Positions 1 to 37,171 of a DNA stretch of 37,171 nt are shown here, piece by piece. The notes below the pieces were generated by a model. It saw nothing but the letters and a program-made list of their open reading frames with translations. It made no database searches and was not told where the DNA came from. The position numbers and the translations under genes are program-made. This DNA is from a virus (Duplodnaviria; Caudoviricetes). The first letter of the stretch is position 1. Every line of letters starts with the position of its first letter. The stretch covers positions 1 to 37,171 of IMG/VR virus record IMGVR_UViG_3300032219_001945; one strand, given 5' to 3'.

Positions 1-123
1 CTGGAGCTGTGACCGAAGTAGCGGCGTTAGTAGCGATAGAGCCGCATCGTACTCTTCAACGTCTAACGACGGATTGTCAGCGGCAACAGCTGGAACGAAC
101 GGACGCGACGGGCAACCCGGTGA
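1..123. repeat. Terminal direct repeat, left copy (circular assembly overlap)
   Basis: 1-123 (ctggagctgtgaccg...gggcaacccggtga) is identical to 37049-37171 and lies inside the terminase coding sequence. Confidence 0.97.
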
Positions 124-699
124 TACAAACCGCTCCTTGACCCACACATGGCCCTTACCTCCGGGGTTGGACGCCGCCCGAACCCTTAGCGGTATATGCC
201 CCTGCTGTTTTGTCCTTCGACAACGTGAGAGAAGGTACGTGTACTGTGCCTCGCTGAACTGCGTCAGCTCGTCGAATCCGATGAACTGAAGCTCAGCCCC
301 CTGAAACTGGTAAACGTCGTCTTCGGCGTCAAGGTGTCCGAACGTCAATGTCGCCCCACTCGGAAACGTGAACTTCTTGTGTTCCGCGCTCCAGTGGATA
401 CCCTGCGGGATAAACCAAGATTTGGCCCGGTCCATGATCGCGCCCGGTTGCGCTAAGTCCTTGAAGGTCTTGCGCAGGATAAGAGCCGCATACCCCGGCT
501 CGTGGACGTACTCTAACGCACTCATCAGAATGGCGTCCGATTTGCCGGGACCAGCCGCGCCACCGAACAAAGCCTCGAAAGATTGAAGGCTTAGAAACTC
601 TTGCTGTTTAGGCCAAGGCTTATGAGGCGAGTATTCAATCCCCTTCTTCGGGATCGACAATAGCAACCGATCCAGCTCGTCTAGCTCTTGCGGTGTCAA
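1..699 (-). CDS. terL: Terminase large subunit, N-terminal ATPase half (continues across the junction into 37048..36380)
   Basis: Not in the ORF track. Manual translation from TTG at 699 gives PWPKQQEFL...FGGAAGPGKS (Walker A)...ALILRKT...FQGAELQFIGFDELTQF (Walker B)...RAASNPGGKGH, open to position 1 and in frame with the 36380..37000 ORF. The start codon is uncertain. Confidence 0.93.
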   Translation of the reverse strand, partial: MTPQELDELDRLLLSIPKKGIEYSPHKPWPKQQEFLSLQSFEALFGGAAGPGKSDAILMSALEYVHEPGYAALILRKTFKDLAQPGAIMDRAKSWFIPQGIHWSAEHKKFTFPSGATLTFGHLDAEDDVYQFQGAELQFIGFDELTQFSEAQYTYLLSRCRRTKQQGHIPLRVRAASNPGGKGHVWVKERFVSPGCPSRPFVPAVAADNPSLDVEEYDAALSLLTPLLRSQLQ

Positions 700-973
700 G
701 AAGCTCCATAGCTCGCCTATCTCGCTCTTCGGGGCTGAGTGCGCTAATGTCATCTAGTTCGACTTTGTTGACTATCGGCCCGTCGAGTCTATCTAGGACC
801 TGTTTAATCGCGGCTGGGTTGCCTTCCTTGAAGTGATCCCAAACAATCTTAGCGGCAACATCTGCCGAGTAATTCGGGTCGGTATCCATGAGCCTCTTCA
901 AGGCTCCAATTACGCTAACCGCTCCCTTTGGCCTGCCGCCGGGGTTACCACTTACACCAGGTACGAAGGGCAT
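635..973 (-). CDS. terS: Terminase small subunit (DUF5681-like N-terminus)
   Basis: Begins MPFVPGVSGNPGGRPKG (GxSGNPxGRPK motif), overlaps the terL start; ATG at 973 preferred over 1000. Confidence 0.8.
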   Translation of the reverse strand: MPFVPGVSGNPGGRPKGAVSVIGALKRLMDTDPNYSADVAAKIVWDHFKEGNPAAIKQVLDRLDGPIVNKVELDDISALSPEERDRRAMELLDTARARRAGSVAIVDPEEGD

Positions 974-1047
974 TGTAAAATCATTGTTCCTGAGGCGCAA
1001 TTTGCCCGGGTCGCTAATAAGAGTATACGCTAGAAAAGATCAAAAGG

Positions 1048-1386
1048 TCACAACCATTTGTATTTTTCTATTTCGGTCTCAATTGTCACCTGCGCCATTG
1101 AATACGCCCACGCGTCCAAAACTGCGTCCCCATTGTAAATATGCCCCAGAATCAGCTTACGGATGCGCTCTGGCTCACCAAATCCATCGAGCGCGTCCTG
1201 CACGATTCGGTGGGCCACCGTTTGGAAATCGTCAGTGCCAAAATCGTCGCCGCTGAATCCTGATTCCGTTGGGCAGATGTTTCGGCTGGTTTTGATCCCT
1301 TTTTCGAATTCCACCCAAGCGAAGGCACAAGCGAACCAGCCGGGTTTATGGAGCGTCAACCGAACCTTTTCAGCAGCAATAGGCAT
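1048..1386 (-). CDS. Hypothetical protein (112 aa), likely leaderless mRNA
   Basis: ATG lies 6 nt after a TAAAAT -10 box; the ORF fills the space upstream of terS. Confidence 0.65.
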   Translation of the reverse strand: MPIAAEKVRLTLHKPGWFACAFAWVEFEKGIKTSRNICPTESGFSGDDFGTDDFQTVAHRIVQDALDGFGEPERIRKLILGHIYNGDAVLDAWAYSMAQVTIETEIEKYKWL

Positions 1387-1392
1387 GGCGGG

Positions 1393-1421
1393 ATTTTATC
1401 ACAACCCAAGACCAACGCCAA
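1393..1421 (-). promoter_or_regulatory. Sigma70-type promoter TTGGCG-N17-TAAAAT with extended -10
   Basis: Minus strand reads ttggcg ttggtcttgggttgtga taaaat cccgcc ATG. Confidence 0.6.
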
Positions 1422-1446
1422 ACCCCAGCACAATTACTAGGTTTTA

Positions 1447-1495
1447 CATACATTGGTATCAAACCATACCACTTCATACCAAAACGTGATATAGT
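1447..1495 (+). promoter_or_regulatory. Early promoter (TG-A-TATAGT) with ATACCA/TGGTAT operator-like repeats
   Basis: Extended -10 at 1487-1495; TGGTAT at 1454-1459, ATACCA at 1466-1471 and 1476-1481; AT-rich divergent intergenic region. Confidence 0.5.
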
Positions 1496-1533
1496 ATTCA
1501 CGTCGCTGAGAAAAGCGACCAGGACAAAACCAA

Positions 1534-1755
1534 ATGGCTAACACTTTCAAAGTTCAACGAGGCTACGACATCAGTCAAGTCCCCTCGCGATTCTTCAACG
1601 TTGCGCTCAAAGCTGTGAGTTGCGCCCCGGCGCTTGCTGAAAAAGACGGACATGCCGCGATCGTTCAAAGCAATTCCAAAGATGAGTTGGTGCTTGCCAT
1701 TTGGGAAGCCGGCTCATCTCAAGACGGCGAAGCCGACTTGTACTTCAATATCTAA
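1534..1755 (+). CDS. Hypothetical early protein (73 aa)
   Basis: First ORF after the promoter, preceded by AGGA. Confidence 0.65.
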   Translation: MANTFKVQRGYDISQVPSRFFNVALKAVSCAPALAEKDGHAAIVQSNSKDELVLAIWEAGSSQDGEADLYFNI

Positions 1756-1804
1756 CCTCCACTCCCACCCACCCGCCGGGTTAAAGGCGGGAAGACCAAC
1801 TGAC

Positions 1805-2077
1805 ATGCAAAATCATCCAATGATCATCACCCTTCGCAACGGCGACAACTTCTACGCTTCCCGCACCGTTCAGGTGTCTCCAGACGGTGCCCGTGCCATC
1901 GTTGACGAGTTTGGCAACGTTCTTCGCTACTGCCATTCTTCGGAACCGTTCGTAGGCATTCGCAACGCGGCTGACACCGAGTGGATTGAATCCGAAGTGT
2001 TGACCGTTGCTGACTTTTCTGCCGCACTTGCAAAGATGACCGGCGGTTTGCTTGAGCTTGTGAAGGTGGCGGCATGA
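1805..2077 (+). CDS. Hypothetical early protein (90 aa)
   Basis: ATG at 1805 (MQNHPMII...) follows a hairpin; the stop overlaps the next ATG. Confidence 0.65.
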   Translation: MQNHPMIITLRNGDNFYASRTVQVSPDGARAIVDEFGNVLRYCHSSEPFVGIRNAADTEWIESEVLTVADFSAALAKMTGGLLELVKVAA

Positions 2078-2370
2078 ACTACAACAACATGACCCCAGAA
2101 GACATCTTGGAATGCATTGACTCTGAAAAAAACAGTGTCGCTTGCGCCAAGCAAAACAAGATTATCGCCGAGCAGTTTTATCTGCAAAGCATTGACCGAT
2201 TAGCTGAAGCCGAGTCAGCCTACGCAATGGCTTGGGCAGAAAATTGTTTTGATGCGATTGAGGCAACCAGCAATGCCGCTGAAGCATTTGACGCTTCACC
2301 TGAAGGCGAGCTTTATTTTAAGATCACTGGATGCACGATGACTGCCAATCTTGGAGCGCAAACCCTATGA
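2074..2370 (+). CDS. Hypothetical early protein (98 aa)
   Basis: ATGA overlaps on both sides; AAGGTGG RBS. Confidence 0.65.
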   Translation: MNYNNMTPEDILECIDSEKNSVACAKQNKIIAEQFYLQSIDRLAEAESAYAMAWAENCFDAIEATSNAAEAFDASPEGELYFKITGCTMTANLGAQTL

Positions 2371-2621
2371 AACCAATCACCGCGCAACGCGTAGCATCCA
2401 TTCTTCGCCGATCAGGATTTACCGCCGCTGAGTATTACTGGCAACCCAACAGTGTCAAGACCACGAAGTACGGCGTTTTTACTATCGCTGTCCGGTGCGT
2501 TACCGGTGTAAACAGCCCTCCGATGGCACCGCGCGTTCAGCAAGCCTTATCCGCCGCTGGCATTGAGTCACGAATTGACGACTATTCGCAAGTCATCGTA
2601 AACACCGGAGCAACCCTATGA
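2367..2621 (+). CDS. Hypothetical early protein (84 aa)
   Basis: GGAG RBS, ATG at 2367 (MKPITAQ...), ATGA coupling. Confidence 0.65.
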   Translation: MKPITAQRVASILRRSGFTAAEYYWQPNSVKTTKYGVFTIAVRCVTGVNSPPMAPRVQQALSAAGIESRIDDYSQVIVNTGATL

Positions 2622-2806
2622 AACCCACATCCCCCGTCTACACAATCTCAATCCGACTTCCGCAAACCCTGCGGGAGTCCATACCCGCAGAATGCACAGT
2701 AAACAAATTCATCGTGCAAGCCGTCCGCGAGAAACTTGCCCGCACCCAACGCCCCAACGTTGCCGAGCTTGCCGACGAAGGGTTGGCAATGGCAGGTGAC
2801 CAGTAA
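2618..2806 (+). CDS. Ribbon-helix-helix (Arc/CopG-like) DNA-binding protein
   Basis: TISIRLPQTLRESI...TVNKFIVQAVREKL matches the RHH beta-alpha-alpha pattern. Confidence 0.65.
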   Translation: MKPTSPVYTISIRLPQTLRESIPAECTVNKFIVQAVREKLARTQRPNVAELADEGLAMAGDQ

Positions 2807-2855
2807 TGACATTCACCGACTGGGAGGAAGTCAAAGACTAACCCCACCCCTCCCC

Positions 2856-2909
2856 AAAACAACCCCGCATTGCCGTCTCCTTGGCGATTCTGCGGGGCTT
2901 TGTTGTTTC
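2856..2909. terminator. Probable bidirectional intrinsic terminator
   Basis: Stem ccccgca...tgcgggg with inner attgcc/ggcgat, flanked by aaaacaa and tttgttgtttc, between convergent units. Confidence 0.65.
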
Positions 2910-3143
2910 TGGCACTGTGGAGACGGGGTAGAGACTGAAACGCTCAGGAATAACCAGCACTGGGAACGGGTTTAGATCTAGTTTTGGCCCATTTCGGAAT
3001 ATTTAGGGCCTTTAGGCAGAGCTACCCCCTTTCCCCCTTCGGGTACTTCTTTATCATAGCACAATGGCGTTTCTGTTTTAGCTATAGCTTTTATTGCGGT
3101 TTCGATGATCGGTTTACGTAGTTAGGGATTTTTGCATATCCTC

Positions 3144-3275
3144 TCGTGCGTAGGGATTTTTACAAGCACTCCTACGCACGGTGATTAGGTTCAAAATGGT
3201 CCGATTTATGAGCGTTTTTTATCGTGCGTAGGGATTTCTCAGGGTACTAAGGGGAACACCTACGCACGGTGATTA
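3144..3275. repeat. Doubled inverted-repeat array (candidate replication origin)
   Basis: tcgtgcgtagggattt at 3144-3159 and 3222-3237; cctacgcacggtgatta at 3171-3187 and 3259-3275; the cores CGTGCGTAGG and CCTACGCACG are exact reverse complements. Confidence 0.8.
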
Positions 3276-5189
3276 TTCGTCGGTTGTCGGATCGTATGGA
3301 ATGTCTTCTTTGCCCTCGAAAAACCAGTAATATTCCCCGTCCGCAAATCCCTTCCGTTTCGCCTTGATGCCGAGGGATTTTTTCACGTCGTACAACGCGT
3401 CTTTGTTGGTGAACCCCATCGCATCCCACTCGGTAAACAGCGTGGCACTCGGGATGGCCCCTTCTGCCAAAGCCGAACGCAGGAACCTTTCTGCCGTGAC
3501 GGGCACCGGCTCCGACTTCTTGGCCATGCGCGCTACCTTCTTTGGTTCCGTGATCCAATGGAGTAGATACTCGCGGGGAACATCTTCAACCGCTTTCAAT
3601 TCGTAGGCAAACTGGTCGCCTAGCGGCCCAACGTTGTTTTTGATATGCCGTACTATTTTCTCTTTCGGGTTGTCCGGGTTGGGGCGAATTGCGAGAGCCG
3701 ACCGATATCCGCCGATTATTTCAATGCCGCCGTATCCCGCGTCAATATCGCTAGACTCTTTGGAGTTCTTTTTTAAGTGGCGAACGCAAAGGATGCAGCA
3801 CTCATGAGTTTGAGCGAGTTGCTTTAGCTTTGCCATCACCTCGCGTTGTGTGATCTTCCGAGCAAGTACAGCCGGGTCAAGCAAAGATTGTAGCGGGTCA
3901 ATGATTACCAGCTTTGGCGCGGCCTCGTAAATCAGGGAATCCAAGAATTGCAATCCCTCGTGGTCAAGCGAGAAAGGTTCGTCGTAAACATAAACCCGGT
4001 CGCAATCGGCCCCGAAACGTTCTAGGCGCGGCTTGATTGTGTGAGTCGAGCTATCTTCAATCGCAATCATCAAAGTATCGCCAATCGGGAACGGATCTTC
4101 GCACCACGGCAACGACGCGCCCAAACTTAACGCGGTGGCTATAGCCGTCGTAATCATGCCCTTACCGATGCCCGGTTCGCCTTCAATGCCGCAGACCATG
4201 CCGAGCGGGAAGTAAGGGTATGCAAGCCATTCAGCCTCTTCGGAAACAATCGTGCTAGCCCGTACTAATTTCGACGCGGGCATAAGATCGGGACGCGCCA
4301 CAAAATCTGCCACGCCGTACCCAGCTTCAAAATGGTCAAAGGCATCGTCTTTATCGCCGGTCGTTTTGCTTGTCACGATCCGCGCCCGCAGTCGAGCATC
4401 CTTTAGTTTCTGGCATACCGCCGATGCGTACCGCTGGCCTACGCGGTTTTCGTGGTCCTTATCACTTGCCGGGTCAAGATCGGCAACAATCACAACCTCT
4501 TTGGCCCCCGCAAGCATTGCGGTATGCAGGTCTAACCACTTCGCCCCGTAAGGATCGGCCCCGGCCCGCTGGCACGTCGCCGCTAATCCCTCGCGGGTCA
4601 TTCGATTACAAGCCTTTTCGCCCTCGTTGATGTAAATGGTTTCTCCGGCGGCAATAGCTTGAATGACGCGGGGGTAGTTGTAAAGAACGTCCGCCTTTCC
4701 GTTCAGGTGTTCCAGCGTCCATACCCAACGATCATTTTCCTCGTCAATGTCAAGGCACCGAAAATCTTTTGGGTTGTCCGGGTTTAACAGCCGGACCTTA
4801 GAGAACGCATACAAGCCGGTCGCGGTTGTGTAATCGTCGCGTTGCGCCAGCTTGTCGGGACGGTACTTAGTCCATTTGGGTTGCGGCAATGGCAAACCAG
4901 AAGTAACCGTCACGGCTTCGATTCTACGCCTTGTTTCGGGCGTTGCCCTATTCTCGTGCCTCCGGTCCTCTTGAGTGAGGCTAAGAGCCGTCAGGATGCT
5001 TTCTTCCGGGCATTTCAAAAGACATGAAAGGTGCGCCCAGCCGTCTGCTTTGTCTTCAATGTGCAGGTGCCCGCCAGATCCCTTGCTTTTCGGCCCGTTC
5101 GGTTGGCAACACGGGCAACAGGTGACCAGTGCGCTGCCCTTGATGATGGTTTTGCCGGGGCATAGGCCAGCGATTTCAGCCGCTCTCAA
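3273..5189 (-). CDS. Primase-helicase: Zn-binding, TOPRIM and RepA/AAA_25-type SF4-like helicase domains
   Basis: N-terminal CCPCC...CLLKC; TOPRIM IYINEGEKA...VIVADLD...KDDAFDH; Walker A GEPGIGKG; AIEDS; Walker B LVIIDP; CVRHLKK; KNNVGP. Confidence 0.9.
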   Translation of the reverse strand: MRAAEIAGLCPGKTIIKGSALVTCCPCCQPNGPKSKGSGGHLHIEDKADGWAHLSCLLKCPEESILTALSLTQEDRRHENRATPETRRRIEAVTVTSGLPLPQPKWTKYRPDKLAQRDDYTTATGLYAFSKVRLLNPDNPKDFRCLDIDEENDRWVWTLEHLNGKADVLYNYPRVIQAIAAGETIYINEGEKACNRMTREGLAATCQRAGADPYGAKWLDLHTAMLAGAKEVVIVADLDPASDKDHENRVGQRYASAVCQKLKDARLRARIVTSKTTGDKDDAFDHFEAGYGVADFVARPDLMPASKLVRASTIVSEEAEWLAYPYFPLGMVCGIEGEPGIGKGMITTAIATALSLGASLPWCEDPFPIGDTLMIAIEDSSTHTIKPRLERFGADCDRVYVYDEPFSLDHEGLQFLDSLIYEAAPKLVIIDPLQSLLDPAVLARKITQREVMAKLKQLAQTHECCILCVRHLKKNSKESSDIDAGYGGIEIIGGYRSALAIRPNPDNPKEKIVRHIKNNVGPLGDQFAYELKAVEDVPREYLLHWITEPKKVARMAKKSEPVPVTAERFLRSALAEGAIPSATLFTEWDAMGFTNKDALYDVKKSLGIKAKRKGFADGEYYWFFEGKEDIPYDPTTDE

Positions 5190-5438
5190 TTCAGTTCAAG
5201 CCCCTTAGCCAAGAGGCGACGAACCGACAGATGCAATAGCTAAGGCCAGTTTGACCGCGCCATACATAGTGACATTGACGACGATAAAAAGCGAAGCCAA
5301 TGCGGCCCGCGATGCTTTGAAATTTGGTCATTATTCTTCATTCTTTAGCTTAGTGGGAGTGCGGGTCGAAGTAGGTGGAAGAATCACCTTCCCGCGACCC
5401 CCGCTAAACATGGCTGACTTCGATCAACCGATTCTAGT

Positions 5439-5612
5439 TTACCTTTCGGCTACGTTCTCCCTCGCCTTCCTTATCTCTTCCGCGTACTTAATCAAGTCTT
5501 TGTGGCCTCGCCATACTTCCACCTTGCCCGTGTCGATTCTCACCGAGCCAAACTGCTTACTAAGCGTCCAGCCGATGGACGTTAGGTATTGCCAAGCCTC
5601 GGGGTAAGTCAT
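5439..5612 (-). CDS. Hypothetical protein (57 aa)
   Basis: GAGGAG RBS before ATG at 5612 (MTYPEAW...). Confidence 0.55.
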   Translation of the reverse strand: MTYPEAWQYLTSIGWTLSKQFGSVRIDTGKVEVWRGHKDLIKYAEEIRKARENVAER

Positions 5613-5782
5613 TTGCTGTACTCCTCGTTGATGTGACGAATGGCCCAAATGTCGAGATTGCCAGTGGCAAAATAACGCGCCCGGTCGTCAAGATCGGCTA
5701 GGGCTAACTTGTTGGCTGGTTTTTCAATCGGTGCCCCTTTTTCTTGCTTTGGGCATTCTTCGGGTTTACTTTTGTTGCTCAT
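5609..5782 (-). CDS. Hypothetical protein (57 aa)
   Basis: Manually read MSNKSKPEEC...EEYSK*, coupled to both neighbours, GAGGAG upstream. Confidence 0.5.
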   Translation of the reverse strand: MSNKSKPEECPKQEKGAPIEKPANKLALADLDDRARYFATGNLDIWAIRHINEEYSK

Positions 5783-6288
5783 AAACACTCCTCGGCATTC
5801 GGGCCAACCCGCTTAATTGCTCGGAATATGCGAGACGTCAGAGTGTTGCGGGGTATGTTTTCCAACCGCGCCAAGTCCTCATAAGACCATCCTTCAACGT
5901 AGTGCATTCGCAGCCACCTGCGAACCGGATCGTCAAACAGATTGAGCAATGACTCTGTAATGTCCGGTTCACTTGGGGAGTCGCCGTGATCTTTGATGAA
6001 TGGCAACAGTTGGACTCGCCTTCCTTTAAATTTAAGGATATCAATGCAGTGATTGACGGTCATCTGCCCGATGTATGAACTAGGGCGGCAACGCCCGTCA
6101 AATCGCTCTGCATCGCCCTTAGCAAGCTTTAGGTAAATGTCGCCTACTATGTCCTCAACATCCTCTTTGCTGGTGAAATACCGCCGCGCAATAGTCGTCA
6201 CCATTCCCGCATAGGCAAGCGTCCCGTCACTATCTACAATCCTTAGCATGTGCTTGTGGGGCATCTCTAAAAGGTCGGCTTGCTTCAC
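5779..6288 (-). CDS. Phage-encoded ECF-type sigma-70 factor
   Basis: Region 2-like ARRYF...DVEDIVGDIYLKL...SYIGQMTVNHCIDILK and region 4-like MHYVEGWSYEDLARLENIPRNTLTSRIFRA. Confidence 0.85.
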   Translation of the reverse strand: MKQADLLEMPHKHMLRIVDSDGTLAYAGMVTTIARRYFTSKEDVEDIVGDIYLKLAKGDAERFDGRCRPSSYIGQMTVNHCIDILKFKGRRVQLLPFIKDHGDSPSEPDITESLLNLFDDPVRRWLRMHYVEGWSYEDLARLENIPRNTLTSRIFRAIKRVGPNAEECL

Positions 6289-6464
6289 TCCTCCCCATCC
6301 TCCCAGCCGAGATGTTCCGCGAGCTTGATAACGTCCGCCGACAGCGCATGTTTTGCAAGCTCTTCCGGCTTCTTGAGGTACCAGCGGGCATGTTTCTTTT
6401 CGGCTCCGTAGCCTTCCTGCGAGTTAAGGAACGCCGCCGCTCGATCTGCTTTGGAGGGGGTCAC
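6285..6464 (-). CDS. Hypothetical protein (59 aa)
   Basis: GTG start overlapping the resolvase stop, GGAGG RBS. Confidence 0.5.
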   Translation of the reverse strand: MTPSKADRAAAFLNSQEGYGAEKKHARWYLKKPEELAKHALSADVIKLAEHLGWEDGEE

Positions 6465-6913
6465 CCGTGCCTCCTGCCCCATTCGGCGATCAGTAGCGCG
6501 TCTACAATCCCGTCGTGCGGAACCTTGCACCTCGGCAAAATCAGTTCCGCGTTAGGAAAGAGTTGTTTCACCTTTGCCAGCGCGAAGCCTTTGTCGCCGC
6601 CCGTCTTGCCTAAGATCCTGCTAACCCACGTTTGAGGACTAACCTCGCGGTACGGCAGTCGCATCAATTCGATGGTCGCGAGGATGCGGCCGTAATTCAT
6701 GCCGGTCGTAAGACCGCCACCTTGACGGGCTAGTAGCATCGGCTTCTCAATGAATATCCGACAGTCTCCGTCAACGGTTAGCAAGTCCTTAAGCCGGTGG
6801 ACATCAAGACTTTTTCTCCCATCGTAAGGAAGGCAATCGGTGAACGTGGTGCCACCCGGCTCAATCATGGCAACGGCACCCTTAGAACCCGGATCAATTC
6901 CGATGATCGTCAC
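6461..6913 (-). CDS. ruvC: RuvC-like Holliday junction resolvase
   Basis: GTG at 6913 gives TIIGIDPGSKGAVA...IFIEKP...NYG...VSPQTW...HDGIVDALLIAEWG, containing the RuvC acidic catalytic residues. Confidence 0.85.
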   Translation of the reverse strand: MTIIGIDPGSKGAVAMIEPGGTTFTDCLPYDGRKSLDVHRLKDLLTVDGDCRIFIEKPMLLARQGGGLTTGMNYGRILATIELMRLPYREVSPQTWVSRILGKTGGDKGFALAKVKQLFPNAELILPRCKVPHDGIVDALLIAEWGRRHG

Positions 6914-7086
6914 TTCAAAGCCTCGCGACCCGCCGCCGTAATTCGGTATCGCCAGCAACCAACATGCTCGACCAGCCCGAGCTTTTGGAGGCATACAACG
7001 ACTGGAGCGTCGGTGCCACCCATCGAAATCTCGCCGTTGATCGGCATGGATGCCAGCAGGTTTCTTTGCGCGGTGGTGAGGTTCAT
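6910..7086 (-). CDS. Small hypothetical protein, possible winged helix
   Basis: MNLTTAQRNLL...LQKLGLVE...YRITAAGREAL resembles a wHTH C-terminus. Confidence 0.55.
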   Translation of the reverse strand: MNLTTAQRNLLASMPINGEISMGGTDAPVVVCLQKLGLVEHVGCWRYRITAAGREALK

Positions 7087-7199
7087 TTCCACCCCGCTCG
7101 TTCATCAATCGCCTCAATGACGGCAATCGCGAGGACGATGAACAGCAGCGCGGAAAGCAGGACGCCAACCGCGATGATAAGGGCATCTATTGGGTTCAC
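7083..7199 (-). CDS. Small single-TM membrane protein (38 aa)
   Basis: Manually read MNPIDALIIAVGVLLSALLFIVLAIAVIEAIDERAGWK*, coupled on both sides. Confidence 0.55.
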   Translation of the reverse strand: MNPIDALIIAVGVLLSALLFIVLAIAVIEAIDERAGWK

Positions 7200-7570
7200 T
7201 CGGATGCCTCCGCTTTGATGGCTTCCTCAATTTGAATATCAATCGCCCGCAATCGAGCCGCCGCCCATTCAGCAACTTCCCAACGCGCCGCTTTTAGTGC
7301 TTGCACCTTTGATTCGTGCATAACGATTGATCCCTGCGACCCTCCGCGTTGCCAAGTTTTTTCTGGAAAATTGCCCGTTCCGTGGCAGTAAGTGCTGGAC
7401 CACGAATAATCAATCCAAACGCGCCCATCATGAGTACGCATGTTCCACCCTTGCGCGCAAAGTTCACCGAGTTTGCAAACCACGGTTGGCAACGGCTTTT
7501 CATAAGGCGGGAAGCACAACGCCGCTTTCGTCAGCGCATCTTCTAGAGCCTTCTTTTCGGCTTTGGTCAT
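7196..7570 (-). CDS. Hypothetical protein (124 aa)
   Basis: GAGGTG RBS, ATG at 7570 (MTKAEKK...), coupled. Confidence 0.6.
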   Translation of the reverse strand: MTKAEKKALEDALTKAALCFPPYEKPLPTVVCKLGELCAQGWNMRTHDGRVWIDYSWSSTYCHGTGNFPEKTWQRGGSQGSIVMHESKVQALKAARWEVAEWAAARLRAIDIQIEEAIKAEASE

Positions 7571-7851
7571 TCGGGCACCTCGTCGCCACCGAAGCCCTGC
7601 GCGACAAGCTGATTCCATACTAATTGATCGGCCTCGGGAAACGTGTCCTTCCAGCGACGGTTAGGAGCCACGGGGAAAAGCACATTCGCAATGCGAACCA
7701 TCGTGTTTAGCTTCCGTTTGAGGTCAATAATCTCGTCAATCAACGCATTTTCTGAGGCGTTTACGGCGATGTACTTGGCTTTATGCCATGCAGGTTCAGG
7801 GGCAAGTGCTGGTTTTGGTTGTTCTTCTGTTTTCATGTCAGTCGGTATCAT
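7567..7851 (-). CDS. Hypothetical protein (94 aa)
   Basis: Coupled ORF in the leftward operon. Confidence 0.55.
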   Translation of the reverse strand: MIPTDMKTEEQPKPALAPEPAWHKAKYIAVNASENALIDEIIDLKRKLNTMVRIANVLFPVAPNRRWKDTFPEADQLVWNQLVAQGFGGDEVPE

Positions 7852-8051
7852 TGTCGTGGGTCACCAGCCGTCTCATGTCCGGTGGCGTGGCCCTTTAATT
7901 TGCGATAGGTGTAGACCGTCGCCAAAGAAACGCCCGTCTCCATCGCGATCTGAGACGCCGGTTTATTCTCGGCAAAGCCCGCGCAAATGGCGGCAATCGT
8001 CCCCTCGCTGATAGTTGGGCGGCCCTTGGCTGGCTTAGTTATTTCGTCCAC
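7848..8051 (-). CDS. Helix-turn-helix DNA-binding protein (Hin-type with GRP arm)
   Basis: KGRPTIS...KPASQIAMETGVSLATVYTYRK; first gene left of the divergent control region. Confidence 0.75.
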   Translation of the reverse strand: MDEITKPAKGRPTISEGTIAAICAGFAENKPASQIAMETGVSLATVYTYRKLKGHATGHETAGDPRQ

Positions 8052-8071
8052 GCCTCTACATTACTATCTTT

Positions 8072-8124
8072 TTTCTAGAAATGTATACGGTTTGCTTGCA
8101 TTTTTTAGAAAAGGGGTTTATACT
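8072..8124 (+). promoter_or_regulatory. Sigma70 promoter TTGCAT-N17-TATACT with palindromic operator candidates
   Basis: -35 at 8096-8101, -10 at 8119-8124; perfect palindrome TTTCTAGAAA at 8072-8081 and a variant TTTTTAGAAA in the spacer. Confidence 0.65.
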
Positions 8125-8198
8125 GAACCCATCGCCATCAAACGGCGACGGACACAAGACATGAACACACTGACTGACCTTATCTTTGGGGTGACCGC

Positions 8199-8426
8199 GT
8201 GAACTACGACACGATCGTAGGAATCCTTACCCGAGCCTCGCTCCAGAACGGCTCCGGGTTCACGATCACGGCTTGCGCCCAGTTCATCCACAGCGTTCAG
8301 CAATTTGAACCGGAGATTACTAACGCTTTTCTGAATTGCATGGCGCACAAGGGTCAACCGACTCCCAGTCGAATCGCCCACGACGTGGAAGAAGCCCTAC
8401 AACCGGTTATTGGGGGTGCGCGATGA
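8199..8426 (+). CDS. Hypothetical protein (75 aa)
   Basis: GGGGTG RBS, GTGA coupling. Confidence 0.55.
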   Translation: MNYDTIVGILTRASLQNGSGFTITACAQFIHSVQQFEPEITNAFLNCMAHKGQPTPSRIAHDVEEALQPVIGGAR

Positions 8427-8569
8427 TCCAGCGTATCTTTGACCGTTACAGCCACTCGCCGATCTTCTGGGCGTTCATCGTCCTGCTTCTGATCGTCTCG
8501 GCTGGAATGGCTGGCACGATGGACCGACAGAACGCCGAAGCACGTGGCGAAACGGGGGTCACGCGATGA
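8423..8569 (+). CDS. Small single-TM membrane protein (48 aa)
   Basis: MIQRIF...PIFWAFIVLLLIVSAGMAG; coupled. Confidence 0.55.
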   Translation: MIQRIFDRYSHSPIFWAFIVLLLIVSAGMAGTMDRQNAEARGETGVTR

Positions 8570-8949
8570 CTTTCGCCGAGATCCAGTTCCACTCTGAACG
8601 GTTGGGCGTAAACCTCACGCCCGCAATCCTCGCCAAGCCCGTTGTGGAATTTGATGAGACGATTGAGGTTGACGGAGGCTACGAGGAGTATTGCGGCCAG
8701 ATGGTTCACATGCCGTCAGATTCCAAGACGATTGGCACCAACGTTATCACCAAAGGCGACCTAGTGGCCCGAGCCGCAAACCGAACCGAGTACCGGGCGT
8801 TGGCTTGCGAAGTGCGCGAGATTGGCCCACGATGCAACGACTGGCAGGAGTTTGTGGATACGACCAAGTATCTGACGTGGCCCGAATACAGGTTGCCGCA
8901 GAAGCCATATCCAGTGAGTGACTGGTGCCCGTTCAAGGAGACGGCATGA
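8566..8949 (+). CDS. Hypothetical protein (127 aa)
   Basis: Coupled ORF with RBS. Confidence 0.6.
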   Translation: MTFAEIQFHSERLGVNLTPAILAKPVVEFDETIEVDGGYEEYCGQMVHMPSDSKTIGTNVITKGDLVARAANRTEYRALACEVREIGPRCNDWQEFVDTTKYLTWPEYRLPQKPYPVSDWCPFKETA

Positions 8950-9065
8950 GCCAGCAAGACTGGCTTTGCCTCGCCCTTGGCATTGCATTTTTCTACCTCG
9001 GGACCAAGGTTCCCGACCATCGACAAAACGACCGAAACGAACTCCGAAAGGACGACAACAAATGA
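8946..9065 (+). CDS. Small hypothetical protein (39 aa) with hydrophobic segment
   Basis: Manually read MSQQDWLCLALGIAFFYLG...; AAGGAG RBS; ATGA overlaps on both sides. Confidence 0.5.
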   Translation: MSQQDWLCLALGIAFFYLGTKVPDHRQNDRNELRKDDNK

Positions 9066-9865
9066 ACAACGAACTAGCAAGCCTTGATAACTCAGACAAG
9101 ATTCTCTCCGTCCTCGTTGACGGCGATCTTGCCAAACTCACCGCCACCGAGCGCGTGAATTACTACAACGCCGTGTGCAGCTCTGTTGGACTGAACCCGC
9201 TCACCAAGCCATTCCAGTTCATCCTCTTGAACGGCAAACTGACGATGTACGCCCTGAAAGGCGCAACTGATCAGCTACGTGCAGTCAACGGCGTGAGCAT
9301 TGACCCGCCCAAGATTGAACGGGCCGACGGTTGGATTACCGTCACTGTCACAGGCGTGGACAAGACCGGCCGCCGCGACTCCGAGATCGGCGTGGTGTCC
9401 GAAAAGGACATGCAGGGCAATTATGCCAACTCGCTGATGAAGGCTGTCACAAAGGCAAAGAGACGCCTTACGCTGGCAATGTGCGGCCTTGGGATGCTTG
9501 ACGAAACGGAAGTTGAAACGATCCCCAACGCAAGGGTAGTTGATGACCGCCCCACCCCGTCTGCGCTACCTGCGAACGCTTCCGAGGGTCTGATCAAGCA
9601 GAACGCAACTCGCATCCGCAAAGACGATTGGAGGTGGGAAGCATCCAAGGTCAAGGAGATGAACAAGGCGATTGCCGACGGGGGCGACGATCCCGCCGAG
9701 GTCATCAATTACGCCTACGAACAGGGAGTCAAAACGCCCGAGCAATTCCAACGGGTTTGGGGCTACTTCCAAGAGGCTGAATGCTCATTCCGTGGCGCGG
9801 TGGATTCACTGTTCGGCACCTACGACCCGACCGACGAAACGATTGATGCGGAGGTGGTGGCGTGA
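9062..9865 (+). CDS. Single-strand annealing recombinase (RecT/Bet-like)
   Basis: ATG at 9062; LAKLT..ERVNYYNAVC..VGLNPLTKPF...MKAVTKAKRRLTLAMCGLG.LDETE is an SSAP-type pattern; located just upstream of ssb. Confidence 0.75.
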   Translation: MNNELASLDNSDKILSVLVDGDLAKLTATERVNYYNAVCSSVGLNPLTKPFQFILLNGKLTMYALKGATDQLRAVNGVSIDPPKIERADGWITVTVTGVDKTGRRDSEIGVVSEKDMQGNYANSLMKAVTKAKRRLTLAMCGLGMLDETEVETIPNARVVDDRPTPSALPANASEGLIKQNATRIRKDDWRWEASKVKEMNKAIADGGDDPAEVINYAYEQGVKTPEQFQRVWGYFQEAECSFRGAVDSLFGTYDPTDETIDAEVVA

Positions 9866-10050
9866 AAGATCTGCGCCAAGAGGAATTAGAGTCTAGCTTG
9901 AGATTTGCCGAAGAGCAATTCCAAAAAGCATTGCAAGGAATCATTGATGCCCGCAATGCCGCAAATGATGCGGAGGAAGAAGTCACAACCGCTCGAAAAG
10001 CATTAAGAAATTACATTATGAACAAGATAAATTCCGAGGTGGTGGCATGA
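9862..10050 (+). CDS. Small coiled-coil hypothetical protein (62 aa)
   Basis: GGAGGTGG RBS; coupled; more AT-rich than the flanks. Confidence 0.6.
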   Translation: MKDLRQEELESSLRFAEEQFQKALQGIIDARNAANDAEEEVTTARKALRNYIMNKINSEVVA

Positions 10051-10451
10051 ACCGCATCATCCTAATCGGTCGCCTTGTCCGCGATGTTGAGAAGCGCACG
10101 ACATCAACCGGCAAGACGTTTGCCACCATCACCGTGGCCGTCCGTAAGAAGATCAAGCCGACGAACCCCGACGAGAAGGATAGTGACTTCTTCAACTGTA
10201 AGGTCTGGGGGCAGTCAGCCGACTATGCCGCCGGTTACCTTGCCAAAGGCTCGCTAGTGAGCTTGGAGGGGCGCATGGAGAGCCGTAAGTACACGGACAG
10301 TACTGGTGCCAATCGAGAAGTGTGGGAAGTAGCGGTAGATCAAGTGAGCGGGTTAGACCGAGCCAACAAAGACAGCACTTCTACCCAAAGCGCAAAAAGC
10401 ACTAACAAGCCATTACAGGAGGACGAGTCGTATGATCCTTTCGCCGAATAA
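10047..10451 (+). CDS. ssb: Single-stranded DNA-binding protein
   Basis: MNRIILIGRLVRDVE.R.T..GK...DFFNCKVWG...YLAKGSLVSLEGRMESRKY; acidic tail EDESYDPFAE. Confidence 0.96.
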   Translation: MNRIILIGRLVRDVEKRTTSTGKTFATITVAVRKKIKPTNPDEKDSDFFNCKVWGQSADYAAGYLAKGSLVSLEGRMESRKYTDSTGANREVWEVAVDQVSGLDRANKDSTSTQSAKSTNKPLQEDESYDPFAE

Positions 10452-10923
10452 AAACCATGCCGAACAAGTTGGTTGCGTCATCCCGTTAACGCAAGGGTTT
10501 AATGCAATTGTTGATGCTGACCAGTATGCGAGTCTATCAAAACACGACTGGTTCAAGCACCCTAACGGCGCGGCAAGATCGGTTAATGGTCGGGCGGTGT
10601 TCATGCATCGTCACATTTTGACTCCTCCGACTGGCTTTCTTGTTGACCACATCAACAGGAATAATTTAGACAATCGAAAATGCAACCTTCGCGTTTGTAC
10701 AGCCGCTCAAAACAACCGAAACGCCAAACGGAGGATTGACAACAAGTCGGGTTACCGAGGCGTTAGTTGGCACAAAGCAACGCGCTCATGGGTAGCTCAA
10801 ATAAGCGTTGGCGGGAAGATTCTTTACCTTGGGAAATTTGATAATCCGGTAGACGCCGCGATTGCATACGATAACTCATGCGTCCGACTTCACGGGGATT
10901 TTGCATCCTTGAATTTTCCTAAA
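10296..10923 (+). mobile_element. Putative homing-endonuclease cassette carrying a replacement ssb 3' end
   Basis: Bounded by homologous segments starting at 10296 and 10924; removing it gives an intact in-frame ssb. The exact boundaries are approximate. Confidence 0.7.
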
Positions 10924-11055
10924 GACAAGGAAGGGCAGAACCGGGAAGTTTGGGAGGTGACGGTAGACCAAGTAAACGGGTTAGACAAGAAGCCCAGCGG
11001 CAATTCGGCACCGGCACCCGCTGCCAACGATGACTCATATGATCCCTTTGAGTGA
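10432..11055 (+). CDS. HNH-AP2 homing endonuclease fused to an SSB C-terminal segment
   Basis: MHRHIL...VDHINRNNLDNRKCNLR (HNH), SGYRGVSW...W.AQI...YLGKF...AAIAYD...HGDFASLNFP (AP2), then DKEGQNREVWEVTVDQVNGLD...DDSYDPFE; GGAGG RBS inside the ssb tail. Confidence 0.92.
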   Translation: MILSPNKNHAEQVGCVIPLTQGFNAIVDADQYASLSKHDWFKHPNGAARSVNGRAVFMHRHILTPPTGFLVDHINRNNLDNRKCNLRVCTAAQNNRNAKRRIDNKSGYRGVSWHKATRSWVAQISVGGKILYLGKFDNPVDAAIAYDNSCVRLHGDFASLNFPKDKEGQNREVWEVTVDQVNGLDKKPSGNSAPAPAANDDSYDPFE

Positions 11056-11112
11056 CATGAACACACAAACCGAAATTAAAACAGCCCGCCGCCTCGGTCG
11101 AGGGGTGAAGTA

Positions 11113-11307
11113 ATGGGAGAAGACCTGAACTTGATTGCGACGGTCAGTTGCCCCAACTGCAAGGCAATCATTGCCGCTATTGAGGAGAAATGGATGACCG
11201 ACGAAGACCGGCTACAACACAAAAACTATCACTTTGCGGGATACAACCTAAACACGTCTACCGGCCCCGTCAAAGTCAGCAAATGCAGTTGTGAGGCGAA
11301 GTCGTGA
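11113..11307 (+). CDS. Small putative Zn-binding protein (64 aa)
   Basis: CPNC...CSC; GAGGGG RBS. Confidence 0.55.
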   Translation: MGEDLNLIATVSCPNCKAIIAAIEEKWMTDEDRLQHKNYHFAGYNLNTSTGPVKVSKCSCEAKS

Positions 11308-11672
11308 GATACCTGCCGCTGTGGAAGCTGATCGCTGATGGCACTTTGCCGGAGGGGGTGGAAATCATTTGTGACACATTGGGAATCCGCGTAAATACCG
11401 AACACGGCAAAGCGTGGGCCGGTGGAGAAGACGCGTCAATCCACCGTTCTGCCGCCATGCTGATTGTGGACGCTTGGGAAAAGCAGGGGAAGATGTTCAC
11501 GCGAAGTTGGGGGATTGGATTTGGTGAAGGCGGTAAAGGCCGCATTGTGGATTATACCTGGTCAGAGGTAAACTCGGGATTGACCGGATCGTATCACCCT
11601 GACGAATTGACGAGTCTGTTGCGATGCCTTGCCCTAGTCGGCGGCGCAACCCAAGACCAGATCGCGGAGTGA
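11304..11672 (+). CDS. Hypothetical protein (122 aa)
   Basis: GAGG RBS, coupled. Confidence 0.6.
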   Translation: MRYLPLWKLIADGTLPEGVEIICDTLGIRVNTEHGKAWAGGEDASIHRSAAMLIVDAWEKQGKMFTRSWGIGFGEGGKGRIVDYTWSEVNSGLTGSYHPDELTSLLRCLALVGGATQDQIAE

Positions 11673-11677
11673 ACGAT

Positions 11678-11905
11678 ATGAACGAAGAACTAACGCAAGA
11701 AGAAAAACAGGCAATTTGGGCGGCCGGTTGGCTGGTAAGCCAAGGAAACCCCATTAGAAAAATACACGGCAAGTGGATGTTGGTTGAGGAAGCTGCTTCA
11801 ACTTTCCCGAATGACGACAATGATCTCGTCAAGTTTGCCACCGATCAAGGCATGGATCTGCCGCCCGAGCTTGTTGGTCCGAAAGATGGAGGCTTGGAGC
11901 GGTGA
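11678..11905 (+). CDS. Hypothetical protein (75 aa)
   Basis: GGAG RBS, ATG at 11678 (MNEELTQEEK...). Confidence 0.6.
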   Translation: MNEELTQEEKQAIWAAGWLVSQGNPIRKIHGKWMLVEEAASTFPNDDNDLVKFATDQGMDLPPELVGPKDGGLER

Positions 11906-12207
11906 AGCTGGGTTGGTATTGGGCGACTCACAGTGAATCAGAAGAGCGCGAAATTGTTCGCGTATCAGTGCGAATGGACTGGAGTTTGGGCGTGTATGAG
12001 ATTGGAACCGGCAGATCAAGCGCGCTGGAAGAGTGGAAAGACTACGTACCCGTCGCATGTGAAGAATCGGCGGCGGCGTTGGAGGCTTTTGACGAGCAAG
12101 AATGGCCCTTCCATTTGAGCGAAGAGAACGCCAAGTTGATTGAAGCCGCTATAGCCAAGAACCGGGAACATTTCGTCAAGGACTGGCCGGGGGAGGGGGA
12201 AGCGTGA
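11902..12207 (+). CDS. Hypothetical protein (101 aa)
   Basis: Coupled; begins MKLGWYW. Confidence 0.6.
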   Translation: MKLGWYWATHSESEEREIVRVSVRMDWSLGVYEIGTGRSSALEEWKDYVPVACEESAAALEAFDEQEWPFHLSEENAKLIEAAIAKNREHFVKDWPGEGEA

Positions 12208-12365
12208 CTCCTCGCGTCTACCAAGTCAAAAACGTCGGCTGGGTCATCGGCACAATCGCGGGGAGGGAAATTCATTACGACGCGAGTGACGTGTACCCAA
12301 GCCAACAGCGGGCCGCCTACGCCCTGCGCCAACGACAAAAGAAGGCTAAGGAAGGGAAGGCTTGA
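12204..12365 (+). CDS. Hypothetical protein (53 aa)
   Basis: Manually read VTPRVYQVKNVGWVIG...KEGKA*; strong RBS; coupled on both sides. Confidence 0.5.
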   Translation: MTPRVYQVKNVGWVIGTIAGREIHYDASDVYPSQQRAAYALRQRQKKAKEGKA

Positions 12366-12625
12366 CCATCACCAAAGTAGTAGGGACCGCCGCCCAGCTT
12401 GAGGCACTTCACCGCGCCCTAGCTGATCGCCAGCTTAATCAGTCGTCTTTGCTTCCCGCGATTGCCGATGCGATTGAACGGGCGGGCGATGGCACCGCCG
12501 AAGTTGATGAACTGGACATCACCGACCGGGGAATCTACATCATGTATTCGGCGTGGGCGGCATTGGGTCACGGTTGCTATCGCAGCCTTGGCAACGCCCA
12601 TACGCGATGCGCTCATACGTGGTAG
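12362..12625 (+). CDS. Hypothetical protein (87 aa)
   Basis: TTG start overlapping the upstream stop. Confidence 0.5.
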   Translation: MTITKVVGTAAQLEALHRALADRQLNQSSLLPAIADAIERAGDGTAEVDELDITDRGIYIMYSAWAALGHGCYRSLGNAHTRCAHTW

Positions 12626-12676
12626 AATCCACTCAATCCCGGCGATGACCGGGACATGAAAGCAATCAGAGTGATG

Positions 12677-12716
12677 GCCCATCGTTTTTTTCAAGTGGAA
12701 CGGTGGGCATTTTTTC
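12677..12716 (+). terminator. Probable intrinsic terminator
   Basis: gcccatcgtt...aacggtgggc stem followed by a T-run. Confidence 0.55.
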
Positions 12717-12730
12717 GCCTATAATCAAGC

Positions 12731-13066
12731 ATGGCAAAGGCTTATCTGATGTGGGAAGGGTGTTGCGTCGAGGAAGAAACGGTAGTCGCGGCGTTCACCG
12801 ACAAAGAAGAAGCCGACGCATGGGCAGCAGAATTTGGCTATTCTGACAACATGCGAAGCGAGTGCGACCTGAATCCCAGCTTTGAGGAAACACGGGCGCA
12901 AATCGCCAAGCAGAAGGCATGGGAGGCTGAATACGAAGCCACCCGCAAGCGACGCGCCGAAACGGAGGCCGCTGAACCAAGGAAGCGTCAGGAAGTGCGA
13001 TGGCATACGCTCAAGCAAGTGACGGGACTAAGCAAGCCGTTTCAAACTCAAGGCTGGAAGATATAG
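12731..13066 (+). CDS. Hypothetical protein (111 aa), likely leaderless stand-alone gene
   Basis: TATAAT at 12720-12725 lies 5 nt before the ATG; no RBS. Confidence 0.65.
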   Translation: MAKAYLMWEGCCVEEETVVAAFTDKEEADAWAAEFGYSDNMRSECDLNPSFEETRAQIAKQKAWEAEYEATRKRRAETEAAEPRKRQEVRWHTLKQVTGLSKPFQTQGWKI

Positions 13067-13176
13067 AAAACCCCACTTCCTCTTTCGATTGGCGGGGTAG
13101 GACTTGGACAAGAACCGAGTCCATTCTACTCTACTGGCAGACATGAGCGATAAAAGGTCCGGTTATCGCTCAAAAC
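13067..13176. terminator. Cluster of hairpins/terminators between convergent operons
   Basis: Three stems: accccac...gcggggt, ggacttgg...ccgagtcc and gagcgataa...ttatcgctc followed by aaaa. Confidence 0.55.
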
Positions 13177-13209
13177 TATGATAATCCGAAGTGGCAGTTG
13201 GGATTATCG

Positions 13210-14430
13210 TCAGTTGTTTTCCATCTTGTACGACCATTCATTCTCGTGGAACGCCCCATCAAAGAAGCTAATCCATTCGGCTTTGAACCGCCGCACCGAG
13301 CCGTCAGAGCTTTGCCGCATCTCAATAATCCACCCGCCGATATGTGCCGCCAATCTCTTTTTCCTCATGAACGGGGACTGATCCATCGTACAGCCCGCTT
13401 GCACCATGTGAATCCCTCGGTAGTACAGATATTCAGCCTTGTGGTAGTGACCTAGAATCAAAACGTTGGGCTTTGTGCCGCCGGTGAGTGAGTTGGCAAT
13501 TTGCTGGGCCGTGTAGCTAACCGCGTAGGCTGAACCGCCGCCGGGATGCATGAGCCTGATGACTGTCTGTCCGTTGTCAGCAGGAATCACCACGTCATGC
13601 TCCATGTAGCCTAGATAGACAAGATCCTCCCGTCCTTCTTCCCGAGCGTAGGACTCTGCCAGCTTCCCGATGTCGATTCCTTCCCGCTGGGTGTACCAAC
13701 CTTCGTGATCGTCGCCCGCAATGAAGTAAGTGGTAATGCCCTCACGCGCAGGGTAGTTCTTGGCGAAGTACCGGCACTGATTTCCCGCCCCGTGAACGTT
13801 CAGGTCTGACTTGTTGAACCGTGCTTCCCCGTCAATCCAGTTGCCCGTGTTGTAGACGGTCGTGATGCCCTCGGCGGCAAATATGTCGTACAGCGCGTTA
13901 TCGACGTCAGGACGGGCGTACCGGCTGCACATATGATTGTCCGAGATGACGCCAAACCGAATGAGTTTGCCGTGGTACTCGTCAAGGTCAATGGGATTGT
14001 GAGGGAAGTGGGAGGATGTGCCGCCTTCGGGTTCGTACTTGCGAACGGTCTGACCGTCAGACTCAATCAGGTACTGCTCGGCCTCGAGCGTTGCGATAGC
14101 TTCGCGAATTGCGCGGGGCGATGAATCGAGCTGGTCCGCGATGGAGTAGATTGTCTGAGGCGAATGGGTCAGTAATCGCCACACCTTTTGAGGCGATACG
14201 GGCGGTGCCTCTTCCTTTGGTGGGATGTACGGCACCGTTGCCGTAGGTCGTATCTGAACAATCTTTTGACTGCGAGTGATCTTGCCGTCGGCGGCGAGCT
14301 GTTTGATCTTGCACGATACGGCATCGTATGAGCGTTTGAGCTGGACGGCGATTTGAGATGCGGTGAGGTCTACGTTGAAATGGTCACAAATGAACTGAAC
14401 TTCGGATTCCTTCCACGGTGATGCTTTCAT
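13210..14430 (-). CDS. Calcineurin-like metallophosphoesterase with two N-terminal HTH domains
   Basis: ISDNH, GNWIDG, GDDHE, HPGGG, GHYH motifs; W..SEVQFI...ASQIAVQLKRSYDAVSCK (Myb/GcrA-like) and TIYSIADQLDSSPRAIREAIATLE (wHTH-like). Confidence 0.85.
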   Translation of the reverse strand: MKASPWKESEVQFICDHFNVDLTASQIAVQLKRSYDAVSCKIKQLAADGKITRSQKIVQIRPTATVPYIPPKEEAPPVSPQKVWRLLTHSPQTIYSIADQLDSSPRAIREAIATLEAEQYLIESDGQTVRKYEPEGGTSSHFPHNPIDLDEYHGKLIRFGVISDNHMCSRYARPDVDNALYDIFAAEGITTVYNTGNWIDGEARFNKSDLNVHGAGNQCRYFAKNYPAREGITTYFIAGDDHEGWYTQREGIDIGKLAESYAREEGREDLVYLGYMEHDVVIPADNGQTVIRLMHPGGGSAYAVSYTAQQIANSLTGGTKPNVLILGHYHKAEYLYYRGIHMVQAGCTMDQSPFMRKKRLAAHIGGWIIEMRQSSDGSVRRFKAEWISFFDGAFHENEWSYKMENN

Positions 14431-14486
14431 AAATCCTCACGCTAGTTGAAGCCACCGCCGAGGCTGAAGCCAGAAACGCCAACCCG

Positions 14487-14666
14487 TCATTGGTCAGCCC
14501 TCTCAAAGATGAACCGCTTGGACACGTGGGACGGCAGGATGAGGTTTAGAACGCCAACCGCATCTTGAGCGTCGTCGTAGTCCCGCTCACTGAGATAGAC
14601 AACAAACGTCGCCGCATTGGTAATGGGCCACGAAAGCCGAACGCCGATTCTAACTCTGATTTTCAT
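14487..14666 (-). CDS. Hypothetical protein (59 aa)
   Basis: Manually read MKIRVRIGVRLSW...FERADQ*; AAGGA RBS. Confidence 0.5.
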   Translation of the reverse strand: MKIRVRIGVRLSWPITNAATFVVYLSERDYDDAQDAVGVLNLILPSHVSKRFIFERADQ

Positions 14667-14829
14667 TGCGTTTCCTTTTTACTCCAAAACTGCTAGGCGA
14701 CAACCACCCAGTAAAAGCCGCCACAATCGCCGCTACGTAGGTTTTGGCCGTCCAAGGCTCTTCCGATAGGGACAGGACGGTAAGCCCCGCAGTGAGGCTC
14801 AAGATGGCTTTGGTGATTTGATACTTCAT
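14650..14829 (-). CDS. Putative holin (59 aa, two hydrophobic segments, basic C-terminus)
   Basis: Manually read MKYQITKAILSLTAGLTVLSL..EPWTAKTYVAAIVAAFTGWL...KRKR. Confidence 0.55.
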   Translation of the reverse strand: MKYQITKAILSLTAGLTVLSLSEEPWTAKTYVAAIVAAFTGWLSPSSFGVKRKRNENQS

Positions 14830-15173
14830 TTGGCTTTTGCCTCTACTGCTTTCAACCGGTCGTCAAATTCTTTCTGCTTGTCGCGAGCCGCTTTGCTCCC
14901 AAACAGGTCAATGGTGTCAACCCGGTTGATCGTCTGGTACAGGGTCGTGAACAGCCACACGAAGCAACCCACGGTGGGAAGCGTGAAGGCAAACACGCCC
15001 GCCCACGCCCGGTTCATCCCTTCTTTGCGGTTGGAGTTGGTGCCTTCCAGCGATGCAAGCCGAAGTTCAATACTGCCAAACCGAGTGTGGTACTCGGTCT
15101 GGATCGTGTCTAACTTGGCTTCAATGCGCTGGAGGGTGACCCGTATCAGTTCGTTTTCGTCAACGGGTGTCAT
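14826..15173 (-). CDS. Coiled-coil plus single-TM protein (holin/XhlA-like, lysis-associated)
   Basis: LQRIEAKLDTI coiled coil followed by AWAGVFAFTLPTVGCFVWLF; located after the tail genes. Confidence 0.55.
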   Translation of the reverse strand: MTPVDENELIRVTLQRIEAKLDTIQTEYHTRFGSIELRLASLEGTNSNRKEGMNRAWAGVFAFTLPTVGCFVWLFTTLYQTINRVDTIDLFGSKAARDKQKEFDDRLKAVEAKAK

Positions 15174-15373
15174 CACACGGACTCCGCAGGGATGAACTTC
15201 TTCCCGTCCCAGCCCCAACCCTTGCTAGGTCCGCCCGGTGCCTCGCGGTCAAACTCGATCACCGCCTCGTACTCAGCCTTGAATACTTCGTCGGCAAATT
15301 CCTGAGTTGCAAGAGCCGTGTTTTCAACGGTCCCGTCCTTGATAAGGGCAAACGCTTTAACTATTCCAGCCAT
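15173..15373 (-). CDS. Small tail-fibre-associated protein (66 aa)
   Basis: FALIKDGTVEN...GWGWDGKKF, a pattern commonly found after glycine-rich fibre genes. Confidence 0.6.
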   Translation of the reverse strand: MAGIVKAFALIKDGTVENTALATQEFADEVFKAEYEAVIEFDREAPGGPSKGWGWDGKKFIPAESV

Positions 15374-16533
15374 GAGATTGTCAACACTCCATCAGATCCT
15401 GCGCGACCGGCACCGCCCGCCCCACCTTGAGAACCAGTAACGGCAAGCAAGCCGCCGCCACCGCCACCACCACCGCCGGGGCCGCCGCAACCGTTGGCAG
15501 GTACGCCGCCTTGACTGCCAGCCGAACCGTTGGTGCCTGTTGCGCCTCCGTTTCCACCGTTAGCCGCCGTAGGGCCATCCCCGTCAGCCGCAGATTGACC
15601 GCCGCCGGCCCCACCTCCACCGCCGCCACCGGCACCGCCAGCCGCGCCCACGGTTGCGCCCGATGTTCGGTTTCCTCCCGAGGTTGAATAGCCGCCGGTA
15701 CCCGCGTTGCCCGCCGCGTTAGCCGCGCCACCGGCGCCGCCACCGGCAGTAAGAATGTCGCGACCTTGGTTGACGCCGCCACCAGTTCCAGCCGTACCAA
15801 AGGCACCCGAAGCCGCACCGCCAGCCGAAGCGTTATTAGCCCCGCGCCAAGTGTAAACGGCACCAAAAGAAGTGTCGCCACCCGTACCGCCCGCACCGCC
15901 AGCCCCACCGATAGAGCCACCCGCCGCCGCCGCCGTGACGGTTCCTGCGTTTCCAGCCGTACCGCCCGTTCCTACCGTGATCGTGTAGAGCGTTCCGGGT
16001 GTGACCGTTAGCCAAACCATCTTGGAGATGCAGCATTGGCCTTGGGAACCTGCACCGCCACCAGCACCAGCCGCCCCCGTCGAGCCACCGTTACCAGCAC
16101 CGCCTCCGCCACCACCGCCCGCGCCGCCTCGTCCAAGAGCCTGAACGCGAGTAACGCCCGCCGGGACTGTGACAGAAGAGGATGCCGCGTAGGTGATTTC
16201 AACCCGGTTTTTGGCTTCCGACTTGAACCAGTTGCCGCCAACGGATCGAACCTGATACTTGCCCCAAGAAGCGCGAAGAACAAGGCTTGCGCCCAATCCT
16301 TCAATGTTCTCGGAGCCATTTCGCGCCAAAGTGCAAGCGTTGGTACCAAAGGTTCCGTTGGCGTCCTTGATGTCGATGATGATATTGAGAGCCGGGTCAG
16401 GCAGAGTGATTGTAACCGGCCCGCCCGACGTGTTGACCGAGTAGTAGTAAGTACCCGGCACACTTGGCACCGTGGTATTACCGCTGATGGCGATGGGCGT
16501 CGGATCAATCGGAGTGACAATCGGGCGGCTCAT
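15361..16533 (-). CDS. Glycine-rich tail fibre / adhesin-like protein
   Basis: N-terminal VNTSGGPVTITLP...IKDANGTF..N..T.ARNGSENIEG module, then VTVPAGVTRV..GRGGAGGGGG...GSDGVLTISW glycine-rich domain. Confidence 0.75.
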   Translation of the reverse strand: MSRPIVTPIDPTPIAISGNTTVPSVPGTYYYSVNTSGGPVTITLPDPALNIIIDIKDANGTFGTNACTLARNGSENIEGLGASLVLRASWGKYQVRSVGGNWFKSEAKNRVEITYAASSSVTVPAGVTRVQALGRGGAGGGGGGGAGNGGSTGAAGAGGGAGSQGQCCISKMVWLTVTPGTLYTITVGTGGTAGNAGTVTAAAAGGSIGGAGGAGGTGGDTSFGAVYTWRGANNASAGGAASGAFGTAGTGGGVNQGRDILTAGGGAGGAANAAGNAGTGGYSTSGGNRTSGATVGAAGGAGGGGGGGAGGGQSAADGDGPTAANGGNGGATGTNGSAGSQGGVPANGCGGPGGGGGGGGGLLAVTGSQGGAGGAGRAGSDGVLTISWLE

Positions 16534-16919
16534 GCGTTTGCGACCTGCCCGACTAGGTAACCGATGCCAGGTGCCCAGTAATCAATGCTCGTCGCGACGG
16601 GAGCCGGGGCATTGAGTGCCGCCGTGGTGCCGCCGCTGGTTGTGTACCGAAGTTCGACCGAAGGCACGATCCTTGCCCCGTCAACACGGTTCGCAACCGC
16701 GTTGGCAAGCGCCGCCGTGCCCAGATCGGTCGTAAGACGCGCCAGAACTTCCGTGTAGATGTTGCAAGCGGTCGCAGGAATGACGAGGTTGGCGATGTAG
16801 TAGATACTTTCGCCAGCCGGATTGACAAGAAGGATTTTCGCCGTACCCGCCACTCCCAGCGTAGGGATGACGTTATACGACTTCCACGTGGGGAGCCTTG
16901 GGATACTGACGTTGTTCAT
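16530..16919 (-). CDS. Hypothetical virion/tail protein (129 aa)
   Basis: ATG at 16919 (MNNVSIPRL...) immediately after the upstream stop. Confidence 0.55.
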   Translation of the reverse strand: MNNVSIPRLPTWKSYNVIPTLGVAGTAKILLVNPAGESIYYIANLVIPATACNIYTEVLARLTTDLGTAALANAVANRVDGARIVPSVELRYTTSGGTTAALNAPAPVATSIDYWAPGIGYLVGQVANA

Positions 16920-16923
16920 CTTC

Positions 16924-17283
16924 TTATGCGTCCGCCGACATTCGGATGTAGTTGGTCCCGTCGCACCGGATGCGAGCCGATTTGGTAGTAGCGACCGCAA
17001 CGCCGGTCCCGGTCGCGCCGATGAAGGTGACCGTCTGAGCCGTGTTATTGGTGACCCAATATTCGGCTTCATCCAGCAAAGGAAGGATGATGCTTCGCCC
17101 GGTGGAAATGACGCCAGCGGTGATCGAAAGCGTCAACGCTTGGTATCGGTCTACCGGAAGCGTGTAGTTTGCGTCGGTGGGGAATGCGAATCTTGCGACG
17201 GCGTAGCGGAGCGGTGCCCGGTTACCCCGTAGCCGAATCGCCCGAATGTGCCCGTTGTTTTGGGTTACGAGATTATTAGCCAT
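16924..17283 (-). CDS. Tail/head fibre domain protein (119 aa)
   Basis: DANYTL...T..RSIILP...YWVTNNT...GTGVAVA..KSARIRCDGTN resembles a recurrent phage fibre module. Confidence 0.6.
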   Translation of the reverse strand: MANNLVTQNNGHIRAIRLRGNRAPLRYAVARFAFPTDANYTLPVDRYQALTLSITAGVISTGRSIILPLLDEAEYWVTNNTAQTVTFIGATGTGVAVATTKSARIRCDGTNYIRMSADA

Positions 17284-17293
17284 TGTTAGTTAC

Positions 17294-18856
17294 CTAGAAT
17301 TGCGTGAGTGTGCCGTTTACACGGTTGGGGAGTCGCCCTGACCCACACGCCCTGGTATAGGCGTGAGCGTTGGCTGTAACGTCGAACAGGTAAGTCGCTT
17401 TGGTGCCGTCGCACTCAATGAAGGTATCGGTAGATGCCACCGAGTCGGCTCCGCATCCGTAGATCGCCGAGAATGACGCGGTATTGGTTGGTACGGAACT
17501 TTCGCCCCATGCCCCAGCGGTTAGCACGTTGCACCCCACAACGTTGTGGTACAGCCGCCCTTTGCAGTTGTTTGCCACAGGATTAAGGTTGTAGCCAACT
17601 ACGCCGTAGTGACCCGTGTAGCCGTTGCTAAGGTCGTTGGAAGTGTTCTTGAGTCCCGCGTTGAAGGCTTTGCAGTCTTGGAAAATGATCTGCACGGCAG
17701 GACCGCCGCTGTCGGTTGGGTAGTCGTGCCAGTCAAACGCGTCGGCTCCCGCGTAGTGGCTTTCGCACCTCTCCATGAACGCAAACGCATCGCCTTTGAG
17801 CTGCACCGAGTCTTGCGTTTTTTCGGTGTAAGCAAAGATGCAGTCCTGCGCCCAAAGCTGGTTAGGTGTTGCGGGATTTGTCCGCGTGTCGGCAAAATCA
17901 AGGTTGCGAAGACCGCCGTAAAAGTGGATATTTCGCATCCAAAGCGTCGAATCCGTGGCGATGTTAAACTTACAGTTCTGCGTAGATCCCGAGACGTAAA
18001 CCCGAACGTCGGCATCTGGTGCCCGTTGGTCAAGAAGCATAACGCTGATGACTGAGCCGCTAACCGAGAATGTCCCCGGCGTCAGTGTCGTACTGATCTT
18101 GTCAAGCGGAATCGGCATCCCGCGAGAATCAAGAAATGTGGCATCGGTGACGATCCCCGGCGTATTTGGGCAGGTTGCCTGATAAACGTTGGCAGAGCCG
18201 CTTACAGAGGACCATACAAGCCCTTCCATGTGCATAGAGCTATAGACAATGCCGTCTGGCTCATCGTCCCACGGCTCGATTGTGCAGGTTGTGATGAGGT
18301 TGCGGCCGAACCACGCCAAAGCCGTTCCTGATACGGGCAATGCGTACATGCCTGGGCGAACCTTGATTGCTTTTGCCCCCGTCGCCTTTCCGATGGCGGT
18401 GTAGATTCCTTTAAGCGCGGTGTTTTTGGTCAGCCCGTCGTTAGTGTCGCTGCCGTTCTCCCAGTCAACAAAGTAAGTGATGACGGTTGATGGGCGTTGA
18501 TCGTCAAAATCGATGTCCGTGTAGAACCGTCCTTGAGGGGATCGGTAGAGGCTGTGCGACGGGGCCTTGTCTGGGATCGTAACCCATGATGGGATGGGAT
18601 AGAGATTGTCAGCCGAGAAGTCAGCCGATGGGGGATAAACCGCGTCATATGTGACCCGCAAAGTGCCGCCGTTTCCAATGGCATAGACCGCATCCGTATA
18701 GGCGACGGTTACCGATTGCCCGTTGGTGAGCGTGACCTCGTTTGCCCCGCTGGTGATGGTGACGAATTTGGGCGAGCCATCCGCAAAGAATTCAAGCATC
18801 GTGGCAGACGCGGAAACCAGCGTAGACGTATTGGTAACTTTGACGGTAACTTGCAT
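17294..18856 (-). CDS. Tail spike, probable right-handed beta-helix (pectin-lyase-like) receptor-binding protein
   Basis: YFVDWENGSDTNDGLT...LKGI.TAI cap motif followed by Asn/Cys/Gly-rich short beta repeats. Confidence 0.65.
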   Translation of the reverse strand: MQVTVKVTNTSTLVSASATMLEFFADGSPKFVTITSGANEVTLTNGQSVTVAYTDAVYAIGNGGTLRVTYDAVYPPSADFSADNLYPIPSWVTIPDKAPSHSLYRSPQGRFYTDIDFDDQRPSTVITYFVDWENGSDTNDGLTKNTALKGIYTAIGKATGAKAIKVRPGMYALPVSGTALAWFGRNLITTCTIEPWDDEPDGIVYSSMHMEGLVWSSVSGSANVYQATCPNTPGIVTDATFLDSRGMPIPLDKISTTLTPGTFSVSGSVISVMLLDQRAPDADVRVYVSGSTQNCKFNIATDSTLWMRNIHFYGGLRNLDFADTRTNPATPNQLWAQDCIFAYTEKTQDSVQLKGDAFAFMERCESHYAGADAFDWHDYPTDSGGPAVQIIFQDCKAFNAGLKNTSNDLSNGYTGHYGVVGYNLNPVANNCKGRLYHNVVGCNVLTAGAWGESSVPTNTASFSAIYGCGADSVASTDTFIECDGTKATYLFDVTANAHAYTRACGSGRLPNRVNGTLTQF

Positions 18857-18858
18857 GG

Positions 18859-21800
18859 CTATCTTTTTGGTAACTCCATATCAAAAATTCGTTGCCCAGG
18901 CTTTCGCAACCGCCGCTGTTTTTCTTCTTTGGTTTCTTCTTTCTTTTGCGGTTTGACCTTGGCAGAGATTCCAAAGATTGCGCCAGTCATCAAAAGGGCT
19001 TTTTGCTTGTCATCCATTCCCGGCGCGTTGGCAATCTCTTTAATTTGTTGAGCGGCAATTGGAGTCATGCCCATCATAAAATTACCCACGCCGTCTTTTG
19101 TGGTTAGGTCTACGTTTTTGCCAAAGCTCTTAAACTCAAGATCACGCTGGTCTTTTTTGTCGTATGCCGCTGTTCCACGTTGAATAACCTGAGTTGCCAC
19201 CTGATTGATTAACTGAACGTGAGGGGCCAGTGAGCTAATCATGTAATCCATGACCGACCCGATGCCTTCGGCTTGATAGGTGCTTGCTGCCTTATCTTTT
19301 TCATTTTCGCCGCGAGATGCTTTCATGCCAGCGTAGGCTTGAGCCATCATCCGAAGTGGTGCCGCCATTCCAAACGTCAAATCATAGATCTGATTATTAT
19401 TGCGAGCCTTTAGGAAATCAGTAGAGCGAGGGTCTAATTCAACGTCAACGCCAGCCGCTTTCAATCCGCCAGCGGTCGCCCCAACCATGCCAAGCACTAC
19501 CAAATGATCTTGCAAGAATAGCCGCGCCATCTTGGGGTTTTTTTGGACAAACGCAGCGTTCCAAATGTTTGTGCCTAGTGCTTGTTTGACCCGAGAAACC
19601 CGGTAGCCGGGTGCCAGCAATACGCCGCCTGACTTTTTACTGAGCTGGGTCAAGAATCGAGCAATGTCACCCGTACCCGCGCCGGTTGTGGTGTTCACCT
19701 GCTCCGAGATTAGCGCGTAGTCTTCGGGTGTAAGCGATTGCCCGTCAGCAACTTTAGCCAAACGCCGGTATGACGCTTCGTATTTGTCCCACAAACGGGA
19801 TCGAAGTAGCGTCAACTGAGCGTCCAGGAACCTGTTGGACTGCTTGTAAATGGGGAGTTTGCCAACGCTGGTTGAAGTGAACTCACTGGATGACCCGCCC
19901 CTAACCGCGTCTAACTTCAATCCTGACTTGACTTTAATTGCGTAGTTTGGATTTTCACGGACAAGTGCCAGTTCATTTCGCAGTCCCGATTCGGAAGCCG
20001 CAGCTTTTACACCGCCCCAGAACGAGAGTGCTGACTGCTTAGGGCTTGGAAATATGTGGTACGCGCCCTGAGTTGTGGAAGATGCAAGGTCGGCACCAAG
20101 GACAAGCCCCCGCGACAGTTCTCGGAAGTCGTGGGCGCGTTTGCCGCCCCAGCTTTTAGCCTCATATTCCGCCCGGTCTTTTGCCGCTTGCAACTGAGAA
20201 TCAATCTCCTGACGCGCCAAGTCCCGCCGAGCGCGAAGGTTTTCTAGCTCAACCGACGCTTTCATTTTGGGCTTGGAACGGTCTTTAAACACGCCGGTCT
20301 TTAGCTGGTTTTCGTAATCGTCAATTTGCTCTTGAACCCTTATCCGTCGCTGAGAATCCTTAGTCGGTCGGCTTGCATTTTCCACCAAATACTTCTCGGT
20401 TCGCTTTAGTTTGGCAAGTTGCGCCCGTGCCGCTTTCAATTCTTCCGACGATGGTTTTGGTCCTTTTACGTTGCCAGAATCAATGCGAGCCTGAGTATCC
20501 GCAATCTGCTTTTTTACTCGCTCCAACGCTTGCGCCTCTTTGGTCGGCCTAGCCGCATTTTCATCAATGTACTTGGCTTCGCGTTTCAATCTGGCAATGT
20601 TTTGTTGAATTATTTTCTCTTCTAGTGTTCGCGCATCTCCCGTCTTTTGGTTTAGGGCTTCGGCAATATCTTCATCCGACAAGTGGGCAAACTCTTCTTT
20701 GAAATCCCCGCGAATCCTGTCTACAAAATACTGAAATCGAGCTACGCCCATTTGAGCGTATGCGCCCGCCAATTCCTTGAGGTCGGCAATGTCCTCTTTG
20801 GAAATGTTAGCCGCGCCGCGTTCGCGGCTACCCATGCCTGACGCCGCACCAGCCCGCTTTGCTTTTATGGCGTCTAAACGGTCCTGAGCGTTTGTGAGCC
20901 GCGTTTTAGATGCCCGTGCCTTACGAACGGTATCAAGCAATGCTACATCGCCTTTGGTAACCGTTGCGCCTTTTTCTTTGGCGTCTAGCAACTTTGTAAG
21001 TTCGGCGTTGCGCTGAATAGCGGCATCTAATTGTGCGCGAATTCCAGCGTCAGGGGATTTCCCGCCTGCCAATTCGTAAGCGCGGTAAACGCCTTGAGGC
21101 GAGTAATCATTCCCAATTAGCATAGCCCGAGCAACAAATGCCCGCGCTTGGTTAGTACCTGTTTTTTTGGTTGCTTCGGCAATGCGCTGGATTTCAGCAT
21201 CAATGACTTTAACTCTATTTGGGTCAATCCCCTTGGTGCCTTTTTCTGTGAGCAAATCGGTCAGACGCGCCGCAATCCCTACGCCTTCCGATTCGGTGAA
21301 GTCTCTTTTGCTTCCCTCTAGTACATCCGCTACGAGCTTTTTGCTCCCGGCTTCGGTGTGATGTCCCGCCCCAATCGCTGCATCTACCCATTGCTTTACA
21401 GTTTGACGGTCGGCATCTGGAACATCGGCATCCGTCTGGTCTTTAAAGAACTTGTTGGAGATCGCCGCGCCGCTAGTGGGTTCCCCCGCTGTTGGCGCAA
21501 CGGGGGAGGGTTCAGCTTTAGATGCTCTTGTGCGGGGGCTGGACGGCTTAGGCGCATCAACCGTAATCTCGTCTAGCGGGATGCCGGTATTTGAGCCTTC
21601 AACCTTGACGTAGGTGCGGCCGTCCTTGGTGCCCAGCGTCTTCTCAATCTTAATCGGTTGGTCAGCATCAGGGCCTTTCCATACGCCAGTTTTGCCAGCG
21701 TGAGGGTCTTGCATCCCCGACTTGACGCCAACCGATTCAGCCGTTACACCAGATCCGGCGGGTCCGATTTTGGGCGTAGCTGGACTTGCAACCTTTGTGG

Positions 21801-24800
21801 GAATCTTGGTCCCTGATGCGTCACTACCACCCGCGACGAGTGTTTTGGTGCCGGCGGGCGTTTCAATTCCAGTTGATACTTTGGCTTCATTGGTTGTTGC
21901 CTTCTTTGGTGCCATCACTCGCGCATCTACACGGTCGCGGTGAATGACCTTGGCATCGGTGTAAATCTTCTGCCCGTTGCGAACAAACGCCTCGTAATGC
22001 GCCGGGAACTCTTTCTTGATGTAGGCGGCGACTTCCTGAAAGGTCTTCGCGCCCTTAGCCAATCGGCCCGCGACGACGATGGTCAAGTCTTTGAGGTCTT
22101 CGGGGGTGATGCCCGATGCCCCGCGCTGACGGTTCTTGTTGCCAGTGCCGCCCTTCTTGAGCCGCGCCGATGCCTCTTCGCCCGCCTGAATAACGGCGTC
22201 TAGTCCGGTTTTGGGGGTTGGCTCAAATAGCCCCGCCGCCACATCCTTTTCAACGCTCTTTCGAAGGGCTCTCTTTGACGAACTTAATTCAGACTGCGCT
22301 TTTGAGGCTACAGATTGAAGCTCTGGAAACAGTTGCTTGCCTGTAACTTTATCCCGAGCATTTGTAGCATTGCCAATGCTACGCAATTCATCGTTAGTAA
22401 ATGACTCTACCGGCCTGCCAAGCTGAAGCTCTTTGGCAAGAACGTAACCATCATCTACCTTTGCCCCAATACTAGTCCGAATTTTTTTGTACTCCGAAAT
22501 TTCATCAGGGTAGTTTGAAAAGAATTTTTGCGTTCTCTTTTCAATGCCAGCTATTTCATCAATAACGCTTGACCCGGTTAAGTCTATCGGTTCGTAGCCG
22601 TTAACAGGCGTCTCCACCTTCGCCGCCGGTTCTTTGGCACCGGGCTTATACTTGGCGGCGAGGTCTGGATAATCGGCTAAAACTTTGTCGGGGACGGGCT
22701 TGCTTTCTTTGAGGGCTTGCTCGACGGCGCTTTTATGACCGTCACCCTTACTGTAAAACCTAGCAATATCTGCTTCTGAATATCCCAGCGCCCTTCCTAT
22801 GCCAGAATGCGAGTTTGGGGACAGCTTAGGGTTGGGATCACGAGGCGCATCCCCGGCTTTCATTGGCGCATCTAGCCCATCATTCCAATTCGTAGCGTCT
22901 AAATACGCTTTTTCAAGGCGCTTAAATGCCGCCGTATCTTTGAATAAAACCCAAATTGGTTGTTTCGGGATACCACCGGCAGGTGGCGCTGGAAAGTTTA
23001 TTGGCGCTGCATTTAGTCCATACTTTTTGGCAGCAGATTTAGCGCCTTTTTGGTCAAACCCTATCATTGTGGGCTTGGTGCCTGACACAACGTCAGCAAC
23101 AGCGTTCTCGTTACCGCCAACGCCAAAGTAGCGTTCGGCAGTTCCCGCTCCAGTTGAAGCCTTGTCGATTTCTGCCCGCGTCATCTCCCACGGCTCTTTG
23201 CCCTTCGCCGCCGCCGGTTCTTTGGGCGTTGGGGCAGGGCGTTCCACCTTCGGCTCCGCAGCTTTGGCAACCACCGATGGGGCTTCCGGCTTGGCCTGAA
23301 CCGCTACCGGCGCGGGTTCAGGTGTTCGTCCCGGCAGTGCCTTTTGTGGAGGCGTGGGATTCTTGAGCCTATTTGCCGCCGCTTCTGCTTCCTGCTGGGC
23401 GGTGAGTTTCGTCGAGCGGTTAAGAATTGTTCGGGTGCCACGGTCGGCAACGCCGGTTGGCTCAACTGGGACTGCTCGCAAATTGGGACGTCGCCCTTCT
23501 ACCGTTGCGCCCGTCATCGGCCCTATCTGCATTGGGCTAGGGCCTACTTGAGTGCGAGCCACGCCACCTACGGGTTTCAGTTCAGGCTTTTGAATTGTCG
23601 TTGGGATCGGCACATTTGAAGCCCCGCGCCCAGCCGCTACCGGAGGCTCGTAATTGCCCAGCGCAATGCTTGCCGCCGTGCCCTTTGCATCCTCTCGACC
23701 CGCCTTGTTGACGCCCGTGCGTTTCGGTGCCTTTGCGCTTGCCTCTTCTGCCCAGTTAACAATCTTAAGTGCTTCGGGGACGCTGATCTTGAGTTGTTTG
23801 GAGACTTTAGCCGCCTGTGCGCCCTTTGCCGCTCCTTTAGACAAGTGGTATCCACCATAAACAGCACCCATCACGTTGATGGCACGAAGCCCGCGTTCTA
23901 GGCCGTCAATATTAGGGTCAAAGACATTCAGTCCGTCAAGCGTTTCTTTTACGACTTGCTGGCCGTCGCCACTGGCAATTCGTTGGGCAATGTTTGCCGT
24001 ATCTACGGCTCCACGCATTTGGCCTACGTAAGGCAAGAAGTAAGAACCTACGTTTGCCCCTGCTTCTACAACCTTTGCCGCCGGGGCCATCTTTGCTTTG
24101 GCTTCTGGCTTTAACCCTTTTGCTATTGAATAATCCGATGGCTTGAGAACGTTGGGGTCAATGATGTCCTGAATCCCCATCCCAACCCATTCGGCTGCGC
24201 GGGGACCAACCTTTGCTACCCCTTCCAAAAGCCCTTGGGCAGCCTTGTTCATGCCGCCAATCATTCGGGATTGAAGCGACCGCCGAACTTCAATCGGCAA
24301 AGACTGAATTTGCTGTGGCGTCATTTTCTTGGCAATGGCAAGACCATCTGGCCCCATCATTTGCTCGTAACGGCGCTGGTTGTTTTCCGCTATTGTCTGG
24401 TTGCTGTATGGCCCAACGTTGGGCGTTGCCATCTGTGACCGCTCTTTCTTCTTTGCCGCCGCAACCTTTTCTAGTTTCTTAAATTCTTCTCTGTCACCAA
24501 TGTCATTGACCGTCTGCTGAAGCTCGTCAGGAGTCAACTCGCGGTTAGAGTCAAACGATAAATTGACGCCGTTTTCAAGCACAAGGTTGTACCTTTTGAC
24601 CTTTTGGCCTTGAGCGTTTTGATCTTCCCCCGTTACTTCGTTTTTAAGCCCGTTTGCAGAGGTTCCCGGCACTGGCTGTGCCATGAGAGGCTTTGCCGTC
24701 AACTGGCCCGTAGTCTCGTTTAGAACGCCATCAACGCGGGTTCCTGCCACGGGTTGCGCTAGCAGTGGTTTTCGCTTGACGGGCGGAGCGGCATTTAGGG

Positions 24801-24900
24801 CATTGCCAAGAACAGAAAGGGCATCAAACGCCGCGACCGGCTTTTTGGCTACTTTCTTTTTGGCAGTAGCCTGATTCAACGAGCCAAGAACATCTGCCAT
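18859..24900 (-). CDS. Very large internal virion / DNA-ejection protein (2013 aa), modular
   Basis: Third and largest Ala/Lys/Gln-rich gene after the nozzle; C-terminal GVDVELDPRSTDFLK...YDLTFG region; several internal repeats. Confidence 0.7.
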   Translation of the reverse strand: MADVLGSLNQATAKKKVAKKPVAAFDALSVLGNALNAAPPVKRKPLLAQPVAGTRVDGVLNETTGQLTAKPLMAQPVPGTSANGLKNEVTGEDQNAQGQKVKRYNLVLENGVNLSFDSNRELTPDELQQTVNDIGDREEFKKLEKVAAAKKKERSQMATPNVGPYSNQTIAENNQRRYEQMMGPDGLAIAKKMTPQQIQSLPIEVRRSLQSRMIGGMNKAAQGLLEGVAKVGPRAAEWVGMGIQDIIDPNVLKPSDYSIAKGLKPEAKAKMAPAAKVVEAGANVGSYFLPYVGQMRGAVDTANIAQRIASGDGQQVVKETLDGLNVFDPNIDGLERGLRAINVMGAVYGGYHLSKGAAKGAQAAKVSKQLKISVPEALKIVNWAEEASAKAPKRTGVNKAGREDAKGTAASIALGNYEPPVAAGRGASNVPIPTTIQKPELKPVGGVARTQVGPSPMQIGPMTGATVEGRRPNLRAVPVEPTGVADRGTRTILNRSTKLTAQQEAEAAANRLKNPTPPQKALPGRTPEPAPVAVQAKPEAPSVVAKAAEPKVERPAPTPKEPAAAKGKEPWEMTRAEIDKASTGAGTAERYFGVGGNENAVADVVSGTKPTMIGFDQKGAKSAAKKYGLNAAPINFPAPPAGGIPKQPIWVLFKDTAAFKRLEKAYLDATNWNDGLDAPMKAGDAPRDPNPKLSPNSHSGIGRALGYSEADIARFYSKGDGHKSAVEQALKESKPVPDKVLADYPDLAAKYKPGAKEPAAKVETPVNGYEPIDLTGSSVIDEIAGIEKRTQKFFSNYPDEISEYKKIRTSIGAKVDDGYVLAKELQLGRPVESFTNDELRSIGNATNARDKVTGKQLFPELQSVASKAQSELSSSKRALRKSVEKDVAAGLFEPTPKTGLDAVIQAGEEASARLKKGGTGNKNRQRGASGITPEDLKDLTIVVAGRLAKGAKTFQEVAAYIKKEFPAHYEAFVRNGQKIYTDAKVIHRDRVDARVMAPKKATTNEAKVSTGIETPAGTKTLVAGGSDASGTKIPTKVASPATPKIGPAGSGVTAESVGVKSGMQDPHAGKTGVWKGPDADQPIKIEKTLGTKDGRTYVKVEGSNTGIPLDEITVDAPKPSSPRTRASKAEPSPVAPTAGEPTSGAAISNKFFKDQTDADVPDADRQTVKQWVDAAIGAGHHTEAGSKKLVADVLEGSKRDFTESEGVGIAARLTDLLTEKGTKGIDPNRVKVIDAEIQRIAEATKKTGTNQARAFVARAMLIGNDYSPQGVYRAYELAGGKSPDAGIRAQLDAAIQRNAELTKLLDAKEKGATVTKGDVALLDTVRKARASKTRLTNAQDRLDAIKAKRAGAASGMGSRERGAANISKEDIADLKELAGAYAQMGVARFQYFVDRIRGDFKEEFAHLSDEDIAEALNQKTGDARTLEEKIIQQNIARLKREAKYIDENAARPTKEAQALERVKKQIADTQARIDSGNVKGPKPSSEELKAARAQLAKLKRTEKYLVENASRPTKDSQRRIRVQEQIDDYENQLKTGVFKDRSKPKMKASVELENLRARRDLARQEIDSQLQAAKDRAEYEAKSWGGKRAHDFRELSRGLVLGADLASSTTQGAYHIFPSPKQSALSFWGGVKAAASESGLRNELALVRENPNYAIKVKSGLKLDAVRGGSSSEFTSTSVGKLPIYKQSNRFLDAQLTLLRSRLWDKYEASYRRLAKVADGQSLTPEDYALISEQVNTTTGAGTGDIARFLTQLSKKSGGVLLAPGYRVSRVKQALGTNIWNAAFVQKNPKMARLFLQDHLVVLGMVGATAGGLKAAGVDVELDPRSTDFLKARNNNQIYDLTFGMAAPLRMMAQAYAGMKASRGENEKDKAASTYQAEGIGSVMDYMISSLAPHVQLINQVATQVIQRGTAAYDKKDQRDLEFKSFGKNVDLTTKDGVGNFMMGMTPIAAQQIKEIANAPGMDDKQKALLMTGAIFGISAKVKPQKKEETKEEKQRRLRKPGQRIFDMELPKR

Positions 24901-26597
24901 CAGTTACCTCCGGGGACGCTTCCGTTGATGTTCGTGATGAGAAGTCCGGGGCGTTTTGGATCTACCTTTGGCGCGGTGCCACCTTTGCCTTTGCCGCTTT
25001 CCTTTTGTTTACCGCCGCCCGCCCCTGAATTGACTGCACCCGTCTTTGTAAACGGAGCCGCTTGACCTTGCGGGCTAATCTCAAGTGGAGGCACGTCGCC
25101 AAGCATCCCGCCAAATAGCTGACTTGGGTCTACTGGGTCAAGAAATCCTTGCGCCACGTTCAGTTCATCAATGATGTCCTGGTTCTTTTCAGCGGCGTTG
25201 TACAACTCTTCCAGTCGGGCTTTTTGCGCGTCGGTCGGATCGGACACGTCGTTTAGTTTTTTGATTTCGTCTTGCGCAGTCTTAAGCAGGTATGTCGCCG
25301 AACGCATAGCCTGATTCATGGACAGGGAACCTTTTTCCAGCATGTCCTTTCGCAGTTGGATGTTCGCTTTTCGCATGCGCATGAGGTTATGAACATTCTG
25401 AACATTCAACGCAAACTGTTTCTGCTTGAGCTTAAAGCTAGGCCCAATAAATCGAGTTGCCTCTACAATCTGTTTTGCCCGCACATTGTCTACGTTGACC
25501 CGAGATTGAAGGGCCTTGATCTCATATGGGATCTTCGTAGCCCGTGCTAGGTTTAGCAGGTCTGACGGTGATGCTTTGCCGTAGGCTAGTGCCTCTTCCT
25601 CGGTTCCACCGTTGCTCAAAACCCACTGGCGGCGACCTTCGGGGGTCATCTTTGCCAGCGCAAAGTAGTCTTTGCCTAACTGCATGTCACGGTCAGCCTC
25701 GGTTTTGTAAGCCATCCTAGCCCATCTGCCGCTTTCCGTAAGCCCAGCAATTTTTTCTCTGCTGATGATGCCAGCCTCGGTAGTAGCCGCTCTACCCGCA
25801 ATAGCCGCCAGCATGTTTTTTTCGCTCTGCATCGTGGTTCGTTGGTTCCGAACGTCTTGCGCGTACTCCTTGTATCCAGTTTGGTTGCTTGCGATAGCCT
25901 GAGCCGCTTCCTTTTCTGCGTTTTGCAGGATTGCCTTTGCCAGTTCAACCTTTGCTTCGTAGTCCTGATTGTTCATCTGATACCGGCGCATGGCATCCTT
26001 GACCTTGTACTCATAATCGATCTGAGCGTTTTGAGTTGGCAAGTCCATAATCTGCCCTGCGTTTCTAGGATCAAACAAGGCACCAAGCGAAGCAATAAAT
26101 TGTTGAGTTTGGTCTACTCTTGGGCGGCCAAGATCAGGCATTTCGGGTCGATTCGCACTTGCTTGCTGATATGCCGCCAAAGCACCAGACGTATTTGGAA
26201 CTTGGCTTCCGAACAACGCTTGCCACTCCTGCGGGCTTTGGAGCAAAATCTCTTCCGCAGTAGGAGCAACTTGCCCAGCTTGGTCTGGCAAAAGATTGCC
26301 GGTAGCGTTGCGGCTTGCAATATCTTGCACGGGATCAACGGCCTGTTCAAACTGGTTCCAAGGTTCCATCACCCCTAGTTGCTCTTGGATCTGATCCTGA
26401 ACGCTCTTTCCCTGCCGTGCCCCCGCTAGAAGCCCGTCTGCAGTCATTGTCTGCTTAGACTTGAGCGCAATGGCATCTAGTACCGCCTGTTGATGCTCTG
26501 GCAAAAGCATCTCGGGAGGCGCGGTTAGACGCGGCTGGGCCTGAGCCGTAGCCCCTGCGTAATCCAGTCCAACCGGCGGTAGGGTGAAGTTATCCAT
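24900..26597 (-). CDS. Putative ejection (internal virion) protein (565 aa)
   Basis: Ala/Gln-rich, helical and Cys-free; position typical of podophage ejection genes. Confidence 0.6.
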   Translation of the reverse strand: MDNFTLPPVGLDYAGATAQAQPRLTAPPEMLLPEHQQAVLDAIALKSKQTMTADGLLAGARQGKSVQDQIQEQLGVMEPWNQFEQAVDPVQDIASRNATGNLLPDQAGQVAPTAEEILLQSPQEWQALFGSQVPNTSGALAAYQQASANRPEMPDLGRPRVDQTQQFIASLGALFDPRNAGQIMDLPTQNAQIDYEYKVKDAMRRYQMNNQDYEAKVELAKAILQNAEKEAAQAIASNQTGYKEYAQDVRNQRTTMQSEKNMLAAIAGRAATTEAGIISREKIAGLTESGRWARMAYKTEADRDMQLGKDYFALAKMTPEGRRQWVLSNGGTEEEALAYGKASPSDLLNLARATKIPYEIKALQSRVNVDNVRAKQIVEATRFIGPSFKLKQKQFALNVQNVHNLMRMRKANIQLRKDMLEKGSLSMNQAMRSATYLLKTAQDEIKKLNDVSDPTDAQKARLEELYNAAEKNQDIIDELNVAQGFLDPVDPSQLFGGMLGDVPPLEISPQGQAAPFTKTGAVNSGAGGGKQKESGKGKGGTAPKVDPKRPGLLITNINGSVPGGN

Positions 26598-27313
26598 TAT
26601 CCAGCGAGCGACAGGTTATTTGACCGCTTGTTTGCGGACTTCTTGGGCATCGGACGAAGCGTATTTGACCGCACAATTGTCCCCATGCCGTCATCTACTT
26701 GGTTCGGCATGTTTGGATCGTAAACGCCAGGTGGGGCATACGATATAGACGAAGTAGCGGTTGGAGTTGATGTTCTCGTTTTAAGCTGAGGATTTGTCAA
26801 GATGCTCTGAATGTAAGGAGCAAGCGAGTTTGTCTGAGACTGAGCGTTTTGAGCAATGTTCCCATAGAGTCCCGCCGTCGAACTAAGTGCGTTGGGATCG
26901 GTTCCGCGAAGGTCTTCCTGTTGCCGCTGTTGCAAGTTCTGCTTGATCTGGAACTTGTCGTTTGCCGACTGCCGAGCAAATGCCGCCGACGTATCGCGTA
27001 GGCTTTGGATTGGTGCCGAGTCCCCCGGCTTGTAACCCATCGTTGCTGCCGCCGCAGACTGGTTGCCAAGTGCCTGATTCTGCTGGGCCGCTAGGTTGCC
27101 GTCGTACTTGAGAAAACTCTGAGCCTCGTCGTATGCGCCAGCGGCTACCAAACCCTTGTACAGCTTTAACCGCTCTTCGTAGGCTTTGGCCTGCTTTTCC
27201 GCAATGGCTTTTTGTTCATTGCGAGCGGCTTGGGCGTCACGTTCGGATCGTCGGTTGGAATCCTGTTGCTGAATAAGGCCAATCGCGGCGGGGATAATTG
27301 ATGCCAGTCCCAT
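26597..27313 (-). CDS. Putative ejection / DNA pilot protein (238 aa)
   Basis: Hydrophobic N-terminus MGLASIIPAAIGLI followed by a Gln/Ala-rich coiled coil. Confidence 0.6.
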   Translation of the reverse strand: MGLASIIPAAIGLIQQQDSNRRSERDAQAARNEQKAIAEKQAKAYEERLKLYKGLVAAGAYDEAQSFLKYDGNLAAQQNQALGNQSAAAATMGYKPGDSAPIQSLRDTSAAFARQSANDKFQIKQNLQQRQQEDLRGTDPNALSSTAGLYGNIAQNAQSQTNSLAPYIQSILTNPQLKTRTSTPTATSSISYAPPGVYDPNMPNQVDDGMGTIVRSNTLRPMPKKSANKRSNNLSLAG

Positions 27314-27552
27314 TACTCAATCACCATCAAAACGGATTGGCGGGCGAACCCAATGCGAGAATATAGTTTCATGAGCTTTTCCATGTTTTCGTTTCCAAAA
27401 TCTACGGCGATAAACACCGGGCGGGCAAGTTCACGGTATGCCTTTCTTATAAGACGAACCAAGTCGCTGGAATTACCGCTTCCTTCCAACTGATAAACAA
27501 ACGTTCCTTCGTTGTAGGGTGTGTGCTTCAAACTGTAATTGCCGACGCTCAT
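27313..27552 (-). CDS. Small protein resembling a GNAT C-terminal half
   Basis: V..GNENMEKLMKLYSRIGF resembles GNAT motif B; sits between nozzle and ejection genes. Confidence 0.45.
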   Translation of the reverse strand: MSVGNYSLKHTPYNEGTFVYQLEGSGNSSDLVRLIRKAYRELARPVFIAVDFGNENMEKLMKLYSRIGFARQSVLMVIE

Positions 27553-30500
27553 CGGTTCTCTCCAAGTTGCCGGGTCGTGATCTCCATTGCCAAAATGCCG
27601 GGATTGCTTTCGGATACGGAAATGCCCGTCTCAACCCATTCTCCGCGTCCTGTAGATCCAAAGAGTGCCCAACCGTTAGCGGCAACTGTCCGAGCCATCG
27701 CCACGCTAAATTCGTTGGTGCTAATGCTCATCGTCTCTCCGCTAAAATCGCCGTTTCTAATGACTTGTCCCCGGACCACAACTGAGCGGCGGGTGACTGC
27801 CTTCCCTGTAGTGTACTGGCCCGCAGGCATGACGTAGCCGCCGTCTCGATACTCCCCGTCAATGTTACGGTTCCAAGTTGAATCCCATCCCAGTTCGTCC
27901 ACTTGCCCGGTGTACCGAACGCCCCAAAGCTGCCGAAGATCCGAACGGCATTTAAGGAACCGATACCCGACGCCAGCCGATACGCCAAACTCCGCATCGC
28001 CTACAAGAAACGTTACTTGCATTTCCAACGCCTCTACGTAGACTTTGCGGTCGTTTCCAGACGCGCCGCCCGTGTACCGAACAAGGAACCCAAAGTTCCC
28101 GCTCATAATTTCCCGTGCCGTCCAAAGAGATGCGTCTACGGTGTACTCGCGGGGATCGGAATTAGCAAACCCAATTTTTGTTGAAGTCGCAAGGTTGGAC
28201 CCGGTAAGCGTGTTGTCTTTGTAAACCTGAACGGTTGTTTCCGTGATCTCTCGCCCGCCGTCTTCGGTGCCGCCGTAAGCGTAAACCCTAACTTTGATGC
28301 TTGAGATTTGGGCGTCCATCGGGATTGCAATGCCGGGCCGAAGTCCCTTGACCCAAACCGAACCCGTCTGTGTAGAGGCTTCTGCCACATCCCAAATGTC
28401 TTGACCGTCGCCGGGAATACCCGAGTACGGACGCTTGGTAAAACCGGGATTCAGCGACGTGGTTACGTCTAAGAAGTCGCCACACCACGGCGTAACGACC
28501 TCTGTAGGGTCCGTGTACTGCGTTGCCACTACGACCGGCTGAATTGCACCTACCCGCACAAAAGCGTTTGCGCCGCCCGATCCTGCGACTGAGATACGCA
28601 ATCCTAATCGCCCTAAGTTTATGTCTTCGGGACTAAGCCCCATCGCGCCAAAACTGACCGTGTAATCAAACGTGCCAAGACTGGTTGGAATGGTTGTAGG
28701 CACCGCAAGATTTGATCCGTAAGGCGCGCCATCAAGCAGAACCCTGACATCAGAATCCTGCCCAACGCCCGCGCCCGTTTCTAGCCACCAAATGCGGATA
28801 AGAACGCTGGTAAGAGTCGCGCCGGGAGGCAATCCTGTAAGTGGCTTGATTCCAGTAATGTCAAAGTAGTTTGAGTAAGTTCCACTTGGACAAGTGACTT
28901 CCGCATACCCGCCGTCGGTTGGATCGTTGGTAAAACTTCCCGTATTCCAGTTGGCACCAGAACCGCCACGAGCCGACGAAGTAAAACTGCCCGCCGTCGA
29001 TCCGCTTGTGGTCACCGAGCCGTAAGCCAAAGGCCCGTCAGGATGGCTTAGAGCGTAATCGTGGCGCACCCAATGCCGGTTCCCATCGTTCAGCGACGGC
29101 TTTTTGTAGACCATTGCCCGCGAACCAAGCGTAACCCAAATGTCATCGTCGTCTACGGTCTGCGTGACTTGGATTTGGTCAAGGTCAAGCCGCCCAAAAT
29201 CGGCAATCTGCCCGTCTCGTAGCCACGTAGCAAAGTCTCCGCGCACCAAAGCCGAAAGTTCTACCGGGCGGCTTCCAGAGTCACCGGCAAAAGCCATGTC
29301 GTGCCCATAGAACCAAAGACCTTCCCCGTCAACATCTACGTAGGCAAGCCCCATCACGCCGCCAACGGATACGGCCGCAAAAGCGTCAGGACCGGCGCAA
29401 CCTTTGGAATAAGGCAGTTTGCGCGTTGGACTCATGCCGCTAGGGGAATCCCCGATTTGGGAGTAAACCCCCTTTGATCCAAGGATAAAACAGGCCGTGC
29501 CCGCCTGTGTTCCCCCTATCGGCTCGTCGTTAAAACCGTCCGCAAGAGTAAAATCTGCGCCTCTTGCCGCATCCCCCGTTTCGTCGGTAGATTGGGCTAG
29601 TAACGTCGGTGATCCTACCCGAGAATGCCGAACGTTAGTCTTGCCGCCCTTGTATAGCCATACCATCCAAGAACGAAACGGAAACCCGCCTTTTAGTCGC
29701 CCGCCGTCAAGCTGAATTGGTTGGTACGTCGGCAATGCCAATGCTTGGGTTTCCGTTTGATAGACAAGGAACGAACCCGCCGCGTCAGGCGGGGAACCCA
29801 TCAAGTGATAATAGCCGTCGCCTGCCTGATAGTAGATCCGAGCCACGTCTACCGCCGCATCTGCCGACGCCGCAAAATTGATCGTTGCCCCGCGTGAAAT
29901 ATCAGGTTGAGTGGGACTGCCAAACCGCGTAGGCAACTGCCCGTTTCGGTACGAACCTTGAGGGTCAACCGATAGCAGAACCTCCGTCATTGGCCCCTCA
30001 ACGCCGCTAACACTGTTGTAATACGTGACCCCGTACTTTAGACTGCCGCCGTCTCTGATACCCGCTAGTGCCCGCGTATCGGTATAGCCGCGTCCGATTG
30101 ACCACGCAATGACGTTATCGCCAGCACCGCCGCCGGGTGCCGTCGTAATCTGGTACTGAATCTCAATCCCGCGAATGTCAGACCGAGACGAGCTTGTGGA
30201 TTCGTCAAAGAAGAACTGTACTGATCCGTCTGGGCGTTGCTCTTGGTCGCCGCCGCTCAAAATGGCAGGGATTCGGGTGCCGCTCGCGTTAATAACCGTG
30301 ATCTGGATTCCCGGCAGGTCAAACCGCATCGGGCTGTTAAGGTTAAACGTTGTAAACACAACGCCTAGCATGTTTGTCTTAGACCAGTCGCGAGAGGCAG
30401 ACGCCGCGCCCGCCGGGATCGTAATGGTAACCGTTCCCCTGCCCGTTACGTTGGCATTGGTGATGTCGGCGTAGAGGAAGTAGTCAGGACCGCCAGAAAG

Positions 30501-31082
30501 GGCCACGGCAGTAGCCACAACGCCATCAACGGTATGCGCTGCCGGGTTAATAACCACCGTATCAAAATCGGGGGTATCTGCCGCCGCCGAAGAAACGCCG
30601 GTTGGTGCCACATAATCGCCCCGCAAGGAAACAAAGCTAGTCGCCGTGCCAATGACGTTGTAGTAAGGCGAGGCTGAATCTGCCGGGTTGATCCAGTACG
30701 AACGGTCGTAGAAGCTGGCAATCTCGTACCGCGATGCCGACAAAGACAATGCCGTCGCGCCGTTCTTGATTTCGGTCCTCACAAACGTTGACGGGTCAAT
30801 CTGATACGGTCTGGCCGCGCTGTTGCTGTAAAACACACCCAGCCAATACCGCGCCGCTACATACGAATCGTTGTAGCCGATTGCATATTTCCACCCGTAA
30901 ACTTGGGGCGTCGAATTGTCAAACCCGTAGGTCTTGAGGCATAGGTTGCGGTATCCCCAACGCGGGCTAATTGCCCCGTCGTCTAGTCGCACGTTGTAAG
31001 CCTCGGACGCGTAACCAGATCCCGGCACCGCAAGGGTCGTGTTTAACCCGCGAAACCCATCAAAGCGAATGGTTTGGCTCAT
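27549..31082 (-). CDS. Tail nozzle / stabilisation protein (P22 gp10, T7 gp12-like) with inserted beta-sandwich domains
   Basis: N-terminal FDGFRGLNT...AYNVRLDDGAISPRWG; beta-rich; directly after the adaptor. Confidence 0.7.
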   Translation of the reverse strand: MSQTIRFDGFRGLNTTLAVPGSGYASEAYNVRLDDGAISPRWGYRNLCLKTYGFDNSTPQVYGWKYAIGYNDSYVAARYWLGVFYSNSAARPYQIDPSTFVRTEIKNGATALSLSASRYEIASFYDRSYWINPADSASPYYNVIGTATSFVSLRGDYVAPTGVSSAAADTPDFDTVVINPAAHTVDGVVATAVALSGGPDYFLYADITNANVTGRGTVTITIPAGAASASRDWSKTNMLGVVFTTFNLNSPMRFDLPGIQITVINASGTRIPAILSGGDQEQRPDGSVQFFFDESTSSSRSDIRGIEIQYQITTAPGGGAGDNVIAWSIGRGYTDTRALAGIRDGGSLKYGVTYYNSVSGVEGPMTEVLLSVDPQGSYRNGQLPTRFGSPTQPDISRGATINFAASADAAVDVARIYYQAGDGYYHLMGSPPDAAGSFLVYQTETQALALPTYQPIQLDGGRLKGGFPFRSWMVWLYKGGKTNVRHSRVGSPTLLAQSTDETGDAARGADFTLADGFNDEPIGGTQAGTACFILGSKGVYSQIGDSPSGMSPTRKLPYSKGCAGPDAFAAVSVGGVMGLAYVDVDGEGLWFYGHDMAFAGDSGSRPVELSALVRGDFATWLRDGQIADFGRLDLDQIQVTQTVDDDDIWVTLGSRAMVYKKPSLNDGNRHWVRHDYALSHPDGPLAYGSVTTSGSTAGSFTSSARGGSGANWNTGSFTNDPTDGGYAEVTCPSGTYSNYFDITGIKPLTGLPPGATLTSVLIRIWWLETGAGVGQDSDVRVLLDGAPYGSNLAVPTTIPTSLGTFDYTVSFGAMGLSPEDINLGRLGLRISVAGSGGANAFVRVGAIQPVVVATQYTDPTEVVTPWCGDFLDVTTSLNPGFTKRPYSGIPGDGQDIWDVAEASTQTGSVWVKGLRPGIAIPMDAQISSIKVRVYAYGGTEDGGREITETTVQVYKDNTLTGSNLATSTKIGFANSDPREYTVDASLWTAREIMSGNFGFLVRYTGGASGNDRKVYVEALEMQVTFLVGDAEFGVSAGVGYRFLKCRSDLRQLWGVRYTGQVDELGWDSTWNRNIDGEYRDGGYVMPAGQYTTGKAVTRRSVVVRGQVIRNGDFSGETMSISTNEFSVAMARTVAANGWALFGSTGRGEWVETGISVSESNPGILAMEITTRQLGENR

Positions 31083-31765
31083 GAAAGTACAAACGGAGGG
31101 CGTACAGGGCGGACGTTAGTTCTTCGGGCCGCTTGCAGTCTCAAAGCCTCGGCATCAACTGCCTTATTTGCTTCGTTCTGGAACCCTTGGATAACTACCA
31201 TTTGGTTTTGGTCAATCGAGCTATGCCGGGTCATCCTTGCGACCGTTGCGTAGGCTAAATGAGCGTGTAAAGATCGCGGCAGGTCTATTTCCGCGCTCAT
31301 CTCATCTTCGACGAGGCTACGGGGCAAGCAGACGGCAGAAACGACCACCGAAAGAGCCGTCGCCGTCGCATTGGGAGGCGGCCAAAGGTAAAGACTGACA
31401 CCATCCCAACCCGCCGCGTAGGGAATCCCGCTTGGCTGCGTTCGCCACTGCGGAAACCTGACGGAAAACTCTTCGTAAGACGAAACAAAGATCGGGTAGT
31501 ACGTGCCAACCGTGACCGTCTTGGGCGCATGGACAAACCGGGAAAACCGGGGGCCTTCCCCGACGTAAACCGCAACATCTTGGGTCAGCGTTAACGCAAC
31601 TGACGGGTCAATAACAGTGAGGCGTCTCCCCCATTCCGCGAGGATCAGGTTGGCATGGAGGAGGATGGACGAAGTTGACGCATCGGATTCATCGTTGGAA
31701 CGCAGTAGCGACAGGTCGTAAGAGGCTACGTCTCGTACCGTTTGAATGAATTCAGTTACGTTCAT
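31079..31765 (-). CDS. Head-tail adaptor protein
   Basis: MNVTEFIQTVR...G.P...LYLWPPP...LPRSL.....DLP..LH..LAY pattern typical of podophage adaptors. Confidence 0.7.
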   Translation of the reverse strand: MNVTEFIQTVRDVASYDLSLLRSNDESDASTSSILLHANLILAEWGRRLTVIDPSVALTLTQDVAVYVGEGPRFSRFVHAPKTVTVGTYYPIFVSSYEEFSVRFPQWRTQPSGIPYAAGWDGVSLYLWPPPNATATALSVVVSAVCLPRSLVEDEMSAEIDLPRSLHAHLAYATVARMTRHSSIDQNQMVVIQGFQNEANKAVDAEALRLQAARRTNVRPVRPPFVLS

Positions 31766-31989
31766 TAGATGTGAATGTTAACAATAATCCCCTTTTTGCT
31801 AGGAATACGAGCATCAGCAGGGTCGATCAACCCTCGCGTAAGTTCCGAATTGCTAGAAATTACACCTTCAACAAGCACTTCGTTTGGATGAACCCACCAA
31901 ACATCATAGCCCAACTCCTCTTGAAGAGGAACCAGTATTTGCTCTACTTCTTCGCTTGTGTCAGCTTGAACTAAATAATATTCGTGCAT
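31765..31989 (-). CDS. Hypothetical protein (74 aa)
   Basis: AT-richer ORF between the capsid and adaptor genes; stop abuts the adaptor ATG. Confidence 0.55.
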   Translation of the reverse strand: MHEYYLVQADTSEEVEQILVPLQEELGYDVWWVHPNEVLVEGVISSNSELTRGLIDPADARIPSKKGIIVNIHI

Positions 31990-32001
31990 GAAATCTTAGA
32001 C

Positions 32002-32022
32002 GCCCCGGAATTTCGCCGGGGC
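32002..32022 (-). terminator. GC-rich hairpin after the capsid gene (leaky terminator or mRNA stabiliser)
   Basis: gccccgg/ccggggc stem with no U-tract. Confidence 0.45.
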
Positions 32023-32036
32023 AGTATTGTGGGCGG

Positions 32037-33029
32037 TTAAGCCGTCAATGCGGTGAACTTGCCCTGCGCCGTGAACTTGGAGCAAAGCAACTGAGTGAAG
32101 AAGAAGTGCTTCGCGGTGTACGAAGCCTCCGTAACGGGGTCGGGGCCGTATCCGGTGGACCAATCGCCCGACTTGTCAATCCACATCTTCCACCATCGAG
32201 TATCGAGCATGTAGAGGTGGCTGGAAGCCGTTCGCTTGTCCAGAAGAAGGGGGATTCCCGCGTAGATGCAAGCCGTCGAACCGTAGTTCGCTTTGGCTTC
32301 GCTCCACTCGATCATCTGGGCGTTGTTGAAGTCGTTGGCGACCTTGGCGTACAAGGTTTCGCCGGTGACCATCAGGTTCGGGTTGCCCTTGTCGAGCAAC
32401 TGAATTCGCATGGTTTCGAGAACCGAAGCCTCAAGAACCTGCGCGGTCGAATCAACCACCGAGCGAAACATAGTGTTGTCGGCGTCGGATCGGTCGATAA
32501 GTCCGAACGTGTTGGAAGCGTCGATCTGATACCGAATGCCGCCGAAGTTCGACTGACTCGGAATCGTGTTGGTGTGCAGCTGAGTTGCCAGCGTCTCGGG
32601 GATCGAGTCGCGGATGATCTCTAGTCGCTCTTCCATGAAGGTCTGAGCCATCTTCTTGGAAGGGTTTCGGATCTTGCGAACTTCGGTGTAAGGAATGTCG
32701 TCAACGCACGAACCAAAGGCCGCGTCGAAGAGCATACCGAGAGAGGTCTGGGTGTAGGCACGGGTTCGGGTTGCGATCTGCGCGGCGTTGCTGCCGAGCA
32801 TGTTGACCGGGATTGCCTTACCAGTGACTTTGAGTTCGATCTGGTTACCCGTGATCTCGTTGACGCGCCGCATATCCACCTTGGGGGCAAATACGGGTCG
32901 CTCCGACATGATCGCGCCGAGCAAACCGAGGTTGGTGACGAAGAGGTTAACCGCGTTCTCTTGGAACATGCGCGTAAACGCACCCGCGAGAAGGTTGGTA
33001 TTGACTGTAGTGGAAGCTCCAAATGCCAT
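32037..33029 (-). CDS. Major capsid protein (probably HK97 fold)
   Basis: 330 aa after the scaffold; GGI...NTFGLIDRS...PNLMVT...Y.GIPLLLD...LYMLDT; C-ending codon bias; GGGAG RBS. Confidence 0.85.
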   Translation of the reverse strand: MAFGASTTVNTNLLAGAFTRMFQENAVNLFVTNLGLLGAIMSERPVFAPKVDMRRVNEITGNQIELKVTGKAIPVNMLGSNAAQIATRTRAYTQTSLGMLFDAAFGSCVDDIPYTEVRKIRNPSKKMAQTFMEERLEIIRDSIPETLATQLHTNTIPSQSNFGGIRYQIDASNTFGLIDRSDADNTMFRSVVDSTAQVLEASVLETMRIQLLDKGNPNLMVTGETLYAKVANDFNNAQMIEWSEAKANYGSTACIYAGIPLLLDKRTASSHLYMLDTRWWKMWIDKSGDWSTGYGPDPVTEASYTAKHFFFTQLLCSKFTAQGKFTALTA

Positions 33030-33065
33030 TTTTGTTTATCTCCCAGCGATGATTCGGTGCAAACG

Positions 33066-33974
33066 TTAGACGTACTTGCTAACCAGTGCGGCGGTATCCA
33101 ACGTCCAGTCGGATCGCATCACGGGCTTTTCAATTAGTCCTTTGTTCGCTTCTGGCAACACATTCCCGCCCTTTTTAGGTTTGGTCTGCTTTGCCTTGTG
33201 AGTGAGGCCGTATTCGGCGTTGATTGCGGCAAGAGGGTCTTTAGAAGGCCACGCTTTAACCGCCGCTAACGCTTCCTGCGGCGAAATTGTCAGGCCGAGT
33301 TTTGTAGCGGTCAACTTAACCGCCGCCTCGCCTTTAGAAGCCAGCCATGAGGCATCTAGTGCCTTCTGCCGCTCCTCTTGCTCCCGCGTTCCTAACTTGG
33401 CTTCCAGATCCGCTAGCCGTTTCTTGGTATCGCTAAGTTCGGTTTTAACCGCTTTGACTTCGGGTAGCTCGTAGGTGTCATCAAATTCCTGATAATCGTC
33501 CTGCGATGCAAGCCGGTACTGGGTTCCGTGGAGAGCGTTTACGTCGTCGAGAAGCTTCTCCATCTGCTGAACGTACAGTTCTGGTGAACGTAGGTTCTGC
33601 TCGATACGGATAATCGGGGCAAATGCCTCCGCTGTTTCTCGTTCGACTGTTTTTTGAACGCCGTCAATTTGCTGACGGAACCGCTCTTGTACTGCCGGGT
33701 CTAATGACGGATCGGGCTTAAACCTGTCAGACCACCGCGACGTTTCGCCAGCCTCTTCGGACTCGCTGGAATCCTCCAAAGATAGGTCAATGTCGTCAGG
33801 GGCTTCGGATTCTTCCTCCGTCTCGTCACTCTCAGATTCTTCCTCTTCGCTGTTGTCAGCTTCGGGGATTTCCTCTTCGATTTCGTCAGTCGCCAACTCA
33901 TCGGTGACGTCGGTTTCGATTTGCTCTTCCGGCTCGTTGTCAAGCGCGGTTGCAATCATTTCTGAGATTTCCAT
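33066..33974 (-). CDS. Capsid scaffolding protein
   Basis: Very acidic disordered N-terminus and coiled coil; between portal and capsid genes. Confidence 0.75.
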   Translation of the reverse strand: MEISEMIATALDNEPEEQIETDVTDELATDEIEEEIPEADNSEEEESESDETEEESEAPDDIDLSLEDSSESEEAGETSRWSDRFKPDPSLDPAVQERFRQQIDGVQKTVERETAEAFAPIIRIEQNLRSPELYVQQMEKLLDDVNALHGTQYRLASQDDYQEFDDTYELPEVKAVKTELSDTKKRLADLEAKLGTREQEERQKALDASWLASKGEAAVKLTATKLGLTISPQEALAAVKAWPSKDPLAAINAEYGLTHKAKQTKPKKGGNVLPEANKGLIEKPVMRSDWTLDTAALVSKYV

Positions 33975-33983
33975 GATGTTTTT

Positions 33984-34027
33984 CTAGGCGGGTGCCATCG
34001 AGTTTTTTAGCTAGGCGGGTGCCATCG
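33984..34027. repeat. 17-bp direct repeat duplicating the portal 3' end
   Basis: ctaggcgggtgccatcg at 33984-34000 and 34011-34027. Confidence 0.9.
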
Positions 34028-35624
34028 CTTGCGGATTCAAATTGGGATCAGCCATTTGCGGCTGGGCTTGCGGCATAGGGGCCTGCATCGCGCCTTCTGA
34101 CGCCTCGTAGCCCGCGAGTTTCTTCATCTCGCCAACAAACCACTGAGGATCAATAAACTGGCCTACAAACGGCACCAGAGCGTTCAGCCGGTCCATCTTG
34201 ATCTTGATTTCGCTCGCCTTGTCGGCTATCGTCAAACTCTCTTCGGTGACAATTACGTCAATGTCATCGGGAATAAAGTTGGCAATGTCTAACCGCTCGT
34301 CCTCTTCGTCGTTAATCCAGATGGAAACGCCCTGAATGTCAACTAGGAACGGGTCATCATCAACCACCTTCGCAAGATTCAAAACGGCAGTAATCGCCCG
34401 CCGGTACATGTAAACGCACTGGTTGGCCGCCCACGTCATTTGCGAGCTTGACCGTTGAGCAACTAGCTGGTTCTCGCCGAGCGTTCGCTTTTCGTCAGAC
34501 AGCGAGCCTTGGTCAAACTCGGTGATTCCAGCGTCGGCCCGGAACTGCTTTTCCTTTTGGTTTCGCGTGTCAAGGTGGGTCTGGTTAATCTGCGGGGCTT
34601 CGATCTTGACGTAAGGGACGCTTCCTTCTTTAACGTCTTTGCCAAGCATCAAGAATCCTGACGTTTCCCCGTCAATCAGCTTGTCGTAAGCCTCTTCGTT
34701 GATGTACTCAGGGTTGGTTAAAACGATTTCCGTCTGCGCCGCCATTGCATCCTCAGCGGCGTCCAAACGGTCTAAAGCCGCTTGTCCAGCGATGAGAGTA
34801 TCAATCAACCCCGGCGGGCGCTTGCAACCCGGAATCAAGCCAAACTCAAAGAAACAGAACGGGATACCGTCCCCTGCCAACGCCTCATGAAACACTACTT
34901 CTCCGTCTAGGTCGCCGAGCAGAACCGCTTGAGTCGGCTGTTTGCCCGCAATACCAACGTCGTAGTACCGAATAATTCGGACCTGCTGGGAAGTGTTGTC
35001 AATTATGCCGCCGTCGTAGGCAAACGTATCGATTGCCACCGCGTCACACTCGGCCTTCCCGTACAGCTTGACCGCTGTATCGTAGGCGATGTAATGGCAG
35101 AACGCAATGTAAGTCGCGTTCCCCATTGAAGCGTTTACCGGGTCCCACAAGCATCGGTTAATGGGAACGTAGCGAAGGTCCACGCCTTGCCGACCCGTGA
35201 GAGGGTTAACCTTTGGGAATATTTCGCAGACGCCATTGCCGAACGCCACCCCATCAATGAACGCCGGGGCAAACTCTTGAATCCATTCCCCGCGAGTGGC
35301 GCGAACTCTCCAATACTCTTTTAGGATCGTCGAGTCAATCCGTGACAGGTTAGGGAAGTCAGGCTCGGGCAGTTTGCCCATGACCTTCGTTTTGAGTAGT
35401 TGAAGCGCGTTGGCAATCCGCATGTTGCGCCCAACCAGCTTGTACGTTCGCTGGAGCGGTGGAAAATCGGGAAACTGCTTACCGCCCCAATCGGGAGACA
35501 TGCCCGCCGCTTCTGGGTCTGGCCCGTATGCCGCGACTGTTTTATTCCAGACGGACTGATAGTAAGACAGATCGTATGCCGCCTTCAAGCGGGAGTGAAT
35601 CTCTGCCTTAGAACTGAGTGCCAT
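34011..35624 (-). CDS. Portal protein (P22-like)
   Basis: 537 aa near terL; D...FGNGV....CLWDP...GITEFDQG...RTLGE pattern; Q/P/M-rich tail. Confidence 0.8.
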   Translation of the reverse strand: MALSSKAEIHSRLKAAYDLSYYQSVWNKTVAAYGPDPEAAGMSPDWGGKQFPDFPPLQRTYKLVGRNMRIANALQLLKTKVMGKLPEPDFPNLSRIDSTILKEYWRVRATRGEWIQEFAPAFIDGVAFGNGVCEIFPKVNPLTGRQGVDLRYVPINRCLWDPVNASMGNATYIAFCHYIAYDTAVKLYGKAECDAVAIDTFAYDGGIIDNTSQQVRIIRYYDVGIAGKQPTQAVLLGDLDGEVVFHEALAGDGIPFCFFEFGLIPGCKRPPGLIDTLIAGQAALDRLDAAEDAMAAQTEIVLTNPEYINEEAYDKLIDGETSGFLMLGKDVKEGSVPYVKIEAPQINQTHLDTRNQKEKQFRADAGITEFDQGSLSDEKRTLGENQLVAQRSSSQMTWAANQCVYMYRRAITAVLNLAKVVDDDPFLVDIQGVSIWINDEEDERLDIANFIPDDIDVIVTEESLTIADKASEIKIKMDRLNALVPFVGQFIDPQWFVGEMKKLAGYEASEGAMQAPMPQAQPQMADPNLNPQAMAPA

Positions 35625-35911
35625 TACTTTGCTTCGTGCTTGCTTTGCAATGCCTTGGGCATGTGCGATTCTTTAACCTTGAACTCTGCCCGCTTTTCGG
35701 GAGTCAGTTCGTTCAAAAACTTCTGATTGAGTTGCGCGTGTTTGAACTCTGCCGAGGTCTGATCTTCCAGCACCCGGCTAACATCAGAACGGAACGGCTG
35801 CGGAACCCGCCACGTAGGGCATCCACAAGCCTCGCACGCGACGGTTTCATTGACGCCCGCGAGATAATCACCTTCGTGACCGTTCGCACACGCTAAACGG
35901 TAGACCGGCAT
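35624..35911 (-). CDS. FmdB-like zinc-ribbon protein
   Basis: MPVYRLACANGH...CEACG...RV. Confidence 0.7.
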   Translation of the reverse strand: MPVYRLACANGHEGDYLAGVNETVACEACGCPTWRVPQPFRSDVSRVLEDQTSAEFKHAQLNQKFLNELTPEKRAEFKVKESHMPKALQSKHEAK

Positions 35912-36426
35912 TACTCCACCCCGAACCAAGTCTTGATTTGGTCGAACGTCGCTTCCCATTTCTCGCTCAGTAGCTCGATCTCCGGCGTGTTGGCGAACTC
36001 CGTTTCCAGCGGTAATAGCTTTGCCTCAATCGCCTTCAGTTGGCCCGCCATCTCGTTCGTTGGGTCCATGTTGGGATCGTGGTCGATAAGCTGTTGGAAC
36101 ATCTTCGCTTGCGAACGCAACCCCTGCAATTCGGGCTGCAATTGTCGTCGAAGCTCTTGCACTCGACACCACTCGCCCCAGTTGATGTCGTGGTACAGAA
36201 TCACCTTCTTTTCGGTTATGGACTTGACAACCCGGAATCGTCCACCCTTACCGTCACTCTTCTGTTCCTGCGTCGTGATCCACTGCCGGTAGCTAGTTGA
36301 AACCTGCGTACCCATCGCGGTAACAAACAGAATCCAACCCACACCCGTAAAGTCGGCTGGATTGAAGTTGAACGGCCAATTACCGGCGGCTTCTGAGTCG
36401 TTTGATTTCTTTGAGTTTCTGCTCAT
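35911..36426 (-). CDS. Hypothetical protein (171 aa)
   Basis: ORF between terL and the zinc-ribbon gene with a coiled-coil C-terminal half. Confidence 0.6.
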   Translation of the reverse strand: MSRNSKKSNDSEAAGNWPFNFNPADFTGVGWILFVTAMGTQVSTSYRQWITTQEQKSDGKGGRFRVVKSITEKKVILYHDINWGEWCRVQELRRQLQPELQGLRSQAKMFQQLIDHDPNMDPTNEMAGQLKAIEAKLLPLETEFANTPEIELLSEKWEATFDQIKTWFGVE

Positions 36427-37048
36427 AAAGGTATTCCGTACTGCCTATGTTGTAGCGTCTTGGATCAACCGGCGGCTTATCTCCCGTCGCCTTCCAAAGG
36501 AAAGTATACGCGTCACTGGAAGCGTCTACTTGGTCGTCTGTTTCGCCTTTCTCGTCTCCCGTGAACTGCGAGAGCTGAAACTTGTAATCGTTGTTCCAAG
36601 GCCCGCGAACAATCGTCACATTGCCAGCGTTCATCTGGCTTGCGTACCCTTGTGCCCGCAGTTTTTTGGCCTTGTGCGGTCGCTGAGTGCTTACCGAACA
36701 ATCTTTCGGGAACACGTTGGACACAAGCCCCAGCACCACCTCTTTACCAGCGGCGGGATCTTCGGGAATCACAATACTAACGTTCGTACCGTCCGCGATT
36801 GCGGTATCCCGCATCAGCACGTTTCGCTCGTGAATGTCAAGGTTTACGCAAATCACGTCCAGCACGTAAAAGTGGCCGAGATTGTCCCGCCCCATCTTTA
36901 CGCCTACTGTGGCGTCTCCGCTCTTGGTATAGCCTAGGTCCCAAGCTCTAACCACCGCAACCATGTATGGCGTCTGAGATAGTCCCACAACGGGGCACAT
37001 CTCCGGGTTGAAGAAGTCGCCTTCCGCGATTGCGTCCCAATCGCCTTT
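36380..37048 (-). CDS. terL: Terminase large subunit, C-terminal nuclease half
   Basis: KGDWD...RAWDLGYTKSGDATVGVKM...K.LRAQ.YASQ.NAGNV...DDQVDASSDAY matches the RNase H-like terminase nuclease motifs. The joined protein is about 455 aa. Confidence 0.92.
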   Translation of the reverse strand, partial: KGDWDAIAEGDFFNPEMCPVVGLSQTPYMVAVVRAWDLGYTKSGDATVGVKMGRDNLGHFYVLDVICVNLDIHERNVLMRDTAIADGTNVSIVIPEDPAAGKEVVLGLVSNVFPKDCSVSTQRPHKAKKLRAQGYASQMNAGNVTIVRGPWNNDYKFQLSQFTGDEKGETDDQVDASSDAYTFLWKATGDKPPVDPRRYNIGSTEYLYEQKLKEIKRLRSRR

Positions 37049-37171
37049 CTGGAGCTGTGACCGAAGTAGCGGCGTTAGTAGCGATAGAGCCGCATCGTAC
37101 TCTTCAACGTCTAACGACGGATTGTCAGCGGCAACAGCTGGAACGAACGGACGCGACGGGCAACCCGGTGA
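37049..37171. repeat. Terminal direct repeat, right copy (circular assembly overlap)
   Basis: Identical to 1-123. Confidence 0.97.

What the first reader, a model, noticed from the sequence alone, without database searches (positions are those of the whole stretch)
10047..11055. HNH-AP2 endonuclease inserted into ssb with a recoded replacement 3' end; the displaced SSB tail is fused in frame to the nuclease
Seen: SSB ends DSTGANREVWEVAVDQVSGLD...EDESYDPFAE (from 10296). The downstream HNH-AP2 protein does not stop after its normal end (ASLNFP) but continues K-DKEGQNREVWEVTVDQVNGLD...NDDSYDPFE (from 10924). Deleting 10296-10923 gives a clean ssb (SRKYT-DKEGQNREVWE...). The two copies differ mostly at synonymous positions (AAT CGA GAA GTG TGG GAA GTA versus AAC CGG GAA GTT TGG GAG GTG), and the nuclease RBS and ATG lie inside the upstream copy. 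Established: 3'-end replacement by free-standing homing endonucleases is known in fungal mitochondrial atp genes, and SSB acidic tips bind host repair proteins. Inference: this is a splicing-free homing cassette that repairs its target gene and protects it from cleavage by recoding. The nuclease may use the captured SSB tip to recruit repair or recombination factors to its own cut. The in-frame fusion could also be chance (about 1 in 3).
Basis: partly seen in the sequence, partly recalled or inferred. Interest (0 to 1): 0.85.

Follow-up and report, generated by a model that had tools for sequence, protein, structure and literature searches.

The report
Homing nuclease swaps phage SSB ending

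Summary
Observation confirmed. A 628-bp insert (10296-10923) in a phage ssb holds a replacement 3' end plus an intact-looking HNH-AP2 gene that reads in frame into the displaced native end. Empty alleles exist (6 of 9 close-relative contigs; joint 10295-10924 in two runs). A second carrier differs at 1 of 565 insert-only bases but 32 of 249 upstream and 7 of 107 in the displaced tail. The replacement is a foreign allele rather than one recoded in place; its dense change is 9 of 12 bases at codons 85-88, non-synonymous. That patch also occurs in insert-free alleles, likely immune. A second, unrelated HNH-AP2 sits at the same gene's end and keeps only F-A-E-stop, without the acidic tip; no other of 265 homologues ends in an SSB tail; displaced ends at other loci occur in and out of frame. 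Best reading: splicing-free homing cassette whose displaced end serves as the right homology arm; tail likely a by-product (0.65). Cleavage and drive untested. Known from fungal mitochondria; not found in print for phages in 10 searches, but this scan noted the same layout earlier at three other phage genes.

The parts
10047..10295 (+). native 5' part of ssb (codons 1-83); left homology arm
   Evidence: Pfam PF00436; 10-15% different among relatives; GC3 0.77
10296..10451 (+). replacement 3' end of ssb (codons 84-134 and stop), in frame, divergent from the population's native end
   Evidence: GC3 0.49; codons 89-104 differ from native ends by 11.0 of 48 nt on average against 5.8 among native ends; linker absent from all other SSBs returned
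10299..10310 (+). codons 85-88 (S-T-G-A in place of K-E-G-Q), 9 of 12 nt different; likely immunity patch
   Evidence: also in insert-free L024, L025 and protein P0279
10417..10434 (+). AGGAGG, 9-nt spacer and ATG of the nuclease, inside the replacement end
   Evidence: sequence; no stable hairpin over it (z +1.7 to +1.9)
10432..10923 (+). HNH-AP2 endonuclease core (HNH_3 residues 66-96, AP2 106-147); D72, H73, N94 present
   Evidence: model pLDDT about 90-98 over residues 21-160; AP2 fold matches
10457..10489 (+). 10-codon ORF starting 5 nt after the ssb stop, one base out of frame with the nuclease
   Evidence: sequence; same in L017; no indel in X2 or X3 contigs
10924..11055 (+). displaced native 3' end of ssb, read in frame as the nuclease's last 43 residues; likely right homology arm; its stop lies 1 nt before the next ATG (11057)
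   Evidence: 7 of 63 nt from L001 against 20 of 63 for the upstream copy; low pLDDT 45-68
10924..10927 (+). GACA, repeated at 10296-10299: 4-nt overlap at the joint
   Evidence: table 5 (both = 4)

Best explanation
The 628-bp insert is likely a splicing-free homing cassette: an HNH-AP2 nuclease gene that brings a foreign, in-frame ending for ssb and leaves the native ending behind it. Shown: the layout, the empty alleles, the near-identity of the insert between carriers with divergent flanks, intact catalytic residues. Inferred: in co-infection the nuclease nicks or cuts the K-E-G-Q-type empty allele at a site spanning the codon 83/84 joint; repair copies the cassette using the ssb 5' part as left arm and the displaced end as right arm, so each new carrier keeps a whole SSB and inherits the recipient's own end as the displaced copy. 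Carriers hold each half of the joint but never the whole, so they would be immune. Recombination between the two copies, or short conversion, would give insert-free alleles with the S-T-G-A patch, predicted immune. The in-frame tail is most likely a by-product of a 4-nt overlap, tolerated and perhaps favoured because it ends translation 1 nt before the next gene's start.
For: Empty alleles: 6 of 9 close-relative contigs have no nuclease after ssb (L001, L021-L025), 4 with K-E-G-Q and 2 with S-T-G-A; joint 10295-10924 in X2 and X4; 10 of 12 related SSB proteins have D-K-E-G-Q. Window against L017: 1 of 565 differences in the insert-only part, 32 of 249 upstream, 7 of 107 in the displaced tail (Fisher p 2e-16 and 2e-5). 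L017's displaced copy is 2 of 63 nt from a functional allele (L019) but 6 of 63 from the window's displaced copy. The 21-nt empty joint has no match in the window at up to 3 mismatches. All 10 invariant columns of 58 aligned sequences are kept, and H73-N94 has the spacing of I-HmuI H75-N96 (residues from a passage of PMC12724721). No Rfam match at E up to 1. A second, 41%-identical HNH-AP2 (L019/L020) shows the same layout at the last codons, with L025 as empty allele (5 of 500 nt different downstream).
Against: No cleavage, expression or inheritance data. Low diversity inside a young non-homologous insert is also expected without drive when flanks recombine freely; the homologous part of the replacement does show 4 of 63 differences between carriers. 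Only two carrier contigs span both joints with flanks, and the X2 carrier has L017's letters, so it may not be a further allele. No donor of the replacement linker was found. The ATG just after the ssb stop is out of frame, so the gene could be weakly expressed or a frameshifted relic.
Confidence: 0.65

Rival explanations
1. One-off illegitimate recombination put a foreign ssb end plus a passenger nuclease gene here; the nuclease is silent or untargeted and the insert drifts in a freely recombining population.
For: Frequent recombination is visible in all homologous parts; the out-of-frame ATG at 10457 fits a lost base after an original start (inference); PMC2248197 (passages) argues that HNN-AP2 genes spread without sequence specificity and then decay.
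Against: Catalytic residues intact; changes seen in the nuclease are few (3 synonymous, 2 non-synonymous over L017/X2 and a depth-3.9 X3 contig); insert DNA seen in runs of 4 studies, one possibly the source; the right joint coincides exactly with the start of the divergent patch; a second nuclease hit the same gene.
Confidence: 0.15
2. The captured SSB tip is functional on the nuclease and recruits host or phage repair and recombination proteins to the cut.
For: The tail ends in an acidic Y-D-P-F tip like Fimbriimonadaceae chromosomal SSBs; all 6 codon differences between the two carriers' tails (first 35 codons) are synonymous; both tip variants also occur on full-length SSBs (P0131, P0132); the model leaves the tail free and disordered; both nucleases at this gene are in frame. 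E. coli SSB recruits at least 17 partners through its tip (abstract openings).
Against: The second nuclease keeps only F-A-E, without D-P or the acidic run. None of 265 other HNH-AP2 homologues ends in an SSB tail and a search with residues 125-207 returned only the query and 12 plain SSBs. The synonymous pattern follows from exchange with functional alleles. Displaced ends at other loci occur both in frame (L128) and beyond the nuclease's own stop (L139).
Confidence: 0.1
3. Different origin, similar outcome: S-T-G-A was an existing immune allele of the population, the nuclease first sat behind such an intact ssb and cut neighbours' ssb from a distance (as T4 segG targets gene 32), and the duplication arose later by one aberrant repair at the cut.
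For: S-T-G-A occurs in insert-free L024, L025 and P0279; L024 has the window's exact protein over codons 1-83.
Against: Beyond the patch (codons 89-104) L024 and L025 are native-like (3-8 nt from native ends) and 10-12 nt from the replacement; no nuclease-1 carrier without the duplication was found.
Confidence: 0.1

Closest known systems
Mobile endonuclease ORF 'gene hybrids' of fungal mitochondria (Allomyces atp6; Glomus atp6, atp9, cox2, nad3; PMC3630166, passages read)
   Same: Endonuclease ORF brings a foreign C-terminal piece in frame with the host gene; the native end is left downstream and stays closer to relatives; no splicing needed.
   Different: Here a phage, an HNH-AP2 rather than LAGLIDADG or GIY-YIG enzyme, and the native end is read in frame onto the nuclease; in Glomus atp6 and cox2 the native end was not in the mRNA.
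T4 free-standing endonucleases, segG (target gene 32, the T4 ssb) and mobE (PMC2988022, passages and section 17)
   Same: Intron-less nuclease in a replication operon, start overlapping the upstream gene, an ssb gene as target.
   Different: Those cut hundreds to thousands of bases from their gene or split the host gene into two proteins; here the insert interrupts its presumed site as an intron would and restores one whole protein. The word 'duplicat' does not occur in that review.
ShiLan hidden HNH in a phage methylase (PMC11855218, abstract)
   Same: Non-intron, non-intein HNH insert in a phage gene with homing-like distribution.
   Different: ShiLan is read through in the host frame; here ssb stops at 10451 and the host end is duplicated.
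HNN-AP2 endonucleases of Xanthomonas phages (PMC2248197, passages)
   Same: Domain order and family.
   Different: No target-gene end replacement in the passages read.

Membership tests
HNH-AP2 endonuclease | HNH_3 domain followed by AP2 domain | tested here: met
   Both above Pfam cut-offs (26.9 vs 24.8; 35.7 vs 33.3 bits); AP2 fold matches E 5e-4; I-HmuI and I-PpoI only at E 0.4-0.8
HNH-AP2 endonuclease | catalytic D-H ... N residues | tested here: met
   D72, H73, N94
Free-standing homing endonuclease | not in an intron or intein | tested here: met
   insert is coding end to end; no Rfam match at E up to 1
Free-standing homing endonuclease | cognate empty alleles in related genomes | tested here: met
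Free-standing homing endonuclease | site-specific cleavage of the empty allele, not of the carrier | not testable with these tools
   needs an assay; the intact joint is absent from the carrier
Free-standing homing endonuclease | biased inheritance | tested here: inconclusive
   low insert diversity against divergent flanks fits drive but also youth plus recombination
Mitochondrial mORF gene hybrid | duplicated C-terminus around an endonuclease ORF, inserted piece in frame with the host gene | tested here: met
Mitochondrial mORF gene hybrid | downstream copy native, inserted copy foreign | tested here: met
   donor not found
Mitochondrial mORF gene hybrid | fungal mitochondrial genome; LAGLIDADG or GIY-YIG enzyme | tested here: not met
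   phage genes (terminase, capsid, primase), HNH-AP2: works like one, is not a member
ShiLan-type hidden HNH | insert open in the host gene's frame throughout | tested here: not met
   ssb stops at 10451
CasPR (CapR-AP2 repressors; bioRxiv 10.64898/2026.02.23.707548, passages) | CapR domain with AP2, no nuclease | tested here: not met
   the protein is accounted for by HNH, AP2 and the SSB end
SSB-Ct partner-recruiting tip | terminal acidic tip that binds partner proteins | not testable with these tools
   sequence resembles host-type tips; binding not tested

The most novel reading that the evidence does not exclude
The nuclease has captured a working SSB docking tip and uses it to pull host recombination and repair proteins to its own cut: a homing enzyme that brings its own repair crew, renewed from the victim's allele at every homing event.
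Probability: 0.1. Interest if true: 0.85.

Novelty: new variant of a known kind. Interest (0 to 1): 0.52.

Why it matters
It shows a third way, beside introns and inteins, for a homing nuclease to sit in its own target inside an important phage gene: bring a spare ending. It is caught here while polymorphic, with carrier, empty and likely immune alleles side by side (L017, L021 and L025 share one assembly prefix), so the target is predicted to within a few dozen bases and the whole invade-resist-lose cycle is testable. It would also make nucleases agents of SSB tail exchange between phages, and gives an HNH-AP2 protein a named candidate target.

Tried and rejected
Misassembly: rejected. Intron: rejected. 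RBS-hiding hairpin as in T4 nucleases: none. Donor of the replacement end: not found (16 proteins, none with the linker, no exact match in viral contigs). Single-sequence fold was useless (pLDDT 31); the alignment-based one was used. No RNA holder listed, so expression is open. Contig depths were not used as allele frequencies. In one search the 'upstream gene' comparison was out of register and the ungapped tail comparison runs past a deletion; both were dropped. The set scanned held 273 proteins, 8 of them SSBs (P0279-P0286), removed from the count of 265. First survey of displaced ends flagged L139, L148, L161, L168 and L048; L148 (paralogous HTH), L161, L048 and L168 did not hold in the stop-anchored test, which also misses very short ends such as L019's. 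Loci around the upstream gene (80 loci) gave no further ssb-nuclease pair. Searches of annotated phages gave only distant relatives and were not followed. Host chromosomal ssb as a target: nearest differs at 4 of 24 nt around the joint (L110), left open. No complex prediction was run: no defined partner.

Full report
Context. The window is a phage genome of about 37 kb with a 123-nt terminal repeat, terminase, capsid, primase and resolvase genes. Its ssb is closest to chromosomal SSBs of Fimbriimonadaceae (55-58%), which suggests an Armatimonadota host (inference). The best independent run holding the stretch is a freshwater metagenome.

Observation. ssb (10047-10451) and a 207-aa HNH_3-AP2 ORF (10432-11055) are as described. 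After ...ASLNFPK the ORF continues into a second copy of the ssb end, 628 bp downstream of the first. The joint has a 4-nt overlap. The layout recurs in L017 and in contigs of further runs, so it is real.

Which copy is native. Nine close-relative contigs were recovered: L001 and L017, L019-L025 (L018 is an unrelated nuclease locus). One (L017) carries the insert, six have no nuclease after ssb, two (L019, L020, identical over 954 nt) have a different nuclease. Over the 21 shared codons L001 differs from the downstream copy at 7 of 63 nt and from the upstream copy at 20 of 63. Ten of 12 related SSB proteins have D-K-E-G-Q and none has the replacement linker. Runs X2 and X4 hold the joint 10295-10924.

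Nature of the replacement. GC3 is 0.49 in the replacement and 0.48 in the nuclease, against 0.77 in the ssb 5' part. Codons 89-104 differ from native ends by 11.0 of 48 nt on average (16 pairs), native ends from each other by 5.8 (28 pairs). The linker is unrelated. This fits import from a more distant phage together with the nuclease; no donor was found. The densest change is 9 of 12 nt at codons 85-88, directly at the joint, and is non-synonymous. 'Recoded' is thus only partly apt.

Signs of mobility. Window and L017 differ at 32 of 249 nt in the ssb 5' part, 4 of 63 in the homologous part of the replacement, 0 of 93 in its linker, 1 of 472 in the nuclease and 7 of 107 in the displaced end; the 1.7 kb upstream differs at 3-20 per 100 nt. 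L017's displaced copy is nearer to a functional allele of another phage (2 of 63) than to the window's displaced copy (6 of 63). This is what homing with the displaced end as right arm predicts, but a young insert in a freely recombining population gives a similar picture; drive is not shown. A depth-3.9 contig in X3 has 5 further changes in 10359-10708, which may be errors.

Predicted target. Carriers keep the left half of the empty joint in ssb and the right half at the start of the displaced copy, and the intact 21-nt joint is absent from the window at up to 3 mismatches. If the enzyme is active and spares its carrier, recognition must span the joint (inference). Insert-free L024, L025 and P0279 carry the S-T-G-A patch followed by native sequence: the expected product of recombination between the two copies or of short conversion, and predicted immune. 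An older polymorphism is the alternative.

The enzyme. All 10 invariant columns of a 58-sequence alignment are kept; D72-H73 and N94 match the spacing of I-HmuI D74, H75, N96 (passage of PMC12724721). The model is confident over residues 21-160 and disordered in the tail; fold matches are AP2 domains, with I-PpoI and I-HmuI only weakly. The only in-frame start that includes the family's N-terminal motif is ATG 10432, with AGGAGG 9 nt upstream and no hairpin. An ATG 5 nt after the ssb stop is one base out of frame and opens 10 codons; it may dampen expression or mark a lost base (inference).

The fused tail. For function: all 6 codon differences between the carriers' first 35 tail codons are synonymous, the tip resembles host-type tips and both nucleases at this gene are in frame. 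Against: the second nuclease (41% identical) ends N-F-Q-F-A-E-stop, taking only the last three ssb codons, with L025 as its empty allele; none of 265 other homologues ends in an SSB tail; a search with residues 125-207 found only the query and 12 SSBs. In 72 other viral HNH-AP2 loci with a testable upstream gene (of 89 fetched), a stop-anchored test against 5112 mismatched pairs found L139 (other frame, beyond the nuclease's own stop; above all null scores), L128 (in frame, p 0.0008) and two borderline cases, L163 (other frame) and L199 (in frame). Both frames occur. Simple causes suffice: the 4-nt overlap, with P-K-D following the AP2 end naturally in 4 of 104 motifs, and the native stop lying 1 nt before the next ATG, whereas the other frames would stop about 100 or 25 nt earlier.

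What is known. The layout matches mobile-ORF gene hybrids of fungal mitochondria (PMC3630166, passages). T4 segG targets the ssb gene 32 from a distance, and mobE and mobA split host genes (PMC2988022, passages and one section). PMC10448857 (abstract, passages, section 21) describes phage nucleases near essential genes but, in what I read, no end replacement. Ten literature searches (listings only unless named) showed no phage case; the library lacks most subscription papers and supplements were not read. Unchecked notes of this scan report the same layout at nrdJ, nrdB and a head-tail adaptor gene in other phages, and nucleases at other SSB ends.

Verdict. Real, well supported by population data, a new variant of a known kind: a phage version of mitochondrial end replacement, with a sharply predicted target. 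The boldest part, a functional SSB tip on the nuclease, is not excluded but unlikely (0.1). Interest 0.52.

Noticed in passing
L019:1329-1799 and L020:608-1078: A second, unrelated HNH-AP2 gene follows ssb and ends in frame in the ssb's last codons F-A-E-stop; L025 is the empty allele with the same next gene.
   Followed up: yes
L024:377-394, L025:736-753, protein P0279: Insert-free ssb alleles with the S-T-G-A patch only; likely excision or short-conversion products.
   Followed up: partly
window 10457-10489: 10-codon ORF right after the ssb stop, one base out of frame with the nuclease; shared by all carriers seen.
   Followed up: partly
L139:1345-1389 and 1974-2016: Displaced 3' end of the upstream gene after an HNH-AP2 gene, out of frame with the nuclease; a transcribed-looking intergenic gap precedes the nuclease.
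   Followed up: partly
L128 (ends 1492 and 1992) and L199 (ends 1495 and 1998): HNH-AP2 proteins whose last 7-8 residues resemble the end of the upstream protein, in frame.
   Followed up: partly
window 9062-9865: Gene upstream of ssb has no Pfam or PHROG match but 197 viral relatives; in L002 a different, recombinase-like gene takes its place, so it may be a strand-annealing protein (inference).
   Followed up: no
window 1-123 and 37049-37171: Exact 123-nt terminal repeat; the contig is probably a complete circular assembly.
   Followed up: no
window 9862-10050 and downstream of 11055: The genes on both sides of ssb are swapped freely among relatives (different next gene in nearly every contig), with shared sequence around starts and stops.
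   Followed up: no
L110:2001-2429: A Fimbriimonas chromosomal ssb has the same D-K-E-G-Q-N-R-E peptide and differs at 4 of 24 nt around the predicted target.
   Followed up: partly
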